From Candidatus Dojkabacteria bacterium (GTDB lineage: Bacteria > Patescibacteriota > Dojkabacteria > B142 > OLB20): a stretch of 64,000 nt of DNA. This document shows positions 1 to 64,000 of the stretch, in pieces. Numbering within the stretch: the first letter of the stretch is position 1; each line of letters opens with the position of its first letter. Location of the stretch: NCBI GenBank assembly GCA_035444565.1, contig DAOMOX010000003.1:31488-95487 (forward strand), written 5' to 3'. The notes beneath the pieces were generated by a model. That model was not told where the DNA came from. It made no database searches and saw nothing but the letters and a program-made list of their open reading frames with translations. The translations under genes and the position numbers were made by a program.

Positions 1-1818
1 CTTTCAGGTTAGACCCGAAGCCAGGTGATCTATCCATGAGCAGGTTGAACCACCTCGAAAGAGGTGGGGAGGACCGAACCCGTGAATGCTGCAAAATTCT
101 GGGATGACTTGTGGATTGGAGTGACACGCTAATCGTACTTGGTGATAGCTGGTTCTCCTCGAAACAGCTTTAGGGTTGGCCTCGGTCGGTAGCATATGGA
201 GGTAGAGCTCTGAATGAATCGCGGGTCCCGTTAGGGATACCGCATTCTCTCAAACTGCGAATGCCATATGTGGAACACCGGGAGTTAGACTACGGGAGAT
301 AAGTTCCGTTGGTCGAAAGGGAAACAGCCCAGACCATCAGTTAAGGTCCCTAAATATATGCTAAGTGGCAAAGGATGTGAAATTTCATAAACAGCCAGGA
401 GGTTTGCTTAGAGGCAGCCATCCTTTAAAGAGTGCGTAACAGCTCACTGGTCTAGAAGTTTTGCGCCTATAATGTAACGGGGCTCAAGCATATTACCGAA
501 ACTATGGATTTATTATCGTGAAGATAATAAGTGGTAGAGGAGCGTTGTATTCAGCAGTGAAGGTGAGCCGTAAGGCCAGCTGGAGCGGATACAAGTGAGA
601 ATGCAGGCATGAGTAGCGCAATTCCGGTGAAAACCCGGGACACCGAATATTCAAGGTTTCCTTGGCTATGTTAATCATCCAAGGGTTAGTCGGTCCTAAG
701 CCGAGGCAGAAGTGCGTAGGCGATGGACATCAGGTTAATATTCCTGAACCGCTTTTAAATCGTTATCAACTATGGGGTGACTGATTTGGAAATGTTTTTG
801 AGTCGATAGGTCGACTTTCAAGTAGTAAGTTAGTTCTGTTTGGTAAATCCGGCAGAATGTTTCCTCGATTCGTCGAGGATGGATGCGAGCTATTACGAGA
901 AGCTGAAATCTACGGATGGAAGCAACATAAACTATTCAGGTCACAAGAAAATCCTCTATGTGAGAGTTAAAGGCGACCGTACCGCAAACCGACACAGGTG
1001 AATTGGTAGAGTATACCAAGGTGATCGAGTAACCCCTTGTTAAGGAATTCGGCAAATTTATCCCGTATCTTTGGTAGAAGGGATGCCCACTATTATTCGT
1101 AATGGTGGGTCGCAGAGAAATAGCCCAATCGACTGTTTAACAAAAACACAGGTCCCTGCTAAAGCGCAAGCTGACGTATAGGGGCTGACGCCTGCCCAAT
1201 GTCAGAAGATTACGGAAGGAGGTTATCCCGCCCTCAGAACTCTTTATAGAGTCTTGAGGGCGGGAGAAGCTTCTGACCTAAGTCCTGATGAATGGCGGCT
1301 GTAACTATAACGGTCCTAAGGTAGCGAAGTTCCTCGGCGCTTAATAGGCGTCCCGCATGAAAGGCGTAACGAGTTGGGCACTGTCTCAACAGGGGACTCG
1401 GCGAACATTGAAATGGCTGTGAAGATGCGGCCTACCCGCACCAGGACAAAAAGACCCCGGGATCTTTACTGTAGCTTGGCATTGAAACAATGCTTTCATT
1501 GTAGAGTGTAGGAGGGAGACTTTGAAACCCGCTCGCCAGAGTGGGTGGAGTCGCCAATGTAACACCTCCCTTTGTGTGTGTTGTTTCTTATCCCAGCCCC
1601 TGATCGGGGTGGGAGACAGTGTTTGGTGGGCAGTTTGACTGGGGCGGTTTCTTACTAAAAAGTAACGTAAGATTCCAAAGGTCGACTCAAGCTGGATGGA
1701 AATCAGCTGTAGAGCATAATGGTATAAGTCGGCTTTACTGCAAGACTGACAGGTCGAGCAGTCACGAAAGTGGGGCATAGTGACCCTTAAGTAGCGTGTG
1801 GAAGCGCTTTTGTTTAAA

Positions 1819-1849
<31 letters not shown>

Positions 1850-1884
1850 GTCTTGCCCAAGCGTCCATAGCGACGGCAAGGTTC

Positions 1885-1915
<31 letters not shown>

Positions 1916-1929
1916 AGGTGGAGAAGCTT

Positions 1930-1978
<49 letters not shown>

Positions 1979-2182
1979 AACCGACGTGAGTCAGGTTGGT
2001 CTCTATCCGGTGTGGGCGTTAGAATTCTGAGGGATCCGACCTTCAGTACGAGAGGACCAAGGTGAAGTAACCTCTGGTGCACCAGTTGTTCCACCAGGAG
2101 CATAGCTGGGTAGCCAAGTTGCTATTAGGATAAACGCTGAAAGCATATAAGCGTGAAGCCACTCCCAAGATGAGAATTCTTC

Positions 2183-2515
2183 ATCCCGCCCTGAAAGTTT
2201 ATAAATATCAGAAATATTCCAGAATTGTTAATTAAAATATCTTATGATTTTTTATGTATATATTTTAAAATCTAAAAAATTAAATAAGCTATATTTCGGC
2301 TTTACCCCGAATTTATTGGTAAGAATAAATAAACATAATTCTGGTAAAAGTCTTTTTACTTCTAAAGCCAAAGATTGGCAACTATTATATGCCGAAATGT
2401 TTATTAATAAACAAGACGCAGTTAATAGGGAACAAACGTTAAAACAGTTTGGCGGATCTTATAGAAGTTTGAAAAAAAGACTAGAAAATACTTTTATAGA
2501 TTTTCAGGGCGGGAT
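2183..2515 (+). other. Insertion (IVS or expansion) in 23S helix 98, bounded by a perfect 14-bp inverted repeat (ATCCCGCCCTGAAA / TTTCAGGGCGGGAT) and containing a GIY-YIG ORF
   Basis: The 23S sequence stops after GAGATGAGAATTCTTC (equivalent to E. coli GAGATGAGTTCTCCC just before H98) and resumes at AAAAGACTCCCAGTAGACTACTGGGTTGATAGGC. The intervening 333 bp are AT-rich, unlike rRNA. The boundary repeats are exact reverse complements. Confidence 0.75.
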
Positions 2516-2531
2516 AAAAGACTCCCAGTAG
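2244..2531 (+). CDS. GIY-YIG nuclease-superfamily small protein (YhbQ/UPF0213-like), encoded inside the 23S rRNA insertion
   Basis: ATG start. N-terminal FYVYILKS...LYFGFTPNL..R...HNSGKS matches the GIY-YIG core (GIY..YIG, then Arg and a His/Asn-SGK segment). The ORF is 95 aa and its last 5 codons plus stop run into resumed 23S sequence. Confidence 0.65.
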   Translation: MIFYVYILKSKKLNKLYFGFTPNLLVRINKHNSGKSLFTSKAKDWQLLYAEMFINKQDAVNREQTLKQFGGSYRSLKKRLENTFIDFQGGIKDSQ

Positions 2532-2883
2532 ACTACTGGGTTGATAGGCTCTAGGTGTAAGCCCTGTAAGGGGTTTAGCCAAGGAGATACTAATAAGTCG
2601 TAACTTAAGGAAATTTTATTGAATGTTAATGCCTTCGTATTTTTTATGAGTACGATAAAGTTCTCGTTTTTACGAGAATAGGTAGGTGAATAACTTAGAC
2701 AACTAAACCTCCATGAATTAGAATAGTTCATCCCGCCCTCTGTAAAGGGCGGGATAAACTCTGGGCGAGAGCCCAGGGGACCAGACTACGTTTAAAAAAC
2801 TAAAAACGTTATGAAGTTGATAGGTCCCGGATTAAATCCGGGACACCAGACTCCGTAACAGAAAACAAGTTTTTTGAACGGAG

Positions 2884-2999
2884 TCTGGTGATTGTAGCGT
2901 AGTGGTCCCACCTCTTACCATCCCGAACAGAGAAGTGAAACACTATAGCGCCGAAGATACTCGACCGGCAACGGTCCGGGAAAATAGGTCGTCGCCAGA
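2884..2999 (+). rRNA. rrf: 5S rRNA
   Basis: TCTGGTGATTGTAGCG...CCCACCTCTTACCATCCCGAACAGAGAAGTGAAAC...GGTCGTCGCCAGAA. It has a CCGAAC loop, a GGTCGTCGCCAG 3' region, and helix I pairing of TCTGGTGAT with GTCGCCAGA. A processing stem (CCAGACTCCGT...ACGGAGTCTGG) overlaps the 5' end. Confidence 0.85.
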
Positions 3000-3002
3000 A
3001 CA

Positions 3003-3033
3003 ATCCCGCCCTCAGAAATGAGGGCGGTTTTGC
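3003..3033 (+). terminator. Rho-independent terminator of the rRNA operon
   Basis: CCGCCCTCA-GAAAT-GAGGGCGG followed by TTTTGCGTTT. A GC-rich stem plus U-tract sits directly after the 5S gene. Confidence 0.75.
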
Positions 3034-3327
3034 GTTTAAAAACAGGAGATTTTAAGTACAACTAAACTGAGGGCGGGATAGGTTGCAAAAAATTAGGTCA
3101 ACTGTCCTTTGTTATCTCTATCCACTAAATCAAAATACTCCCACTAGATCTATGTTTCGGTAGGTCGGGAAGTATTTGCGAAAATAAATACAACTAAATC
3201 TTTCAATTAACATTAATCTCTCGCTATATTTATAATTAATCTCTATAATTTATTAGATTTATTGAAACAATTTTAGTTTGTAAAGAAATTCTATTTTATC
3301 TAGAATATAGTAGTTATAATAAAAAAA

Positions 3328-3636
3328 ATGAATGATACTGCCTATCAATCCAAATTAGACCCTACAGAAGCCTTATTAAGGATAGTCCACGGAGATACAA
3401 AAGACCTCCACATTCCCCACAAATCAATTGTCACCGGAAAAAAGATTAGAAATTCTATACTTCGAAAATTTGTAGAAAAATATAGAAGCTTGAATAAACT
3501 CACCGACAAACAGCTTATCGATGTTATAATGTCATTTGACGAGGTAGTTGAAAAGGAATTATTGACTGATGATTTATTAGAAAAAATCAGAAAAGACCCG
3601 TCAATATTGCAAAAATTTAATTCTAAAAAGAAATAG
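3328..3636 (+). CDS. Hypothetical small charged protein (102 aa)
   Basis: ORF with ATG start on the coding strand of the downstream genes. I recognise no motif. Confidence 0.4.
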   Translation: MNDTAYQSKLDPTEALLRIVHGDTKDLHIPHKSIVTGKKIRNSILRKFVEKYRSLNKLTDKQLIDVIMSFDEVVEKELLTDDLLEKIRKDPSILQKFNSKKK

Positions 3637-3638
3637 AT

Positions 3639-5156
3639 ATGGCAAGTGACGATCAAAAAGAATTCATGCCAGATTTGACCGGAGCAGAAAATGTTGAGTT
3701 GCCTGATCCAGAATCAGCAGCTATAAGTGCAATCGTTGAGGAATTACCTGAAGGGACAGACGTTGGAATAGTCGGAGATTTAGCTTTTACTGCTGAACAA
3801 GGAGATGAAGAATTACCAACAACAGCCTCAACTCAAATCGAGGCTGGAGGGAAGGCCATAGATGTTGCACCACAACTTAATACAAATCAAAGAGTTAAAT
3901 CAACAGAAGATGCCGTTACTGCTGGCCAAGAAGCAAGACTTGCTGAGGAACAAGAGAGTTTCGCATCGGTAGATGACGGAGGGGGAAAAGAAACACCAGA
4001 CGGGGCACCAGCACCAGACGGGGCACCAGCACCAGACGGAGCACCAGCACCAGACGGAGCACCAGCACCAGATGGAGCACCTGCACCAGACGGGGCACCA
4101 GCACCAGACGGGGCACCAGCACCAGACGGGGCACCAGCACCAGATGGAGCGCCAGCACCAGATGGAGCACCTGCACCAGACGGGGCACCAGCACCAGACG
4201 GAGCACCAGCACCAACTGTGGCTGAACAAATTGACATCATACCAACCCCTCCAGCAGGTCCACCTCCGTCACCAGAAATTACACTTTTGGAGAACGAGTT
4301 AGCAGAGACGATTGATTACAGAAAAGGGGCAGGTAGATTACTAGAATTAATAAAAGATGGAAAAGTTACGCTTGAAGAAGCTGAAAAGCACGTAGGTACA
4401 ATGACTGCTGGCACTGAAAGAAAGAGAATATTTACGGAGGCTTTATCGCCGTTAGTAGCAGCGAAAGAATTCAATGACAAGGCAATAAAGGCTACAACTG
4501 TTGAAGGGATGCTTGCAGAAGTTGATAAACTTCTTAAAGATGATAGACTTTCACCTCTTGAGGCCCGATCGTTAAGGGCTGCAATAAAGGAAAAGAAAAT
4601 TGCTGTTACTAGGAATAAAGCATTGATGGTAGAGGAGAAGGCTGATATAGAAGCATCCAAAAAGTTGGCTGATGCGAGTATTAATGCTCAGAAATTAAAT
4701 AAACTAGTATTTGGGTTGAGGACGTTCGCACCAGGTATTGGGATTGCGACACTTGGTGCTGTAGTTGGTGTTTATTCAGGTAATTGGGCTCTCGCAGGTG
4801 GAATTGCAGGATTAGGTGCTGGGGTTGCTCTGTTCAGTGGAGTATCCAAGAAATGGAATCTTAGAAGTAGTGAAATCGAAAAGGCAATCCAGAATATTAA
4901 AACTGAACAATCTAGGCAATTATTAAATTACCAAAATAGACTTGCTGAAGCAAATACTCAAGTTGTCCATGGAATACGAGGAATTGCTGAAGCTACCGTG
5001 CAGATTTTTGCCGCTAAATATCCTAAACCACAAGGTATGTCTATGGATGAATATAAGGGGATTATTAGACAACAAATTAACTCTGCCAATACTGGGCAGC
5101 TGGAAGATGCGGTGAAGGCTGTAGACTTTGCATTATCTACATCATCAGATGATTAA
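3639..5156 (+). CDS. Hypothetical repeat protein: acidic low-complexity N-terminus, 12 x (DGAPAP), a proline-rich linker, a coiled/charged region, and a glycine-zipper transmembrane hairpin near the C-terminus
   Basis: 505-aa ORF. The codon-level 18-nt tandem repeat is in-frame. The segment FAPGIGIATLGAVVGVYSGNWALAGGIAGLGAGVALFSGV is a GxxxG-rich membrane segment. No homolog recognised. Confidence 0.6.
   Translation: MASDDQKEFMPDLTGAENVELPDPESAAISAIVEELPEGTDVGIVGDLAFTAEQGDEELPTTASTQIEAGGKAIDVAPQLNTNQRVKSTEDAVTAGQEARLAEEQESFASVDDGGGKETPDGAPAPDGAPAPDGAPAPDGAPAPDGAPAPDGAPAPDGAPAPDGAPAPDGAPAPDGAPAPDGAPAPDGAPAPTVAEQIDIIPTPPAGPPPSPEITLLENELAETIDYRKGAGRLLELIKDGKVTLEEAEKHVGTMTAGTERKRIFTEALSPLVAAKEFNDKAIKATTVEGMLAEVDKLLKDDRLSPLEARSLRAAIKEKKIAVTRNKALMVEEKADIEASKKLADASINAQKLNKLVFGLRTFAPGIGIATLGAVVGVYSGNWALAGGIAGLGAGVALFSGVSKKWNLRSSEIEKAIQNIKTEQSRQLLNYQNRLAEANTQVVHGIRGIAEATVQIFAAKYPKPQGMSMDEYKGIIRQQINSANTGQLEDAVKAVDFALSTSSDD
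3996..4211 (+). repeat. 12 tandem copies of an 18-bp unit (CCAGACGG[GA]GCACCAGCA), encoding (PDGAPA)n
   Basis: Direct reading. Third-position variants (gggg/ggag, gacgg/gatgg) show near-identical units. This repeat generates the spurious antisense ORFs at 3887-4302. Confidence 0.95.
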
Positions 5157-5175
5157 ATTTTAAAGAAATAATTTC

Positions 5176-5769
5176 ATGAAGAATTACTACATTGATAAGA
5201 AAATACTAAGTATCCTTTTTAAGATTTCTGATGATGACTTGCTAGAGGAAACTAATTTATTATTTTCTGATATTCTTCTAAGATTTACGGAAGGTCTTGC
5301 AAGAGAATTTCTTACTGAGAAAAATATCAGCGAAGTCGAAATTAATGAGTATTTAGACAATTTGGAATCCGAAAACCCCAGTATCAAAGAATTATTAGCC
5401 TCACAAGAATTTATAACTAAGTTAGTAAGGTCTAGAAACGAATTCTTGAAGAAAATTTATGATACATATCTTCCAGAGGTTTCAGAAGAAGGGAAGAGAG
5501 AATTAGAATCGTATATAGAGTTATTAGAGCTAGATAATAAAGGACAAATAGATAATATGAGAATGGTATTAGATTTAAATCAAAGGAAGGATAAATTTAT
5601 ACAAGAAGGAACATTAACCAAAGAAAGTTTCGATCAAATAATCGACGAGGAGATCAACAAGTTAGATAACACGGACGAAACCCAGACCCCAGAGGCCACC
5701 GATGCAAATCAACCTGTGCAGTCAGCTCCGTCTGACTCTCAAAATGTACCAACCCAAGTATCACAATAA
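5176..5769 (+). CDS. Hypothetical acidic protein (197 aa)
   Basis: ORF 19 nt after the preceding gene, with an E/D-rich low-complexity C-terminus. No recognisable domain. Confidence 0.45.
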   Translation: MKNYYIDKKILSILFKISDDDLLEETNLLFSDILLRFTEGLAREFLTEKNISEVEINEYLDNLESENPSIKELLASQEFITKLVRSRNEFLKKIYDTYLPEVSEEGKRELESYIELLELDNKGQIDNMRMVLDLNQRKDKFIQEGTLTKESFDQIIDEEINKLDNTDETQTPEATDANQPVQSAPSDSQNVPTQVSQ

Positions 5770-5889
5770 TTGTTGATATTGTAGATTGTAATTTCTGTGT
5801 GTTATAATTACCCCAGAAAGCGCTAGGCTCTTCTTTTTGTATCAGTCGATGATAAAGAGGAAAATCCAAAAGCATAGCGGAAATTCATA

Positions 5890-7119
5890 ATGAAAAGCGA
5901 GAAAAACCAAATCCAGACTAAACTGGATACCTATTTGGAAGGACTTACAGAACCTCCAAAAACATTCAAACGAGGAGAAATCATCACCGGCAATATTGTC
6001 AAAATATTAAAAGGTGAAATCTTGGTTGATGTTGGTGGTAGGGCAGAAGGAGTCGTTTCAGGTAGAGAGACCAAATTAGAAGGTGAAAAACCAAACTTCA
6101 AAGAAGGAGATGAAATTCTAGTTTACGTAATCAAAGGTGAAAACGAACTAGGACAAATCGAACTTTCCATTCGCAGAACAGGTACAGCACGTAAATGGTT
6201 CATGCTCTCAAAAGCAGAAACCAGCGATGAGGCTGTCACTGTCACTGTCATCGAAGCAAACACAGGAGGTGTTATCGTAGACATCGGTGGAGGACTTCGT
6301 GGTTTTGTACCTACATCACAGCTCGAACATTCACGAATCTATCCTCTTGGTGGATACTCCAATAAAAAAGACGCTGACAAAGAACTGCAAACAAAACTTG
6401 CAGAACTTATCGGCCAGGAATTGGATGTAAAAGTCATCGAGATAGATCGCGAAAAGAACAGAGTCATCTTCTCCGAGAAGAAAGTCACCAATGCAGGTGA
6501 ACTCGATAAACGAGCAGAAACTCTTGTCCGTGTGAAAGTTGGCGATGCACTCGAAGGTGAAATCACCGGTATTGCACCATTCGGTCTTTTTGTAAATGCA
6601 GAAGGACTAGAAGGTTTGGTTCATTTGTCCGAAATATCATGGGATAAAGTTGTTAATCCAGCTGACTTCCATAATGTCGGAGACAAAGTCAAAGTCCAAA
6701 TCATCGGAATAGAAGACGGTGGTAAAAGAGTCGCTTACTCGATTAAAAGACTACTAGAAGATCCATGGGATCAAATAGTGAAAGACTACAAAGTTGGTCA
6801 GAGAGTTAGTGGTGAAATTACCAAGATTGTTGACTATGGAGCTTTCGTCAGAATCGGAGACGGTTTAAATGGATTAGTTCATATTTCTGAACTTTCCGAC
6901 AAATTGGTCCGAAATCCTGAGAAGATTGTCGAAATGGGCAAAACCTACGAACTTGAGATTATTTCTATCTCCAAAGAAGAAAGACATCTAGGATTGAGTT
7001 TGAAAAGAGCTCAATCAGAATCTTCAGAGAAAGTTTCTACAAAAAAGAAAACAAGTAAAAAAGATGATGACTCATCACTCGAACTTGAGAGATTAAATGA
7101 ATTCTTAGGGGAAGAGTAA
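5890..7119 (+). CDS. rpsA: 30S ribosomal protein S1 (four S1 domains)
   Basis: Repeated S1-domain signatures: GEIITGNIVKI...VDVGG, GEITGIAPFGLFVNAEGLEGLVHLSEIS, and GEITKIVDYGAFVRIGDGLNGLVHISELS. Confidence 0.85.
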   Translation: MKSEKNQIQTKLDTYLEGLTEPPKTFKRGEIITGNIVKILKGEILVDVGGRAEGVVSGRETKLEGEKPNFKEGDEILVYVIKGENELGQIELSIRRTGTARKWFMLSKAETSDEAVTVTVIEANTGGVIVDIGGGLRGFVPTSQLEHSRIYPLGGYSNKKDADKELQTKLAELIGQELDVKVIEIDREKNRVIFSEKKVTNAGELDKRAETLVRVKVGDALEGEITGIAPFGLFVNAEGLEGLVHLSEISWDKVVNPADFHNVGDKVKVQIIGIEDGGKRVAYSIKRLLEDPWDQIVKDYKVGQRVSGEITKIVDYGAFVRIGDGLNGLVHISELSDKLVRNPEKIVEMGKTYELEIISISKEERHLGLSLKRAQSESSEKVSTKKKTSKKDDDSSLELERLNEFLGEE

Positions 7120-7140
7120 TAAGCCGTTAAAACAACTTAA

Positions 7141-7187
7141 ACGAGGGGCTGTATACAGAATGTACTCAGTCTCTCGTTTTTTTGTTA
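7141..7187 (+). terminator. Rho-independent terminator after rpsA
   Basis: AACGAGGGGCTG...CAGTCTCTCGTT stem followed by TTTTTTGTT. Confidence 0.55.
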
Positions 7188-7246
7188 CAAGTTGATTTGT
7201 TCAATATGTTAAGATTAAGTAACCTTATTTTGAGACCGTAATTTCT

Positions 7247-9736
7247 ATGAAAAATCAGGAATCCGTAAATGACAACATTAAAAACTTATCCAGATTGACT
7301 CGAAATCTTACGAAAGTTTTATTAAATTCATTTGAACTCGCTAGAAGAAAAGGTGCGAAGGAAATTTCCGCGACAGAGATATTTACCTCAATCCTTTCAA
7401 ATACTAATTGTATAGCAAGTAGATTATTAATAAGGCTTGGTATGGACATTGATGCCACCAAAGCATCTCTTGAAGAAAATTATACATCGAACGAAATTAT
7501 TAACTTCGCCCCAGAACTTGGTGAAAATGCGAGGCATCTATTAACTAGAAGTTTTCTTATTGCGAGTGAGCTTGGGCATGTTTATGTAGGAACAGAGCAT
7601 ATGCTACTTGCCATACTGCAGGAGGAGGATTTGGAATTTGTGAAAGAACTTTCTGCGAATGGGTTAACATACGAGTTTGTAAAAGGTGCAATGTTGAACT
7701 TCGGAGTTTATCAGCCAGGGGTATTCGCAGATAGCGATGAAAAACTCGAAGATGAAGAGAAACAAGAGAATATATACTTCTTCGCTCGCGATATGAACAA
7801 ACTGGCCCAAGAAGGAAGATATTTGAAGGTTTGGGGAAGAGATGAGGAAATAGAGAGGATGATTCATATTTTGTCACGAAAAACAAAGAACAATCCAATT
7901 ATAGTTGGCGAAGCCGGAGTGGGAAAAACTGCGATAGTTGAGGGATTAGTGCAGAGAATACTCGAAGGAAAAGTTCCATCATCGTTTAGAAATAAAACAA
8001 TTATTCAATTGGACTTATCAGCGATTTTGGCTGGTAGCAAGATTCGTGGAGATGTTGAGGAAAGACTTTTATCAATTATAGATGACTTGGCACAGCATCC
8101 TGATTGGATTGTGTTCATAGATGAAATCCATATGATAGTAGGAGCTGGAGCTGCTGGCTCTGGTGGATCTATGGACATCGCAAATATGCTTAAACCCCAT
8201 TTAACAAGCGGGGATATTAGAGTAATTGGTGCTACAACTTATGACGAATTTCAGAAACATATTGAGGATGACCCAGCTCTGGAAAGACGTTTCCAACCTG
8301 TGATGGTTGATGAGTTATCTGCCGAGGATTCGAAGAAAGTCTTGAAATTATTGAGACCTGCCTTCGAAAAATTCCATGGAGTAAAGATTACAGATGAAGC
8401 ATTAGAGGAAGCAGTCGAATTATCAAGTCGCTACATTACAAATAAATACTTACCAGACAAGGCAATCGATGTGCTCGATGAAGCCACAGCAGGAAAGAGA
8501 ATTAGTGCGGAAAAGACAGGAACAAATATTTTGGACATAAAAAAGGAATTAAATTCAGTGAAAAGTCTTAAAGATAAAGCATTGGACAAAGGAGATATTG
8601 GCAGTGCAGTTAAACAGAGGCAAGACGAGGTAGCTTTAGAGAAAAAAATGAGTCAGGTAAATAAAACATCTAAGAAAAAGGTAAATAATAAATTAAAAAT
8701 TGAAGTAGAGGATATTAGGAAAGTTATATCTAGATGGAGCAAAATCCCCGTTGTGACAATGAAAAGTGATGACTACAAGAAATTAGTAGAGTTGGAAAAA
8801 AATCTTGAAAAGAGAATAGTAGGTCAAAATGAAGGTATTAATAAAATTTCTTCGGTTTTAAAAAGAGCCAGACTAGGATTGTCATATGAGAAAAGGCCGA
8901 TGGCTTCGTTTCTGTTCCTAGGACCTACAGGAGTGGGTAAAACTGAAACAGCAAAAGAAATTGCTAGAACGTATTTTGGTGATGAAAAAGCCCTTATCCA
9001 AGTTGATATGAGCGAGTATATGGAACAACACAGTGTTTCGAAATTAATCGGCTCTCCACCAGGGTATGTAGGTTTTCAAGAAGGTGGACAGTTAACCGAG
9101 AAAATCCGAAGAAGACCATATTCTGTTGTATTGTTTGATGAGATCGAGAAAGCCCACCCAGACTTGTTAAACATAATGCTACAGATTTTAGATGAGGGGT
9201 CTTTACAGGACGCAAAAGGTAGAAAGATAAATTTCAAAAATACTATCATCATCATGACATCAAATATCGGTGCTTCTGAAATTGGGAAAGATGATGTATT
9301 AGGATTTGGAGTAGATGATTCTGGACAGACAGATGAAAAGGTAGACAAGGCTTTCGAGCAGATGCGCGAGACATTAATGAGAGAGTTAAAAGATGAACTT
9401 CCTCCAGAATTTCTTAATAGAATCGATGATATAATCATTTTTAGAGGTCTAGATTTGGGCGATGTTCGTAAAATCACAAAGATCCTTGTTGATGAGCTCA
9501 ATCAAAGGCTTAAAGAGAAAGGTATACAAGTTGCTGTCACTCAATCTGCAGTTAAACACATTGCAGAAGCTGGTTATGATAGTGAATATGGAGCTAGAAA
9601 CGTAAGGCGTAAAATTCAGGAGTTGGTTGAAAATCCATTGGCAGATTACATTCTCGAAAACAGCATTAAACCAGACGGAAGTAGGCAAATTATCGTAAAG
9701 CTCGAAAAAGGCAAGTCGGGTTTAGTTTTAAAATAA
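7247..9736 (+). CDS. clpC: Clp/Hsp100 AAA+ chaperone, ClpC-type (Clp_N domain plus two AAA modules and a short middle domain)
   Basis: Clp N-terminal repeats. Walker A of D1 reads GEAGVGKTAIVEGL and of D2 reads GPTGVGKTETAKEIA. The sensor/ClpB_D2-small region contains GARNVRR. Length is 829 aa. Confidence 0.85.
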   Translation: MKNQESVNDNIKNLSRLTRNLTKVLLNSFELARRKGAKEISATEIFTSILSNTNCIASRLLIRLGMDIDATKASLEENYTSNEIINFAPELGENARHLLTRSFLIASELGHVYVGTEHMLLAILQEEDLEFVKELSANGLTYEFVKGAMLNFGVYQPGVFADSDEKLEDEEKQENIYFFARDMNKLAQEGRYLKVWGRDEEIERMIHILSRKTKNNPIIVGEAGVGKTAIVEGLVQRILEGKVPSSFRNKTIIQLDLSAILAGSKIRGDVEERLLSIIDDLAQHPDWIVFIDEIHMIVGAGAAGSGGSMDIANMLKPHLTSGDIRVIGATTYDEFQKHIEDDPALERRFQPVMVDELSAEDSKKVLKLLRPAFEKFHGVKITDEALEEAVELSSRYITNKYLPDKAIDVLDEATAGKRISAEKTGTNILDIKKELNSVKSLKDKALDKGDIGSAVKQRQDEVALEKKMSQVNKTSKKKVNNKLKIEVEDIRKVISRWSKIPVVTMKSDDYKKLVELEKNLEKRIVGQNEGINKISSVLKRARLGLSYEKRPMASFLFLGPTGVGKTETAKEIARTYFGDEKALIQVDMSEYMEQHSVSKLIGSPPGYVGFQEGGQLTEKIRRRPYSVVLFDEIEKAHPDLLNIMLQILDEGSLQDAKGRKINFKNTIIIMTSNIGASEIGKDDVLGFGVDDSGQTDEKVDKAFEQMRETLMRELKDELPPEFLNRIDDIIIFRGLDLGDVRKITKILVDELNQRLKEKGIQVAVTQSAVKHIAEAGYDSEYGARNVRRKIQELVENPLADYILENSIKPDGSRQIIVKLEKGKSGLVLK

Positions 9737-9741
9737 CTTAA

Positions 9742-11055
9742 ATGTCAAAATTATCCCAAATAGGCTATATTTGTAGCAATTGTGGTTTTGAAACTAGTAG
9801 ATGGCTTGGGCAGTGTCCTCAATGTCTCGAATGGAACAGTTTCGAAGAAAATCTAAACAGTGTTACAGAGACTTTAGTAAAATCCTCGAAGTTAGAAGTA
9901 CTAGAAGCCTCGAAGTTAAAAACGAAGGCTTTAAATCGCCTTAAAACAGGAATCTCTGAATTCGACCGTGTGTTGGGGGGTGGGCTAGTTGACTCTCAAG
10001 TTGTGCTTCTTAGTGGAGAACCTGGCATTGGAAAATCGACAATTTTGTTACAAGTTCTCCAGAGTATTGCGAGTCAGAAAGTCGAATGCCTTTACATTTC
10101 AGCCGAAGAATCTGCCGAACAGGTCGCATTACGATCGAATAGGCTTTTTGATAAAAATGAATTATCCGGTATCAATATCGTCTCCGCAAGTGAAATTGAC
10201 TCAATTATAAATGAAATTGCAAAAAGAAAAATTAGATTTGCTATTTTGGATTCTATTCAGACTGTCTTTTCTACTGATGTTAGGGGATTGCCAGGTGGGA
10301 TGGCGCAAGTAAAAGCTACAGCCTCAAAGATTATTTCTTATGCAAAAGCGAATAACCTAACTTTGGTAATTGTTGGGCAGGTCACAAAAGAAGGGACGGT
10401 CGCGGGTCCTAAGCTTCTGGAGCATTTGGTAGATACAGTAATTGAACTTGAGGGTGATGAGAAAAGAGGATTAAGGGTTATGCGTTGTTTGAAAAACCGC
10501 TATGGTAGCGTAAATGAAGTTGGTCTATTTATGATGGAACAGAAAGGCCTCGTAGAAGTTTCGGACCCTACAAAATTATTTACAACTACTGATGATAACC
10601 AGGAAGTCGAAGGAGTATGTAAAACTGCGATGCTCGAGGGTAATAGGGTGTTAACATTTGAAATTCAAGCGCTTGTGGTCGATTCTGTTTATTCATTACC
10701 AAAAAGGGTAGCCGAGGGAATTGCCAGATCTAGGCTAGAACTTCTAACTGCCATCTTATCTAGACATGGAAGAATAAATCTATCAAACAAAGACATTTAT
10801 GTAAACGTTTCCCAGGGCTTTCGCATTAAGGAACCATCAAGTGATCTGGCGGTTTTGTTAGCAATTTATTCTGCTTCTAAACACATCCCAGTAAATCAGA
10901 AAAGAGTCGCAGTAGGGGAGGTTTCGCTATCGGGAAGTGTTCAGAAACCCCCTAGGTTCAGTATGATTGACAAGGAGATTCAAAGATTAGGCTATCAACT
11001 TTTGTACGATTTCGATAAAAAGCTTCCTCTTTTTAAAGTTTTATCCAAAAAATAG
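9742..11055 (+). CDS. radA: DNA repair protein RadA/Sms
   Basis: N-terminal C4 zinc ribbon (CSNCGFE...CPQC), a RecA-like Walker A (GEPGIGKST), the KNRYG motif, and a C-terminal Lon-like domain. Confidence 0.9.
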   Translation: MSKLSQIGYICSNCGFETSRWLGQCPQCLEWNSFEENLNSVTETLVKSSKLEVLEASKLKTKALNRLKTGISEFDRVLGGGLVDSQVVLLSGEPGIGKSTILLQVLQSIASQKVECLYISAEESAEQVALRSNRLFDKNELSGINIVSASEIDSIINEIAKRKIRFAILDSIQTVFSTDVRGLPGGMAQVKATASKIISYAKANNLTLVIVGQVTKEGTVAGPKLLEHLVDTVIELEGDEKRGLRVMRCLKNRYGSVNEVGLFMMEQKGLVEVSDPTKLFTTTDDNQEVEGVCKTAMLEGNRVLTFEIQALVVDSVYSLPKRVAEGIARSRLELLTAILSRHGRINLSNKDIYVNVSQGFRIKEPSSDLAVLLAIYSASKHIPVNQKRVAVGEVSLSGSVQKPPRFSMIDKEIQRLGYQLLYDFDKKLPLFKVLSKK

Positions 11056-11121
11056 TTAGAAATATTCTGGAAAAACTCTGAAGTTTCTAACGATAGTGCT
11101 TCACAAAAGTTAACTATAGGC

Positions 11122-11150
11122 TTGACGGTATATATATTATGGGATATAAT
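11122..11150 (+). promoter_or_regulatory. Near-consensus sigma70-type promoter (TTGACG, 17 bp, TATAAT)
   Basis: -35 TTGACG at 11122-11127 and -10 TATAAT at 11145-11150, separated by exactly 17 bp. Confidence 0.6.
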
Positions 11151-11156
11151 TTATTA

Positions 11157-11347
11157 GTTCTTTTATAAGGTTATTTGTAGTCAGGTTCCAGGGTCTGGTT
11201 CGCGTACATTATTCTAGAAAATTTTTAGGATAACAAACTGGGCTCTTGGATCTGATTACAATTCGATACTGCTCTAAGTGAATCGATATTGAATGCTAAT
11301 AGGCAATCATTATCGGGGTCGGTTGGGGCAGTACCGATCCCTTTTCT
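11157..11347 (+). ncRNA. Candidate small RNA or leader transcript (~190 nt), bracketed by the promoter above and an intrinsic terminator
   Basis: No ORF here. It ends in the stem GGGGTCGGT-TGGGGCAGT-ACCGATCCC followed by TTTTCT (11315-11347). A second promoter for rho lies downstream, so this transcript may be a separate unit. Confidence 0.3.
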
Positions 11348-11372
11348 AAAATCCCGATGTAATAGTATTTTC

Positions 11373-11401
11373 TTGACATTAGATATCCTTGTTTATATAC
11401 T
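11373..11401 (+). promoter_or_regulatory. Putative rho promoter (TTGACA, 17 bp, TATACT)
   Basis: TTGACA at 11373-11378 and TATACT at 11396-11401. About 140 nt of leader precedes the rho ATG. Confidence 0.45.
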
Positions 11402-11542
11402 TATAGTCAACGTAACCTCAACAAAATAAATATTTGAAATATTGTTTATAAATTATCCAGATTGAGACCAAAACCAGCTACCCTTAAGCTTCTTGTGATT
11501 TGTAACTGATATTTTTATTATTTAATTAGTTAATATTTACCC

Positions 11543-12814
11543 ATGGACAAAATTGCCAAGGCAATGACCTTAAAAGAGTTAGACGAGAAAACTGTAAAAG
11601 AGCTTAGAAAGATAGCTACATCACTATCTATTGTTGATAATGCCGACTACGGAAAAAGTGATTTAATTATCAAAATTTTAGAAGAACAAACAAAAAGAGG
11701 TGGAAACATTTTTGCGGAAGGTGTGTTAGAAATTATCAATACGGGTGGACATGGAGTACTTAGGTCCTTGAAATTAATGCCTGGTGAGAATGACGTATAT
11801 GTATCAGGCTCACAGATTAAGAGATTTAATCTTAGACAAGGAGACTTTATCTCAGGTCAAGCTAGGGCTCCAAAGGAAGGAGAGAGGTACTTGAGCTTGC
11901 TTAGAATCGAAGCAATCAATAACGAAAGTCCAGATAAAGCATTATCTAGACCGACATTTGAGAAAATGATTCCAATCTTCCCGAACGAACAGATTAGACT
12001 TGAAACAAACCAACATACTCTTTCTACTCGAATTATCGATTTGCTTTCACCAATTGGTAAAGGTCAAAGAGGAATGATCGTTGCACCACCTAAAGTTGGT
12101 AAAACGTGGTTGATGAAAGAAATTGCAGACGGTGTAGCAAAAAATCATCCTGATGTGCATCTTATGATTTTGCTTGTTGGTGAGAGACCTGAAGAGGTTA
12201 CTGACATGGAAAGATCAACAAAAGGAGAAGTTATAGCAGCAAACTTTGATGAAGCACCTGAAATGCATACAAGAATTGCAGAAATGGCTGTATCTAGAGC
12301 TAAAAGGCTTGTAGAGCAAGGAAAGGATGTAATGATCCTTATGGATAGTATTACTAGGTTGGCTAGGGCATACAACATCACAGCACCTCCTTCAGGACGT
12401 ACATTGTCTGGAGGTTTTGATCCAGTTGCAATTTTTCCACCTAAGAAATTCTTTGGTGCTGCGAGAAATTTTGAAGTTGGAGGTAGTTTAACAATTATTG
12501 CAACCGCATTGGTAGAAACAGGAAGTAGAATGGATGAAGTTATTTTCGAGGAATTTAAAGGTACTGGAAATATGGAATTGAAATTAGATAGAAAACTAGC
12601 GCAGAGTAGGATTTATCCTGCTATTGATGTTAAGGCATCTAGTACTAGAAATGAAGATCTTTTACTTTCGACTGATGTTTTGAACTCAAGTTGGAGAGTA
12701 AGAAGGATGTTAGATGTTTTAGGTGATAAAGAATCAGCTAGTCTTCTAATGGAAAGACTTAAAAAAACAAAATCCAATAGCGAATTTCTTGCAACTTTAC
12801 ATGAAGAACTTTAA
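11543..12814 (+). CDS. rho: Transcription termination factor Rho
   Basis: N-terminal LKELDEKTVKELRKIA, the RNA-binding OB region, Walker A GQRGMIVAPPKVGKT, and the conserved FDEAPEMHTRIAEMA / TGS R-loop region. Confidence 0.9.
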   Translation: MDKIAKAMTLKELDEKTVKELRKIATSLSIVDNADYGKSDLIIKILEEQTKRGGNIFAEGVLEIINTGGHGVLRSLKLMPGENDVYVSGSQIKRFNLRQGDFISGQARAPKEGERYLSLLRIEAINNESPDKALSRPTFEKMIPIFPNEQIRLETNQHTLSTRIIDLLSPIGKGQRGMIVAPPKVGKTWLMKEIADGVAKNHPDVHLMILLVGERPEEVTDMERSTKGEVIAANFDEAPEMHTRIAEMAVSRAKRLVEQGKDVMILMDSITRLARAYNITAPPSGRTLSGGFDPVAIFPPKKFFGAARNFEVGGSLTIIATALVETGSRMDEVIFEEFKGTGNMELKLDRKLAQSRIYPAIDVKASSTRNEDLLLSTDVLNSSWRVRRMLDVLGDKESASLLMERLKKTKSNSEFLATLHEEL

Positions 12815-12855
12815 ATAGTGTAGAATGTTAGAGGATTATCACTTAAATCATTAAA

Positions 12856-14046
12856 ATGACGAATTCAAATTTGAGTTCCGACACATTAAAAGTTTCCAAT
12901 ATCAGGCCTAACTTCTTTAGACATTTGTTTGGTTATTTTAGAACTCGTACAAGACAATTAGTTTTCTTTAGCTATGTCTTCATAATCTATCTGATTGATC
13001 TTGTTTTGGACTTGAAAACATGGTCAATACGTAGAATGTTCTGGGGTAGGAGTTCTTTCTATAGAACAAGTTTCCACTTAACAATCTCTGTTATTACTAT
13101 CGTAGCGCTTATATCTGGAGTATCATCTAGATTAAATATCATTTCAGCTAACGATACTCAGGGTTTAGATTTAACTTCAGGTGTTATTGGAAGGCAAGAT
13201 ATTTTTTCTCAATCAGGTACTGCAGAATCAATTTCTTCTGTATCCGAAGACGAGGTTGATTACAGAATCTTTCGACACAAAGTTCAAGAAGGTGAAACTC
13301 TTTCCCAGATTTCCGAACTTTATGGGATTAGTTCGAACTCCATCCGATGGGCAAACCAACTTACCAGTGATAGCATCAAGGTGGGCCAAGTTGTCCGAAT
13401 TCCAGAAATTGATGGTGCTTTTGTGAAAGTAAAAGCGGGAGATACATTAGAAAGCATTGCTGCTAAGAATAGCGGTAACGTTGCAGACATTTTAGATCTT
13501 AATAGCAACATAATCGATTATCGTAATCCCGTATTAACTGAAGGAATGGAAATATTTATTCCTGGAGGAGAAATTCCATTGCCAACACCTACAAAAAGAC
13601 CGTATGTTTATGCTTATCAACCTCGTGTCAATCCAGCACCTCCAGCAACAACGGTGAACATCCCTAGTGGAAGTTTCGTTCACCCATTATTAAATTGTGG
13701 TGGTTGGAGTTGGAGTAGAGGGTATTCTTCATGGCATAGAGGTGCTGATATGGCTAAGAATGGTGGATGCTGGATAAATGCAGCTGCAAGCGGTACGGTC
13801 ATTAGAGCCCAATGGGGAAGTGGTGGAGAAGGTAATCACGTTGTTATTGATCATGGTAATGGAATTTGGACTAGATACTACCACGGAACGAATAATTACG
13901 CCGTAAGAGTTGGTGATAGAGTTTCCGCTGGACAGAGTATTCTATACATGGGAAATACAGGGTATAGTTTCGGTACTCATCTCCATTTCGAGATAGTCGT
14001 AAACGGCGTAAGAGTAAATCCAGAGTCTTATCTAAGGCTCAGATAA
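12856..14046 (+). CDS. Cell-wall hydrolase with two LysM domains and a C-terminal M23 (LytM) peptidase domain; N-terminal TM anchor
   Basis: LysM-like segments (GETLSQISELYGISSNSIRWANQL and AGDTLESIAAKNSGNVADILDLN) and M23 motifs (HRGADM, HVVIDHGNGIWTRYYH, GNTGYSFGTHLHFEI). Confidence 0.8.
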   Translation: MTNSNLSSDTLKVSNIRPNFFRHLFGYFRTRTRQLVFFSYVFIIYLIDLVLDLKTWSIRRMFWGRSSFYRTSFHLTISVITIVALISGVSSRLNIISANDTQGLDLTSGVIGRQDIFSQSGTAESISSVSEDEVDYRIFRHKVQEGETLSQISELYGISSNSIRWANQLTSDSIKVGQVVRIPEIDGAFVKVKAGDTLESIAAKNSGNVADILDLNSNIIDYRNPVLTEGMEIFIPGGEIPLPTPTKRPYVYAYQPRVNPAPPATTVNIPSGSFVHPLLNCGGWSWSRGYSSWHRGADMAKNGGCWINAAASGTVIRAQWGSGGEGNHVVIDHGNGIWTRYYHGTNNYAVRVGDRVSAGQSILYMGNTGYSFGTHLHFEIVVNGVRVNPESYLRLR

Positions 14047-14068
14047 ATGTTATAATCACCTTGAATTT

Positions 14069-14142
14069 GGGCCTGTAGCTCAATTGGTTAGAGCGTTGCT
14101 ATGGCATAGCAAAGGTTGTCGGTTCGATTCCGATCAGGTCCA
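14069..14142 (+). tRNA. tRNA-Ala (anticodon GGC), no encoded CCA
   Basis: Cloverleaf drawn by hand: acceptor GGGCCTG/CAGGTCC with the G3:U70 alanine identity pair, anticodon stem TTGCT/AGCAA, loop ATGGCAT. Confidence 0.85.
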
Positions 14143-14286
14143 TTGCGTGATAAATTTGCTAAACAAATTTAAGCGCAATGAATTGGCAATCGGTCCCCAT
14201 TGTATCCTCTAAAGAGTTCTAAATAAAAGATATTAATTATTTCGCTTATTAACTAGTGATTTTCAATTAATTATTCAACAATTATT

Positions 14287-14883
14287 ATGGCTAAGGAAAT
14301 AGAAGCAAAATTTCTTAACATAGATAAGACAGAAGTAATATCCAAACTTGAGGCTATAGGTGCTGTAAAAATTCACGATGAAATATTATTAAGGCGATGT
14401 GCCTATAATCTTCCGAATCATATAAAAAATTCATGGGTTAGGATTAGAGATGAGGGAAACAAAGTGACTATGTCTTTTAAGCGAGTAAAAGAGAATTCAA
14501 TTCATGGAATGGAGGAGATTGAAATAATAATCAACGACTTTGAACAAGGGCGTAATTTCTTAAAGGCTATCGGACTTAGAGAGAAGGCATATCAGGAGAC
14601 ATTGAGGATTCGATATGCCATTCCTACTGATAATGTAGAGTTTGACATAGATACTTGGCCAGCCTTGAATCCGTTTATTGAGATTGAGTCGATTGATGAA
14701 TCTACTGTGAAAGGTTATGCGAAGGCTTTGGGATTCAGCTGGGGTGAAAGGATTTTTGGAAGTGTCGATACAGTCTATGTTTCGGAATATAAAATTACAA
14801 AGAACTGGATAATAAATTTATGCCCGACATTAACTTTTAAGGAATTTCCTCCGCAATTATTACCAGATAATAAACGGGATTAA
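14287..14883 (+). CDS. CYTH-domain protein (CyaB / thiamine-triphosphatase fold)
   Basis: N-terminal EIEAKFL matches the CYTH signature EIERKFL. Acidic residues are spaced as in the CYTH barrel. Confidence 0.55.
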   Translation: MAKEIEAKFLNIDKTEVISKLEAIGAVKIHDEILLRRCAYNLPNHIKNSWVRIRDEGNKVTMSFKRVKENSIHGMEEIEIIINDFEQGRNFLKAIGLREKAYQETLRIRYAIPTDNVEFDIDTWPALNPFIEIESIDESTVKGYAKALGFSWGERIFGSVDTVYVSEYKITKNWIINLCPTLTFKEFPPQLLPDNKRD

Positions 14884-14907
14884 AATACTCAGGGTCTATA
14901 AAAGTAA

Positions 14908-14936
14908 CCCACCCTCACGAGAGGGTGGGATTCTAA
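14908..14936 (+). terminator. Rho-independent terminator after the CYTH gene
   Basis: CCCACCCTC-ACGA-GAGGGTGGG followed by ATTCT. Confidence 0.6.
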
Positions 14937-15460
14937 TAGTTACAAGTGCAAGCTTGTTTAATTAGATATGAGGTAAACGGATAAATATGTTAACCGTTTA
15001 AGTAGAGGAGTGAGGAGGATTAAGATTAAAAAATTAATTAACATTTGAAATAGTTAAAAGTGCAAAAAATTAACTTAATAAATCTTTGCAGATACAAAAA
15101 TTTCTGTCAATAAGAAAATTGAAAAATGTAGAAATATTTTATACAGTCTTGATGCTAAACTTGATACAAGATTTTCAAGTCGCCTGGAAGACTGCTAGTA
15201 TTAGGGATAAAGAGGGTGTGGTCTTTGCGGGAATATGCGGGAATAATTTTGTTTGTTAAAGAATAAAATTCTGGCTTTGTATCAAAATATTTCCAATGAT
15301 TGAAATTAGAATTTAATTATTTCTGAACTACACCATTAACACCTCTGGTCATAGTAGTACATTTTGGTTATAAATTTTAACTAACTAATACCAATTAGGT
15401 GTGAATTTTGGTATACTTTTTATCTGTGAAACGTTTGAATCGTAACATTTATATTACTTT

Positions 15461-18025
15461 GTGGGCAACATGCGAAATTATAACCATTTAGAACTTGAGG
15501 AGAAGTGGCAGAAGTATTGGCATGAGAATAAGGTGAATAAAATTGACCTAGATGCTTCTAAAAAGCCATTTTATAATTTAATGATGTTTCCATACCCATC
15601 TGCGGAGGGGTTACATATTGGATCTGTCTATACCTTTACTGGGATCGATGTTTATGGTCGATTTAAGGCCATGAGGGGATTTGACGTTTTCGAACCCTTT
15701 GGGCTCGATGGGTTTGGGATTCATAGCGAAAATTACGCATTAAAAATTGGTGAAAATATACGAAAAGTCTCTGCTAGAACAGAAAAACATTACTATGATC
15801 AAATGCTTAGAACAGGTAACATGATTGACTGGGACAGGAAGTTGGAAACCTATGATCCGAATTATTACAAATGGACACAGTGGTTATTCATTCAATTGTT
15901 TAAAGCAGGTCTTGCTTATAGGAAAGAATCGGATGTTAATTGGTGTCCTAGTTGTAAGACAGTTCTATCTGATGAACAAGTGATAGACGGTCATTGTGAA
16001 AGATGTAACACCGAGGTTGTTAAAAAATCAATGAATCAATGGTTTTTCAGGATTACAGATTATGCACCAAGATTATTAAAGAATCTAGATAATATAGATT
16101 GGGTTGATGATGTGAAAACAGGCCAGAGGAATTGGATTGGGAAGAAGTCTGGAATTGAGATTGATTATCCATTATTGGATAAGAGCGGAAAACAAACAGA
16201 GAAAATGCTTACTGTTTTTACTACCAGACCAGACACTAATTTCGGTGCAACTTTTGTGGTTGTATCTCCGGAACATCCGATTTTAGAGGAGATTGTCACT
16301 TCCGAGAATAAAGATGCAGTGGATAAATATGTTAATAATGCTAGAAGTAAAAGTGATTTAGAACGAACAGATTTGGCAAAAGAAAAATCAGGGGTATTTA
16401 CTGGATCATATTGTTATTCGAGGCTTACCAAGAAGAAGTTGCCAATCTGGGTTGCCGATTTTGTACTGATGAACTTTGGTACGGGCGCAGTTGTGGGTGT
16501 ACCAGGACATGACAAAAAAGACTTTGAATTTGCACAAAAATACGGATTGGATATCATACGTGTCGTAACAACGGATGGGGATGAATTGGAGATTAAACTT
16601 ATCGATCAAGTTCAAGAAGAATCTGGAGTTATGATAAATTCCGACTTTTTAAATGGCTTAGAGATTATGGAAGCTAAAGAAAAAATCATGGATGAATTAG
16701 AAAAGAGAAAAGAGGGCAGAAGAACCACAACTTACAGACTACGCGATTGGTGCGTATCTAGGCAGAGATACTGGGGTCCACCTATTCCTATGATTTATTG
16801 TAAGTCTTGTAAAAATAACCAAGAAGGATATTATAAAGAGGAAATGCCGGGTTGGTGGCCAGATGAAAATTTGCCAATTATGCTTCCTGAGATTAAAGAT
16901 CAAAAAGAGACCATACCAGATGATAGTGGTAAAGGAGCGTTGGCAAGATTAAGTCATTTTTACGAAACTGATTGTCCTCATTGTGGTAAGAAGGCAAAGA
17001 GAGAAACAGATGTATCAGATTCATTTGTAGATTCTTCTTGGTATTTCTTGAGATACCCATTTACTGAGTATTCTGAAATCCCATTTGGTGGAAATTTCAT
17101 TAGTGAAAAATCACAATTTAATCCCAAAATTAGCAATCTTGAGCAGGACAAGGCAGTTAAACGTATGAAAAAATGGGGTCCTGTCACTAGTTATATCGGA
17201 GGAAAAGAACATACTGTACTTCACCTATTATATGCGAGATTTATTACTATGGCTTTCTGTGATTTGGGTTATCTCGATTTCGAAGAACCTTTTACTAGAT
17301 TTTATGGACATGGATTAATAACCAAAGATGGAGCCAAAATGAGTAAATCGAAAGGTAACGTTATCAATCCAGATGAGTATTTCGATAAATACGGTGCGGA
17401 TGCGGTTAGGATGTATTTGAGATTTATGGGTCCTTTTGATCAGGGAGGAGATTGGAGTGATACGGGAATGAAAGGGATGTTTAGGTTTATCCATAAATTA
17501 TTTAAAATTTATCAAGATTATCTAGATTCGACTGATAATACAAATGAGCCTTTAAATATCGCAGTCTTAGATAAAACTATTATGAAGGTTACGGAGGACT
17601 TGGAAAATCTTAAGTTCAACACTGCAATCGCAGAATTTATGAAATTAGTAAATTGGTATGTTGATCATGAGGATAAACTAACAAAGAGTCAGAAAAAAGA
17701 AATCCTTGAAACATTACTATTGATGCTTTCACCATTCATTCCACATCTTGCTGAAGAACTGTGGGAGCAAATGGGCAATAAACCAAGTATTCATAAGCAA
17801 GAATGGCCATCGTTCAATAAGGATAACCTCAAAGATGATTTGATTACCATAGCAGTTCAGATTGATGGGAAGACTAGGGGAACGATACAAATAAATCCAG
17901 AAATAAAAGAGTCTGAAATAATGGAAAATTTGTTAAAAGATGAATCATTTAACAAATATATCACAAGTAAACAGCCTAGAAAGTTTATTTATGTAAGAAA
18001 TAAAATAGTTAGTTTGGTAAATTAA
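15461..18025 (+). CDS. leuS: Leucyl-tRNA synthetase
   Basis: N-terminal MFPYPS...LH(I)G, the CP1 editing-domain block TTRPDT...GAT.VVV.PEH, the C...C zinc motifs, and KMSKSKGNV. The HIGH motif reads HIGS (see findings). Confidence 0.85.
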   Translation: MGNMRNYNHLELEEKWQKYWHENKVNKIDLDASKKPFYNLMMFPYPSAEGLHIGSVYTFTGIDVYGRFKAMRGFDVFEPFGLDGFGIHSENYALKIGENIRKVSARTEKHYYDQMLRTGNMIDWDRKLETYDPNYYKWTQWLFIQLFKAGLAYRKESDVNWCPSCKTVLSDEQVIDGHCERCNTEVVKKSMNQWFFRITDYAPRLLKNLDNIDWVDDVKTGQRNWIGKKSGIEIDYPLLDKSGKQTEKMLTVFTTRPDTNFGATFVVVSPEHPILEEIVTSENKDAVDKYVNNARSKSDLERTDLAKEKSGVFTGSYCYSRLTKKKLPIWVADFVLMNFGTGAVVGVPGHDKKDFEFAQKYGLDIIRVVTTDGDELEIKLIDQVQEESGVMINSDFLNGLEIMEAKEKIMDELEKRKEGRRTTTYRLRDWCVSRQRYWGPPIPMIYCKSCKNNQEGYYKEEMPGWWPDENLPIMLPEIKDQKETIPDDSGKGALARLSHFYETDCPHCGKKAKRETDVSDSFVDSSWYFLRYPFTEYSEIPFGGNFISEKSQFNPKISNLEQDKAVKRMKKWGPVTSYIGGKEHTVLHLLYARFITMAFCDLGYLDFEEPFTRFYGHGLITKDGAKMSKSKGNVINPDEYFDKYGADAVRMYLRFMGPFDQGGDWSDTGMKGMFRFIHKLFKIYQDYLDSTDNTNEPLNIAVLDKTIMKVTEDLENLKFNTAIAEFMKLVNWYVDHEDKLTKSQKKEILETLLLMLSPFIPHLAEELWEQMGNKPSIHKQEWPSFNKDNLKDDLITIAVQIDGKTRGTIQINPEIKESEIMENLLKDESFNKYITSKQPRKFIYVRNKIVSLVN

Positions 18026-18051
18026 TAATATATTAGTATTCTATTATAACA

Positions 18052-18837
18052 ATGCCTGGAAGTGATAAAAAAGACATCTTATATATTATATTAACGGTTG
18101 TATTATTTATCGTAATCGGCCTATATCTTGCCTTTACGCAGGGTCAATCCCTTAGCAATGTAGTCCTTATTCCGTTTCGTACAAATAATATTACTCCCAC
18201 CCAAGAAGAAAAATCCGAACAAAAAAATGACGACTCAGAGGATGGCGATGTAGACTATTTTGCTGTTATTGAAACGAATTTAGGAGTACTGGAGGTTGAT
18301 TTACTGGAGGACAATGCTCCTAATTCTGTAGAAAACTTTGTTTATCTCTCGGAGAGTAAATATTACGATGGGACAACATTTCACAGATACGTGCCAGGTT
18401 TTATCCTTCAAGGTGGAAGTAGGAACACTTTGACTCCAGATAAAGGCGATGATAAATTTGGAAATCCTGGTTACACAATCAATGATGAGATTAATTGGGA
18501 CAGTCTAGAACTTACCGATAATCAAAGAACAGAGCTTGAGAAAGAAGGTTATAAGAGTAATCAGGATGTCGAAAGTGTTAAGATTGATAAGTACACTCTT
18601 GTATGGGCTAGTTCGGAAGCGGATTCAAATGGTAGTCAGTTTTTTATCATACTTGGTGATCGAGAAGATGAAAAAGTTCTGAAATTAGACGGTAGACATA
18701 CGGTTTTTGGAAAAGTCACAAAAGGTCAGGATTTGATTGATGAAATTTCGAAGATGAATGTTGATCTGAGTATTCTCGAAGAACCCCGACCTGCAAAAGA
18801 AATCAAAATTAACTCCATTAAAATAGAAAAAAGATAA
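18052..18837 (+). CDS. Membrane-anchored cyclophilin-type peptidyl-prolyl cis-trans isomerase
   Basis: N-terminal TM helix followed by FHRYVPGFILQGG and GQFFIILGD (compare FHRVI.GFMIQGG and SQFFI of cyclophilins). Confidence 0.8.
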   Translation: MPGSDKKDILYIILTVVLFIVIGLYLAFTQGQSLSNVVLIPFRTNNITPTQEEKSEQKNDDSEDGDVDYFAVIETNLGVLEVDLLEDNAPNSVENFVYLSESKYYDGTTFHRYVPGFILQGGSRNTLTPDKGDDKFGNPGYTINDEINWDSLELTDNQRTELEKEGYKSNQDVESVKIDKYTLVWASSEADSNGSQFFIILGDREDEKVLKLDGRHTVFGKVTKGQDLIDEISKMNVDLSILEEPRPAKEIKINSIKIEKR

Positions 18838-18877
18838 TTCCTCATAATTTTTCCAGGAACAGATATTAAAATCTGTT

Positions 18878-19480
18878 ATGGAAATAAAAAATCTTTCAAA
18901 AAAACAAAGAATCATACTGATAGCAATCAGTCTACCTATATTAATTTCTGGATTTTATTTACTTAGTGGTAAAGAGAAGAGTTTAAAACTTCCTATAGAT
19001 GATAAAGGCACATCGATTCAAAACGATAATGATGATTTTTCAGAAGAAAAGTTTCAATACGTCGAAATAACAGGGCAAGTAGCAAGTCCTGGAGTATATC
19101 AAACCACAAAAAGATTGATGGTTATTGAGTTAATACAATTAGCGGGAGGTCTCACAGATTTCGCAGACTTAGAAACAGTTCATAAAGATATTTCACTCTC
19201 AAGTATTGTCGAAGATAGGCAGAAAATCTATATCCCTGCATTACCAGAATTCAAGAATGGATCTCCGAGTTCTGTTGGAATAATTGGTGGCGAAAATGGA
19301 GAAAAGATAAACATTAACACGGCCACACTAGATCAACTTGATGCCTTGCCAGATATTGGGCCTGCAACAGCAAATAAAATCATTGCAGCCAGACCTTATA
19401 AAACCATTGAAGATTTGAAAAATATTGAAGGAATTGGGGACAAAACTTATAACAATTTGATATCACTAATTACTTTATAA
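18878..19480 (+). CDS. comEA: Competence protein ComEA (SLBB plus tandem helix-hairpin-helix)
   Basis: TM anchor, then INTATLDQLDALPDIGPATANKIIAARPY...IEGIGDKTYNNL, a typical ComEA HhH DNA-binding tail. Confidence 0.8.
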   Translation: MEIKNLSKKQRIILIAISLPILISGFYLLSGKEKSLKLPIDDKGTSIQNDNDDFSEEKFQYVEITGQVASPGVYQTTKRLMVIELIQLAGGLTDFADLETVHKDISLSSIVEDRQKIYIPALPEFKNGSPSSVGIIGGENGEKININTATLDQLDALPDIGPATANKIIAARPYKTIEDLKNIEGIGDKTYNNLISLITL

Positions 19481-19494
19481 TCGCTGTAAGTAAA

Positions 19495-20979
19495 GTGGGA
19501 CTGAGATATGCATACCTAAAAATAGTCGTTAATAGAAATTATCGCATATTATTAATAATCGGGTTTGTCATCGGGTGTGTTCTTAATGAAGAGACTAAAG
19601 TAACTTACCTTACCGAAGCAATTGTTGTTTTAAGTATCATTAGTTTTATAATTGTTCCTAGATTTGGGGTGGTTTTGTTATTCATGCTTGTTGGATTTCT
19701 GCGAGTAGAATTAGCAAATCACATATCTGAAGATCATGTAGCGTTTCATTTAAATAATGAAGCAGAAATCAGAACTACAGTAATTTCATATCCTCAAATC
19801 AGAAACCAAGAGCAGATATTAATACTAAAACCTATCGAGTTGAACATTGATAAAACCCCGGTAGAGATAAGAGATGGTTATATGCAATTAAAGTTATCCA
19901 GGTTCATAAATATTGGAAAGGGCGATTTGTTGAATTTTTCTGCTTATCTTGAGGAACCAGAGAATTTTGACGGATTTGATTACAAGGCACATCTTAAGTC
20001 TCAGAATATATACGCTTTGGTAAAGAATCCAGAAGGTATGGAAATTTCGAAAAATCAATCACTTTTTGATTCAGTTATTTCCAAAATTAGGACTAAGATT
20101 ATACAAGACATAAATCAATCATTTCCTGATCCTCATGCAAAATTACTTGCAGGTATGTTAATTGGTACAAGAGAGCAATTCAGTTCAGAATTTGCTAATA
20201 ATCTATCGATTACCAGTACCAGTCATGTTGTTGCTGTTTCTGGATACAATATTTCTTTAGTCAGTTCATCAATACTGAGATTGTCGGGATTCATACACAG
20301 AAAACATCTGATTTTGCTATCGTTTGTGGGAATAAGTATTTTCCTTTTATTGGTAGGCTTAGACAACCTTCCGGCTTTTAGAGCTGGTCTAATGGGCTTC
20401 GTGATGTTAATAGCAATGATGATTGGTAGGAGAGGAGCGGGGGTTTTTACTCTTTTTTTAATAGCGGGTTTTATGCATCTACAAAACCCTTTTATCTACA
20501 ATTCTCTAAGTTTTCAACTATCGTTCACAGCGACTCTAGGCTTGATGCTATTATCTACAAATTTAAACTCATTATTATCACGAATATTCAAGAATAAGTT
20601 CAATATGGATGAGCTCGCAACTACACTTTCGGCGTTAATAGTTACTTTCCCGATAACTTTCTCCAACTTTGGAAAGATAACCGTATATGGTTTATTAGCA
20701 AACTTATTGATTGCCCCTTTGATAGTGTTTATTACGTTTTCGGGCATTCTTTTTATAGTTGTAAACAGTCTGTCTACTGGAATTGGGTATTTAATTAAGA
20801 TGTTTTTGTGGGGACTACTTGAAACAATGGTACGTATTGTAGACGTAATCGCTACATTTCCATACTCAGAACTTAACTTTAGTGAAAACCTAACACTGGT
20901 AAGTGTATTCGCAATAACAACTATTGTCGTTTTTGTATTTGAATTAAATTATAAAGAGTTTCTTAGTAAAAATGATTAA
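19495..20979 (+). CDS. comEC: ComEC/Rec2 DNA-uptake channel (DUF4131 plus Competence domains)
   Basis: Polytopic membrane protein with HVVAVSGYNISLV (compare the ComEC HLLAISGLHV motif). Confidence 0.75.
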   Translation: MGLRYAYLKIVVNRNYRILLIIGFVIGCVLNEETKVTYLTEAIVVLSIISFIIVPRFGVVLLFMLVGFLRVELANHISEDHVAFHLNNEAEIRTTVISYPQIRNQEQILILKPIELNIDKTPVEIRDGYMQLKLSRFINIGKGDLLNFSAYLEEPENFDGFDYKAHLKSQNIYALVKNPEGMEISKNQSLFDSVISKIRTKIIQDINQSFPDPHAKLLAGMLIGTREQFSSEFANNLSITSTSHVVAVSGYNISLVSSSILRLSGFIHRKHLILLSFVGISIFLLLVGLDNLPAFRAGLMGFVMLIAMMIGRRGAGVFTLFLIAGFMHLQNPFIYNSLSFQLSFTATLGLMLLSTNLNSLLSRIFKNKFNMDELATTLSALIVTFPITFSNFGKITVYGLLANLLIAPLIVFITFSGILFIVVNSLSTGIGYLIKMFLWGLLETMVRIVDVIATFPYSELNFSENLTLVSVFAITTIVVFVFELNYKEFLSKND

Positions 20980-21814
20980 AAATGTTTTAGTTGTTTTAGT
21001 CGTGTTCTGTCAGATAATTATTAACATAACTCAACATGGTGACGATGGTTTAATGTATTTGCACATGCTTGATGTGGGTCAGGGAGACGCATTTTTGTTA
21101 CGCACACCTGACAAGAAATACATTCTAGTGGATGGCGGACCTACTAGTGAATTGATTGATGTTATGTCAAAATATATGCCTTTTTGGCAGAATCAAATTG
21201 ACTTAGTTATTGCTACACATGGGGATTCCGATCATATTGGTGGATTAGTCGAGTTAAGCGAAAGATATGCTGTGAACCGTTTTATTTATAACGGAGAAAC
21301 TAAAAATACGCTTATTTACAAAGAGTTAATAAATAATATAACAGAGGACAATATTAATGTTACTATAGCCAAAAAAGGTCAGGAAATAATAGTTGGTTGT
21401 TGTACTAAAATAGATGTTTTATGGCCTGATTCTTCCGAAATAGAAGATAGTAATGATCAATCTGTCTCTATACTCCTTAAATATGGAAATTTTGAAGCAT
21501 ATTTAGCTGGAGATTTAGGTTATAAATACGAAGAAATAATAAGCAAGAGTTTGGTAGGAGATATAGAAGTAATGAAACTAAGTCACCATGGAAGTAGAAC
21601 GAGTACTTCAAGTAAGGTTCTCGATAGAATTAATCCAGAAATTGCTTTAATTTCTGCAGGTAGGGATAATAAATTTGGACATCCGCATCAAGAAGTAATA
21701 AATTTACTAGATAAAAATAAAATTATTCAGTTTCGCACAGATATGCATGGCACGGTGAGCGTTCGAAGTGACGGAGAAAATTATGATATCGAGACCGAGA
21801 ATGGTAACAAATAG
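20972..21814 (+). CDS. Metallo-beta-lactamase domain protein, the ComEC C-terminal nuclease domain as a separate ORF
   Basis: VGQGDAFLL...LVDGG, ATHGDSDHIGG, and LSHHGS motifs. The start overlaps the comEC stop by 8 nt, in another frame. Confidence 0.75.
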   Translation: MIKNVLVVLVVFCQIIINITQHGDDGLMYLHMLDVGQGDAFLLRTPDKKYILVDGGPTSELIDVMSKYMPFWQNQIDLVIATHGDSDHIGGLVELSERYAVNRFIYNGETKNTLIYKELINNITEDNINVTIAKKGQEIIVGCCTKIDVLWPDSSEIEDSNDQSVSILLKYGNFEAYLAGDLGYKYEEIISKSLVGDIEVMKLSHHGSRTSTSSKVLDRINPEIALISAGRDNKFGHPHQEVINLLDKNKIIQFRTDMHGTVSVRSDGENYDIETENGNK

Positions 21815-21976
21815 ATAACGCAGAGTTGGTGTTGTGGTCTGCAGGGTCTGGAAAAGTGCTATATTCTATTCGCACATATGTGGGTATTGTTTGTTTTCGC
21901 AATTAGAACTAATGGGTGGTAAAAGTTTGAAGCTGAGGTAAATTCTGATAGAATTAGCGTTATTAAAAATACTATT

Positions 21977-22609
21977 ATGTTTATTGTACTAGACGGAATT
22001 GATGGAGCAGGTAAAGGTCGTCAAAGATCTGAGCTTGTGTCAAAATTATCAAATAATAAGCAACAGATTCAAACAACAGATTTTCCAGACCACCAAGGTG
22101 AAATTTATAAAAATGTAATCCATCCAGCATTACACGAGGAGATTAGTTTAAGCCCACAAGCCTGGTTTTTGGCATTTGTCCTTGACCAACTAATGTGGAA
22201 GAGCAAAATTGATGAAACAATCGGTCAAAAAGATAAGCATTTTATCAGTGATGGATATTTTACAACTACATTGGCCTATCAATGCAAGTTATCTAACGTT
22301 ATGAATGTTGAGGAAGCACTTGAGCTTGCTGATAGGTTTGGAGTCCCTAAGCCAGACTTGGTGATTTTTATTGATGTCGATCCAATAGTCGCAATGAGTA
22401 GGAAAATGATTGAAGAGGGACATGATGAAGGATTAGATATTTTCGAGAGAAATATCACTAAACAACAGAAATTAAGACAGGCGTTCACTGATTTAGCGAA
22501 AGAAAATATCTGGACTGATTGGGAGATTGTAGATGGAAACCTCTCAATTGAAGAAGTTAAGGGTGCAATTATTAAAATCTTAAATAACAAAAAATTATTA
22601 AAAATATGA
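21977..22609 (+). CDS. Thymidylate-kinase-like P-loop kinase (divergent)
   Basis: FIVLDGIDGAGKG resembles the Tmk FIxxEGIDGAGKST motif, but the K is followed by G. The DRY/LID region is replaced by SDGY. It overlaps the next gene by 4 nt. Confidence 0.55.
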   Translation: MFIVLDGIDGAGKGRQRSELVSKLSNNKQQIQTTDFPDHQGEIYKNVIHPALHEEISLSPQAWFLAFVLDQLMWKSKIDETIGQKDKHFISDGYFTTTLAYQCKLSNVMNVEEALELADRFGVPKPDLVIFIDVDPIVAMSRKMIEEGHDEGLDIFERNITKQQKLRQAFTDLAKENIWTDWEIVDGNLSIEEVKGAIIKILNNKKLLKI

Positions 22610-23208
22610 AAAATTATCCAAATATAGAAAAAACATTTTTAATGATAAAGCCTGACGGAGTTAAAAGGGGATTGGTTGGAGATATTTTTTTTCGATTAGA
22701 ACGTGTTGGTTTGAAGCTAGTCTCAGCTAGGATGATTATGGCAACAGAAACACAAGCCAGAAAAAACTATCCAGGGACAAAAGATTGGTTAGTAAAAATG
22801 GGCGAAAAAACCATAAATAATTATAATTCTGATCTTAAGGCAGTCAAAGAGGATCTCGGTACTACTGATACACTTGAAATTGGAACCAATATTTACGAAG
22901 CACTTGTTAAATATCTTATGGAAGGGCCAGTAATTATCTCGGTGTGGGAAGGGAATCATGCGGTTAAAGTTGTCGAAAGGATTGTAGGAAAAACGGATCC
23001 TACAGTGGCGGACATTGGAACAATTCGAAGCGATTATGGATTTGATACTCCTCAGTTTGCAGTAAAATCGGGCAGGATTGTATTTAGAACGCTAATCCAT
23101 AGGTCCGACAGCTCTGAAGAAGCAAAGAGAGAGATAGAACATTGGTTTGGTAAGAATTATAAATATTTAGGAGACTATATACGTACAGATTATACAGACT
23201 CACTTTAA
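22606..23208 (+). CDS. ndk: Nucleoside-diphosphate-kinase-like protein, copy 1 (about 45-aa insertion relative to canonical NDK)
   Basis: TFLMIKPDGVKRGLVGDIFFRLERVGLKLV, GTIRSDYG, and the catalytic-His region LIHRSDSSEEAKREIEHWF. Confidence 0.7.
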   Translation: MKNYPNIEKTFLMIKPDGVKRGLVGDIFFRLERVGLKLVSARMIMATETQARKNYPGTKDWLVKMGEKTINNYNSDLKAVKEDLGTTDTLEIGTNIYEALVKYLMEGPVIISVWEGNHAVKVVERIVGKTDPTVADIGTIRSDYGFDTPQFAVKSGRIVFRTLIHRSDSSEEAKREIEHWFGKNYKYLGDYIRTDYTDSL

Positions 23209-23225
23209 TTGATTTATTCATAAAA

Positions 23226-23822
23226 ATGGAAAAGACACTAGTAATAATTAAACATGATGCAGTGAGTAGGGGATTAATGGGTACGATTATTTCGAGATTC
23301 GAAAGAGTAGGATTAAAAATGGTGGCATTCGAATTTATTCAAAGTACGCAGGACATGGGGCATGGGCACTATCCAACAACTGATGAATGGTTTCAAAAGG
23401 TTGGAGAGAGAACCTTAAACGATTATCTTGCAAAAGGTATCAATCCAAAAGATGAGTTAGGCACAGACAGTCCACTTGAAATTGGTAAACTTGTCAAACA
23501 ATGGAATGTGGAATACCTCACACATGGACCTGTCTTAGCTATCGTTTTTGAAGGCCCGGATGCAGTTACACTAGTTCGTAAGTTGGTAGGTAATACTATC
23601 CCATCAAAAGCTGATCCTGGGACGATTCGAGGTGATTTTGGAATGGATAGTATAGAAATGGCTAATAAGCAAAAACGACCTCTTTACAACTTAATTCACG
23701 CCAGTGGCGAGATATCAGAAGCAGAGGCTGAGATTTCTCTGTGGTTTGGTAATCAAGAGGTGTTTGATTACAAACTACATAGTAATTCCATGACTGGGGT
23801 ATATGGTAAACTAGGAAGTTAA
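23226..23822 (+). CDS. ndk: Nucleoside-diphosphate-kinase-like protein, copy 2
   Basis: LVIIKHDAVSRGLMGTIISRFERVGLKMV, GTIRGDFG, and NLIHASGEISEAEAEISLWF. It is a paralog of the preceding gene. Confidence 0.7.
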   Translation: MEKTLVIIKHDAVSRGLMGTIISRFERVGLKMVAFEFIQSTQDMGHGHYPTTDEWFQKVGERTLNDYLAKGINPKDELGTDSPLEIGKLVKQWNVEYLTHGPVLAIVFEGPDAVTLVRKLVGNTIPSKADPGTIRGDFGMDSIEMANKQKRPLYNLIHASGEISEAEAEISLWFGNQEVFDYKLHSNSMTGVYGKLGS

Positions 23823-24376
23823 TCCTCAACTATTTTTAAACATTCTTCCAGTAATAATGGAAATTTAGTGTATCCGGTTTCGGTGTTTAAATGTCCACCT
23901 TTTTCAATAATCATTTCCTCAACGTTCAATTTTTCTGATAGATACTTAAGTTCATTTTGAGGGACATATGGATCATCATTACCAAAAATAATAGATATAT
24001 TCTTCGTATTCTTGCGTATCATATTCATATCTATATGTTTTTCTTTTAGAAAATAACTATTCAGTTCCATTCCGTAATCTCTGGCAAATCCGGAAACGGA
24101 AACAAGTCCTAGGATGGCTTCTGGAGACTGTTCAATATAATCCATCGCCGTAACAGCCCCTAACGAGTGTGTGACAAATACAAGATTATTTGTGTTGATA
24201 TCTCTGAGTTTTTCTTTAAGGAATTCGAGCCATTCTGTTCTGTCGGGATGGTCAGGATTGGGCAGAGTAGGCATAATTACTTTTTGACCAGATTTCTCTA
24301 GCTCTGATTTAAGCCATGCTTGCCAGTGTTTCCCTGCGTGGCCTTGAATTCCGTGAATGATAAAGAATGTTTTCAT
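23819..24376 (-). CDS. Alpha/beta-fold serine hydrolase (YdeN/RBBP9-like)
   Basis: HSLGA nucleophile elbow (VFVTHSLGAV) in a 185-aa protein. Confidence 0.6.
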   Translation of the reverse strand: MKTFFIIHGIQGHAGKHWQAWLKSELEKSGQKVIMPTLPNPDHPDRTEWLEFLKEKLRDINTNNLVFVTHSLGAVTAMDYIEQSPEAILGLVSVSGFARDYGMELNSYFLKEKHIDMNMIRKNTKNISIIFGNDDPYVPQNELKYLSEKLNVEEMIIEKGGHLNTETGYTKFPLLLEECLKIVED

Positions 24377-24387
24377 AGTTATTAATT

Positions 24388-24460
24388 TGTTGCTGGAGGG
24401 ACTTGAACCCCCAACCTTATCCTTAGGACGGATCTGCTCTATCCATTGAGCTACAGCAAC
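24388..24460 (-). tRNA. tRNA-Arg (anticodon CCU)
   Basis: The reverse complement folds as acceptor GTTGCTG/CAGCAAC, D-arm GCTCAATGGATAGAGC, anticodon loop GTCCTAA, and T-arm GGGGGTTCAAGTCCCTC. Confidence 0.8.
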
Positions 24461-24625
24461 TACTAAATCAAGATTTCATAAATGAAGTGAAATGAAATCT
24501 TTGATTTTGTGTTGTCCCGCACAATCTAAGATTGATGCGGGACCTCATTTAAATAATAAATAATTAATTTCCTCATTTTCATGCATACCTCTTGGTGCTT
24601 ATCTAATTCGCTAATCCTGCTTTAA

Positions 24626-24784
24626 GGGACAAGTTCGGGTAAACTCACCTGCACTTCATTTGGTTCATTAACCCCTCGATTGATTTTATAGAGCAATGTG
24701 TAGGTCCCGTATAACTCGCTGTGCTCGTTTACGGGACAAGTTCGGGTAAACTCACCTGCACTTCGTTTGGTTCGTTAACCCCTC
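24626..24784. repeat. Two direct copies of a ~52-bp element (GGGACAAGTTCGGGTAAACTCACCTGCACTTC[A/G]TTTGGTTC[A/G]TTAACCCCTC), 107 bp apart
   Basis: Direct reading. The copies are at 24626-24677 and 24733-24784. A hairpin GTCCCGCACAATCTAAGATTGATGCGGGAC lies at 24516-24545. Confidence 0.8.
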
Positions 24785-24823
24785 ACATGATTATACCCCA
24801 CAAGATTATAAGCGTATAGGGCA

Positions 24824-26311
24824 TTAGAGGTTAAACGGAAGTGATGAAGTATTTAGTACAAGTTTAAATAGATTTTTGTTCAGTATATTTTCTTCTGAAG
24901 CGTCTTCAACCATAAGTGTGAGGCTAGATCCATCTTTCTGGAACTTATAATAGCCATTGTCGATAGTGGTATTATTCAAAATATCTATTATATTACTACC
25001 ATCATTCTCGCTAATTTGTATCTTTTCTAGAGGATAGTTATTTATAATCACAAGGTTTGAATTATTAATGTATTTAGGCTTTAAGTTTATATCAATCATT
25101 GACGGAGTAGTCTTAACAGACAAAGACAAGTCAATTAGTGATTTTTCAATTACGGTAAAGACGACTTGATTGTTGTTATTAAAGATAATACTTGTGCCAT
25201 CAAAGCTTATGTTGATAATTTCTCCAGTATCACTAATCTTAATAAATTGTTTTTTCTCCAGATGGTAATAGTAGTAGCTTGTATCACTTCTGATAATAAT
25301 CGAAGAACCATCTCTAGCTAATCTGAGGTCGTTTATATTATTTATGGGGAAATTCGAAGGCAACTGTAAAACACGAGCTACCTGATTCTGATATAAGCTG
25401 ATACTATTATTTATGGAAGAATATGCATAAAGTATTTCTCCATCTGTATCATAGATAGGTTTTGTCTCAGGTAAGTAACCTACGATTGTTTTTTCCTGAT
25501 TTACGATATTATATTCAATAATGATTTCATCATTCGATACTATAAGAGAGTTATTGTTGTTGAACCAGTTTACTTTAGTAGGATAGAAACCAATTTGTTC
25601 GTTTAAATTTATAATTTTTTCGGCTGTGTTTGACTTTGTGGGATCAAAAATTATGACAGTTTGAAGAGTAGGATTTACAATTAGCATCTTATTATTTGTT
25701 TGATCGATTTTTACTTCAATATCAGGATCGGTAAAATATGATAGTGAAGTATCTTCAAGCGCAATAATTTTTTCTGGATCAGAGTTTCTTCTAAAGAATA
25801 ATTCTTGTTCTTCAAGTCTAAGTCGCCATAGGCCTTGATCATTTGGTTCTACAAGGGAATCATTTACAAGATAATAAGCATAAGATCCATCTTCGCTGAA
25901 GAATAGTTTTGAGATGTTAGTTTGTGTTAATTGAGTAAGTTCTGGTTCGAGGGGAAATAACTTCACTTGAATAGTAGTAACGTATGAGGGGGAAATCTCA
26001 ATATCTTTTTCCCAACTATGAAATTTTGTGGATTCAATTCTAATGGTATGAATACCCGGAGTGATATTATTGATTAATCTTTCGTCTGATTTAATTTGTT
26101 TGTCATCAAGGTATACCAAATTTTCTTTATCTTCAGGTTGTATTTCTAGTCTTATACTACCAGTCTCGACTATACCTGTTCTGGTGATTTTCCCCCCTTG
26201 GGTGTAGATAATTGCTATAATAGCTGTACTAATGAATAGCGTAACTACTATAATTACCAATAAAGTATTGAGGAACTTTTTTGTTCTGATTCGTTTTTTT
26301 GATTTGCTCAC
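24824..26311 (-). CDS. Signal-anchored extracytoplasmic protein with a PEGA-like domain and a probable beta-rich (propeller-like) body
   Basis: N-terminal TM helix. GIHTIRIESTKFHSWEKDIEISPSYVTTIQVKL resembles PEGA. The rest is N/S/I-rich beta-strand periodicity. Confidence 0.5.
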   Translation of the reverse strand: MSKSKKRIRTKKFLNTLLVIIVVTLFISTAIIAIIYTQGGKITRTGIVETGSIRLEIQPEDKENLVYLDDKQIKSDERLINNITPGIHTIRIESTKFHSWEKDIEISPSYVTTIQVKLFPLEPELTQLTQTNISKLFFSEDGSYAYYLVNDSLVEPNDQGLWRLRLEEQELFFRRNSDPEKIIALEDTSLSYFTDPDIEVKIDQTNNKMLIVNPTLQTVIIFDPTKSNTAEKIINLNEQIGFYPTKVNWFNNNNSLIVSNDEIIIEYNIVNQEKTIVGYLPETKPIYDTDGEILYAYSSINNSISLYQNQVARVLQLPSNFPINNINDLRLARDGSSIIIRSDTSYYYYHLEKKQFIKISDTGEIINISFDGTSIIFNNNNQVVFTVIEKSLIDLSLSVKTTPSMIDINLKPKYINNSNLVIINNYPLEKIQISENDGSNIIDILNNTTIDNGYYKFQKDGSSLTLMVEDASEENILNKNLFKLVLNTSSLPFNL

Positions 26312-26375
26312 TTGAAATGTTTAAATTGATGAATACAAGTATAGCAAACTGTTAATTTGAATAAAATAAAATAAA

Positions 26376-27383
26376 ATGGCAGGAAAAAAAATAGCAATAG
26401 ATTTAGGTACAGCGAATTTTTTAGTAGCTGTAGAAGGCAAGGGCATAATTCTAAACGAGCCTACCGTTGTAGCTATTGATATGGACACCAAGAAAGTCCT
26501 TGCAGTAGGCACAAATGCAAAACAAATGTTAGGGAAAGTGCCAGGAAATATTATTGCTCGTAGACCACTTAAACAAGGAGTAATTGCAAGTTATAAGCTG
26601 ACTGAAGCGTTGATTTCTGCTATGCTTGCAAAAGCACTAGGTAGGACTAGGTTCTTTAAACCAGAGGTAATGATTAGTGTTCCTGCTGGCATCACGTCAG
26701 TGGAACAAAGAGCAGTTATAGAAGCTGCAGTTACAGCCGGGGCTGGTAAAGTTTATCTTGTTCCCGAACCAATTGCCGCTGCAATAGGAGCACAGTTGCC
26801 AGTGAGCTCCAGTGCAGGGAATATGATTGTTAATATGGGAGGAGGAACATCGGAAATTGCAATAATTTCAATGAATGGTATTGTCACTTACGAGTCCAAA
26901 AGAGTAGCAGGTGATGCGATTAATGATGCAATAATTAATTTCGTTCGAAAGAAATATTCACTGGCCATTGGTGAGCAAATGGCAGAGCAAATTAAAATTG
27001 ATATTGGAAGTGCTAAGATGATGGACAAACCATTGGAAAAACATGTTCGTGGTAGAGATGTAACAACTGGATTGCCACATTCAATTCATCTAACTTCAAA
27101 TGATTTCGTAGAGCCTATTAATCAAGTACTCAACCAAATTCTTGCATCGATAAAAAATGTCCTTGAGAAAACTCCTCCAGAGTTATCCTCCGATATTATA
27201 GATAGGGGAATAGTATTAAGCGGAGGAACTTCGATATTGAGAAATATTGATGAGCTTTTTACTAATGCAATTGGAGTTCCTTTTCATACCGTAGAAAACC
27301 CACAGGAATGCGTTATAAATGGTATTCTTGAGTCACTAGACCACATTGAGGTACTAAAAGCAGGATTGAGAAGTATTACCTGA
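26376..27383 (+). CDS. mreB: Rod-shape protein MreB (actin-like ATPase), paralog 1
   Basis: KIAIDLGTANFLVAV, NEPTVVAID, and GGGTSEIAIIS motifs. Confidence 0.85.
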   Translation: MAGKKIAIDLGTANFLVAVEGKGIILNEPTVVAIDMDTKKVLAVGTNAKQMLGKVPGNIIARRPLKQGVIASYKLTEALISAMLAKALGRTRFFKPEVMISVPAGITSVEQRAVIEAAVTAGAGKVYLVPEPIAAAIGAQLPVSSSAGNMIVNMGGGTSEIAIISMNGIVTYESKRVAGDAINDAIINFVRKKYSLAIGEQMAEQIKIDIGSAKMMDKPLEKHVRGRDVTTGLPHSIHLTSNDFVEPINQVLNQILASIKNVLEKTPPELSSDIIDRGIVLSGGTSILRNIDELFTNAIGVPFHTVENPQECVINGILESLDHIEVLKAGLRSIT

Positions 27384-28788
27384 TTTTTGATGGGTCGATT
27401 AAGAATTTGGTTAAAGATTTCCTACCTATAATTGCATTGTATGTAAGACCACTTCTGTCAAATATGGATACTTTTGTTTCGTATGTTGTGTCTTGAATTT
27501 TGATTTTAAGTATAATATTGACTCGGATACTCATCCCGTGACTAGATTTGACGAGATTCACCTCATAAACATCATCGTGTTTTTTAGTTAATTCCTTGTT
27601 TAATTTTCGCACAATTTTTAAACCTTCCTCATAGTCTACATTCTCAGGAATTATCCCACTGTCTATAATATCTAATACCTCTGTATATCCTAATTTCCTA
27701 GCAATTTCTTTGTCGATTGAAGTAGAGTCGGCACCTGTATCGACTTTTGCAATAGTAGCAGTAGTTTTATCGTCTTTTCCATAAAAAGTCACAGTTTCGT
27801 AAATACCAATAAGATCCTTTCCAGCTATGCTTTCAATACCTTCTTCAATTTCTCCTCCGAACATGTCTTTTCCAAGTCGTACACCTTTCTCGACATCTTT
27901 AACCTTCAAACCTGTGGCTTTTTTCAGTCTCCATCTTAGTCCATCATCGTTAGCTAATTGTATAGAAAGCCCAGGACGAGCATTTAGCTCAACAATAAGT
28001 GGTCCCAAATCTCTATCGAGAAGAAAATCTACAGCAGCAAATCTCAGGTTGGTAGCTTTTTGTGCTTCTACCGCATACTGCAACATTTTGCTCCAGTAGG
28101 GGATACGTAAACCGCTCAATCGAAGTTTAGTCCCAGGTACATATTCTATGTATCCACTTTTCCCGTGAATTGCGCTTGTTGTACGACCTTTTGCTAAGTC
28201 AATTCCAACTCCAATCGCCCCCATCGCCAAGTTAGCTTTTCCGGCAGATTCTTTTGTTGCTAGGCGGATATAGGACATAATTGGAATATTATTGAAAACG
28301 ATCACTCGGATATCAGGTGTTCCTTTGTAAGAATAGTATTTAAATTCATGATGAATTTTTACTCGTTCTTCAATCAGAATACTGTCTGGTTCTTGGTGAA
28401 TGGAGTAACGTCCATTTAATATATCGATGCAGTGATGATAAAATTCATCTGGGGAGACCTTTGATTTATCCGCACGAATCCAATTGTTCTGTTTATCCCT
28501 GTTATAAAAAATCTCAATTCCTCCACCTTCGAGACCTGTCACGGGCTTTAAAACGAAACTATTTGGTAAGGTACTAAAGTCAAGTTCCCTAAGTTCTTTT
28601 TGGTTATGGATTATGGTGATGAGTTTGGGTGTGGGTATTTCTGCCTTGTTTAACACAGTTTTGGTCAAAACCTTATCATCCGCAATCTTCTTGGATTTAG
28701 TAGTATTATACTCGCTAATGTACGAAAGATTTCTTTCGTTGATACCTAGCACTTGTTTTCTGTTTTTCCAATAATCGAGGTAGCTCAT
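27376..28788 (-). CDS. ATP-grasp amidoligase (RimK/alpha-L-glutamate-ligase-related) fused to a C-terminal retropepsin-like 'putative ATP-dependent zinc protease' domain
   Basis: ATP-grasp blocks (VLKPVTGLEGGGIEIF, IVELNARPG) and C-terminal VDTGADSTSI...IIGRKSL, the D-T-G-A aspartic-protease signature. It is translationally coupled (ATGA overlap) to the upstream 7TM gene. Confidence 0.65.
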   Translation of the reverse strand: MSYLDYWKNRKQVLGINERNLSYISEYNTTKSKKIADDKVLTKTVLNKAEIPTPKLITIIHNQKELRELDFSTLPNSFVLKPVTGLEGGGIEIFYNRDKQNNWIRADKSKVSPDEFYHHCIDILNGRYSIHQEPDSILIEERVKIHHEFKYYSYKGTPDIRVIVFNNIPIMSYIRLATKESAGKANLAMGAIGVGIDLAKGRTTSAIHGKSGYIEYVPGTKLRLSGLRIPYWSKMLQYAVEAQKATNLRFAAVDFLLDRDLGPLIVELNARPGLSIQLANDDGLRWRLKKATGLKVKDVEKGVRLGKDMFGGEIEEGIESIAGKDLIGIYETVTFYGKDDKTTATIAKVDTGADSTSIDKEIARKLGYTEVLDIIDSGIIPENVDYEEGLKIVRKLNKELTKKHDDVYEVNLVKSSHGMSIRVNIILKIKIQDTTYETKVSIFDRSGLTYNAIIGRKSLTKFLIDPSKIR

Positions 28789-29474
28789 GATTCAGAATCT
28801 TTTTTTAATAGTTCTCTAAATCTATAAATCTCGCTTAATCTTAGACCAGTGAATCTACCAATAAAATAATTCACTGGAAAACTAAGTAATATAATCCAAG
28901 GATAATTCAGGAAAGCATTTTGTACGCTCTGGGAGCTTATTACTAAGAAACAGATCATTCCAAGTAAGATTGTTTGCAATGATAACATGAGTGCGGTAGT
29001 TGTCTGTTTCGAAGCGAGTAGGTTAGTAAATCTCTCTGAAATTGAAGCGAGTAATATTAATGAAAATATGTCAACACGCAATATACCACCTCTGTCCATT
29101 AGGTCTAGTATAAATAGAACTACTAGTAGGGAAATTGTCACGTTTGTTGTGACAATGGCTAGCTTCGAATAATAATGTAGAGTTAAAGGCTGAACAATCT
29201 TATAACTAATATACGAACTAATAAAAACAATTAATGTGATGAAAAGTCCATATTTCAAACCCTGCCATACTGAAACACCTCCATCGATTCTACTGAACTG
29301 ATAGAACATAAAAGTTAATATCACTGGCACATAGATACCAAATGATTTCACGCCCATTATGTATTTGGCAAAGCTGATAATCGTAATAACAAGGGGTAGG
29401 GTAACCAAGAAAATTAGTGTGTTCGGATCTAGACTGAGATTGTTCTCAAATTGTGATAATGCGATTCCAGGCAT
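28785..29474 (-). CDS. Polytopic (7TM-type) membrane protein, the partner of the ATP-grasp/protease gene
   Basis: 229 aa with about 6-7 hydrophobic helices. The 4-nt start/stop overlap with the downstream gene implies an operon. The architecture matches the 7TM module of 7TM-transglutaminase/ATP-grasp systems (inference). Confidence 0.5.
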   Translation of the reverse strand: MPGIALSQFENNLSLDPNTLIFLVTLPLVITIISFAKYIMGVKSFGIYVPVILTFMFYQFSRIDGGVSVWQGLKYGLFITLIVFISSYISYKIVQPLTLHYYSKLAIVTTNVTISLLVVLFILDLMDRGGILRVDIFSLILLASISERFTNLLASKQTTTALMLSLQTILLGMICFLVISSQSVQNAFLNYPWIILLSFPVNYFIGRFTGLRLSEIYRFRELLKKDSES

Positions 29475-29544
29475 AGTTTCAATACTAAAATATGTGTAGA
29501 TTATACCTTAAATTAAATAAAAACAACACGAAACAAAAACCCCG

Positions 29545-29575
29545 TAATGAAGTACGGGGTTTAGTTTTTCGTGAT
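29545..29575 (-). terminator. Rho-independent terminator after rplL
   Basis: On the minus strand: CCCCGTACTTCATTACGGGG followed by TTTTTGTTTCG. Confidence 0.75.
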
Positions 29576-29582
29576 AGAGCAA

Positions 29583-29990
29583 TTATTTTAGTGTAACTTT
29601 TGCTCCAGCTTCTTCAAGTTCTTTCTTCAGTTTCTCTGCGTCTTCCTTGCTCAAAGCTTCTTTCACCATTTTAGGTGCAGCTTCAACTAGGTCTTTTGCT
29701 TCTTTAAGACCGATATTTGTAGCTGATTTTACAACCTTGATTACAGCGATTTTGTTAGCACCAATCTCTGTAAGTTCTACTGAGAACTCACTTTGTTCTT
29801 CTTCTGGTGCTCCTGCGTCTACTGCTGGGGCTGCTACTGCAAATGATGCTGGTGCTGCTGCACTAACTCCGAATTTATCTTCTAGAGCTTTGACTAATTC
29901 AGATACTTCTAAAACAGTCATTTTTTCTAGCATCTCTGCAATTTTTTTGGCATCACCCTTTAATTCTGTTGTTGTTTTTTCGTCTGCCAT
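29583..29990 (-). CDS. rplL: 50S ribosomal protein L7/L12
   Basis: [26 protein letters not shown], an Ala-rich hinge, and [19 protein letters not shown]. Confidence 0.9.
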
Positions 29991-30013
29991 TGTTTTAAAT
30001 TAATTAAATAAAA

Positions 30014-30538
30014 TTATGCTTGTTTATTGTCAGCTATTGCTTTCATAACATAAACAAGGTTTCTAGTATTTGCGTTTATTACATTAACAAAGCCTGTAAG
30101 TGGGGCATTGAACAAATTCAAAACTTGAGCGATTAATACGTCTTTACTTGGTAATTCAGCTAACTTTACAACTTCTTCTCCAGAGATTAGATTTTTATCA
30201 TAAATTCCTGCTTGTATTTCAACTCTTCCAGTATCTTTTGCGAATGTATTTATAACTTTTGCTGCTTCTGAGATATTCTCACCAGCAAAAACTACTGCAT
30301 GTTCGTTTGCGTCTAAGTTTTCAACAGCAGGTAAACCTTCTTGTTCAAGTGCGATTGAAAAAATCGAATTCTTAACCACATTGTAAGAAGATCCAACACT
30401 AATTAGGTCTTTTTTAATCTGTACCGATTCGTTTGCAGTGATTCCTGCAGGCTTAATAATAAAGACAGACTTAGAATTGTTAATTCTCTCTCTGTAGATT
30501 TTTACTAATTCCTCTTTAAATTTTCTGGTTTTAGCCAT
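30014..30538 (-). CDS. rplJ: 50S ribosomal protein L10
   Basis: Position in the rplKAJL cluster and L10-like sequence (KTRKFKEELVKIYRE...VFIIKPAGITANE). Confidence 0.85.
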   Translation of the reverse strand: MAKTRKFKEELVKIYRERINNSKSVFIIKPAGITANESVQIKKDLISVGSSYNVVKNSIFSIALEQEGLPAVENLDANEHAVVFAGENISEAAKVINTFAKDTGRVEIQAGIYDKNLISGEEVVKLAELPSKDVLIAQVLNLFNAPLTGFVNVINANTRNLVYVMKAIADNKQA

Positions 30539-30702
30539 TGTATTTAAATAATAAAAAAATGCCTGAACGGCATTTAGATAAATAATAATATTGTATCTGT
30601 TTTCCGTCTCGATAGGTCTTAATCTTACGAAGCTTCAGCGAAGTAAGATGCCTATTGTCTTTGACTTAATACACTAGATATTAAAGCAAATATTCAATTT
30701 TG

Positions 30703-31386
30703 TCAATTTGATTGAGTTGATTCGCTTACAACAAGGGCAGGTCCCATTGTAGGTTTTATGCGAATACTTGCGATGATAGAATTTCCGTATTTCTTTGTTA
30801 TCTCTCTTACAGACTTCATGAATGCTTCATAATTGGCAATTAATGCTTCTGGTTTCATATCGGTTTTTCCAATAACCATATTAAACTTACCTTCTTGTAA
30901 AAGTTTGTATGATCGTTGACCAGATTTGAATTTCTCTATAGTTTTTTCCATATCTGTTGTAACTGTTCCGTTTTTTGGATTGGGCATTAAACCTTTTCTT
31001 CCTAGTACTTTTCCGAGTCTAGCGATTTTAGGCATCATTGCAGGAATTGCAAGTACAACATCAAACTCCAATTCACCTTTCTCAACCTTACTAATTAATT
31101 CTTCGCCACCACTTATATCTGCAGATTTTGCGGTTTTGATATTGGTTGAATCTACAAAAGCAAGTACTTTCACTTCTTTTCCAAAATTATGAGGGAAAGA
31201 TAGAGACCCTCTGAAACTCTCTGATTTCTGTTTTTGATTCAGATTTAATCGAACTTCAACCTCAACACTTCCAGGGAATTTTGTTAATGAATTATCTTTA
31301 ATCATTTGCAGAATTTCCTCAGCAGAGTAGGACTTGTTTTTATCAATTTTTGTTTTCACAGCTTGATATTTTTTTGATCTTTTCAT
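30703..31386 (-). CDS. rplA: 50S ribosomal protein L1
   Basis: KRSKKYQAVKTKID...YSAEEILQMIKD and GKTDMKPEALIANYEAF. Confidence 0.9.
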   Translation of the reverse strand: MKRSKKYQAVKTKIDKNKSYSAEEILQMIKDNSLTKFPGSVEVEVRLNLNQKQKSESFRGSLSFPHNFGKEVKVLAFVDSTNIKTAKSADISGGEELISKVEKGELEFDVVLAIPAMMPKIARLGKVLGRKGLMPNPKNGTVTTDMEKTIEKFKSGQRSYKLLQEGKFNMVIGKTDMKPEALIANYEAFMKSVREITKKYGNSIIASIRIKPTMGPALVVSESTQSN

Positions 31387-31409
31387 AATTAATTAGTGAA
31401 TATCGTAAT

Positions 31410-31844
31410 TTAATCAACCACTTCAATACCCATGCTATGAGCTGTTCCTTCAACGATTCTCATTGCGGAGTCAAGTTTAGTGGTATTTAAGTCTTGTAAT
31501 TTAATTTCTGCAATTCTCTTAACTTCAGATCGTTTAATTTTACCTACTTTTTTAACATTTGCTGTCTCTGAACCTTTTTTGATTCCTGTTGACTTTAAAA
31601 TCAGAGATGCTACTGGTGGAGTTTTCAATTCAATCTTGAATGATCTGTCTTCAAAAATTGTAAGTACACAAGGTATTACCTCTCCCATTTTGTCTTTGGT
31701 TTTATTATTATATTGATTAACAAAATCAGCGATATTTACACCATGGGGCCCTAGTGCTGTTCCAATAGGTGGGGCAGGGGTAGCCTTCCCGGCCTCAATT
31801 TGTAGTTTTACTATAGCTTTAATTTTCTTTGATGGAGCTGCCAT
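31410..31844 (-). CDS. rplK: 50S ribosomal protein L11
   Basis: KLQIEAGKATPAPPIGTALGPHGVNI and the hallmark PPxGPALG region. Confidence 0.9.
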   Translation of the reverse strand: MAAPSKKIKAIVKLQIEAGKATPAPPIGTALGPHGVNIADFVNQYNNKTKDKMGEVIPCVLTIFEDRSFKIELKTPPVASLILKSTGIKKGSETANVKKVGKIKRSEVKRIAEIKLQDLNTTKLDSAMRIVEGTAHSMGIEVVD

Positions 31845-31862
31845 TATTTTAAATCTTCAAAT

Positions 31863-32444
31863 TTATAATTTAGATACTTTTATAAAATCGAGGGAAACAG
31901 GTGTTTCTCGACCAAATACTGATAGGAGAACTGTTACCTGACCTTTGTCTTCGTTGATTTCACTGATAGAACCGATAAAGTCAGCAAAAGGACCGTCTAC
32001 AACTTTCACAGCATCTCCAACTGAAAATGCAAATTGATATGCAGGTTGCTTCACATCCATGTATGCAATGATGCTTTGGGCTTCCTTTTCACTTAAAGGT
32101 GTAGGCTTTTTCTCTGTACCAATGAAACTAGTAACTCCTTCGGTATTTCTGACAATTTGCCATGTTTCCTCATTCATATCCATACACACCAAGACATAAC
32201 CCGGGAAAATTCTCTCCTCAACAGTCTTTTTCTTACCTGCTGAAACGACAATTTTCTCTTGTGTTGGAACAACTACATCGCTTACTGATTCTTCGAGATC
32301 ATTTGCTTTTACTCTTTGCTTGATTTGATTTGCCACTTTCTTTTCATGTCCAGAGTATGTACTGATGATAAACCATTTATGATCTTTGTTGGCTTTAGAC
32401 TTTGGTTCTTCAGGTTTTAAGTCTTTTTCTGAATCTGTTTTCAT
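31863..32444 (-). CDS. nusG: Transcription antiterminator NusG
   Basis: KWFIISTYSGHEKKV (NGN domain) and C-terminal KOW (FSVGDAVKVVDGPFADFIGSI). Confidence 0.85.
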   Translation of the reverse strand: MKTDSEKDLKPEEPKSKANKDHKWFIISTYSGHEKKVANQIKQRVKANDLEESVSDVVVPTQEKIVVSAGKKKTVEERIFPGYVLVCMDMNEETWQIVRNTEGVTSFIGTEKKPTPLSEKEAQSIIAYMDVKQPAYQFAFSVGDAVKVVDGPFADFIGSISEINEDKGQVTVLLSVFGRETPVSLDFIKVSKL

Positions 32445-32445
32445 T

Positions 32446-32655
32446 TTAGATGTTCAATGTTAAATAATTTCTAGCATAGTTAAATAATCCATCTAGTAGC
32501 AATAAAGCTATAGAGAATAGAATCGAAATAACTATAACAATGTGAGTATTTTTAAGAGTCATTGATCGAGTAGGGAACTCAACCAATTTTAACTCTAGAA
32601 AAATACCTCTCACGAATGAAAAAATACGTTTAGGTAGTTGTATCATTGCTTTCAT
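32446..32655 (-). CDS. secE: Preprotein translocase subunit SecE
   Basis: 69-aa protein with a single C-terminal TM helix, placed immediately upstream of nusG. FVRGIFLELKLVEFPTRSMT resembles the SecE amphipathic region. Confidence 0.65.
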   Translation of the reverse strand: MKAMIQLPKRIFSFVRGIFLELKLVEFPTRSMTLKNTHIVIVISILFSIALLLLDGLFNYARNYLTLNI

Positions 32656-32723
32656 AATGTTGATTATATCAATAATATCTATATTTTACTATTTAGTTTT
32701 TTTATTAAATTTTCAATTTTAAG

Positions 32724-32875
32724 TACAGGGTCACTAGCCCCGTATTTAATACGGGGGAACCTAGACGAAAGTATTTTGTTATTTACTTGTATACTTTCAT
32801 ACAGGGTCACTAGCCCTGGATTAAATCCAGGGGAACCTAGACGAAAGTATTTTGCTTTTTACTTAGATACTTTCA
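32724..32875 (-). repeat. Two 76-bp tandem pseudo-units, each carrying the 3' ~20 nt of tRNA-Trp (acceptor 3' strand plus T-stem flank) with the T-loop replaced by a hairpin, plus a second hairpin
   Basis: Units begin at 32724 and 32800, and the genuine tRNA at 32876, a period of 76 bp. The shared blocks are CAGGGTCACTAG and AACCTAGACGA[AG]AG. The inserted hairpins differ with compensatory changes (CCCCGTATTTAATACGGGG versus CCCTGGATTAAATCCAGGG). Confidence 0.8.
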
Positions 32876-32877
32876 TA

Positions 32878-32949
32878 CAGGGTCACTAGGATTCGAACCT
32901 AGACGAGAGGTTTTGGAGACCTCCATGCTACCATTGACATCATGACCCT
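32878..32949 (-). tRNA. tRNA-Trp (anticodon CCA)
   Basis: The reverse complement is AGGGTCATGATGTCAATGGTAGCATGGAGGTCTCCAAAACCTCTCGTCTAGGTTCGAATCCTAGTGACCCTG, with anticodon loop CTCCAAA. It sits in the classic position between rpmG and secE. Confidence 0.9.
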
Positions 32950-33132
32950 TCGTCGCAACAAGGCTCCAGCTTTCGTGAAGATGCTAAAGTACTTCACTTC
33001 AGCTTCCACCTGTTGCTCCTTTGAGATTTTAACTCCTTATAGTCGTTAAAATCTTAAAAGAAAATTATTAAAGAACGTTCATTATTCTAGCCTTTTAATC
33101 TCTTAATATTAAAATTTTTTAATTTTTAAATA

Positions 33133-33300
33133 TTATTTAACCTTTGATTCAACAAACTTCTCGTGTTTACGTGTTTTCTTATCGAACTTTTTGGTTTCAA
33201 TTTTTTCGTTCGTATTTATTCTATTTTTCTTTGTTATATAAAATGTACCAGTCTTAGGATTGGCCATTTTAATAATTATTCTGTTTCCTTTTTTTGCCAT
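33133..33300 (-). CDS. rpmG: 50S ribosomal protein L33 (55 aa; below the ORF-track cutoff)
   Basis: Hand translation of the minus strand gives MAKKGNRIIIKMANPKTGTFYITKKNRINTNEKIETKKFDKKTRKHEKFVESKVK, a typical L33 sequence. The rpmG/tRNA-Trp/secE/nusG synteny supports the call. Confidence 0.8.
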   Translation of the reverse strand: MAKKGNRIIIKMANPKTGTFYITKKNRINTNEKIETKKFDKKTRKHEKFVESKVK

Positions 33301-33439
33301 TATTTTTGTTATTAATAGTTATTTAAATTTTTTATTGAATAATCGTCAATGTGTCGATAATCAAACTTATAAAGATCCCAGATCCCGTAAGATCTTCCTA
33401 TAGTCGATCTACGGGATTACAACTTTTCTAATTTCGCTT

Positions 33440-33555
33440 TGCTCAATAAGAAAAGTTAGTAAGCTGGAGAGGGGACTCGAACCCATGACCGACGGTTTAT
33501 CCCGCTGGAGCTGGGGGAGAGATTCGAACTCTCGACCTACTGTTTATCACTCCTC
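33440..33555 (-). repeat. Partial tRNA copies downstream of tRNA-Thr(UGU): a 37-nt exact duplicate of its 3' end (33463-33499) and a second T-arm/acceptor-like fragment (33500-33555)
   Basis: GCTGGAGAGGGGACTCGAACCCATGACCGACGGTTTA occurs at 33463 and again at the start of the real tRNA (33557). The neighbouring fragment contains GAGAGATTCGAACTCTC (T-arm-like) but no D or anticodon arm. Confidence 0.75.
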
Positions 33556-33628
33556 AGCTGGAGAGGGGACTCGAACCCATGACCGACGGTTTACAAAACC
33601 GTTGCTCTACCAACTGAGCTACTCCAGC
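33556..33628 (-). tRNA. tRNA-Thr (anticodon UGU)
   Basis: The reverse complement is GCTGGAGTAGCTCAGTTGGTAGAGCAACGGTTTTGTAAACCGTCGGTCATGGGTTCGAGTCCCCTCTCCAGCT, with anticodon loop TTTGTAA. Confidence 0.85.
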
Positions 33629-33640
33629 TGAGGAGTGACT

Positions 33641-33758
33641 CTAACCAACTGCCTGTCCCACGTAGCTTAAGCGAAGCGGGAAGCTATCCCAGCTCCTGCG
33701 GGACTCTACCTAACTGCTTGTCCACCGTAGCTTTAGCGTAGGTGGAAGCTACTCCAGC
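33641..33758 (-). repeat. Two ~60-nt elements upstream of tRNA-Thr(UGU), each beginning (in tRNA orientation) with the tRNA's first ~12 nt (GCTGG[AG][GA]TAGCT) and followed by a covarying hairpin; a third copy sits upstream of tRNA-Thr(GGU) at 38070-38135
   Basis: Compare CCCACGTAGCTTAAGCGAAGCGGG, CCACCGTAGCTTTAGCGTAGGTGG, and (at 38090) CCTTCGTAGCTTTAGCGAAGAAGG. The loops are constant and the stems carry compensatory changes. Confidence 0.7.
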
Positions 33759-33973
33759 ATAGTATATTTATTATAAAGAGCTATTCTAATCTTTTGCCTG
33801 CCAGAGGCAGACACTCAATTCATCTACAACTCACCACGTTCGTTGGATGAATTGGTGCAGAGGGAGGGATTCCCCATGCAATCTCACTACGTTCGATTCA
33901 CGGAGTAAACTTCTCATCCCGATCGATAATTCGAACAAAACGTTTTTATTATAACGAGCTTTTACAAATTAAT

Positions 33974-34056
33974 TGCAGAGGGAGGGATTCGAACCCCCGT
34001 AGACTCTCGCCGCCAGATTTACAGTCTGGTACGTTTGACCGCTCCGTCACCTCTGC
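33974..34056 (-). tRNA. tRNA-Tyr (anticodon GUA, long variable arm)
   Basis: The reverse complement is GCAGAGGTGACGGAGCGGTCAAACGTACCAGACTGTAAATCTGGCGGCGAGAGTCTACGGGGGTTCGAATCCCTCCCTCTGCA. A 17-nt copy of its 3' end (GCAGAGGGAGGGATTC) recurs at 33853-33869. Confidence 0.85.
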
Positions 34057-34356
34057 TGCGTCGTCGAAGCAAAGTTCTAGCTCTTCCGTATTTAGTAAAG
34101 TACTTATGAATTCAGAACTTTCTAAAAATCAGCAAAAAGCATTAAATCCTTGCAAATCAAAGAACAATTGAGTATATCTCAAACCTCATTTTTTTTCCAA
34201 TTTTAAATAAGCCTGTGGCGGTTTTTATTCTTAAAATGGGAAATTATTAAAGGGTAGAAAGATTTTATCAGTAAAATGATTAAAAAAGAAGAGAAATAAT
34301 AATTTTTGGAAAATAAACTATTGAGATGTAAAATTAACAATAAAGTTAATTTATGT

Positions 34357-34431
34357 GGGCTTATAGTTTAATTGGTAAAATACCGCATTCGCATTGCGGA
34401 GCTATGGGTTCGATTCCCATTAAGTCCACCA
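34357..34431 (+). tRNA. tRNA-Ala (anticodon CGC) with genomically encoded CCA
   Basis: Acceptor GGGCTTA/TAAGTCC with G3:U70, anticodon loop TTCGCAT, and T-arm ATGGGTTCGATTCCCAT followed by ACCA. An imperfect long hairpin starts right after the CCA (34432-34470). Confidence 0.75.
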
Positions 34432-34622
34432 GTGGTGTGTGAGTGAAACGAACACAGACCACTGGTAGGACTCTGAACTAGATTCAGGGTCTTTAAAAGT
34501 CCAGCGAACAAAGTGAGCTGATGACAAATTGAGTGTAAAGTAAAATTTCGTAGAAATTTGTACGGGACCTTTGCTGGTAAAATCAAATTTTTTTATCATC
34601 TAATTAATTCTTTGTAATTCAA

Positions 34623-34922
34623 ATGAGATACAAAATCCAAAAAGACAGATATTATAAGAGTAGAGGTTCGAACACGAAGCTCTACCAAATAAAATGTAGT
34701 AGTTGTATGTCTAAAATTGCTAAATATCAAAAAGATGGACCAGGGATTCTTAAACGACTATATTTAGACAGAATATTCGATATTAATACTAAATCTGAGA
34801 ATAGTGATTTATACTGCGATAATTGTGATACTTTAATAGGAATTCATTACATTTATAAACCTGAGAAAAGACCTGCTTACAGGCTTTTCGTGGGGGCAAT
34901 TTCAAAATCCATTATCAAATAA
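34623..34922 (+). CDS. Hypothetical four-cysteine (CxxC...CxxC) zinc-ribbon protein
   Basis: CSSC and CDNC pairs about 45 residues apart. It is basic, and the next gene starts 5 nt after its stop. Confidence 0.45.
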   Translation: MRYKIQKDRYYKSRGSNTKLYQIKCSSCMSKIAKYQKDGPGILKRLYLDRIFDINTKSENSDLYCDNCDTLIGIHYIYKPEKRPAYRLFVGAISKSIIK

Positions 34923-34926
34923 CCTG

Positions 34927-35208
34927 ATGTGCAACTTATATATATTATTATGCAGGGACAACTCACTTTATACAGGTGTTGCTAAAGATATTGAAGAGCG
35001 TTTAGAAGTACACAATAGTGGCAAAGGGTCAAAATACGTTAACAGCAGGAAGCCATTTAAATTAATTTATACGGAATGTTTCGAGAGCTGGTCTGAAGCT
35101 TTGAAACGAGAGATTGAGATTAAGAAATGGAGTAGGGAGGAGAAAATAAATCGTCTTAAATTAAATATTGGGAATCTTCGAAACACCCCCCATATTGTCC
35201 GTAAATAG
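34927..35208 (+). CDS. GIY-YIG nuclease-superfamily small protein, second copy
   Basis: LYILLCRDNSLYTGVAKDIEERLEVHNSGKGSKY and a later conserved Glu. It is a paralog of the rRNA-embedded ORF at 2244. Confidence 0.65.
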   Translation: MCNLYILLCRDNSLYTGVAKDIEERLEVHNSGKGSKYVNSRKPFKLIYTECFESWSEALKREIEIKKWSREEKINRLKLNIGNLRNTPHIVRK

Positions 35209-35260
35209 GTTGATTCGACAAGGTAGGTATGATATCATTATATATAATTATTTTAATATC

Positions 35261-35464
35261 ATGTCTGGATCTACATCACCATTATTACAAGTTGGTCAAG
35301 TTGCTGGATTAGCCACAGCATCTGGAGCTTCTGGAATGGTCCTTGCCGCAACCGGCAGCTCGATTTTTCAATATTTATTTGTTGGTTTTGGACTTGTGTT
35401 CGCCCTAGTTCTTATAACTAGGACTATAAAAACAATTTCCACCGATATTGAAAACCACAATTGA
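35261..35464 (+). CDS. Hypothetical small hydrophobic protein (~67 aa from the internal ATG)
   Basis: Gly/Ala-rich segment followed by a TM helix (FQYLFVGFGLVFALVLI). Its stop overlaps the GT2 start. The upstream part of ORF 35168 overlaps the GIY-YIG gene and is unlikely to be coding. Confidence 0.3.
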   Translation: MSGSTSPLLQVGQVAGLATASGASGMVLAATGSSIFQYLFVGFGLVFALVLITRTIKTISTDIENHN

Positions 35465-36720
35465 TATTTATTGCATATCTAGTCTTTGTTCTAAGTGCTA
35501 TCAATCTAATCAGGATGGCTTTTTTTCTTATAGGAAGTGACGTTCACGATATAATTCGGAGTAGAAGACATGGCCAAAAAGAATTACAAGAATATAATCC
35601 ATTAGTAACGGTAATCGTTCCTGCTCATAATGAAGAAAAAACGCTATTAAGAAACATCAAAAGTGTAGCAGCAAGCACTTATAAGTACATTGAGCTTATC
35701 ATTGTAAATGATAGCAGTACTGACGCAACTAAGAGAATTGCTTGTAAATTTCAAAGAGAATATTTTGGAGTAAAAGTAGTGGATGTTCAAGTTCGTGGAA
35801 AAGCTAAAGCATTAAATCTCGGACTTAAATATGCTAATGGTACATTAGTTATGTGTTTAGATGCCGACTCAATGCTATCTCCAAATGCAATAGAAAACGC
35901 TGTCAAGGAATTTAGAGATGAGAACTTAGTAGCTCTTTCTGCCAATGTCAAAATTCTCGCTGATAAAGGGTTCTTAAATTTGCTTCAACGCGTTGAGTAT
36001 TTGTTGAATTATCAGATGAAAAAGGCCGAGGTCTTTGCACATATCCAATATATTATTGGGGGAGTAGGGTCTATGTATAGATTAACAGAATTAAAGGAAG
36101 TTGGTTTATATGATACGGATACAATAACCGAAGATATAGATCTTTCCATGAAAATAATTGAATTTTACGGAAAAGACAAAAAAATTGGTTATAGTCCAAA
36201 TGTTGTCGTATACACTGAAGCGGTCTTGAGCTTACCAGATTTGTATAAACAAAGAATTAGATGGAAATACGGGAGATATCAGTCATTCTTTAAACGAAGA
36301 AAGTTGTTCTTTTCCACTCGATACAACTTTTTACTAAGTTGGATATACTTACCTTATGCACTTTATGCCGAATTCTCTTATTTACTTGAGCCGTTGATTC
36401 TGGGTTACGTCCTATACCTGATTATTCAGGTGAACGATTATGGAACGTTGATTACATGTATAATTGTATTTGTTACTTTTACAACGTTCCAAATGTTGGG
36501 AGCTTCTAACGGTTATAATTTAGTGGAACGATTGAAATTATCCTTTTTATCGATTCTGTTAATGGTTCCTATGTATCTTGTAGTGTATTATGAGTATTTA
36601 GTGAGTGTTGTTGGATTGATAAGCATTAAAAAAATTATGTCCGAAAGAAAAAAAGGTACATTTAATTGTGAGTGGAATCCTGTTGAGAGATCTGGGAGTA
36701 CTACATTCATCGGTGGCTGA
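35461..36720 (+). CDS. Processive family-2 glycosyltransferase (NodC/HasA/PgaC/cellulose-synthase-like), integral membrane
   Basis: VIVPAHNEE, IIVNDSSTD, and CLDADSML (D, DxD) motifs plus the Q-R-I-R-W signature, with flanking TM helices. The true start may be the ATG near 35515. Confidence 0.8.
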   Translation: MIFIAYLVFVLSAINLIRMAFFLIGSDVHDIIRSRRHGQKELQEYNPLVTVIVPAHNEEKTLLRNIKSVAASTYKYIELIIVNDSSTDATKRIACKFQREYFGVKVVDVQVRGKAKALNLGLKYANGTLVMCLDADSMLSPNAIENAVKEFRDENLVALSANVKILADKGFLNLLQRVEYLLNYQMKKAEVFAHIQYIIGGVGSMYRLTELKEVGLYDTDTITEDIDLSMKIIEFYGKDKKIGYSPNVVVYTEAVLSLPDLYKQRIRWKYGRYQSFFKRRKLFFSTRYNFLLSWIYLPYALYAEFSYLLEPLILGYVLYLIIQVNDYGTLITCIIVFVTFTTFQMLGASNGYNLVERLKLSFLSILLMVPMYLVVYYEYLVSVVGLISIKKIMSERKKGTFNCEWNPVERSGSTTFIGG

Positions 36721-36754
36721 CTGAAACTTATTTTAAAACAGTAATATTGAGACC

Positions 36755-37321
36755 TCAAATAAACTTTTTCAATTTCTCAACATAATCAATAATCTTTTCG
36801 TAGATAATCCAACAGGGCATAAACTCTTCGTTCTTCGAACGGACTTTAGTTTTAAAGTCATCGAAGTCAAACCAAAATAGACCTTCAACTTCAGCATTTT
36901 CCACATTTAAGTTTATTTCTTCGTCAAGATTTAGAATATATATATGAACAAATTCGTTCTCAGATAAATCGACTTTAGGATTATGATATCCAACTCTATC
37001 AATACCTAGATAGGTTAAATCATCGGTTTTAATTTGTAAATTTATTTCTTCTCGTGATTCTTTTACTAAAGTGGAAAGTGGTGCTGCCCCAGATTTAATG
37101 TGGCCACCAACTGGGCATGCGTACATACTTGCAAACAGCATCTTATCTTTCGAGCGTCTTTGAAATAATACACGATTATTTTTATCTAAAATGTATAGAT
37201 GTATAGACTGATGCCAATTTCCATCTTTATGGATTAAGTCTCGAGTTTTTGATTGAGATGTAACCCTTCCTTGATTATCTAAGATGTCTATTGTTTCTGA
37301 TTTATTATCGGCTGTGTTCAT
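36755..37321 (-). CDS. Nudix-family hydrolase (probable)
   Basis: GGHIKSGAAPLSTLVKESREEINL approximates the Nudix box (G.{5}E.{7}REuxEExGu). Confidence 0.5.
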   Translation of the reverse strand: MNTADNKSETIDILDNQGRVTSQSKTRDLIHKDGNWHQSIHLYILDKNNRVLFQRRSKDKMLFASMYACPVGGHIKSGAAPLSTLVKESREEINLQIKTDDLTYLGIDRVGYHNPKVDLSENEFVHIYILNLDEEINLNVENAEVEGLFWFDFDDFKTKVRSKNEEFMPCWIIYEKIIDYVEKLKKFI

Positions 37322-37496
37322 TTAATATAATTTTAAATATTTATTTATTACTTTATCACTATACACTTTATTCTGAAAAGCATTGAAGCGGGGGAACTCA
37401 AGTCGATGAATTTGACAAACAATTGGTAGGGGAGATCCCGTACAACTCCTTTTAGTCGTTTACTGGATTACAGAGTTTCTAAATTCATGTGTGTCT

Positions 37497-38020
37497 TGAA
37501 AAGATCCTCGATAATTTCGCTTCGCTCAATTTCGAGGATTATTGATTTGCTAAGCTCATGCTTCGCTAAGAATATGCCTTGTATTAGATCCCGTACAACT
37601 CCTTTCAGTCGTTTACGGGATTACAACTTTTCTAAACTCGCAAGCTCGTTAAGAAAAGTTAGTAAGCTGGAACAGAGATTCCTAAACCAGCTGTTGGTGA
37701 AGAATGAACCTTACAGCTGGTTAGTCCCTGCCTTCAGATTTTTATCTGAAGGAGGGGAGAACTCAATTGGACCGTATTTAGATAAACAAAACAAGGGAAG
37801 ATCCTGTGCAATTAAATGTAGTGTTAATTGAAAAGATCCTCGATAATTTCGCTTCGCTCAATTTCGAGGATTATTGATTTGCTAAGCTCATGCTTCGCTA
37901 AGAATATGCCTTGTATTAGATCCCGTACAACTCCTTTCAGTCGTTTACGGGATTACAACTTTTCTAAACTCGCAAGCTCGTTAAGAAAAGTTAGTAAGCT
38001 GGAACAGAGATTCGAACTCT
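37497..38020. repeat. ~184-bp direct repeat (37497-37680 and 37838-38020) whose end contains the last 16 nt of tRNA-Thr(GGU); a further partial copy lies at 37415-37470
   Basis: The two ORF-track products (37487 and 37828) share an identical 60-aa string, so the DNA is duplicated. Each copy ends in GCTGGAACAGAGATTC, the reverse complement of the tRNA 3' end, but only the second copy continues into a complete tRNA. Confidence 0.85.
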
Positions 38021-38069
38021 GGACCCCACCCTTACCATGGGTGTGCTCTGCCAACTGAGCTATTCCAGC
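37997..38069 (-). tRNA. tRNA-Thr (anticodon GGU)
   Basis: The reverse complement is GCTGGAATAGCTCAGTTGGCAGAGCACACCCATGGTAAGGGTGGGGTCCAGAGTTCGAATCTCTGTTCCAGCT. Confidence 0.85.
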
Positions 38070-38452
38070 GTAGCTGGTCTCAAAACCAACTGCTTGTCCT
38101 TCGTAGCTTTAGCGAAGAAGGAAGCTATTCCAGCATGAGAAAAATTATAACAGAAAACAATTGAAATGAGCATAAAAAAGCCCTACTGCAGTTCCCTGAT
38201 AGAAGAATTGGAAACTCCTAAACCACAAGTGGTTGTCCTCAGTCCCATCTACACGTAGACAGGAAGATTTCGGATTCCCTATTGAAAGTGTCGAGTTCAA
38301 TTTGATCTATCAAAAGAGCATTGGTAGGGCAGTAAAGTATATCAAAATTGAATCCCAAGTAACAATAAATCTTCTGATATTGCGCAAACAACTAGAACTC
38401 TAGGTGGAATATTCCCTGTTACAAGTGGTAGAATATTGAACTTAACTTACCA

Positions 38453-39517
38453 TTGAACTCTGTGATAATTTTTAATAAGCTGCTCCCTGCTATAACTCAT
38501 GATGTAGGTATTGATTTGGGTACCACTAATACAATTGTATCTATAAAAGGTCACGGGATTGTGGTCAGTGAGCCATCTGTTGTTGCTATAAATAAAGATA
38601 CTAAAAAGATTCTAGCCGTCGGAGAGGAAGCCAGAAGAATGATAGGTAGAACTCCAGCAGCAATTATTGCGGTTAGACCACTTAAAGATGGCGTTATTTC
38701 CGACTTCGATTCTACAGAAGCGATGATTAGATATTTTATCCATAGAGTTTACGATGAATACCCTAAATTATTAAAAATAAAACGACCTAGAGTTGTAATA
38801 GGAATCCCTTCATCTATAACAGAAGTAGAGGCTAGAGCGGTAATTGATGCTGCTACATCCGCAGGAGCAAGAAAAGTATATATCGTGGAGGAGCCAATGG
38901 CAGCTGCGATTGGGGCTGGTTTGGCGATAGACGACGCTTCAGGAAGTATGGTCGTAGACATTGGCGGAGGAACTACTGACATTGCTGTCATTTCACTCGG
39001 TGGGATTGTTGTAGATACAACTGTACGGATAGCTGGAAATGAAATTGATGACGAAATATTAAATTATGTTAAAAATAAATATAACTTACAAATTGGTCTC
39101 AAATTTGCCGAGGATGTGAAAATAGCAATTGGATCAGTCAAACCATTAAAAAAAGAAAGAGAAATGGAGGTAAAGGGGAGAGATATGATTACGGGACTTC
39201 CAAAAATTATTACACTTACTAGTGTTGAGGTTCGTGAAGCAATGATCAAAGTTATCGATAAAATTGTTGAGTCAATCAAAGATGCTCTCGAGCAAACACC
39301 ACCTGAAATACTCTCAGACTTATTGGATAAGGGGATTACACTGGCTGGTGGTGGTGCTCTTATAGAGGGCTTGGACCGATATTTGGAGGAAAAGTTGCAA
39401 ACACCCGTGATTGTGGCTGACGATCCACTCACATGTGTAGTTCGAGGTACTGCAACATTACTAGAAGAAATCGATCTTTTAGAGCGACTCCAGTTAAAAG
39501 ATAGAGATATTTTTTAA
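38453..39517 (+). CDS. mreB: Rod-shape protein MreB, paralog 2 (the copy linked to mreCD-pbp2)
   Basis: DVGIDLGTTNTIVS and EPSVVAIN. It has the same architecture as 26376-27383. Confidence 0.85.
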   Translation: MNSVIIFNKLLPAITHDVGIDLGTTNTIVSIKGHGIVVSEPSVVAINKDTKKILAVGEEARRMIGRTPAAIIAVRPLKDGVISDFDSTEAMIRYFIHRVYDEYPKLLKIKRPRVVIGIPSSITEVEARAVIDAATSAGARKVYIVEEPMAAAIGAGLAIDDASGSMVVDIGGGTTDIAVISLGGIVVDTTVRIAGNEIDDEILNYVKNKYNLQIGLKFAEDVKIAIGSVKPLKKEREMEVKGRDMITGLPKIITLTSVEVREAMIKVIDKIVESIKDALEQTPPEILSDLLDKGITLAGGGALIEGLDRYLEEKLQTPVIVADDPLTCVVRGTATLLEEIDLLERLQLKDRDIF

Positions 39518-39528
39518 GTGTAAATAAT

Positions 39529-40347
39529 TTGCCCAGTATTAAAACAAACAAACAATTGCTATCTCTACCACTAAACATAGGATTGCTCATCTTGTGTCTA
39601 CTTTTACTTCTATTTGATGGAATCGGTTTTTTCAATCCAATAAAAAGCGTTGCACATAGCATTGGTGTTAATATAACGAATGATTCGTCACGAACAATTG
39701 ACAGTGTATTTAAAACCACAGATGTCTTTAAAGACAGAAAGGAAACATTAGAGAAAGTGGAGCAACTTGAAGAAGAAAATCTTATTTTAAGGTCAGAAAA
39801 CACCAAGTTATATACAAATCTCAAGGAACTAGAAATTATAAAAGAACAAAATACTTTTACCAATCAAGCTGAAACGATTCCGGCAACTGTTACCTCTTAT
39901 ATCCCTGACAAATTTGGACATGTATTAATTAACAAAGGAAGCATGGACAACGTGAAAGTTGGTGATGCATTAATTATCAAGAACTTCTTACTCGGAGAGA
40001 TTGTAGAAGTCAATAGAATAAATAGTATAGCCAGATTAATAAATTCGCCTGATACAATTATTTCTGCAATTTCTATGGAAAACAATGCAAAAGGAGTTAT
40101 CAAGGGCGACTTTAGTATAGGACTAGTAATGAACGAAATTCCTCGCGGCAGTACTATCAATGTAGGTGAGAGTGTCATAACTAGCTCTGAGAATGAGATT
40201 TTACAAAAAGGATTAGTTGTTGGGGAGGTGGTTGAGGTTAATGATAATGATAGCTTGACTACGAAAAGTGCAGTGTTAAAAATAATCCCTGACCTTAAAA
40301 ATTTGGATGAAGTATTTATACTTAGTATCGAAAGAAATGTTGAGTAA
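39529..40347 (+). CDS. mreC: Rod-shape protein MreC
   Basis: N-terminal TM helix, a coiled-coil (LEEENLILRSENTKLYTNLKELE), then beta-rich domains. It sits between mreB and mreD. Confidence 0.7.
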   Translation: MPSIKTNKQLLSLPLNIGLLILCLLLLLFDGIGFFNPIKSVAHSIGVNITNDSSRTIDSVFKTTDVFKDRKETLEKVEQLEEENLILRSENTKLYTNLKELEIIKEQNTFTNQAETIPATVTSYIPDKFGHVLINKGSMDNVKVGDALIIKNFLLGEIVEVNRINSIARLINSPDTIISAISMENNAKGVIKGDFSIGLVMNEIPRGSTINVGESVITSSENEILQKGLVVGEVVEVNDNDSLTTKSAVLKIIPDLKNLDEVFILSIERNVE

Positions 40348-40816
40348 AATATTTGGTTTCTTTTTATTCATTATTCTAGTTTTATTAGAAGTATCTCTAC
40401 TCGTTACCGACTATTGGTGGGTGGCTAATATTAATTTACTGATAATAGCAGGTACAATAAAGCTAACAAAAGGGAGTCAAACGGGTGGTTTATTTTTTAT
40501 CTTAATTGGAACAATTATTGTAGATTTGTTGATGTTTAGGAATATAACCTTGATTGCAATGTTTTATACATCAAGTATCTTGATCACAAGGTTTATCTCG
40601 AGATCCTTAAAAATTATTGGATTACCGGGAAGTAGTACACATTCATTTGTGGTTTTTCTTATATTTTTGATTATCAATAATACTTATTTATATATAATTA
40701 ATGTCCTAAATATTACTCAGATAATTTTTGTTACAATATCTAGTTTGTTGATTCTTGTTGGTTCCTTACTAATAACTTCAGTAAAACGCAAATCTCGCAA
40801 TGCTTTCAAAATATAA
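40307..40816 (+). CDS. mreD: Rod-shape protein MreD (polytopic membrane)
   Basis: Small hydrophobic protein in the canonical position after mreC. Confidence 0.5.
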   Translation: MKYLYLVSKEMLSKIFGFFLFIILVLLEVSLLVTDYWWVANINLLIIAGTIKLTKGSQTGGLFFILIGTIIVDLLMFRNITLIAMFYTSSILITRFISRSLKIIGLPGSSTHSFVVFLIFLIINNTYLYIINVLNITQIIFVTISSLLILVGSLLITSVKRKSRNAFKI

Positions 40817-42671
40817 AGAAAAACTCAAAATCTCAAGTAGAATTAATTTTAGTCAAAAAGAAGACTATAGTTTTCACTTAGTATACATATGCATTTTTTT
40901 AATTTTCGTGTTTTTGATTATCGGATTATTTCAAATGCAATTTCTTCAAGGTCGTCAAAACCTACTTGCAGCAACTAGAACAAGTCAAAATATATCTCTA
41001 GTACTACCACAGAGAGGGGTAATTTATGATGCAAATGGGAATATATTAGCTTATAACGCCCCGACATATTCTGTTTACGCAGACAAAACACAGATAGATG
41101 TCGAAAACGAAAGAGAGATTTTTAGTAAACTCGCAGATTTGATTGATTCTGATGTAGAGGTACTACTAGATGTATATCGGACAGAGTTGTATTCGATAGT
41201 AAAGGAGGAGAGCTTAATCCGTGTGAAGTCTGGGATTAATTCGGACACTTATTTCAGGTTGATAGAAAATTCGGATGAATTAATTGGCTTCACCATACAG
41301 AATGATACTCAAAGACGTTATTCTGATCCCGAGTATTTTTCACATATCCTTGGATATATTGGAAAACCAGCTGAAAATGAATTGTCAGATGAGATTTTCA
41401 CTGTTTCAAAGGTCGGTAAACTTGGTGTTGAAAAGGTCTATGATGACTATTTGAGAGGTAAAGTAGGTAAAAAAATTGAACAAAAACAATATTTAGAAGA
41501 TATCGAGTCAACTTTTATTTCAGAAAATAAAATTGATGGTGATAATCTTCATTTAACTATAGATTCCCGATGGCAAAAGAAGCTTAGCGATATTATGGAG
41601 GAAAGCTTGGTACAAGTTGAGGGATTTGCATCTGCAGGTGTAATTATGGATAGTAATTCAGGAGAAATTAAGGCGATGGTCGGAATTCCTGGATATGACA
41701 ATAACCTTTTTAGCGACGGAATCAAAAACGAACAATATCAGAAATTTTTAGAAGATGATAAAACCCCTCTATTAAACAGGCCAATTGCTCTACAATTACC
41801 TTCAGGATCAATTTTTAAGGTGATAGGAGCATCAGCAGGTCTTGAGACTGGAGTGATTAACAGAAATACAATCATAATGTCAGAAGGTTGTCTGGAACTT
41901 TCAGCAGGAATTGTTTTCTGTGAAGCTGATAAGAAGGTTTTGGGAAACCTCAATGTAGTTCAAGCCCTGAGTCAATCAAGTAATCTATTCTTTTGTAAGG
42001 TTGCAATGAGCTTAAATAGGGATGCTGATGGAATATATACAACACTTAAATATGCTGAGGATTATGGTCTTGGGAGTAAAACAGGAATAGATTTATATGG
42101 AGAACAGGTTGGCTCGCTTCCATCTCCTGAATTGAAAAAGAAATTATTTAATGAAAACTGGTATTTAGGAGATGACTGTAACAGTATGATTGGACAAGGG
42201 TTACTTACAGTCACTCCAATACAGATGGTTGTAGTAGCTTCCGCGATAAATAACGGAGGTGAAGTATTAAAACCACATGTGCTTGATAAAGTAGTGAGTC
42301 AAGAAAATGAGATTGTATTAGAGTCACAGAAAGAAGTTATAAGGAAAGTAAGCGTTTCTGAAACTAATCTAGATATAATAAAAGAAGGAATGAAATCCGC
42401 AGCAAAAGAGGGGAGTGGTAGTATACTGAGAGACTTGAATGCAGATATAATTATTAAAACAGGATCGGCTGATGCTTCGGAAGTGATTAATGGTAAGGTT
42501 TATTCAGGAGCACACTCCTGGATAATGGGCTGTTTCAATCATCAAGGTAGTGATAATTGTTTTGTCGTAATCCAACAATGGGCTGGAAGAGGATATCAAA
42601 CCGTCCCAATTATTAAAAAATTCGTAAATTGTGTACAAACTGATTTTTCTCCAAATTGCGAAAAAATCTAG
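40800..42671 (+). CDS. mrdA: Penicillin-binding protein 2 (class B transpeptidase)
   Basis: TM anchor and PBP dimerisation region. The transpeptidase motifs are SGSIFKV (SxxK), SQSSN (SxN), and KTGSA (KTG). Confidence 0.85.
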   Translation: MLSKYKEKLKISSRINFSQKEDYSFHLVYICIFLIFVFLIIGLFQMQFLQGRQNLLAATRTSQNISLVLPQRGVIYDANGNILAYNAPTYSVYADKTQIDVENEREIFSKLADLIDSDVEVLLDVYRTELYSIVKEESLIRVKSGINSDTYFRLIENSDELIGFTIQNDTQRRYSDPEYFSHILGYIGKPAENELSDEIFTVSKVGKLGVEKVYDDYLRGKVGKKIEQKQYLEDIESTFISENKIDGDNLHLTIDSRWQKKLSDIMEESLVQVEGFASAGVIMDSNSGEIKAMVGIPGYDNNLFSDGIKNEQYQKFLEDDKTPLLNRPIALQLPSGSIFKVIGASAGLETGVINRNTIIMSEGCLELSAGIVFCEADKKVLGNLNVVQALSQSSNLFFCKVAMSLNRDADGIYTTLKYAEDYGLGSKTGIDLYGEQVGSLPSPELKKKLFNENWYLGDDCNSMIGQGLLTVTPIQMVVVASAINNGGEVLKPHVLDKVVSQENEIVLESQKEVIRKVSVSETNLDIIKEGMKSAAKEGSGSILRDLNADIIIKTGSADASEVINGKVYSGAHSWIMGCFNHQGSDNCFVVIQQWAGRGYQTVPIIKKFVNCVQTDFSPNCEKI

Positions 42672-42729
42672 TTTCTCCAGAGATTTTTCATCTTCATAAT
42701 CCATAATCATAGATTAGTTATGGTGTTAA

Positions 42730-43746
42730 ATGGAGATATCAGAAAAATATGCTAGATTGAAATTTTCGCAATTGAATGGCTTCAAGTTTGCCAATTTTTT
42801 GGAAATTTTAGAAAAGTTTGAAACGATAGAGAATTTCTTTGAATACAATCCAAAAATAACGCATGGTAAGCTTCAACAAGGCGTAGAATCAGATAAATTA
42901 GATGATATTCCAAATGACAATTTCGTTGTTTACGGAGAAGGGAATTATCCAAGATTACTTACCGAAACTCCTTATCCTCCAATAACTCTTTTTTATAAAG
43001 GTGATATTTCGCTATGTAACGAACAAAACTTGATTAGCATTGTTGGAACCAGAAAACACAGCAGTTATGGAGAAAGAGTGACTAAGGTTATTATTGAGGG
43101 TTTAGGAAAATACAATTATGTATTTATCAGCGGTATGGCACTTGGAATAGACACACTAGTTCATAGTTACTCTTTAGCAAATAAACTTAAAACAATTGCT
43201 GTAATTCCATCTTCTCTTGATAAACCTATGCCGATGTCAAATAGGAAGTTATTTAATCAAATTGCCGAAGACGGGTTAGTAATCACCGAATGTTTAAACA
43301 ATTTCATCTGGAATAAAAGTGTATACGCTAAAAGAAATAGAATAATTGCCGGATTGTCTCCTAAGACAGTTGTTATAGAAGCACCTAGGAAAAGTGGTTC
43401 ACTCATAACTGCAAATCTAGCATTTGAATATAATAGGGAAGTGTATGCTATCCCCGGAAACATTGACTCCGTTTATTCTTTAGGTACAAATAAATTGATA
43501 AAAGACTTAAAAGCACAACTTTTTTCCGGAGTTGATGATATAATCCCCGGACAATTGAAAATGTATAAAGGTATGGACTCAAATAAAATTATAAATTTAT
43601 TAAGGGTCGAACAACTGGATATTGAACAAATTAGTGAATTGCTTGATATGGATATTAACGACACAAAAAACGAGATTCTACAGTTAGAATTAAAAGGCCA
43701 AATTTGCTTAAATACTGATGGTAAGTATAATATAAAATTGCTTTAA
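42730..43746 (+). CDS. dprA: DNA-processing protein DprA/Smf
   Basis: Rossmann-like block SIVGTRKHSSYG...ISGMALGID and a C-terminal winged-helix-like tail. Confidence 0.8.
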   Translation: MEISEKYARLKFSQLNGFKFANFLEILEKFETIENFFEYNPKITHGKLQQGVESDKLDDIPNDNFVVYGEGNYPRLLTETPYPPITLFYKGDISLCNEQNLISIVGTRKHSSYGERVTKVIIEGLGKYNYVFISGMALGIDTLVHSYSLANKLKTIAVIPSSLDKPMPMSNRKLFNQIAEDGLVITECLNNFIWNKSVYAKRNRIIAGLSPKTVVIEAPRKSGSLITANLAFEYNREVYAIPGNIDSVYSLGTNKLIKDLKAQLFSGVDDIIPGQLKMYKGMDSNKIINLLRVEQLDIEQISELLDMDINDTKNEILQLELKGQICLNTDGKYNIKLL

Positions 43747-43755
43747 AAAATTTTT

Positions 43756-45987
43756 ATGAATTTAGTAATTGTTGAATCGCCTGCTAAGGCAAAGACTATT
43801 GAAAAATATTTAGGTCGTGATTACAAGGTGTTAGCCTCAAAAGGACACATTGTTGATCTCCCTAAATCAAATATTGGTATCGATGTTGAAAATAATTTCG
43901 AACCTGACTATGTAGTCACAAATCAGAAATCTCTAACAGCTTTGAAGAACGCTGCTAAGGGTTCTGATACTATTTTAATAGCTGTTGATAGCGATAGAGA
44001 AGGAGAAGCAATAGGATGGCATGTAGCTCAGAAACTTGGATTAATCGATAAATCAGGCAAACCTAAACGTAATGCGAAGCCTCTTCACAGGATTACTTTT
44101 ACAGAAATCACCAAGGATGCACTGCTAAATGCCTTGGAGAATAAACATGATATCAATATCGCACTAGTAAATGCACAACAAGCAAGAAGAGTTCTGGATC
44201 GATTGGTTGGTTACAAGCTTTCTCCACTTTTATGGCAGAAAATTAGGTATGGACTCTCAGCAGGTAGGGTGCAGTCTGTGGCGCTTAGACTAATCGTCGA
44301 TAGGGAGGAAGAACGAAACAAGTTTGTCCCTGAGGAATATTGGAATTTATCTGCGTTACTAGGACAGGATAGAAGATCAGAAAAGAAAAACATCAATATT
44401 TTTACAAAAGAATCTGAGATTGCTTTTAATCCTACTGACTCTAACAATCTGCTTTTCAGATTGGTGAAAGTGAACGGTAGTAATCCAGATTTAAAGGAGC
44501 AGAAAACAAGCAAGAAGGTCATGGAGGATATAATTGACTCAGATTGGGTGATCAAAGATATTAGTAGACAAGAATCATTAAGAAACCCGAAACCTCCATT
44601 TATTACTAGTACATTACAGCAGACTTCTGCAAACAAACTAGGTTTTAGTGCCAAGCAAACGATGAAGTTAGCGCAAGATTTATATGAAGCTGGGCTGATT
44701 ACTTATATGAGGACTGACTCATTAAATATTGCGGACCAAGCAGTCAAACAAATTCGGACATTTGTGGAGAAAAAGTTTGGGCAGGCTAATTTGTCCGAAA
44801 ATGCTAGAACATTTAAAACAAAATCTAAACTTAGTCAAGAGGCTCATGAGGCGATAAGGCCTTCAGATGTGAATGTATTAGCAGAAAGCATAAAGTTCGA
44901 TGAAAAACATCAACGCTTATACAGACTTATATGGCAGAGAACTCTTGCTACTCAAATGAAAGAGGCTAGGGTCGAATCAGTAAAAGTCTCAATCGAGGTA
45001 AAAGGTTATCTTTTCCAACTCAATGGGCAACGATTATTAGAGAAAGGTTATTTAGAGGTATATCCTGAACAATTTACAGAGGCGCTTATTCCTGAACTTT
45101 CTGTTGGTCAACAACTTTACTTGGAAAGTTTAAATGCAGAACAAAAATTCACCGAACCAATTGCGAGATTTACAGAAGCTAGTCTAATTAAAGCATTAGA
45201 AAGCTATGGAATTGGTAGGCCCTCAACATACGCTCCAATCATTTCGACAATTACGTCGAGGAACTATATTGAAAAAGACGGAAGATCTTTGGTGCCAACC
45301 GATACTGGTATGGTGGTTATTAAATTGTTGAAAAAACATTTCGGACAAATTGTTGATACAAATTTCACCGCGCAAATTGAAAATGACTTGGATTCAATCG
45401 CTCAAGGGGAAAAAGATTGGATAAAAGTTTTGCACGAATTTTACACCCCATTCGATAAAAATTTAGAAGCGAAGAAATTGGAAATTAAGAAGGAAGATTA
45501 TACGGTAATTTCTAAAAGTGAAGAGAAATGTCCTGATTGTGGTGGCAAAATGGTCGTAAAACTTGGTAAATTTGGAAAATTCCACAGTTGTGTAGACTTT
45601 CCAAAATGTAAAGGCATGAAATCTTTTGGTGATGATACGCTATTAAATATGGATCAGAAATCCGAAGAATTCACAAATCTTTACTTAAATGCACCAAAAA
45701 CAGATGATGATAGAGAATATTTATTGAAAAGAGGAAGATTCGGATATTTCTGGGCTCACCCGGATTATCCCAAGGTTAAGGATGCAAAACCATTAGAATA
45801 TTCTACTTCAGTATTCAAGGAACTCTATGGATCTGCACCAAAAACAAAAAACGGCAAGAAAATGGTGTTAAGAAAGGGAAGATTTGGAGAATTCTGGGCA
45901 CATCCTGATTATCCAGAGAAAAAAGAAGTTTTTAGAATCAACAATAAAGAACTAAAGGAAAAGAAAAAAGAGCTTGGAGTAGAGTAG
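43756..45987 (+). CDS. topA: DNA topoisomerase I
   Basis: The Toprim start LVIVESPAKAKTIEKYLG, an active-site region with Tyr (LITYMRTDS), and C-terminal zinc ribbons (CPDCGG...CVDFPKC). Confidence 0.9.
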   Translation: MNLVIVESPAKAKTIEKYLGRDYKVLASKGHIVDLPKSNIGIDVENNFEPDYVVTNQKSLTALKNAAKGSDTILIAVDSDREGEAIGWHVAQKLGLIDKSGKPKRNAKPLHRITFTEITKDALLNALENKHDINIALVNAQQARRVLDRLVGYKLSPLLWQKIRYGLSAGRVQSVALRLIVDREEERNKFVPEEYWNLSALLGQDRRSEKKNINIFTKESEIAFNPTDSNNLLFRLVKVNGSNPDLKEQKTSKKVMEDIIDSDWVIKDISRQESLRNPKPPFITSTLQQTSANKLGFSAKQTMKLAQDLYEAGLITYMRTDSLNIADQAVKQIRTFVEKKFGQANLSENARTFKTKSKLSQEAHEAIRPSDVNVLAESIKFDEKHQRLYRLIWQRTLATQMKEARVESVKVSIEVKGYLFQLNGQRLLEKGYLEVYPEQFTEALIPELSVGQQLYLESLNAEQKFTEPIARFTEASLIKALESYGIGRPSTYAPIISTITSRNYIEKDGRSLVPTDTGMVVIKLLKKHFGQIVDTNFTAQIENDLDSIAQGEKDWIKVLHEFYTPFDKNLEAKKLEIKKEDYTVISKSEEKCPDCGGKMVVKLGKFGKFHSCVDFPKCKGMKSFGDDTLLNMDQKSEEFTNLYLNAPKTDDDREYLLKRGRFGYFWAHPDYPKVKDAKPLEYSTSVFKELYGSAPKTKNGKKMVLRKGRFGEFWAHPDYPEKKEVFRINNKELKEKKKELGVE

Positions 45988-46109
45988 TCAGAGAGTTTGG
46001 TATCACTTGGTTGATATGTTATAATCTTTGAAAATCACACACCCTAATTAATATGTAATTCTCCTTGTTTTGCATTAGCAAAATCTTATGGGTGGAGGAA
46101 TAAAGGAGA

Positions 46110-47096
46110 ATGTTTTTTATTATGACAAGTACAACAAATACTTCTGCACCTGTTGCAGACAAAAGCAAACCATCCCTAGAGGATTACGATGTTTCTTCAT
46201 TTCTAAAGGCAGGTGTTCAATTTGGACACGAAACCAAGAGATGGAATCCAAAGATGAAAAAGTTTATCTTTGCTCAGAAGAACAATATTCACATTCTTGA
46301 TATTTCTAAAACTATTGAGTTGTTGGATGTAGCATTGAAGTTCCTTAGCGAAACAGCCTCAAAAGGTGATATCCTATTTGTCGGAACAAAAAGACAAGCA
46401 GCAGAAATTATCAAAGAACAAGCGATAAACTCTGGTGCATATTACATCACAAACAGATGGCCAGGAGGGTTATTAACAAATTTCGAACAAATTAAACAGA
46501 GTCTAAAAAGATACAAGGAATTAGAAAAAGAGTTTCAAGAAGGTGTAGAAGGAAGAACAAAATTCGAAGTTTCGAATATGAAAAAAGAATGGGTAAAAAT
46601 GAATAGACTTTATGAAGGTATTAAAAACATGACTGGATTCCCTAAGGCAATGGTCGTGGTAGATGTAAATTTCGAAAGAAAGGTATTAACTGAAGCGAAA
46701 AGACTTGGAATTCCTGTAGTTGCTATTGTAGATACAAACACAGACCCTGATTTAGTAGATTATCCAATCCCTGGTAATGATGACGCGATTAATTCACTTA
46801 AGTTACTTATAGGATTCTTAGGAAGTGCTGTGAAAAAAGGAAACGGTGGAAAAGGCATCAAACACGAATACGTTGATTATTCCACATACGAGGTTAAAAT
46901 CCTTAAAGCGGAAGATAAAAAAGAAGAGTTAGTAGAAATTGGTGAAAAAGCGAAAGTTCAGGTCGTAGAACCTATGAAAGTTACATCAGGTAAAAAATCG
47001 GCTAATCAGAAAGGAATTTTAGAGAGTATTCAGAAAGAGCGTGAAGCAAAGAGACAAGTTGAGGCTTCACAAGAAAGAGAAGTATCTGCCAAATAA
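46110..47096 (+). CDS. rpsB: 30S ribosomal protein S2 (with a C-terminal charged extension)
   Basis: LKAGVQFGHETKRWNPKM, HILDISKT, and VVVDVNFERKVLTEAKRLGIPVVAIVDTN. Confidence 0.9.
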   Translation: MFFIMTSTTNTSAPVADKSKPSLEDYDVSSFLKAGVQFGHETKRWNPKMKKFIFAQKNNIHILDISKTIELLDVALKFLSETASKGDILFVGTKRQAAEIIKEQAINSGAYYITNRWPGGLLTNFEQIKQSLKRYKELEKEFQEGVEGRTKFEVSNMKKEWVKMNRLYEGIKNMTGFPKAMVVVDVNFERKVLTEAKRLGIPVVAIVDTNTDPDLVDYPIPGNDDAINSLKLLIGFLGSAVKKGNGGKGIKHEYVDYSTYEVKILKAEDKKEELVEIGEKAKVQVVEPMKVTSGKKSANQKGILESIQKEREAKRQVEASQEREVSAK

Positions 47097-47120
47097 TAAT
47101 TTAATTTTTAACTGACTAAA

Positions 47121-47735
47121 ATGGCATCACAATTAGATCAAATTAAAGAATTAAGAAGCTTAACAGGCGCCGGAATCAATAGTATCAAAGAGGCTTTGGA
47201 TCATAGCAAAGGTGATTTCGAAAAATCATTACTTTACCTAAGAGAAAAAGGCTTAGCAAAAGCAGCCAAAAGAGCAGATAAAACTGCTTCAAATGGCTTC
47301 ATTGCGCATTATATCCACGGAGAGGGTAACCTAGGTGTTTTAGTTGAATTGAACGCAGAGACGGATTTTGCATCCAGAAATGAGAAATTCAGAGAACTAG
47401 CTTTTAATATCGCTCTTCATATTGCAGCAGCAGCACCTGAATATATAAAGATTGATGATGTGCCTGCAGATATATTAGATAAAGAGAAAAGTGTTGCAAA
47501 AGCATCCATACCAGGTAATAAACCTGCTGAAATCCTTAATAAAATCGTCGAGGGTAGACTACAAAAATTTTACGAAGAGACAGTATTAATGGAACAGGTT
47601 TATGTTAAAGATGACAATAAAAAAATTAAAGATTTAGTCAATGATGCTGTTGCATCCATTGGAGAAAAGATTGAGATTGGGAAATTCTGTAGAATTAAAA
47701 TCAGTGCACCTACTAATTCTTGCGGAATAAAATAA
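47121..47735 (+). CDS. tsf: Elongation factor Ts (short form)
   Basis: IKELRSLTGAGINSIKEALDHSKGDFEKSLLYLREKG (UBA-like N-terminus) and VLVELNAETDFASRNEKF. Confidence 0.85.
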   Translation: MASQLDQIKELRSLTGAGINSIKEALDHSKGDFEKSLLYLREKGLAKAAKRADKTASNGFIAHYIHGEGNLGVLVELNAETDFASRNEKFRELAFNIALHIAAAAPEYIKIDDVPADILDKEKSVAKASIPGNKPAEILNKIVEGRLQKFYEETVLMEQVYVKDDNKKIKDLVNDAVASIGEKIEIGKFCRIKISAPTNSCGIK

Positions 47736-47802
47736 AATCTAGTATTAGATAATTTTATTCTCGACATGTTAAGATAAAACATAAATTTTTATCTGCGTTT
47801 AG

Positions 47803-48357
47803 ATGAGAATCACAGTCGAACAAGCCGAACAAAAATTCAGTGAAGTTGCAGATCATCTGCAAAAAGAACTTGCATCAATCCGCGCTGGTAGGGCAAACCC
47901 TAAATTAGTTGAAGATATCGAAGCTACGGTCTATGGCCAAAAGATGCAGATTAAGCAACTTGCAAACATCACTGTAGCTGATCCCACATTACTGATTATT
48001 CAACCATGGGATAAGAACGCATTACCTGAAATTAAAAAAGCTGTCGAACAAGCAGAAATCGGGATAAATCCTATAAGTGATGGTGATACATTGAGATTAC
48101 CAATTCCTGCTCTTACAGAAGAAAGAAGGTTGGAGTATGTGAAAATTATGAAACAAAAAGTTGAGGAGGCCAGAATCACCGTTAGACAAGTCCGAAAAGA
48201 CGTTTTGGTTGGACTTGATGCTTTGAAAAAAGATAAAACTCTTACAGAAGATGATTACACAACAAAGGAAAAGCAACTTCAAAAAAATGTTGATAAATGG
48301 AATGAAAAGCTCGAAAAAATTGCAGAAGACAAAGAATCTGAATTACTAACTGTTTAA
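47803..48357 (+). CDS. frr: Ribosome recycling factor
   Basis: [17 protein letters not shown] and [18 protein letters not shown]. Confidence 0.9.
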
Positions 48358-48361
48358 TCAC

Positions 48362-49954
48362 ATGGATATTTTTATCACTTTTGTCCTTACAATCCTCATC
48401 TTTGGGGTTTTGGTTTTTGTACATGAGTTCGGTCATTTTATTGTTGCCATCAAATCTGGAGTACATGTTGATGAATTTGCCTTCGGCTTTGGTCCAAAGC
48501 TGTTCTCAAAAAAGTGGAAAGGTGTTACATATCGAATTAATTCAATTCCCCTCGGTGGATACGTCAAGATGATGGGGGATATGGATGGTTCAAGTTTCAG
48601 AAGATACAGTTCTAAAGACACGGATTCTAAAGATAGAAAATTTGTAATGGACCTGTTATCAAAGAAGGGACTCGATAAGCCAAATAGTGACTATTCGAAA
48701 GTCATGAAATTCGTTAAAGCTCAAAAGTCCAAGCTTTCAGATGAAGATTATTTGAAGCTTGAGAATTATATGGTTTCAGAATTTATTCCGAATCATCCCA
48801 AAAATTTCGATAACAAAGGTTTTCTTCCACGATTCGCAATTCTTGTGGCTGGTGTTGTTATGAACTTCGTCCTAGGATCACTACTATTTTACGTAATGTT
48901 TTTCCTCACAGACTTCACGACAGATATGACAAAAGTAGGAGATCCTAAATTTATAGGTGCAGAAGTCTCGAATCCCCCTGTCATTTTTACTGTCTACAAA
49001 GAGGAGTATAAGGATTTAGAGGGTTCTTTACTGATAAGTGTTTCTAATCAGAAGTTACTTAATCAGAGTGATTTTGAGCGACTACTTACTCAGAATTACA
49101 ATAAAAAAGTAAATGTTGAAATTCAGAATTCTGAGGGTATCTTTGTAAGGGAAATGATACTTACAGGTGATGGTCTTTATACGAACTTCGATAGTGAAGT
49201 ACGTGATAAAGTTCTATTGATCAATGTTTCTGAGGATTCATCTGCTGAAAAAGCAGGTTTAGTTGCCGGTGATATACTTTTGACATTTGATGGAATTGAC
49301 CTAAAAGATTCTGATCATCTTCGTGATTTATTAAATGAATATAGGGGAGAAGAGGTTACAGTTCAATATGTAAATATTCAGGGAGAGTTTAAAAACACGC
49401 AATTAAATTTACCCAATCCTAAGGATGACGAGCCAATACTTGGTGCGATTCCTGTAAATAATAGCGCCTATTATGAGGATGCAATTCGATTAGACTACTC
49501 AAATAACAAGTTGTTTAGTGGAGTATTACATGCTACTAACCTCGTTACATACAACGTCACTGCAATGTCTAGTTTTATTGGTGAGGCCATTCAAGAAAAG
49601 AGTGTCCAGCCAGTTTTTTCAAAGGTAAATAGTATCGTTGCAATAGTAGATGTAACTCACTATTTTGTTAAGGTAGATAGTTTTATTAATATTCTAAACT
49701 TAGTTGCAATGTTAAGTGTCATCTTGGCATTTATGAATATACTACCCATACCATTATTTGATGGAGGTCATATACTTTTCTTGTTTATTGAAAAGATACG
49801 TGGTAGAAAGATTTCGATGGAAATGCAAAATAAAATCGGTCAGGTAGTATTTGTATTATTGATTTTATTAACAATAGCAATAGTTTTGAAAGACATACTT
49901 CAATTCGAATGGCCAAAAAGAATAGTAGGTACAGTTTCGGGTATTATAAAATAA
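48362..49954 (+). CDS. rseP: Site-2 protease RseP family (M50) with PDZ domain
   Basis: HEFGHF at TM1, a PDZ region ([13 protein letters not shown]), and C-terminal [10 protein letters not shown]. Confidence 0.75.
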
Positions 49955-50004
49955 ATTTATCTGATATAATCAAAACTCAACAATTTATTTAGGAGGTAAT
50001 AACA

Positions 50005-50223
50005 ATGTCAGTAATCGTTCATGATCAAATGTCTGTTGAACAGGCGTTAAAAATGCTCTGGAGAGAAGCCAATAGGGAGAATATTCCTAATGAAATCCTC
50101 AAAAATCGCTATAGAATCAAACCTACTAGTGAAGTACATGAGAAAAACAAAGTCTGGGCTAAAATGAAGCGCAGAAGACGTGCTGCAAAGCGACGCATGG
50201 CCAAAAAAGGCAAAATCGCCTAA
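50005..50223 (+). CDS. rpsU: 30S ribosomal protein S21
   Basis: 72 aa with SVEQALKMLWRE and NRYRIKPT, and a strongly basic C-terminus (KMKRRRRAAKRRMAKKG). Confidence 0.65.
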   Translation: MSVIVHDQMSVEQALKMLWREANRENIPNEILKNRYRIKPTSEVHEKNKVWAKMKRRRRAAKRRMAKKGKIA

Positions 50224-50271
50224 TCTCATTCACGTTTTTACAAAGTATCGTAATTATCTTTAGGGTCTTTC

Positions 50272-51828
50272 ATGCCTCAAGTACTATATAGAAAATACAG
50301 ATCAAAAGACTTTTCTGAGATTTACGGTCAAGACCGTATAAAGAAGGTTCTTATTCAGGCCCTCAAAGATAATCGCGTAGCTCATGCATATTTATTCACT
50401 GGACCCCGCGGTACAGGGAAGACTACAACTGCAAGAGTTCTAGCAAAGGCCCTGAATTGCACGAATCGTAAAGACTCCAACCCATGTAATAAATGCAACA
50501 ACTGTATTGCTATCAATAATTCCAGTTTTATGGATCTTATTGAAATAGACGCTGCCTCAAACAGAGGTATTGATGAGATACGTGAACTGAAAGAAAAAGT
50601 CGGGTTTTTGCCCGTACAAGGTACCTACAAGGTCTATATTATAGATGAGGTACACATGCTTACAAGTGAAGCGTTTAATGCCTTGCTTAAGACACTAGAG
50701 GAACCACCTCCGAATGTTGTCTTTATTCTTGCAACTACAGAAGTCCATAAATTACCACAAACGATAATTTCCAGAACTCAAAGATTTGATTTCAAATTGG
50801 CTACTAAGCAGCAATTAACAGAAAAGCTTACGCATATATTAAAAAAAGAAGGCGTTAAATTCGAGAAAGAAGCAATAGATATGGTAATTTCTTCCTCTGG
50901 GGGTAGCTTCAGAGATTCTGAGACAATCCTAGAAAAGGTTTTGTCCTCCACAGGTTTCGAAAAAGATAAAAAAATTGATATTGAGGATGTCACAACAGTC
51001 TTGGGTTTTGCGGACATGAAATTGGTCAATGATTTAATTGAATACACATATCATGGTGATGTAAATAAAGCGTTCGAAATAATTGCAACTTCTCTAAATG
51101 AAGGTGTTGATACTAATCAATTTGTTAAGCAGCTATTGTTACAGGCGAGGAATGAGTTAACCAAAACTATATCAGGAGGTCCTGCAAAGTACTCCAATAG
51201 ATTCTTATTCACCTTTATAAAGAACGTATCCGAGACTCTCGATAAAATGAGACTGAGTATCTTACCCTCTTTGACTTTAGAGATGGCAATTCTAAATATA
51301 GTAGAGATATCGGGAAACAATACCAGTTTCTTTACAGAGAAGATCTCTACTGGTTCCTCCACAAAAGTTAAGGTTGAAAATAATGAAAAAAACTCAAAAA
51401 TTTCTAACGAGACTAAAATAGAGAAGGATACAAAAGATGATAATGAAATAATTGAAAAGATTGAGGTGGCAACGAGTTCTGAATCGCTAAGTTCGGATAA
51501 AATCTTCTCGCAGTGGGGTAAGCTCGTTACGAAGGCGAAAGACAATAACCCGCATTTAGCTGCTCTCTTGGTGAATGTTGTGGTAAAAGAAGTTGATGGT
51601 GATATCATTAGGGTTGAGGTTCCATTTGGTTTTCATCAGAAACAGCTTGAAAATAACAGGGTTCGGAATGTGTTATCAGGTATGATGATAGAAGTTTTTG
51701 GATCAAATTTAAACATGGAGATAGTCGTAAACAAAAGTTTGGCAACCAAGAAGGATGAACAACCTGAGAAAGGTGATTCAAATGTAGATATGGTAGAAGA
51801 AGTCTTTAGTGATCCGGAGGATCTGTAA
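50272..51828 (+). CDS. dnaX: DNA polymerase III gamma/tau subunit
   Basis: YRSKDFSEIYGQD...HAYLFTGPRGTGKTT, a C4 zinc module (CTNRKDSNPCNKCNNC), the DEVHML box, and SRTQRF (sensor 2). Confidence 0.85.
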   Translation: MPQVLYRKYRSKDFSEIYGQDRIKKVLIQALKDNRVAHAYLFTGPRGTGKTTTARVLAKALNCTNRKDSNPCNKCNNCIAINNSSFMDLIEIDAASNRGIDEIRELKEKVGFLPVQGTYKVYIIDEVHMLTSEAFNALLKTLEEPPPNVVFILATTEVHKLPQTIISRTQRFDFKLATKQQLTEKLTHILKKEGVKFEKEAIDMVISSSGGSFRDSETILEKVLSSTGFEKDKKIDIEDVTTVLGFADMKLVNDLIEYTYHGDVNKAFEIIATSLNEGVDTNQFVKQLLLQARNELTKTISGGPAKYSNRFLFTFIKNVSETLDKMRLSILPSLTLEMAILNIVEISGNNTSFFTEKISTGSSTKVKVENNEKNSKISNETKIEKDTKDDNEIIEKIEVATSSESLSSDKIFSQWGKLVTKAKDNNPHLAALLVNVVVKEVDGDIIRVEVPFGFHQKQLENNRVRNVLSGMMIEVFGSNLNMEIVVNKSLATKKDEQPEKGDSNVDMVEEVFSDPEDL

Positions 51829-51868
51829 GTATTTTGTGATATTATGATTTATTAAATTAATTTTTATT

Positions 51869-52174
51869 TTGAATAATATGTTTGGAAAAGCAAAAGATTT
51901 ATATGCAATGCAAAAAGAGGCTAGGGCAATGCAAAAACAGATGAAACAGCTAAGAGTTGAAGGTAGGAGTGAAGATGAATTGGTTATTATTTCAATGAAT
52001 GGGGTGCAAGAAATTGAGAACATCGAAATACACAACGAATTGATGGATCTGAATGAAAAAAATCAACTTGTTAAATCACTCAAGCAGGCTTGGAAGGATG
52101 CGCAGAAAAACTTGCAGAAAGAAATGATGAAAGATTTTGATATGGATAAACTAAAAGGCATGCTTGGAGGCTAA
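51869..52174 (+). CDS. ybaB: Nucleoid-associated protein YbaB/EbfC
   Basis: MFGKAKDLYAMQKEARAMQKQM and a C-terminal MLGG, in the dnaX-ybaB-recR context. Confidence 0.85.
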   Translation: MNNMFGKAKDLYAMQKEARAMQKQMKQLRVEGRSEDELVIISMNGVQEIENIEIHNELMDLNEKNQLVKSLKQAWKDAQKNLQKEMMKDFDMDKLKGMLGG

Positions 52175-52784
52175 AATGTACCTCCCAAGAGATATTGAAA
52201 AGGTAATTAATCATTTTTCAAATTTGCCAGGTATTGGTCCGAAGTCTGCGTCTAGACTGGCTTTGGCATTCTTGCGTATTGATAAATTAATTGTAGAAGA
52301 CTTCGCCCATTCCTTGATTAATCTTAAAAATAATGTAACTTTCTGTAACAAGTGTTACAACCTTAGTGATGACAAACTTTGTGGGATTTGTATTGACGAA
52401 GAAAGAAGCGAGAATCAAATAATGGTTGTGGAAGATGTTCTTGATTTGGTGGCCTTTGAGAGAACTGGTCAATATACAGGTAAATATCACGTTCTAGGTG
52501 GCTTATTGTCACCAATGCAAGGAGTGGGACCCGAAGATTTGACAATAGATAAATTGCTAAAAAGGATTAAAATCATACCTGGACAGATTGAGTTGATCCT
52601 TGCTACGAGTCCAAGTCTAGAAGGGGAGGCGACCGCTATGTTTATAACAGAGCAGTTGCATGATATTCCCGAAATAAAAATCACAAGGATTGCCCGAGGT
52701 GTTCCTACCGGAGCAGATTTGGATTACACAGATAAACTCACATTGCTCAGGGCACTAGAGAACCGCACAAAAATGCCCCAATAA
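52164..52784 (+). CDS. recR: Recombination protein RecR
   Basis: HhH (LPGIGPKSASRLA), C4 zinc finger (CNKCYNL...CGIC), and the Toprim domain. Confidence 0.9.
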   Translation: MEAKMYLPRDIEKVINHFSNLPGIGPKSASRLALAFLRIDKLIVEDFAHSLINLKNNVTFCNKCYNLSDDKLCGICIDEERSENQIMVVEDVLDLVAFERTGQYTGKYHVLGGLLSPMQGVGPEDLTIDKLLKRIKIIPGQIELILATSPSLEGEATAMFITEQLHDIPEIKITRIARGVPTGADLDYTDKLTLLRALENRTKMPQ

Positions 52785-52969
52785 TCCCGCATCTTCTGTT
52801 AGATATAGTTATTCGCAGCATTTTGAGTGTTAGTAGGTGATATGTTAATCGGTTCTTACAAAACAAAAACTATTGTTTCACGAAATATATGTAACATTTG
52901 TGTACAAAAAGTTATTAATTTGGGAAAATTGTTTGTTTAATTTGGTTGATAAATGGTTAAATTACATAT

Positions 52970-54427
52970 ATGGAAATCGCAGAAATAAGAAAAAATTTAC
53001 CAGAATACGTATTAAATACATCAGATGTTTTGGTTAATCATGGTTATAAAGCTTTTTTAGTCGGTGGTGCAGTGAAAGATATGTTACTGGGAGTTGAGCC
53101 GAAAGATTATGATATTGCAACAAATGCACTCCCAGAACAAATTTCAGAGATATTTCCACATTCAGTATCTACAAATGCTAGGTTCGGGACGATTTTGGTA
53201 ATCAATAGCGACAGAAAAGGTGAACGTTACGATGTCGAAGTTACTACTTTTAGAAGTGAAGAAGACTATTTTGGAGGTAGATGGCCTTCAAAAGTAGAGT
53301 TCGCCAATGATATTACTACAGATTTATCCAGGCGTGATTTCACTATAAATGCAATGGCAATTGATCTCGATAATTTAAATGATCAAGGTAGTACTCATCA
53401 TGAAATAATTGTAGATCCATTTGGTGGCCAAAAGGACCTAGATGCCAAAACTATTAGAGCTGTGGGAGATCCTATGGAACGATTCGGTGAGGATGGTCTA
53501 AGGGCATACAGGGCTTGTAGATTAGCTGCCATACTTGGCTTCACTATAGAGGAAAGCACTTTCGAAGCAATAAAGGCAACTTTGAACATTTCAAAGATGG
53601 TTTCAATGGAAAGAGTTCGAGACGAGCTATTAAAGTTATTAAAGTATGCACCAAAACCATCAGTAGGTATCGAATTGTTTCGGACTAGTGGACTTTTAGA
53701 ATTGTTTTTACCTGAGTTACTGGAGTGTATAAATATTGAACAACCAGAATGGCATCACGATGATGTTTATACACATAGTTTAAAGACTTTAGATTTAGCA
53801 GAAGATTCAATTAAGATGCCTGCTTTATTACATGATATTGGTAAGGCTAGAACAAAGTCAGAAGATGAGAGTGGGATACATTTCTACAGTCACGATATAG
53901 TCGGTGCTGAGATGGTAAAAGTGATTATGGAGCGACTAAAATTCTCGAATTCAGAAATCAAAAAAGTATCGACACTTGTAAGATGGCATATGTTTTATTA
54001 TCCCTCTGCAGAGTGGAGGAAAGAAAATACACTTGAAATAATTACAGATCAGAAATCAAGTTCTTCTGGTGGATGGAGTGATTCGGCTATTCGTAGATTC
54101 ATTGCAAATGTAGGGGAAGAGTTTATAGATGACTTGTTTAAACTCAGAATTGCTGATGCAAATGCAAACCCCAAATCAGAATTCGATCCTATTGAAATAA
54201 AAGCCCTACAAGATCGAATATCAGAAGTACGCTCTAAAGACATGGCGCTAAAAATTACTGATTTAAATATTACAGGGGAAGACTTGTTTGAAGCTGGAAT
54301 CGAAAAAGGTCCCATGATGGGTGAGGTATTAAAACACTTATTAGAAAAAGTCATAGAAGATCCAATGCTGAATGATAAAGAAAAATTGCTTTCATTATCC
54401 AAGGATTATTTGAGTAGTAAGGCTTAA
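52970..54427 (+). CDS. cca: CCA-adding tRNA nucleotidyltransferase with HD domain
   Basis: LVGGAVKDMLLGVEPKDYDIAT (pol-beta NTase head with DxD) and the HD motif HSLKTLDLA...LLHDIGK. Confidence 0.8.
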   Translation: MEIAEIRKNLPEYVLNTSDVLVNHGYKAFLVGGAVKDMLLGVEPKDYDIATNALPEQISEIFPHSVSTNARFGTILVINSDRKGERYDVEVTTFRSEEDYFGGRWPSKVEFANDITTDLSRRDFTINAMAIDLDNLNDQGSTHHEIIVDPFGGQKDLDAKTIRAVGDPMERFGEDGLRAYRACRLAAILGFTIEESTFEAIKATLNISKMVSMERVRDELLKLLKYAPKPSVGIELFRTSGLLELFLPELLECINIEQPEWHHDDVYTHSLKTLDLAEDSIKMPALLHDIGKARTKSEDESGIHFYSHDIVGAEMVKVIMERLKFSNSEIKKVSTLVRWHMFYYPSAEWRKENTLEIITDQKSSSSGGWSDSAIRRFIANVGEEFIDDLFKLRIADANANPKSEFDPIEIKALQDRISEVRSKDMALKITDLNITGEDLFEAGIEKGPMMGEVLKHLLEKVIEDPMLNDKEKLLSLSKDYLSSKA

Positions 54428-54468
54428 ATTTCCACAAACGATATATGTTTATTTATTAAAAATTTATT

Positions 54469-55851
54469 ATGTTAAATATTACATTTCTAGGAGCGACTGA
54501 AACAGTAACTGGATCATGTTATCTTGTTCAATATGGTAAAACAAAATTTCTAATTGACTGTGGACTATTTCAAGGAGAAGACGTATATAAGAGGAATTTT
54601 GATAATTTTGAGTTTAACCCGAGTGAAATTGATTTCGTTGTTCTAACCCATGCGCACATGGATCATTCAGGTTTATTACCAAAATTATTCCGTAAAGGTT
54701 TTACTGGTAAAATTTATACAACACCACCCACAACACAATTAGTCGAGATCCTGTTATTAGATGCAGCAAAAATCCAGGAGTCAAACTTCTCCAGGGGAGA
54801 TCACGATAGTAATGTTGATATCATTTACACAACATTTGACTCACTGAATGCAATCGCAAATCTAGTTAGTGTGGATTTTGATGAAGAAATTAATGTCTCG
54901 CAAGATATAAAGTTTACTTTCAGAAAAGCTGGTCATATTTTAGGTGCAGCAAGTGTATTTCTGACTATTGGTGGAAAAAGGATTGTTTTCTCGGGTGATT
55001 TAGGAAGAGTAGATGAGGCTATTATTGAAAGTTTTATCAACATTCAGGACAATCAGTTCAATGCAGATTATGTAATTATGGAATCACTTTATGGTGGAGT
55101 AGTTCATCAAACCAGGCCTGATGCAACAAAGGAGTTGATAAATCTTATCAATGAAACGATTGGGAGAGGGGGAAATGTTGTTATTCCAAGTTTCGCTGTT
55201 CATAAAACCCAAGAAATTTTAGAAATCTTGAAGGTTGCATTTGCGAAAAACTTGATTGACCAAGAGGTTCAAGTAATATTGGACAGTCCTCTTGCTATCA
55301 AGGCTACTGGAATCTATTCGAATAATACTACATTTTTTGATCCTGTAAAATATAATCTGACAGATGCTCAAATTGTCCGAAATATTTTTAACTTTCCGAA
55401 TTTGAAAATTACTAGAACTCACAAACAGTCGTTAAAGTCATCAAATAAAATCAAATCCATATTTATCGCGGGAAGTGGCATGGCTGAAGGGGGTAGGGTA
55501 ATTCGACATTTGATAAACAATTTACCTCACAAAAATAACATGGTTATTTTCGTCGGATACCAGGCAGAAGGAACAAAAGGTCGAGAAATACTAGAAGGTC
55601 AGCAAGAAATTAAATTAGATAGAAAGCGCGTTAAAATAAATGCTGATATCAAACGTATAGAAGGATTTTCCTCTCATGGAGATCATCAGGACCTTTTAGA
55701 GTGGTTGAAAAATTTCAATCAGACGAGCTTGAAAAAGGTATTTTTGACTCATGCCGACCCTGATAGAAGTGAGGCTTTTAAGACTGCGCTTGATGAAAAA
55801 GGCATCAACTCCTATATACCAAAATGGAAAGAGGTAGTAGAATTAGATTAA
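54469..55851 (+). CDS. Beta-CASP/RNA-metabolising metallo-beta-lactamase ribonuclease (COG1236-like)
   Basis: TFLGATETVTGSCYLV...IDCG, LTHAHMDHSG (HxHxDH), and a C-terminal beta-CASP/RMMBL-like region with SHGDHQDL. Confidence 0.7.
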   Translation: MLNITFLGATETVTGSCYLVQYGKTKFLIDCGLFQGEDVYKRNFDNFEFNPSEIDFVVLTHAHMDHSGLLPKLFRKGFTGKIYTTPPTTQLVEILLLDAAKIQESNFSRGDHDSNVDIIYTTFDSLNAIANLVSVDFDEEINVSQDIKFTFRKAGHILGAASVFLTIGGKRIVFSGDLGRVDEAIIESFINIQDNQFNADYVIMESLYGGVVHQTRPDATKELINLINETIGRGGNVVIPSFAVHKTQEILEILKVAFAKNLIDQEVQVILDSPLAIKATGIYSNNTTFFDPVKYNLTDAQIVRNIFNFPNLKITRTHKQSLKSSNKIKSIFIAGSGMAEGGRVIRHLINNLPHKNNMVIFVGYQAEGTKGREILEGQQEIKLDRKRVKINADIKRIEGFSSHGDHQDLLEWLKNFNQTSLKKVFLTHADPDRSEAFKTALDEKGINSYIPKWKEVVELD

Positions 55852-55864
55852 TTATCATAAAAAC

Positions 55865-56962
55865 ATGAATTTATCACTTGGAATTGTTGGGTTGCCTAAT
55901 GTCGGTAAATCTACATTATTCAATGCCCTGACAAATCAAAAGGTACCAGCGGAAAATTATCCGTTTTGTACTATTGATCCTAACGTAGGAGTCGTAGCAG
56001 TTTCTGATTCTAGGTTTGATAGTTTAGTTAGCACTGCAAATCCTGAGAAAATATCACCTGCGATTATCGAATTTGTCGATATTGCTGGAATTGTAAAGGG
56101 TGCGCACGAAGGAGAGGGTCTTGGAAATGCTTTCTTAGCTAATATCCGAAATGTAAATGCCGTAATCATGGTGATAAGGGTTTTTGCTGATAAAAAAGTA
56201 ACTCATGTTCATGATGATATTAATCCTAAATTCGACAAGGAAGTCATAGAATCAGAGCTTATTCTCAAAGATCTGGATACAGTAGATGCTCGACTATCAA
56301 AGATGGAGAAAGAGGCTAGGTCTGATAGCACGAAGGCAAAATATCTAGAAGAACTCAAAAAGATTAAATCAGATCTTGAGAAAGGTCTACTAGCAAATAC
56401 CCACAAAGTTGACGAAAAAAATAAAGATATTGTTGCGATGAGAAAAGAGCTATGCCTATTAACGGATAAACCATTTATCTATCTAGTAAATGGTGATTGG
56501 ATAAATATTGATGTATCCTTAGCGACCAAACTCAGGAAGGAGCTCGACATAAATGAAGAGCACCCTTTATTACCAATTAATATCTCTCTTGAATACGAAT
56601 TGACCACCATGGGAGTAGAGGAAAGAGAAGAACTTATGAAAGATATGGGTATGAACTTTAGAGGTTTGGAAGAACTTACAAGAATTGGATACAGATTGTT
56701 AGATTTGATTTCTTTTTTTACTGTTGGACCAGAGGAAGTTAAGGCCTGGACAATTAGAAGGGGATCATCAGCACCACAAGCAGGAGGAGCAATTCATACT
56801 GACTTTGAAAAGAAGTTTATAAGTGCTGAGGTTGCGAAAGTAGATGACTACCTAGATAATCCAAACTGGCATTTATTGAAAGAAGAAGGTAAGGTCAAAC
56901 TAGAGGGAAAGGACTATATAGTTCAAGATGGAGATGTAATGATATTTAGACATGGTGCGTAG
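55865..56962 (+). CDS. ychF: Ribosome-binding ATPase YchF (Obg-family, with TGS domain)
   Basis: LSLGIVGLPNVGKSTLFNALT and the noncanonical NxxE G4 region. C-terminal TGS segment YIVQDGDVMIFR. Confidence 0.9.
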   Translation: MNLSLGIVGLPNVGKSTLFNALTNQKVPAENYPFCTIDPNVGVVAVSDSRFDSLVSTANPEKISPAIIEFVDIAGIVKGAHEGEGLGNAFLANIRNVNAVIMVIRVFADKKVTHVHDDINPKFDKEVIESELILKDLDTVDARLSKMEKEARSDSTKAKYLEELKKIKSDLEKGLLANTHKVDEKNKDIVAMRKELCLLTDKPFIYLVNGDWINIDVSLATKLRKELDINEEHPLLPINISLEYELTTMGVEEREELMKDMGMNFRGLEELTRIGYRLLDLISFFTVGPEEVKAWTIRRGSSAPQAGGAIHTDFEKKFISAEVAKVDDYLDNPNWHLLKEEGKVKLEGKDYIVQDGDVMIFRHGA

Positions 56963-57036
56963 TAAAAACGCGCAGGTTATTCTATTTTTTGAAAAATTAT
57001 GCTAATATCATCTCTATCGCTAATAGCGAGTTTTAG

Positions 57037-57351
57037 TTGTATTGTTTTAATTGTTTAGTGAGAAAATATATGAAATACGAATTGATGCTTATCCTGAAAC
57101 CGATGCTAACCGAAGATATTCGAGCAAACGTTTTAAAGAAAATCGATGAATATGTTACAAAGGCAGGAGGAAAGATTACCAAGGAAGATATATGGGGTAA
57201 ACGTCATCTAGCCTATATTATCGAAGGTAACGAAGAAGGCTATTATGTTGTTTATAACCTGGAGCTAGACAAATCTAAAGTAACCGAACTCCAAAACAAA
57301 CTCAAATTTATGAATGATATTTTAAGATTTCTTCTTGTTTTAGAAGACTAA
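57037..57351 (+). CDS. rpsF: 30S ribosomal protein S6 (start probably the ATG at 57070)
   Basis: MKYELMLILKP...GKRHLAYII, in the rpsF-ssb-rpsR context. Confidence 0.85.
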   Translation: MYCFNCLVRKYMKYELMLILKPMLTEDIRANVLKKIDEYVTKAGGKITKEDIWGKRHLAYIIEGNEEGYYVVYNLELDKSKVTELQNKLKFMNDILRFLLVLED

Positions 57352-57381
57352 TTAACTTTTTTTATTTATTAACGTATAAGA

Positions 57382-57894
57382 ATGTCAACCTCTAGATCAG
57401 TAAATAAAGTAATACTAATTGGAAACCTTACTAGGAATCCTGTTTTAAGAACAATCGGCAACGGTTCAGTTGTATGTAATTTCGGAATCGCAACTAACGC
57501 AACATGGAAAGATGGTGGTAGCAATGTACAAGAGAGAACAGAATTCCATAATTTAGTAGCATGGAATAAACTAGCAGAAATTTGTGCTCAGATATTAGCT
57601 GTTGGAATGTTAATTTATGTTGAAGGTGAGCTTCGAACAAGAACTTGGGATGATGCAAACGGTGTCAGACACTACAAGACAGAAATCAAAATTAATGATA
57701 TGAAATTACTTGATGATAAAGGCAAAAAAGGTGTTGGACTTGATGAGGCAAAACTTGCAGGAGAAGAAGAAGGAGGAGAAGTTCCTGTAGAGAGTTTAGA
57801 AACAGAAGTCGAAGAAAAAGACTCTCCTGTAGAAGAAGTTAAACAACCAAAAGAAGACCTTGATAAGGTTGATGATGGTGAGGATTTATTTTAA
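57382..57894 (+). CDS. ssb: Single-stranded DNA-binding protein
   Basis: VNKVILIGNLTRNPVLR, an OB fold, and an acidic C-terminal tip DDGEDLF. Confidence 0.85.
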   Translation: MSTSRSVNKVILIGNLTRNPVLRTIGNGSVVCNFGIATNATWKDGGSNVQERTEFHNLVAWNKLAEICAQILAVGMLIYVEGELRTRTWDDANGVRHYKTEIKINDMKLLDDKGKKGVGLDEAKLAGEEEGGEVPVESLETEVEEKDSPVEEVKQPKEDLDKVDDGEDLF

Positions 57895-57903
57895 TAAGTA
57901 AAA

Positions 57904-58146
57904 ATGGCTAAAAAGAATAACAAAAAAAAGATTAAGAAGCTCCCAAAACCTTCATGTCCTTTTGCAGGTGATAAAAGTAGAATCAATTATAAAGATGTCT
58001 ACAAATTAAAGAAATTTATCACTACTAGAGGCAGGATAATAAATCCAGAAAGAACTGGAGTATCACCATCCTGTCAAAGAAAGTTAGCAAGGGAGATAAA
58101 GAGAGCACGATTTATGGCGTTACTTCCATATAACGAGCTAACATAA
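57904..58146 (+). CDS. rpsR: 30S ribosomal protein S18
   Basis: CPF...IDYKDV.LLKKFITERGKI-like signature ([31 protein letters not shown]). Confidence 0.9.
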
Positions 58147-58166
58147 ACTAAAATACATTCTGCCCA

Positions 58167-60098
58167 ATGTTATTAGCATCAAACTACTTCTTGCTAGGGG
58201 ATTTCTTTAGTAGAAGAATTTCTATTGATGAAAGCGGTGCTAGATCAGTATCTCTCCATAGGGTAAACGGTTTCCTCAATAACTGGTATTCGACACAAGT
58301 TAATAAATCCTTTGAGGATGTTAAGTTAGTAAATATTTCCAAAACCAAGTCAGAAATAGTTTCAGAAAACATTATGAAACTATCAGAATATTATAAGTCC
58401 GATATAGAATATTATGACTTTGATTTCCACCGAGTACACAAATTTACCAAATCAGAGAGTTCATCTATAAAGATATCTCTAGAAAAGAATTTCATCAATT
58501 CAAAATACTTTAAAAAATTAACAAAGAATGGTGTTAAAAGTGATGTTTTGCTTGACACATTTTCTGCATATCCTGTTATTCCTGTGGAAAAGGAAACAGA
58601 AATTGTAAACTACGAAATATTTCAACGAATCTACCCTAAATTAAAGCCAAATACTGAAGTAGTAATTTTATCCGGGGAACTAGTTTGGAGTGGATGGCTA
58701 ACTATGGATATAATCCTAAACACATTAGATGACAACAAATACAATAATAAAATATTTATTATTGATAGCTGGGGCTTGGTACAACAGTTATTAAGCACTG
58801 TTGATTACGATAAGGATTATGGTATTGTCAATCATGATGATCTAATAGATAGTTTTACAACATCCCTGTACTTGACTACTAAAAAATTAAAAACATTAAA
58901 CGAGATCCCAAAGACAAAGAGCAATAATTATCCACTATATGCAAACAGTGAGTTCATTAAAACCTTCCCTTCAGGAGTGACTCATAAACCAGATTACAAT
59001 TATGTGATAAGTAAAAGTGCTAAATCACTCTTAAGTAAAAACGTAATTTCTATTGGTATTGATAACGTTACACCCCTCACTATTCCTAGAAGCATGCTTC
59101 AAAAAGTAGAACTAAGTTACTTCTTACCTGGTGGAGGTGTATTACAAAAGTATGAAGGGGAGAGGGTATCAATAAATGAAGACATAGGTTTAATTCCCGA
59201 ATACGAAAATCATCTACTGAGATTAAAATTGCCAAAACAACTAACTTTGAAAGTTAAAGACGGGCAATACGTAAAGAGGGGTGATGTTATTGCCGAAAGA
59301 GCGGTACTAAAAAACATGTTGAAGGAAAAAGTTGTCTCCCCATTTACTGGTTATTTAGAAACAAGCTTTTTAGAGCAAGGAATTCTGATATTTAAAGAAT
59401 TGAAGGATAAAAAGCAATTCCTAGCTGATTTTGAAGGAGAAATTTTATCCATAGATAAGTCAGAAACAGCTCAATCTGCAAAGATAAAAGCGAATTCATT
59501 TACTACCAATACAATTTATAAAATTGGAGATGATGTACAAGGAAAGCTTATGAGACTCGAAGACGTTCAAAACTATAGTGCATCAAAATTATTATTGGTG
59601 AAACCTAACGAATTAGGCGATATCACTCTAGAATTTATAATGAAAAACAATATTTCGGGAGTTATCGTCGATACTCCAGATTATTTAATGATACGCAGAT
59701 ACATTGCAAAAGTTCTTAAGAACTCTAAAGCTACAACACTCTGTGTCTTAAATCCATTCTCAATAAGGTCGAGTAGTAGCATAATAGATATTTTATATTT
59801 ATATACAGGGAATACAGTTATTATCTCTAATAATTCACTCCATCTTTTGATTGATCAAAAGCAGAGTAAAGAAATACTCCTAAGACTGAAATCAAAGGAT
59901 ACTCAGAGCAAGAAGAGTATATTGCGAAAAGGTGAGCATGTTTCTTTTTTTAACTATTCCCATCAAGATCCTTATGCTAGAATAGAAAATGTTTCGCCTC
60001 GGGAACTAGTTTTAAACACCGAAAGAGGCATAATAGTCACTAATTTCAGTAATATTATTAAATATACAAGTACATTCTATGATACAGAGAATAAATAA
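58167..60098 (+). CDS. Large hypothetical protein (643 aa, or less if translation starts at an internal Met) with one biotinyl/lipoyl-like hybrid-barrel motif
   Basis: Long uninterrupted ORF in the operon direction. KVKDGQYVKRGDVIAERAV resembles the hybrid-barrel motif of lipoyl/HlyD/NfeD-type domains. No other motif recognised. Confidence 0.5.
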   Translation: MLLASNYFLLGDFFSRRISIDESGARSVSLHRVNGFLNNWYSTQVNKSFEDVKLVNISKTKSEIVSENIMKLSEYYKSDIEYYDFDFHRVHKFTKSESSSIKISLEKNFINSKYFKKLTKNGVKSDVLLDTFSAYPVIPVEKETEIVNYEIFQRIYPKLKPNTEVVILSGELVWSGWLTMDIILNTLDDNKYNNKIFIIDSWGLVQQLLSTVDYDKDYGIVNHDDLIDSFTTSLYLTTKKLKTLNEIPKTKSNNYPLYANSEFIKTFPSGVTHKPDYNYVISKSAKSLLSKNVISIGIDNVTPLTIPRSMLQKVELSYFLPGGGVLQKYEGERVSINEDIGLIPEYENHLLRLKLPKQLTLKVKDGQYVKRGDVIAERAVLKNMLKEKVVSPFTGYLETSFLEQGILIFKELKDKKQFLADFEGEILSIDKSETAQSAKIKANSFTTNTIYKIGDDVQGKLMRLEDVQNYSASKLLLVKPNELGDITLEFIMKNNISGVIVDTPDYLMIRRYIAKVLKNSKATTLCVLNPFSIRSSSSIIDILYLYTGNTVIISNNSLHLLIDQKQSKEILLRLKSKDTQSKKSILRKGEHVSFFNYSHQDPYARIENVSPRELVLNTERGIIVTNFSNIIKYTSTFYDTENK

Positions 60099-61299
60099 CC
60101 ATGGAGGTCCTAAATACCTGATTATTTTTTTGTTAATAATCACAATATTTGTAGCTGGATTTTATGTAGGGAAAATTGATTTATTTGGAAATGCAGAGAT
60201 AGTCCCAGAGAAATACCAAATCACAGGGGATAAACTTACTGAAAGAAAGAATGTAGATGTAGGACTACTGTGGGAAGTTTGGTCAGAAATTGAAAGAGAA
60301 TATATAGATACGGAAGACATCGATGGTCAAGAATTGCTTTATGGAGCAGTAGACGGATTAGTAAAAGGTCTAGACGATCGGTACACAAATTTTTTAACTC
60401 CCGAGGAGACACAGGAGTATTTAAGTGGGAATAAAAGAGAGTTTGAAGGAATAGGAACCACACTGGCACAAGAAGGGGAGTTCGTAATTATTGAGAGCCC
60501 GATTGACGGTTCACCAGCACAAAAGGCAGGACTAAAACCTAAAGATGTAATACTTGAGGTCAACGAGGAAGATATGCAGGGTAAATCGGTTGTCGAGGTT
60601 GCCCAAAATATCCGTGGGGAAGCAAATTCAAAAGTTATGATTACTTATTATCGTCCAAGTAATAACGAGACGAATGATGTGGAAATAATTCGACAAAAGA
60701 TTGACTTGAAAAATATCGAGGTAGTTGACCTTGAGGATGGCATAAAAATGTTAAAAGTATATCAGTTTACAGAAGCCGATATAGAGACATTTAATAGAGA
60801 GTGGGACGCAAATATTAACCAAATAATCAAAGATGACCCAAAGGGATTAATCGTAGATTTAAGAAATAATCCTGGTGGTTTCGTAGATGCTGTAAGATAT
60901 TCAGTGGGTGAGTTTCTTCCAAAGGGAGCAATAGTCTTCCAAGAAGAAGACAGATCAGGAAGAAAATCTCAATATAAAGTTAATAGAGATGGTAAATTGC
61001 TAGACATTCCGATGATTGTCATTGTAAATGAAGGTAGCGCATCTTCTTCGGAAATCTTTGCAGGTGCTATGCAGGATAATGATAGGGCGCAAGTTGTTGG
61101 AACAAAAACTGTAGGAAAGGGAGTAGAGCAGAAGTTAATCAATCTCTCTGACGGTTCAATGCTGCAAATTGTCTTCCAAAAGTGGTTAACACCAAGTGGA
61201 AGAAATATAACGGAAGATGAGCCAATAACCCCAAATCATGAGGTAGAAGATAATGAGGAACAAGAGAAGAAGGCTTTAGAACTACTACTTTCTAAGTAA
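60079..61299 (+). CDS. ctpA: Carboxy-terminal processing protease (S41, PDZ-containing)
   Basis: TM anchor and PDZ (GSPAQKAGLKPKDVILEVN). S41 catalytic region IVNEGSASSSEIFAGAMQD (Ser) and downstream Lys. Confidence 0.85.
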   Translation: MIQRINNHGGPKYLIIFLLIITIFVAGFYVGKIDLFGNAEIVPEKYQITGDKLTERKNVDVGLLWEVWSEIEREYIDTEDIDGQELLYGAVDGLVKGLDDRYTNFLTPEETQEYLSGNKREFEGIGTTLAQEGEFVIIESPIDGSPAQKAGLKPKDVILEVNEEDMQGKSVVEVAQNIRGEANSKVMITYYRPSNNETNDVEIIRQKIDLKNIEVVDLEDGIKMLKVYQFTEADIETFNREWDANINQIIKDDPKGLIVDLRNNPGGFVDAVRYSVGEFLPKGAIVFQEEDRSGRKSQYKVNRDGKLLDIPMIVIVNEGSASSSEIFAGAMQDNDRAQVVGTKTVGKGVEQKLINLSDGSMLQIVFQKWLTPSGRNITEDEPITPNHEVEDNEEQEKKALELLLSK

Positions 61300-62185
61300 G
61301 TATTTTAAGAAACCTAGCTCTACCAAAGGTGTCTTTCAGTATCATTAGTTTTGTTTTTTTACCTAGAATCTCCTTAAATACTTTTAATGTATTTTCTGTA
61401 TTCATTGAATGTATCTCAAATATAGCCATGCCACCAGTGTTTAAATTATTCTTTACTGACAAAGCCAAACGCTTGTAGAATCTCAATCCATTAGAAAAAT
61501 CAGTTAGTGCTATTTCTGGTTCAAAGTATAGTGACTTTTCCAACTTTTTGTATTCGTCAAGGGGTATATACGGAGGATTCGAAATGATTAAATCAAAACA
61601 CTCACTTGGGAGTTCAGTCAATATATCTTGCTCGACAAATATAATTCTACTACGTCGAGATTTCTGTAAATTAATATTTACATTTCTCTGAGCAATCTTC
61701 AGTGCGCTCTCAGAAATATCTGTAGCAACTATTTGAACATCAATGTTTTTAATATTATTTAAAATTGAAATCGAAATACAACCTGATCCCGTACCAATCT
61801 CTAATATTTTTGATTTTCTATTTTTATTGAATTTATTTACGAAGGTAATGGCTTCCTCCACAATCAACTCGGTCTCGGGTCTCGGAATTAAAACTGACTC
61901 AGTAATAATGTAGTTTTCTTTATAGAAATCTATGTTACCTAAAATATACGAAAGAGGGTAGCTTCGTATTAGTTTGTCTTCTAGTGTAGAAACCATGTCT
62001 TTCTGTTTTTTAGACAAGTAGTTATCCATATTGATAAGAATGGACTGTTTGTCCATCCTCGTTACATAACTGATTACTGATAAAGCATAGATATATGGGT
62101 CTTTATAGGATGTCGATAATGCTTTAGATATTGAATCTACGGCATGATGATAAGTAAATGGTTTGTTCTCATCTACACGTTTCAT
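61292..62185 (-). CDS. prmC: Release-factor glutamine N5-methyltransferase PrmC/HemK
   Basis: SAM motif LEIGTGSGCISI and IISNPPYI (NPPY). It overlaps the prfA stop. Confidence 0.85.
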   Translation of the reverse strand: MKRVDENKPFTYHHAVDSISKALSTSYKDPYIYALSVISYVTRMDKQSILINMDNYLSKKQKDMVSTLEDKLIRSYPLSYILGNIDFYKENYIITESVLIPRPETELIVEEAITFVNKFNKNRKSKILEIGTGSGCISISILNNIKNIDVQIVATDISESALKIAQRNVNINLQKSRRSRIIFVEQDILTELPSECFDLIISNPPYIPLDEYKKLEKSLYFEPEIALTDFSNGLRFYKRLALSVKNNLNTGGMAIFEIHSMNTENTLKVFKEILGKKTKLMILKDTFGRARFLKILT

Positions 62186-63231
62186 TTGGGTAACGTTAAT
62201 TGTGTACGAACCTCTGTAAGAATTTGTTCAATATCTCCGCTAAGTATGCTTGGTAGACCATGCCACGATTTGTTAATTCTGTGGTCCGTGACTCTGTCTT
62301 GTGGAAAGTTGTAGGTGCGAATTTTATCAGATCTGTCGCCAGATTTAATAGACGATTTACGAATTTCCGATATTGTAGAATTTGATTCTTGAAGTTGAAT
62401 ATCATAAAGTTTTCCTCTTAAAATTGATAAAGCTTTTTCTTTATTTTTGAGTTGAGACTTACTGTCTTGGCAAGTTACTGTAATACCCGTTGGTTTGTGT
62501 GTAATTCTTATTGCTGAGTCAGTAGTATTTACACTTTGTCCCCCAGGTCCACTTGAACGATAAGTATATATTTCTAAGTCTGATTGGTTAAGTTCAACTT
62601 CGTGTTCTTCGACTTGAGGATATACTACAACTGAAACTGCAGAGGTATGAATTCTACCGGAAGTTTCAGTTTTAGGGATACGTTGGACTCTGTGTACACC
62701 GCTTTCAAACCTTAATTTTGAATACGATCCTTTTTGTGTAATCTCAACTATTACTTCCTTAATTCCACCAAGTGTACTTTCATTGGCAGATAAAATATTT
62801 GCTTGCCAACCTAGAGAGGCGAAATATCCTAAATACATTCTTAATAAATCTTGTGCAAACAGGCTTGATTCTTCACCCCCAGTTCCCGCCCTAATTTCTA
62901 ACATTCCCGGGTTTGGTAATTCTATCGATTTGGAAAGTACTGATTCTAGGTCACTTTGTGTATTAATTAGCAAAGAAGAGTTGGAACTGATAATATTCTG
63001 GTAAAGCTCAATTATGTCGGGACTTGACTCTGTTTCTAGTAAGTCTTTGGCTTCTTGTATTTCTTCGTTTAGACTTTGTATCTTTTTGGCATAGGAGTAT
63101 TTTTCTTTAAGATCGTCTAACTGAGAATTTAGTTCGGTAGATTTTTTATGGTCAGAATATATTTCGGGTGAGGAAAGTAAAGAGAGGATTTTCTCGTATT
63201 CAGAAATTATGGAATTTATTTTGCTATCCAT
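62182..63231 (-). CDS. prfA: Peptide chain release factor 1
   Basis: GGQ motif (SSGPGGQSVNTTDSAIRITHKPTG) and the RF1-type tripeptide PKT (PxT) in RVQRIPKTETSGRIHTS. Confidence 0.9.
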   Translation of the reverse strand: MDSKINSIISEYEKILSLLSSPEIYSDHKKSTELNSQLDDLKEKYSYAKKIQSLNEEIQEAKDLLETESSPDIIELYQNIISSNSSLLINTQSDLESVLSKSIELPNPGMLEIRAGTGGEESSLFAQDLLRMYLGYFASLGWQANILSANESTLGGIKEVIVEITQKGSYSKLRFESGVHRVQRIPKTETSGRIHTSAVSVVVYPQVEEHEVELNQSDLEIYTYRSSGPGGQSVNTTDSAIRITHKPTGITVTCQDSKSQLKNKEKALSILRGKLYDIQLQESNSTISEIRKSSIKSGDRSDKIRTYNFPQDRVTDHRINKSWHGLPSILSGDIEQILTEVRTQLTLPK

Positions 63232-63236
63232 TTAGG

Positions 63237-63566
63237 TTATTTAACCTTGGCAAGCATATCTTTAAGAGTCAGTGTGTTTTTTGTGTTGATTGATGTTGTT
63301 CTTTGTTTTCTTTGTGACTGTTTAGTCTTTTTTGAAGAAACTTTGTCAATATTTGCACTTTGTCGTCTTTTTTCGAATTTCTTTACAAGGTTCTCTGTGT
63401 CTACAATTCTATGTTTACCTGTGTAAAAGGGATGACTAAGGTTAGTTACTTCTGTAACAATCTCTTCTTTTGTGCTTGGTAATGTAAAAGTAGTCCCTGA
63501 TGAGAGATCTGTAACTTTTGCATTCATATGTAATTTTGGATGTATCCCTTTTTTCATTTCTTTCAA
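63237..63566 (-). CDS. rpmE: 50S ribosomal protein L31 (with a basic C-terminal extension)
   Basis: MKKGIHPKLH and HPFYTGK. Confidence 0.8.
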   Translation of the reverse strand: MKEMKKGIHPKLHMNAKVTDLSSGTTFTLPSTKEEIVTEVTNLSHPFYTGKHRIVDTENLVKKFEKRRQSANIDKVSSKKTKQSQRKQRTTSINTKNTLTLKDMLAKVK

Positions 63567-63702
63567 TTAAACTTTTGAATTATAACAATTTATTATGTTA
63601 TGTACAACAAACGACATTGATGTTCCTGTAAAAATTCAAATTAACTAGTCAAAAAGGTCTTAGATGATATAGTATAATTACTTAAATTTAGGATTTGTGA
63701 AT

Positions 63703-64000
63703 ATGAAAATAAAATTAGAAAAAAAGAATTTATTAGTTAATACTGATGGAAAGCGAGTATTATTCCACAAAGAAGGTAAATTTAATACAACTGACTATGC
63801 ATCCGTAGTTAACATTGGTGATATTGTACAACCAGACAACAACGTAATGAGTGCTCCTGGAGAATATGAAATTGAAGATATACTATTTAGCATTTTCGCA
63901 TATGGCGATAATCTTGATCATCCAGATATAATCTTTCTAGATAGTAACGAAAATATTCGAATTCTGTATTTATTGTCCCATGTTGACAACTTAGATAAAT
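63703..64000 (+). CDS. Hypothetical protein, 5' portion (runs off the window end)
   Basis: ATG at 63703 opens an uninterrupted frame to the window edge (MKIKLEKKNLLVNTDGKRVLFHKEG...). It is absent from the ORF track only because it is truncated. Confidence 0.35.
   Translation, partial: MKIKLEKKNLLVNTDGKRVLFHKEGKFNTTDYASVVNIGDIVQPDNNVMSAPGEYEIEDILFSIFAYGDNLDHPDIIFLDSNENIRILYLLSHVDNLDK

Follow-up and report, generated by a model that had tools for sequence, protein, structure and literature searches.

Short fragments of tRNA genes surround the threonine tRNA genes of this Candidatus Dojkabacteria contig, and it is proposed here that they are relics of tRNA copies that were disrupted by REP/MITE-like palindromic elements and then multiplied by local duplication, a reading to which a probability of about 0.5 is given. 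The arrangement would be neither a working att site nor, probably, a dedicated RNA device; classic att scars and a working leader or trailer RNA are both considered less likely. In this Candidatus Dojkabacteria-like CPR lineage, the fragment-bearing genes are all three tRNA-Thr, tRNA-Tyr and tRNA-Trp. The fragments break at loop positions (12/13 or 16/17 in the D arm, 24/36 around the anticodon arm and 55-57 in the T loop), and every break abuts a small palindromic (hairpin) DNA module. They would descend from earlier tRNA copies or alleles, and one of them (relic B, described below) corresponds to the allele used by a related lineage. All positions refer to the window, which is the whole 64-kb stretch of DNA analysed.

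The 186-nt direct repeat at tRNA-Thr(GGU)

The intact tRNA-Thr(GGU) is located on the minus strand at 37997..38069, with CCA not encoded, and was identified by ARAGORN and by Rfam (tRNA, 63.7 bits). A repeat search of the window detected a direct repeat of 193 nt (37489-37681 and 37821-38013; 98% identity, spacing of 332), the identical core of which measures 186 nt (37496-37681 and 37828-38013) and has exactly two occurrences within the window. A preliminary description of this DNA had reported a 184-bp repeat; the repeat is real, with a core of 186 nt, and the second interval given at the time (37838-38020) was about 8 nt off. The unit begins at G57 of tRNA-Thr(GGU), and the plus-strand end of each copy, AGCTGGAACAGAGATTC, is the complement of tRNA positions 57-73. 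Sequence, ARAGORN and Rfam agree with the earlier statement that both copies end in the tRNA 3' end and that only the one at 37997-38013 runs on into the intact tRNA.

The proximal copy (37828..38013, minus strand) is composed of tRNA positions 57-73 (37997-38013) and a 169-nt trailer with three hairpins (37957-37992, 37920-37953 and 37836-37871, minus strand). The distal copy (37496..37681, minus strand) starts with a 17-nt 3' relic of tRNA-Thr(GGU), also positions 57-73 (37665-37681), and its identity with the proximal copy reaches 169 nt past the tRNA end. Between the two copies there is a non-coding filler of 146 nt (37682..37827, minus strand), which abuts the 3' relic and contains hairpins at 37685-37722 (AACCAGCTGT...ACAGCTGGTT) and 37725-37758. 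The right flanks of the two copies differ, and the 58 nt after the proximal copy are unique to the window arrangement. As previously noted, the trailer hairpin has a third copy, which is degenerate (89% identity to the other two) and is located at 37433..37486 (minus strand) instead of 37415-37470. The ORFs at 37487 and 37828 are probably spurious, being created by the relics and hairpins, with peptides such as SFAKATADK; no family matches them, and in sister strains they are either missing or disrupted, in agreement with the first judgement that they are almost certainly not genes.

Upstream of the tRNA, repeat search and a pattern scan delimited a 65-nt 5' unit (38070..38134, minus strand) made of three pieces: 12 nt equal to tRNA-Thr(GGU) positions 1-12 (38123-38134), a 30-nt palindromic element with the structure TCCTTC-TTCGCTAAAGCTAC-GAAGGA-CAAG (38093-38122), and a 23-nt tail containing a D-loop remnant (CAGTTGG...) and ACCAGCTAC (38070-38092), all on the minus strand. 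The kinship of this unit with the 5' mimics of the other threonine tRNA gene, recognized in the preliminary description, was recovered by alignment of 38084-38134 with 33643-33693 (86%) and with 33708-33758 (78%). A TATAAT hexamer, TGn-extended (TGTTATAAT), was read from the sequence as a possible -10 element on the minus strand (38144..38149), 9 nt upstream of where the 5' unit begins, and the transcript would then start with this unit. This hexamer has no -35 match and is missing from the consensus promoter scan.

Nested relics at tRNA-Thr(UGU) and relics of tRNA-Tyr and tRNA-Trp

The intact tRNA-Thr(UGU) (33556..33628, minus strand; ARAGORN and Rfam) is enclosed by relics in the order 5'A-5'B-tRNA-3'B-3'A. 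The 5' unit A (33694..33758, minus strand) has 65 nt and includes GCTGGAGTAGCT, the 30-nt hairpin (33717-33746), a D-loop remnant and the element L1, TCCCGCAGGA (33694-33703), and the 5' unit B (33629..33693, minus strand), also of 65 nt, includes GCTGGGATAGCT, the 30-nt hairpin (33652-33681), a D-loop remnant and L2, TCACTCCTCA (33629-33638). On the other side of the gene, the 3' relic block (33462..33555, minus strand) contains, in tRNA-sense order, L2' (33547-33555), 3' relic B (33509-33546), L1' (33500-33508) and 3' relic A (33462-33499). Relic A is identical to the 3' half of the intact tRNA in 38 of 38 nt, and relic B corresponds to positions 36-73 of a different Thr(UGU) allele, being identical in 38/38 nt to the tRNA-Thr(UGU) that functions in L172, a related Dojkabacteria lineage. 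A compensatory change in the acceptor stem of relic B was considered as evidence of selection on RNA and was discarded, since L172 shows B to be the other allele with one mutation.

Relics A and B break at identical positions (G24 / T36), which suggests a site-specific process beyond the DNA-relic model, and the 5' halves end at G24, with the 5' strand of the anticodon stem missing. Flanking inverted repeats lengthen the acceptor stem of tRNA-Thr(UGU) to 17 perfect base pairs (33547-33563 / 33622-33638, 100% complementary), and fold prediction gives the nested RNA structure a stability far above that of shuffled sequence (z = -5.6 and -7.3). Trailer hairpins (33382..33457, minus strand) paralogous to those of tRNA-Thr(GGU) follow the 3' relics. 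The preliminary account of this locus had correctly reported a related hairpin, the position of which is corrected here to 33382-33417, and had missed both the nested arrangement and the foreign-allele relic.

A 17-nt 3' relic of tRNA-Tyr (position 57 to the end) is found after an imperfect hairpin at 33856..33872 (minus strand), about 100 nt downstream of tRNA-Tyr, and it is also present in DTUPAT2 and in L171. In the window and in L171, the relic has the C/T state of its own tRNA, which hints at constraint or concerted evolution. The 3' relics of tRNA-Trp form two tandem 76-nt units (32726..32877, minus strand), each of which has an AT-rich hairpin, a T arm with a hairpin in its loop (CCCTGGATTTAATCCAGGG or CCCCGTATTAAATACGGGG) and then the acceptor 3' strand. 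DTUPAT2 has two such units with different hairpin variants, L171 has one, and L172 and L173 have no room for them.

Variation among strains and relatives

The window arrangement was found with 100% identity in L161, an ENA contig of 94.8 kb at 37x coverage, which could itself be the source of the window. In two further samples, contigs start within the distal copy, 55 nt and 30 nt into it; a contig start inside a repeat is the usual signature of a repeat-induced contig break. L166, a near-identical strain, has a single 186-nt unit and an additional 30-nt hairpin, inserted cleanly (at most 1 nt of ambiguity), and in place of the proximal copy it has a 35-nt sequence X. The tRNA-distal 87 nt of the filler are 100% identical in L166, and L171 shares 43 nt of the filler at 86% identity, one stem change there being compensatory. 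L166 and L171 both have about 120-140 nt of non-coding DNA with the 17-nt tRNA end on both sides, the repeat being only 17 nt, and the relic of L171 has a T-stem strand unlike that of the resident tRNA. In DTUPAT2 and L167 the order is tRNA, trailer and then an Inositol_P gene, with no 3' relic. The comparison of these sequences shows the 186-nt repeat to be a recent extra copy of a 3' relic plus trailer, in this strain only.

The 5' unit of tRNA-Thr(GGU) is identical in DTUPAT2 (L018) and is present twice in tandem in L171. Unit A of DTUPAT2 has a different double hairpin of about 88 nt after T16, at another D-loop position than in the window, and, compared with the window, three pairs of its UGU trailer hairpins have changed in a compensatory way and the hairpin type has been swapped. 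Strains with 95-100% identity differ by clean gain, loss or swap of whole hairpins or trailer units, and the modules are small and non-autonomous, as proposed earlier, with a copy number polymorphic between strains. Some relics have been retained in this streamlined genome over a NusG divergence of about 12%. The fragments and hairpins are absent from the compact relatives L172 and L173, which have the same operon and shorter spacers: Tyr-Thr has 5-43 nt vs 344 in the window, Thr-rpmG 30-45 nt vs 269, and Trp-secE 43-68 nt vs 222. The tRNA-Thr flanks of L172 are also complementary.

A 30-nt hairpin shared across phyla

The hairpin of the 5' units belongs to a family with the pattern TCCNCC-TTCGCTAAAGCTAC-GGNGGA-CARG, the loop of which is nearly invariant. 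The pattern occurs three times in the window, all at tRNA-Thr genes, vs 0 in 100 shuffles. Outside the window, 24 genome loci carry the hairpin (about 0.07 expected by our own calculation), from Patescibacteria, Planctomycetota, Verrucomicrobiota, Omnitrophota, Bacteroidota, Nitrospirales, Bdellovibrionales and Gammaproteobacteria, and in at least 12 of them it is preceded by the first 11 nt of a tRNA located 55-148 nt downstream. At least 120 metagenome loci and 16 viral contigs also have it, counted in a search that required no tRNA flank. The hairpin was found upstream of Val, Met, Ile, Asn, Arg and Thr tRNAs, which contradicts the initial idea of a family specific to tRNA-Thr, and it lies mostly away from tRNAs. 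Within 60 nt of a tRNA there are 12 of 139 copies vs 1.7 expected, an enrichment of about sevenfold (maximum of 7 in 1000 placements), with the CARG end toward the tRNA in 12 of the 14 nearby cases.

The left flank is a generic GC[T/A], and the CARG on the right is conserved. Of 136 copies, 100 have a Watson-Crick free stem pair, where 55 would be expected, and among the genome hits 63 of 69 stem cells are paired. Most copies are intergenic and show no preferred orientation with respect to the ORFs around them. Two homologous phage ORFs read through the hairpin in frame, at different positions, and the hairpin also occurs inside the loop of another of its copies. Direct repeats of 6-10 nt flank 13 of 131 copies vs 0.5% of controls, often within heptamer tandem arrays; because such target-site duplications would exist in only about 10% of copies, the description of the hairpin as mobile is based on its distribution and polymorphism and not on an observed mechanism. 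A T-loop hairpin with a repeated trailer is also found in other phyla (L003, L007, L008 and L067), and L016 has a pseudo-tRNA upstream of the real tRNA. Position 7 of the tRNA copies does not covary with the loop C, a base that the search pattern had fixed. A pseudoknot combining GTAGCTT/AAGCTAC with TCCNCC/GGNGGA was rejected, as its connecting loops would have zero length and the two helices are therefore mutually exclusive.

An all-against-all BLAST of the ORFs in 160 loci gave generic families only and no recurrent candidate for a mobilising protein. Scans against Rfam 15, at gathering thresholds and at E <= 10, returned tRNA, rRNA and chance-level matches, none of them on the 5' units, relics or trailers. 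A 48-nt consensus had no match in plasmids and, in phages, only chance-level matches to a Thermus phage inside the tail sheath gene. No description was found in searches of the literature for tRNA-flanking fragments, leader mimics, CPR tRNA oddities and literal DNA or peptide strings, and the hairpin is not mentioned in a REP survey (PMC3733652) or in a MITE survey (PMC11602168).

Comparison with known systems

The hairpin resembles REP and REPIN sequences (RAYT, IS200/IS605-like Y1) as an imperfect palindrome of 20-40 nt, mostly intergenic and occasionally in genes, having covarying stems, no transposase inside the element and a strain-variable abundance. REP super-families are known from several phyla, including PVC (PMC3733652). 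Unlike REP, it has no GTAG or CGTC tag at the unpaired end (as the tag is defined in PMC3733652), GTAG being present only in the loop and on the opposite strand. Its loop is also near-identical across phyla, whereas REP families are usually lineage-specific, and it shows a polar association with tRNA genes and half-tRNA relics; in contrast to REPIN, there are no inverted doublets. The 64 kb contain only the three tRNA-Thr copies. A MITE would be expected to have terminal inverted repeats and a target-site duplication of fixed length; the arms of the hairpin are inverted repeats, and the flanking direct repeats are those of 6-10 nt described above. By Pfam, the approximately 50 ORFs of the window are housekeeping genes, with no recombinase and no RAYT or Y1 transposase among them, and the earlier observation that no integrase, transposase or cargo lies between the repeats stands.

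The palindromic elements of Rickettsia (RPE) and the GC clusters of yeast mitochondria are, like the hairpin, short palindromic insertions that can be nested and strain-polymorphic. They are tolerated in frame within ORFs and in RNA genes; no transposase is known for them, and no tie to half-tRNA duplications has been reported. Unlike the hairpin, they are confined to one lineage or organelle. The retrotransposons Ty1/Ty3 and Dictyostelium TRE5/TRE3, which are guided by Pol III factors, share with the hairpin a position- and orientation-specific build-up beside tRNA genes; in contrast, the hairpin is bacterial and consists of a 30-nt DNA palindrome for which no machinery is known.

For the relics, the closest layouts are tRNA att sites and integrase-less CIME remnants, in which direct repeats of the tRNA 3' part start from the T loop or anticodon loop, an intact tRNA is on one side and a displaced 3' end on the other, and relatives resemble a precise empty site. 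The relics differ from these in having no integrase or cargo, in the 5' relics upstream, in the hairpins at the breaks and in the nested halves of a foreign allele. In archaea (Nanoarchaeum, Caldivirga; BHB splicing), split and intron-containing tRNAs likewise have halves whose complementary sequences adjoin the break and form a helix in the place of the anticodon stem. Here, in contrast, the organism is a bacterium, there is an intact tRNA inside, and the halves are absent from close relatives; lacking positions 25-35 (or 25-56), they cannot be joined into a tRNA.

Origin of the relics

The proposed explanation is that the palindromic modules are REP/MITE-like and are moved in trans by an enzyme encoded elsewhere. 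A preference for AGCT| sites and for single-stranded hairpin loops would offer three targets in each tRNA gene. These tRNAs are probably single-copy and essential, so that an insertion would survive only where it hits a redundant copy or carries a replacement tRNA with it, and such events would leave half-tRNA relics, with function provided by the intact copy between or beside the fragments. Unequal recombination between short repeats (tRNA ends of 12-17 nt, 65-nt units and trailers) would then shift the copy number, and the 186-nt duplication may be one of its products. The modules are probably co-transcribed with the tRNA and cut away by normal end processing. Against this explanation, no clean empty/filled site pair was found outside the lineage; relic persistence, the state of the Tyr relic and the stable nested fold were also counted on that side. 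In addition, the window has the hairpin only at tRNA-Thr and all five 5' units measure exactly 65 nt, a pattern more in keeping with one unit having spread among the Thr genes than with a series of independent insertions.

That the fragments are instead decayed scars of a tyrosine integrase is considered unlikely. In that case, entry at the T loop (G57) or anticodon loop (T36), with replacement of the 3' end, would have been followed by a near-total deletion, leaving attL/attR-like repeats around 120-150 nt of non-coding DNA in the manner of a cis-mobilizable element (CIME). Indeed, the 3' relics begin either at T36 (UGU A and B, at 33499 and 33546) or at G57 (GGU at 37681 and Tyr at 33872), and anticodon-loop and T-loop starts are the two classical crossover sublocations, as Williams is said to have described in 2002. 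The att-like layout noted in the preliminary description is therefore real as an appearance, since the 3' relic begins at the canonical T-loop position. The short non-coding segments between 17-nt tRNA ends in L166 and L171 also agree with integrase scars, as do the trailer placed directly after the tRNA in DTUPAT2 and L167, resembling a precise empty site, and the divergent T-stem strand of the L171 relic, expected if the 3' end was replaced. However, no integrase was found in the 64 kb or in the related loci examined, and the upstream 5' relics, the hairpins exactly at the breaks and the symmetric nesting are left unexplained. Furthermore, the window repeat goes 169 nt past the tRNA instead of being confined to a shared core, and the 5' halves stop at G24, when an anticodon-loop crossover would not leave the 5' strand of the anticodon stem missing. 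With integrase scars, the putative core site of the 3' relics would be GAATCTCTGTTCCAGCT.

A functional precursor RNA is judged about as unlikely. The 5' unit, and the 3' relic where present, would be co-transcribed into a tRNA-like clamp, with the mimic acceptor strands paired and L paired with L', that guides, times or regulates processing by RNase P, RNase III or RNase Z, or acts as a decoy for tRNA-binding factors. The position of the TATAAT hexamer before the 5' unit, with nothing promoter-like between unit and tRNA, is consistent with such a role, as are the nested fold, predicted as drawn, the 17-bp inner acceptor stem of tRNA-Thr(UGU) and the complementary flanks in L172. Compensatory changes preserve hairpin pairing between strains and paralogues, every 5' unit matches the first 12 nt of its own tRNA at the fixed length of 65 nt, and the Tyr relic tracks the acceptor change of its tRNA. 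On the other hand, the architecture is missing in the close relatives L172 and L173 with the same operon, and copy number and hairpin content vary between strains that are 98-100% identical. The outer halves have no positions 25-35 or 25-56 and cannot form a tRNA, the hairpin, in either direction with respect to genes, is found across phyla both in unrelated intergenic DNA and within ORFs, and Rfam gave no family match. Complementary arms are also kept by DNA palindromes with no RNA role. An assembly artefact behind the 186-nt duplication, such as a mis-expanded repeat or a chimera of strain variants, is very improbable. Several strain variants of the locus co-exist in public data and short-read contigs break at the repeat, but the breaks inside the distal copy are expected from a true two-copy repeat, the arrangement is identical in L161 (with the reservation on its origin given above), the right flanks of the copies differ, with the unique 58 nt after the proximal one, and the same design is found in other phyla (L003).

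Within the DNA-relic explanation, a tentative extension, with odds clearly below even, is that the hairpin is an undescribed, cross-phylum miniature palindromic mobile DNA that homes to the hairpin loops of tRNAs (D arm, anticodon arm and T loop) and drives a 'matryoshka' replacement. Each surviving event would carry or recruit an intact tRNA copy, leaving the old gene as split halves, and the replacing tRNA would sometimes be a foreign allele bounded by short inverted repeats; tRNA genes could thereby act as minimal selfish cassettes in naturally competent CPR bacteria. If the DNA-relic reading is right, a 30-nt palindrome common to phages and to bacteria from CPR to Planctomycetota implies a very broad-host mechanism or a universal target. 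In streamlined genomes, tRNA genes could be overwritten from within, and the datable fossils of former alleles would form a record of tRNA gene replacement and horizontal exchange in uncultivated bacteria. Relics and hairpins would also break short-read assemblies at tRNA loci and be mistaken for att sites of missing islands. If the 5' units are instead functional leaders, they would represent a new kind of control element for tRNA precursors.

Two other origins were rejected. The 'tRNA-end-primed' duplication suggested earlier is unsupported: no TGG that could pair with CCA precedes the relic, which is therefore no primer-binding site for a tRNA ending in CCA; flanks outside the tRNA are part of the repeats; and the 5' duplications often reach beyond +1 on the upstream side, an indication of duplication at the DNA level. 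Simple tandem duplication and decay, taken as the origin of everything, cannot yield the symmetric A-B-tRNA-B-A order. This process does fit L016 and the 65-nt tandem units.

Genomic setting

The window has a G+C content of 35.9% and is a bacterial chromosome segment, which contains 23S and 5S rRNA, seven tRNAs, the rpmG-tRNA-Trp-secE-nusG-rplKAJL cluster and housekeeping genes recognized by Pfam, among others comEA, comEC, dprA, the CCA-adding enzyme and RNase J; the named relatives of NusG are Candidatus Dojkabacteria (CPR/Patescibacteria). Among the approximately 50 window ORFs searched against Pfam, none had an integrase or transposase domain and five had no match. For a small CPR genome, the window also carries tandem nucleoside-diphosphate kinase paralogues (22606-23822) and two MreB paralogues (26376-27383 and 38453-39517).

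Half-tRNA relics around the tRNA genes

The tRNA-Thr(GGU) gene (38069-37997, minus strand) is followed by a direct repeat with a spacing of 332 nt. The preliminary description of this repeat and of a 5' mimic upstream was correct, with coordinates that were off by a few bases, the perfectly identical 186-nt core lying at 37496-37681 and 37828-38013. In tRNA sense, each copy starts with GAATCTCTGTTCCAGCT, corresponding to tRNA positions 57-73, and continues as a 169-nt trailer with three hairpins; as previously stated, the rest of the tRNA is attached to the proximal copy alone. The 146 nt separating the copies contain two further hairpins, and the third, degenerate trailer hairpin reported earlier was found at 37433-37486. 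Upstream, a 65-nt 5' unit (38134-38070) is made up of tRNA positions 1-12, a 30-nt hairpin (TCCTTC-TTCGCTAAAGCTAC-GAAGGA-CAAG) and CAGTTGG..., the same as the tRNA sequence after position 12, so that it looks like the 5' part of the tRNA into which 30 nt were cleanly inserted between T12 and C13. The predicted RNA fold of this region is nested like that of the tRNA-Thr(UGU) region (z = -7.3).

The 5'-mimic hairpin family is indeed shared with tRNA-Thr(UGU), which has two tandem 65-nt units upstream (33758-33694 and 33693-33629), their hairpin stems differing by paired changes (ACC/GGT, CGC/GTG, TTC/GAA). The preliminary description missed that this locus is nested, its order in tRNA sense being 5'A - L1 - 5'B - L2 - tRNA - L2' - 3'B - L1' - 3'A, where A is the outer and B the inner relic. 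The two 5' halves stop at G24, and the 3' halves both begin with the third anticodon base, T36; since positions 25-35 are missing from the outer halves, no tRNA can be made from them. Together with L2/L2', the intact tRNA has an acceptor stem of 17 perfect pairs, L1/L1' with the B acceptor is 94% complementary across 16 nt, and the predicted RNA fold of the region matches the nesting exactly (-133.8 kcal/mol, z = -5.6). Relic 3'B is identical to the 3' half of the tRNA-Thr(UGU) of L172, a related locus (38/38 nt), and L171, another related locus, has an A-type tRNA-Thr(UGU) without shells. Relic B was therefore once a functional allele of a related lineage and is now split around an A-type gene, the whole lying within split A-type halves.

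Relics of other tRNAs are also present. The 17-nt 3' relic of tRNA-Tyr (33872-33856) lies about 100 nt downstream of its gene; it has a C in the window (33856-33872) versus a T in L171 (1861-1877), and the functional tRNA-Tyr differs at the same site (acceptor pair 7:66, G-C versus A-T), so that relic and gene changed in concert. The tRNA-Trp relics form two 76-nt units in tandem, with hairpins in the T loops that show compensatory differences.

Comparison with related loci

In the related GTDB contig JAJTYI010000009.1 (DTUPAT2), whose flanking genes are 95-99% identical to those of the window, the GGU locus has the same 5' unit and 83 nt of trailer in common, followed by a 284-aa Inositol_P gene, with neither 3' relic nor duplication. 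Its UGU locus keeps the nesting, having in unit A a double hairpin of about 88 nt after T16 versus the 30-nt hairpin after T12 of the window; in the UGU trailer, three compensatory pairs distinguish the first hairpin, and a hairpin of another type takes the place of the second. The Logan contig L166 (Nudix protein 98% identical) is identical to the window apart from two indels: a second, different 30-nt hairpin (CCCTCC-TTCGCAATAGCTAC-GGAGGA-CAGG) is cleanly inserted beside the first, and the 186-nt unit occurs once, the proximal trailer being replaced by a 35-nt sequence X. L171 (NusG 88% identical) has two 65-nt units in tandem; its tRNA is followed by a start resembling X (TTTCTTAGAAA...), then by a filler-hairpin homologue in which one compensatory change has occurred, and finally by a 17-nt relic and trailer. 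The order tRNA - X - filler - relic - trailer is thus the older one and the proximal trailer copy of the window is recent, in agreement with the 100% identity of the copies. L167 (Nudix 85% identical) is DTUPAT2-like with 1.5 5' units, and the loci L172 and L173 (NusG 89% and 84% identical) are compact, with space for no unit of any sort.

Distribution of the 30-nt hairpin

The hairpin (TCCNCC-loop-GGNGGA-CARG) had been proposed to be specific to tRNA-Thr genes, which does not hold, as it occurs in many phyla and also before Val, Met, Ile and Asn tRNAs. Scanning of the genome collection with TAGCT demanded before the hairpin gave 24 loci, where our own calculation predicts about 0.07; they belong to Patescibacteria, Planctomycetota, Verrucomicrobiota, Omnitrophota, Bacteroidota, Nitrospirales, Bdellovibrionales and Gammaproteobacteria. 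At 12 or more of these loci, the hairpin is preceded by 11 nt that correspond to a tRNA 5' end (at most one mismatch); the tRNA in question, for Val, Met, Ile, Asn or Thr, lies 55-148 nt downstream. Several other loci are at contig ends or have an imperfect match. The duplicated stretch often takes in a few bases before +1 (L007, L016, L021), traces of an entire upstream tRNA copy are detectable in L016, and 3' relics with a T-loop hairpin were found in L003, L007, L008 and L067, in some with a repeated trailer exactly like that of the window. The Omnitrophota locus L005 (7318-7388) and the Planctomycetia locus L014 have in common, after the 30-nt hairpin and before the tRNA, the motif TAATTCGACTA-[hairpin]-TAGTCTCATTGA, which may represent a larger conserved module.

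With no flank demanded, the hairpin was found at 120 or more metagenome loci (31-71% G+C) and in 16 viral contigs. Among the matches listed, the left flank is weakly constrained (G-C-(T/A)), CARG is conserved after the stem although not demanded (G at +4 in 115/131 copies), 100/136 copies have a Watson-Crick free stem pair versus 55 expected, copies are rarer in long ORFs (44% versus 78% of random positions) and favour neither orientation with respect to adjacent ORFs, and 6-10 nt direct repeats or tandem arrays of heptamers border about 10% of them. Short tandem arrays with repeats of 7-10 nt surround copies in L030, L052, L064, L076, L092, L095, L132, L142, L149 and L152 (CTGGCAT x3, CCTTGTG xN and AATATTC xN, for example), often going on at both sides. 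Several copies lie in the loop of another copy directly after ...AAGCT, which is also the AGCT| context of T12|C13 in tRNAs, and two homologous phage ORFs read through an intact in-frame hairpin at different positions. With no tRNA demanded, 12 of 139 copies among the matches listed are within 60 nt of a tRNA (1.7 expected; never more than 7 in 1000 random placements), and the CARG end points toward the tRNA in 12 of 14 nearby cases. No neighbouring protein family suggestive of an enzyme recurs at the hairpin loci. A second cross-phylum palindromic repeat (…GTCATTGCGAGGAGC…GCTCCTCGCAATGAC…) occurs near copies in L016 (~640-830), L041, L123 and L046/L127, whose genomes have several such palindromes, and also downstream of a tRNA-Met.

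Proposed origin of the modules

Presence/absence, strain indels of whole modules, a foreign allele and a promiscuous hairpin free of orientation argue for DNA-level processes and not for a conserved RNA device. The anatomy, polymorphism, allele identity, distribution and tRNA enrichment are established. We think that the palindromic modules are REP/MITE-like elements preferring AGCT and hairpin-loop contexts; tRNA genes have three loops of this kind. They would probably be mobilized in trans. Because tRNA genes are essential, only hits in a redundant copy, or those bringing along an intact tRNA, would be visible later, half-tRNA relics being the likely outcome of surviving events. Recombination among the resulting short repeats would change copy number, the 186-nt duplication being the most recent such event. 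Two other explanations, a functional leader/trailer RNA and, for the 3' relics, a site-specific recombinase, are both kept viable by the identical break points that relics A and B share (G24/T36), a unit length of exactly 65 nt, the restriction of the canonical hairpin in the window to Thr genes, its invariant loop across phyla and the tracking of tRNA-Tyr by its relic. Co-transcription may start from a TATAAT at 38149-38144, which was not among the elements given by the consensus scan.

Both small palindromic repeats and att scars linked to tRNAs are of known kinds. To our knowledge, and as far as searched, the cross-phylum 30-nt hairpin element, its polar association with tRNA genes and with half-tRNA relics at either side, and the nested tRNA-in-tRNA arrangement are new.

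Other features of the rRNA and tRNA loci

The 23S rRNA (1-2614) matches 2225 model positions over 2614 nt, which implies about 390 nt of insertions; it contains a GC-rich hairpin (TCCCGCCCTCA...TGAGGGCGGGA, 1226-1265) and a 174-aa ORF on the minus strand without Pfam match (1386-1910). The 5S rRNA is flanked by one hairpin family (CCGCCCT...AGGGCGG; 2730-2755, 2844-2890 and 3006-3027), and its 5' end is the 3' arm of the 13-bp stem at 2844-2890, so that a mimic of the 3' end of 5S rRNA lies upstream. Upstream of tRNA-Arg(CCT) (24620-24790) there are direct repeats of about 60 and 80 nt (GAGGGGTTAAYGAACCAAAYGAAGTGCAGGTGAGTTTACCCGAACTTGTCCC...) and GTCCCG...CGGGAC hairpins, with no evident tRNA mimic. 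The tRNA-Ala(CGC) (34428-34466 region) is the sole tRNA of its neighbourhood with an encoded CCA, and its 3' end pairs with a downstream complement to form a hairpin (ACCAGTGGT...ACCACTGGT); at several metagenome loci (L028, L063, L077, L134), tRNAs are followed by a comparable CCA-sequestering hairpin. Adjoining it, a stand-alone 93-aa GIY-YIG protein (34927-35208), which every examined relative (L161-L166, L171) has at the same place, may be linked to tRNA-locus instability.
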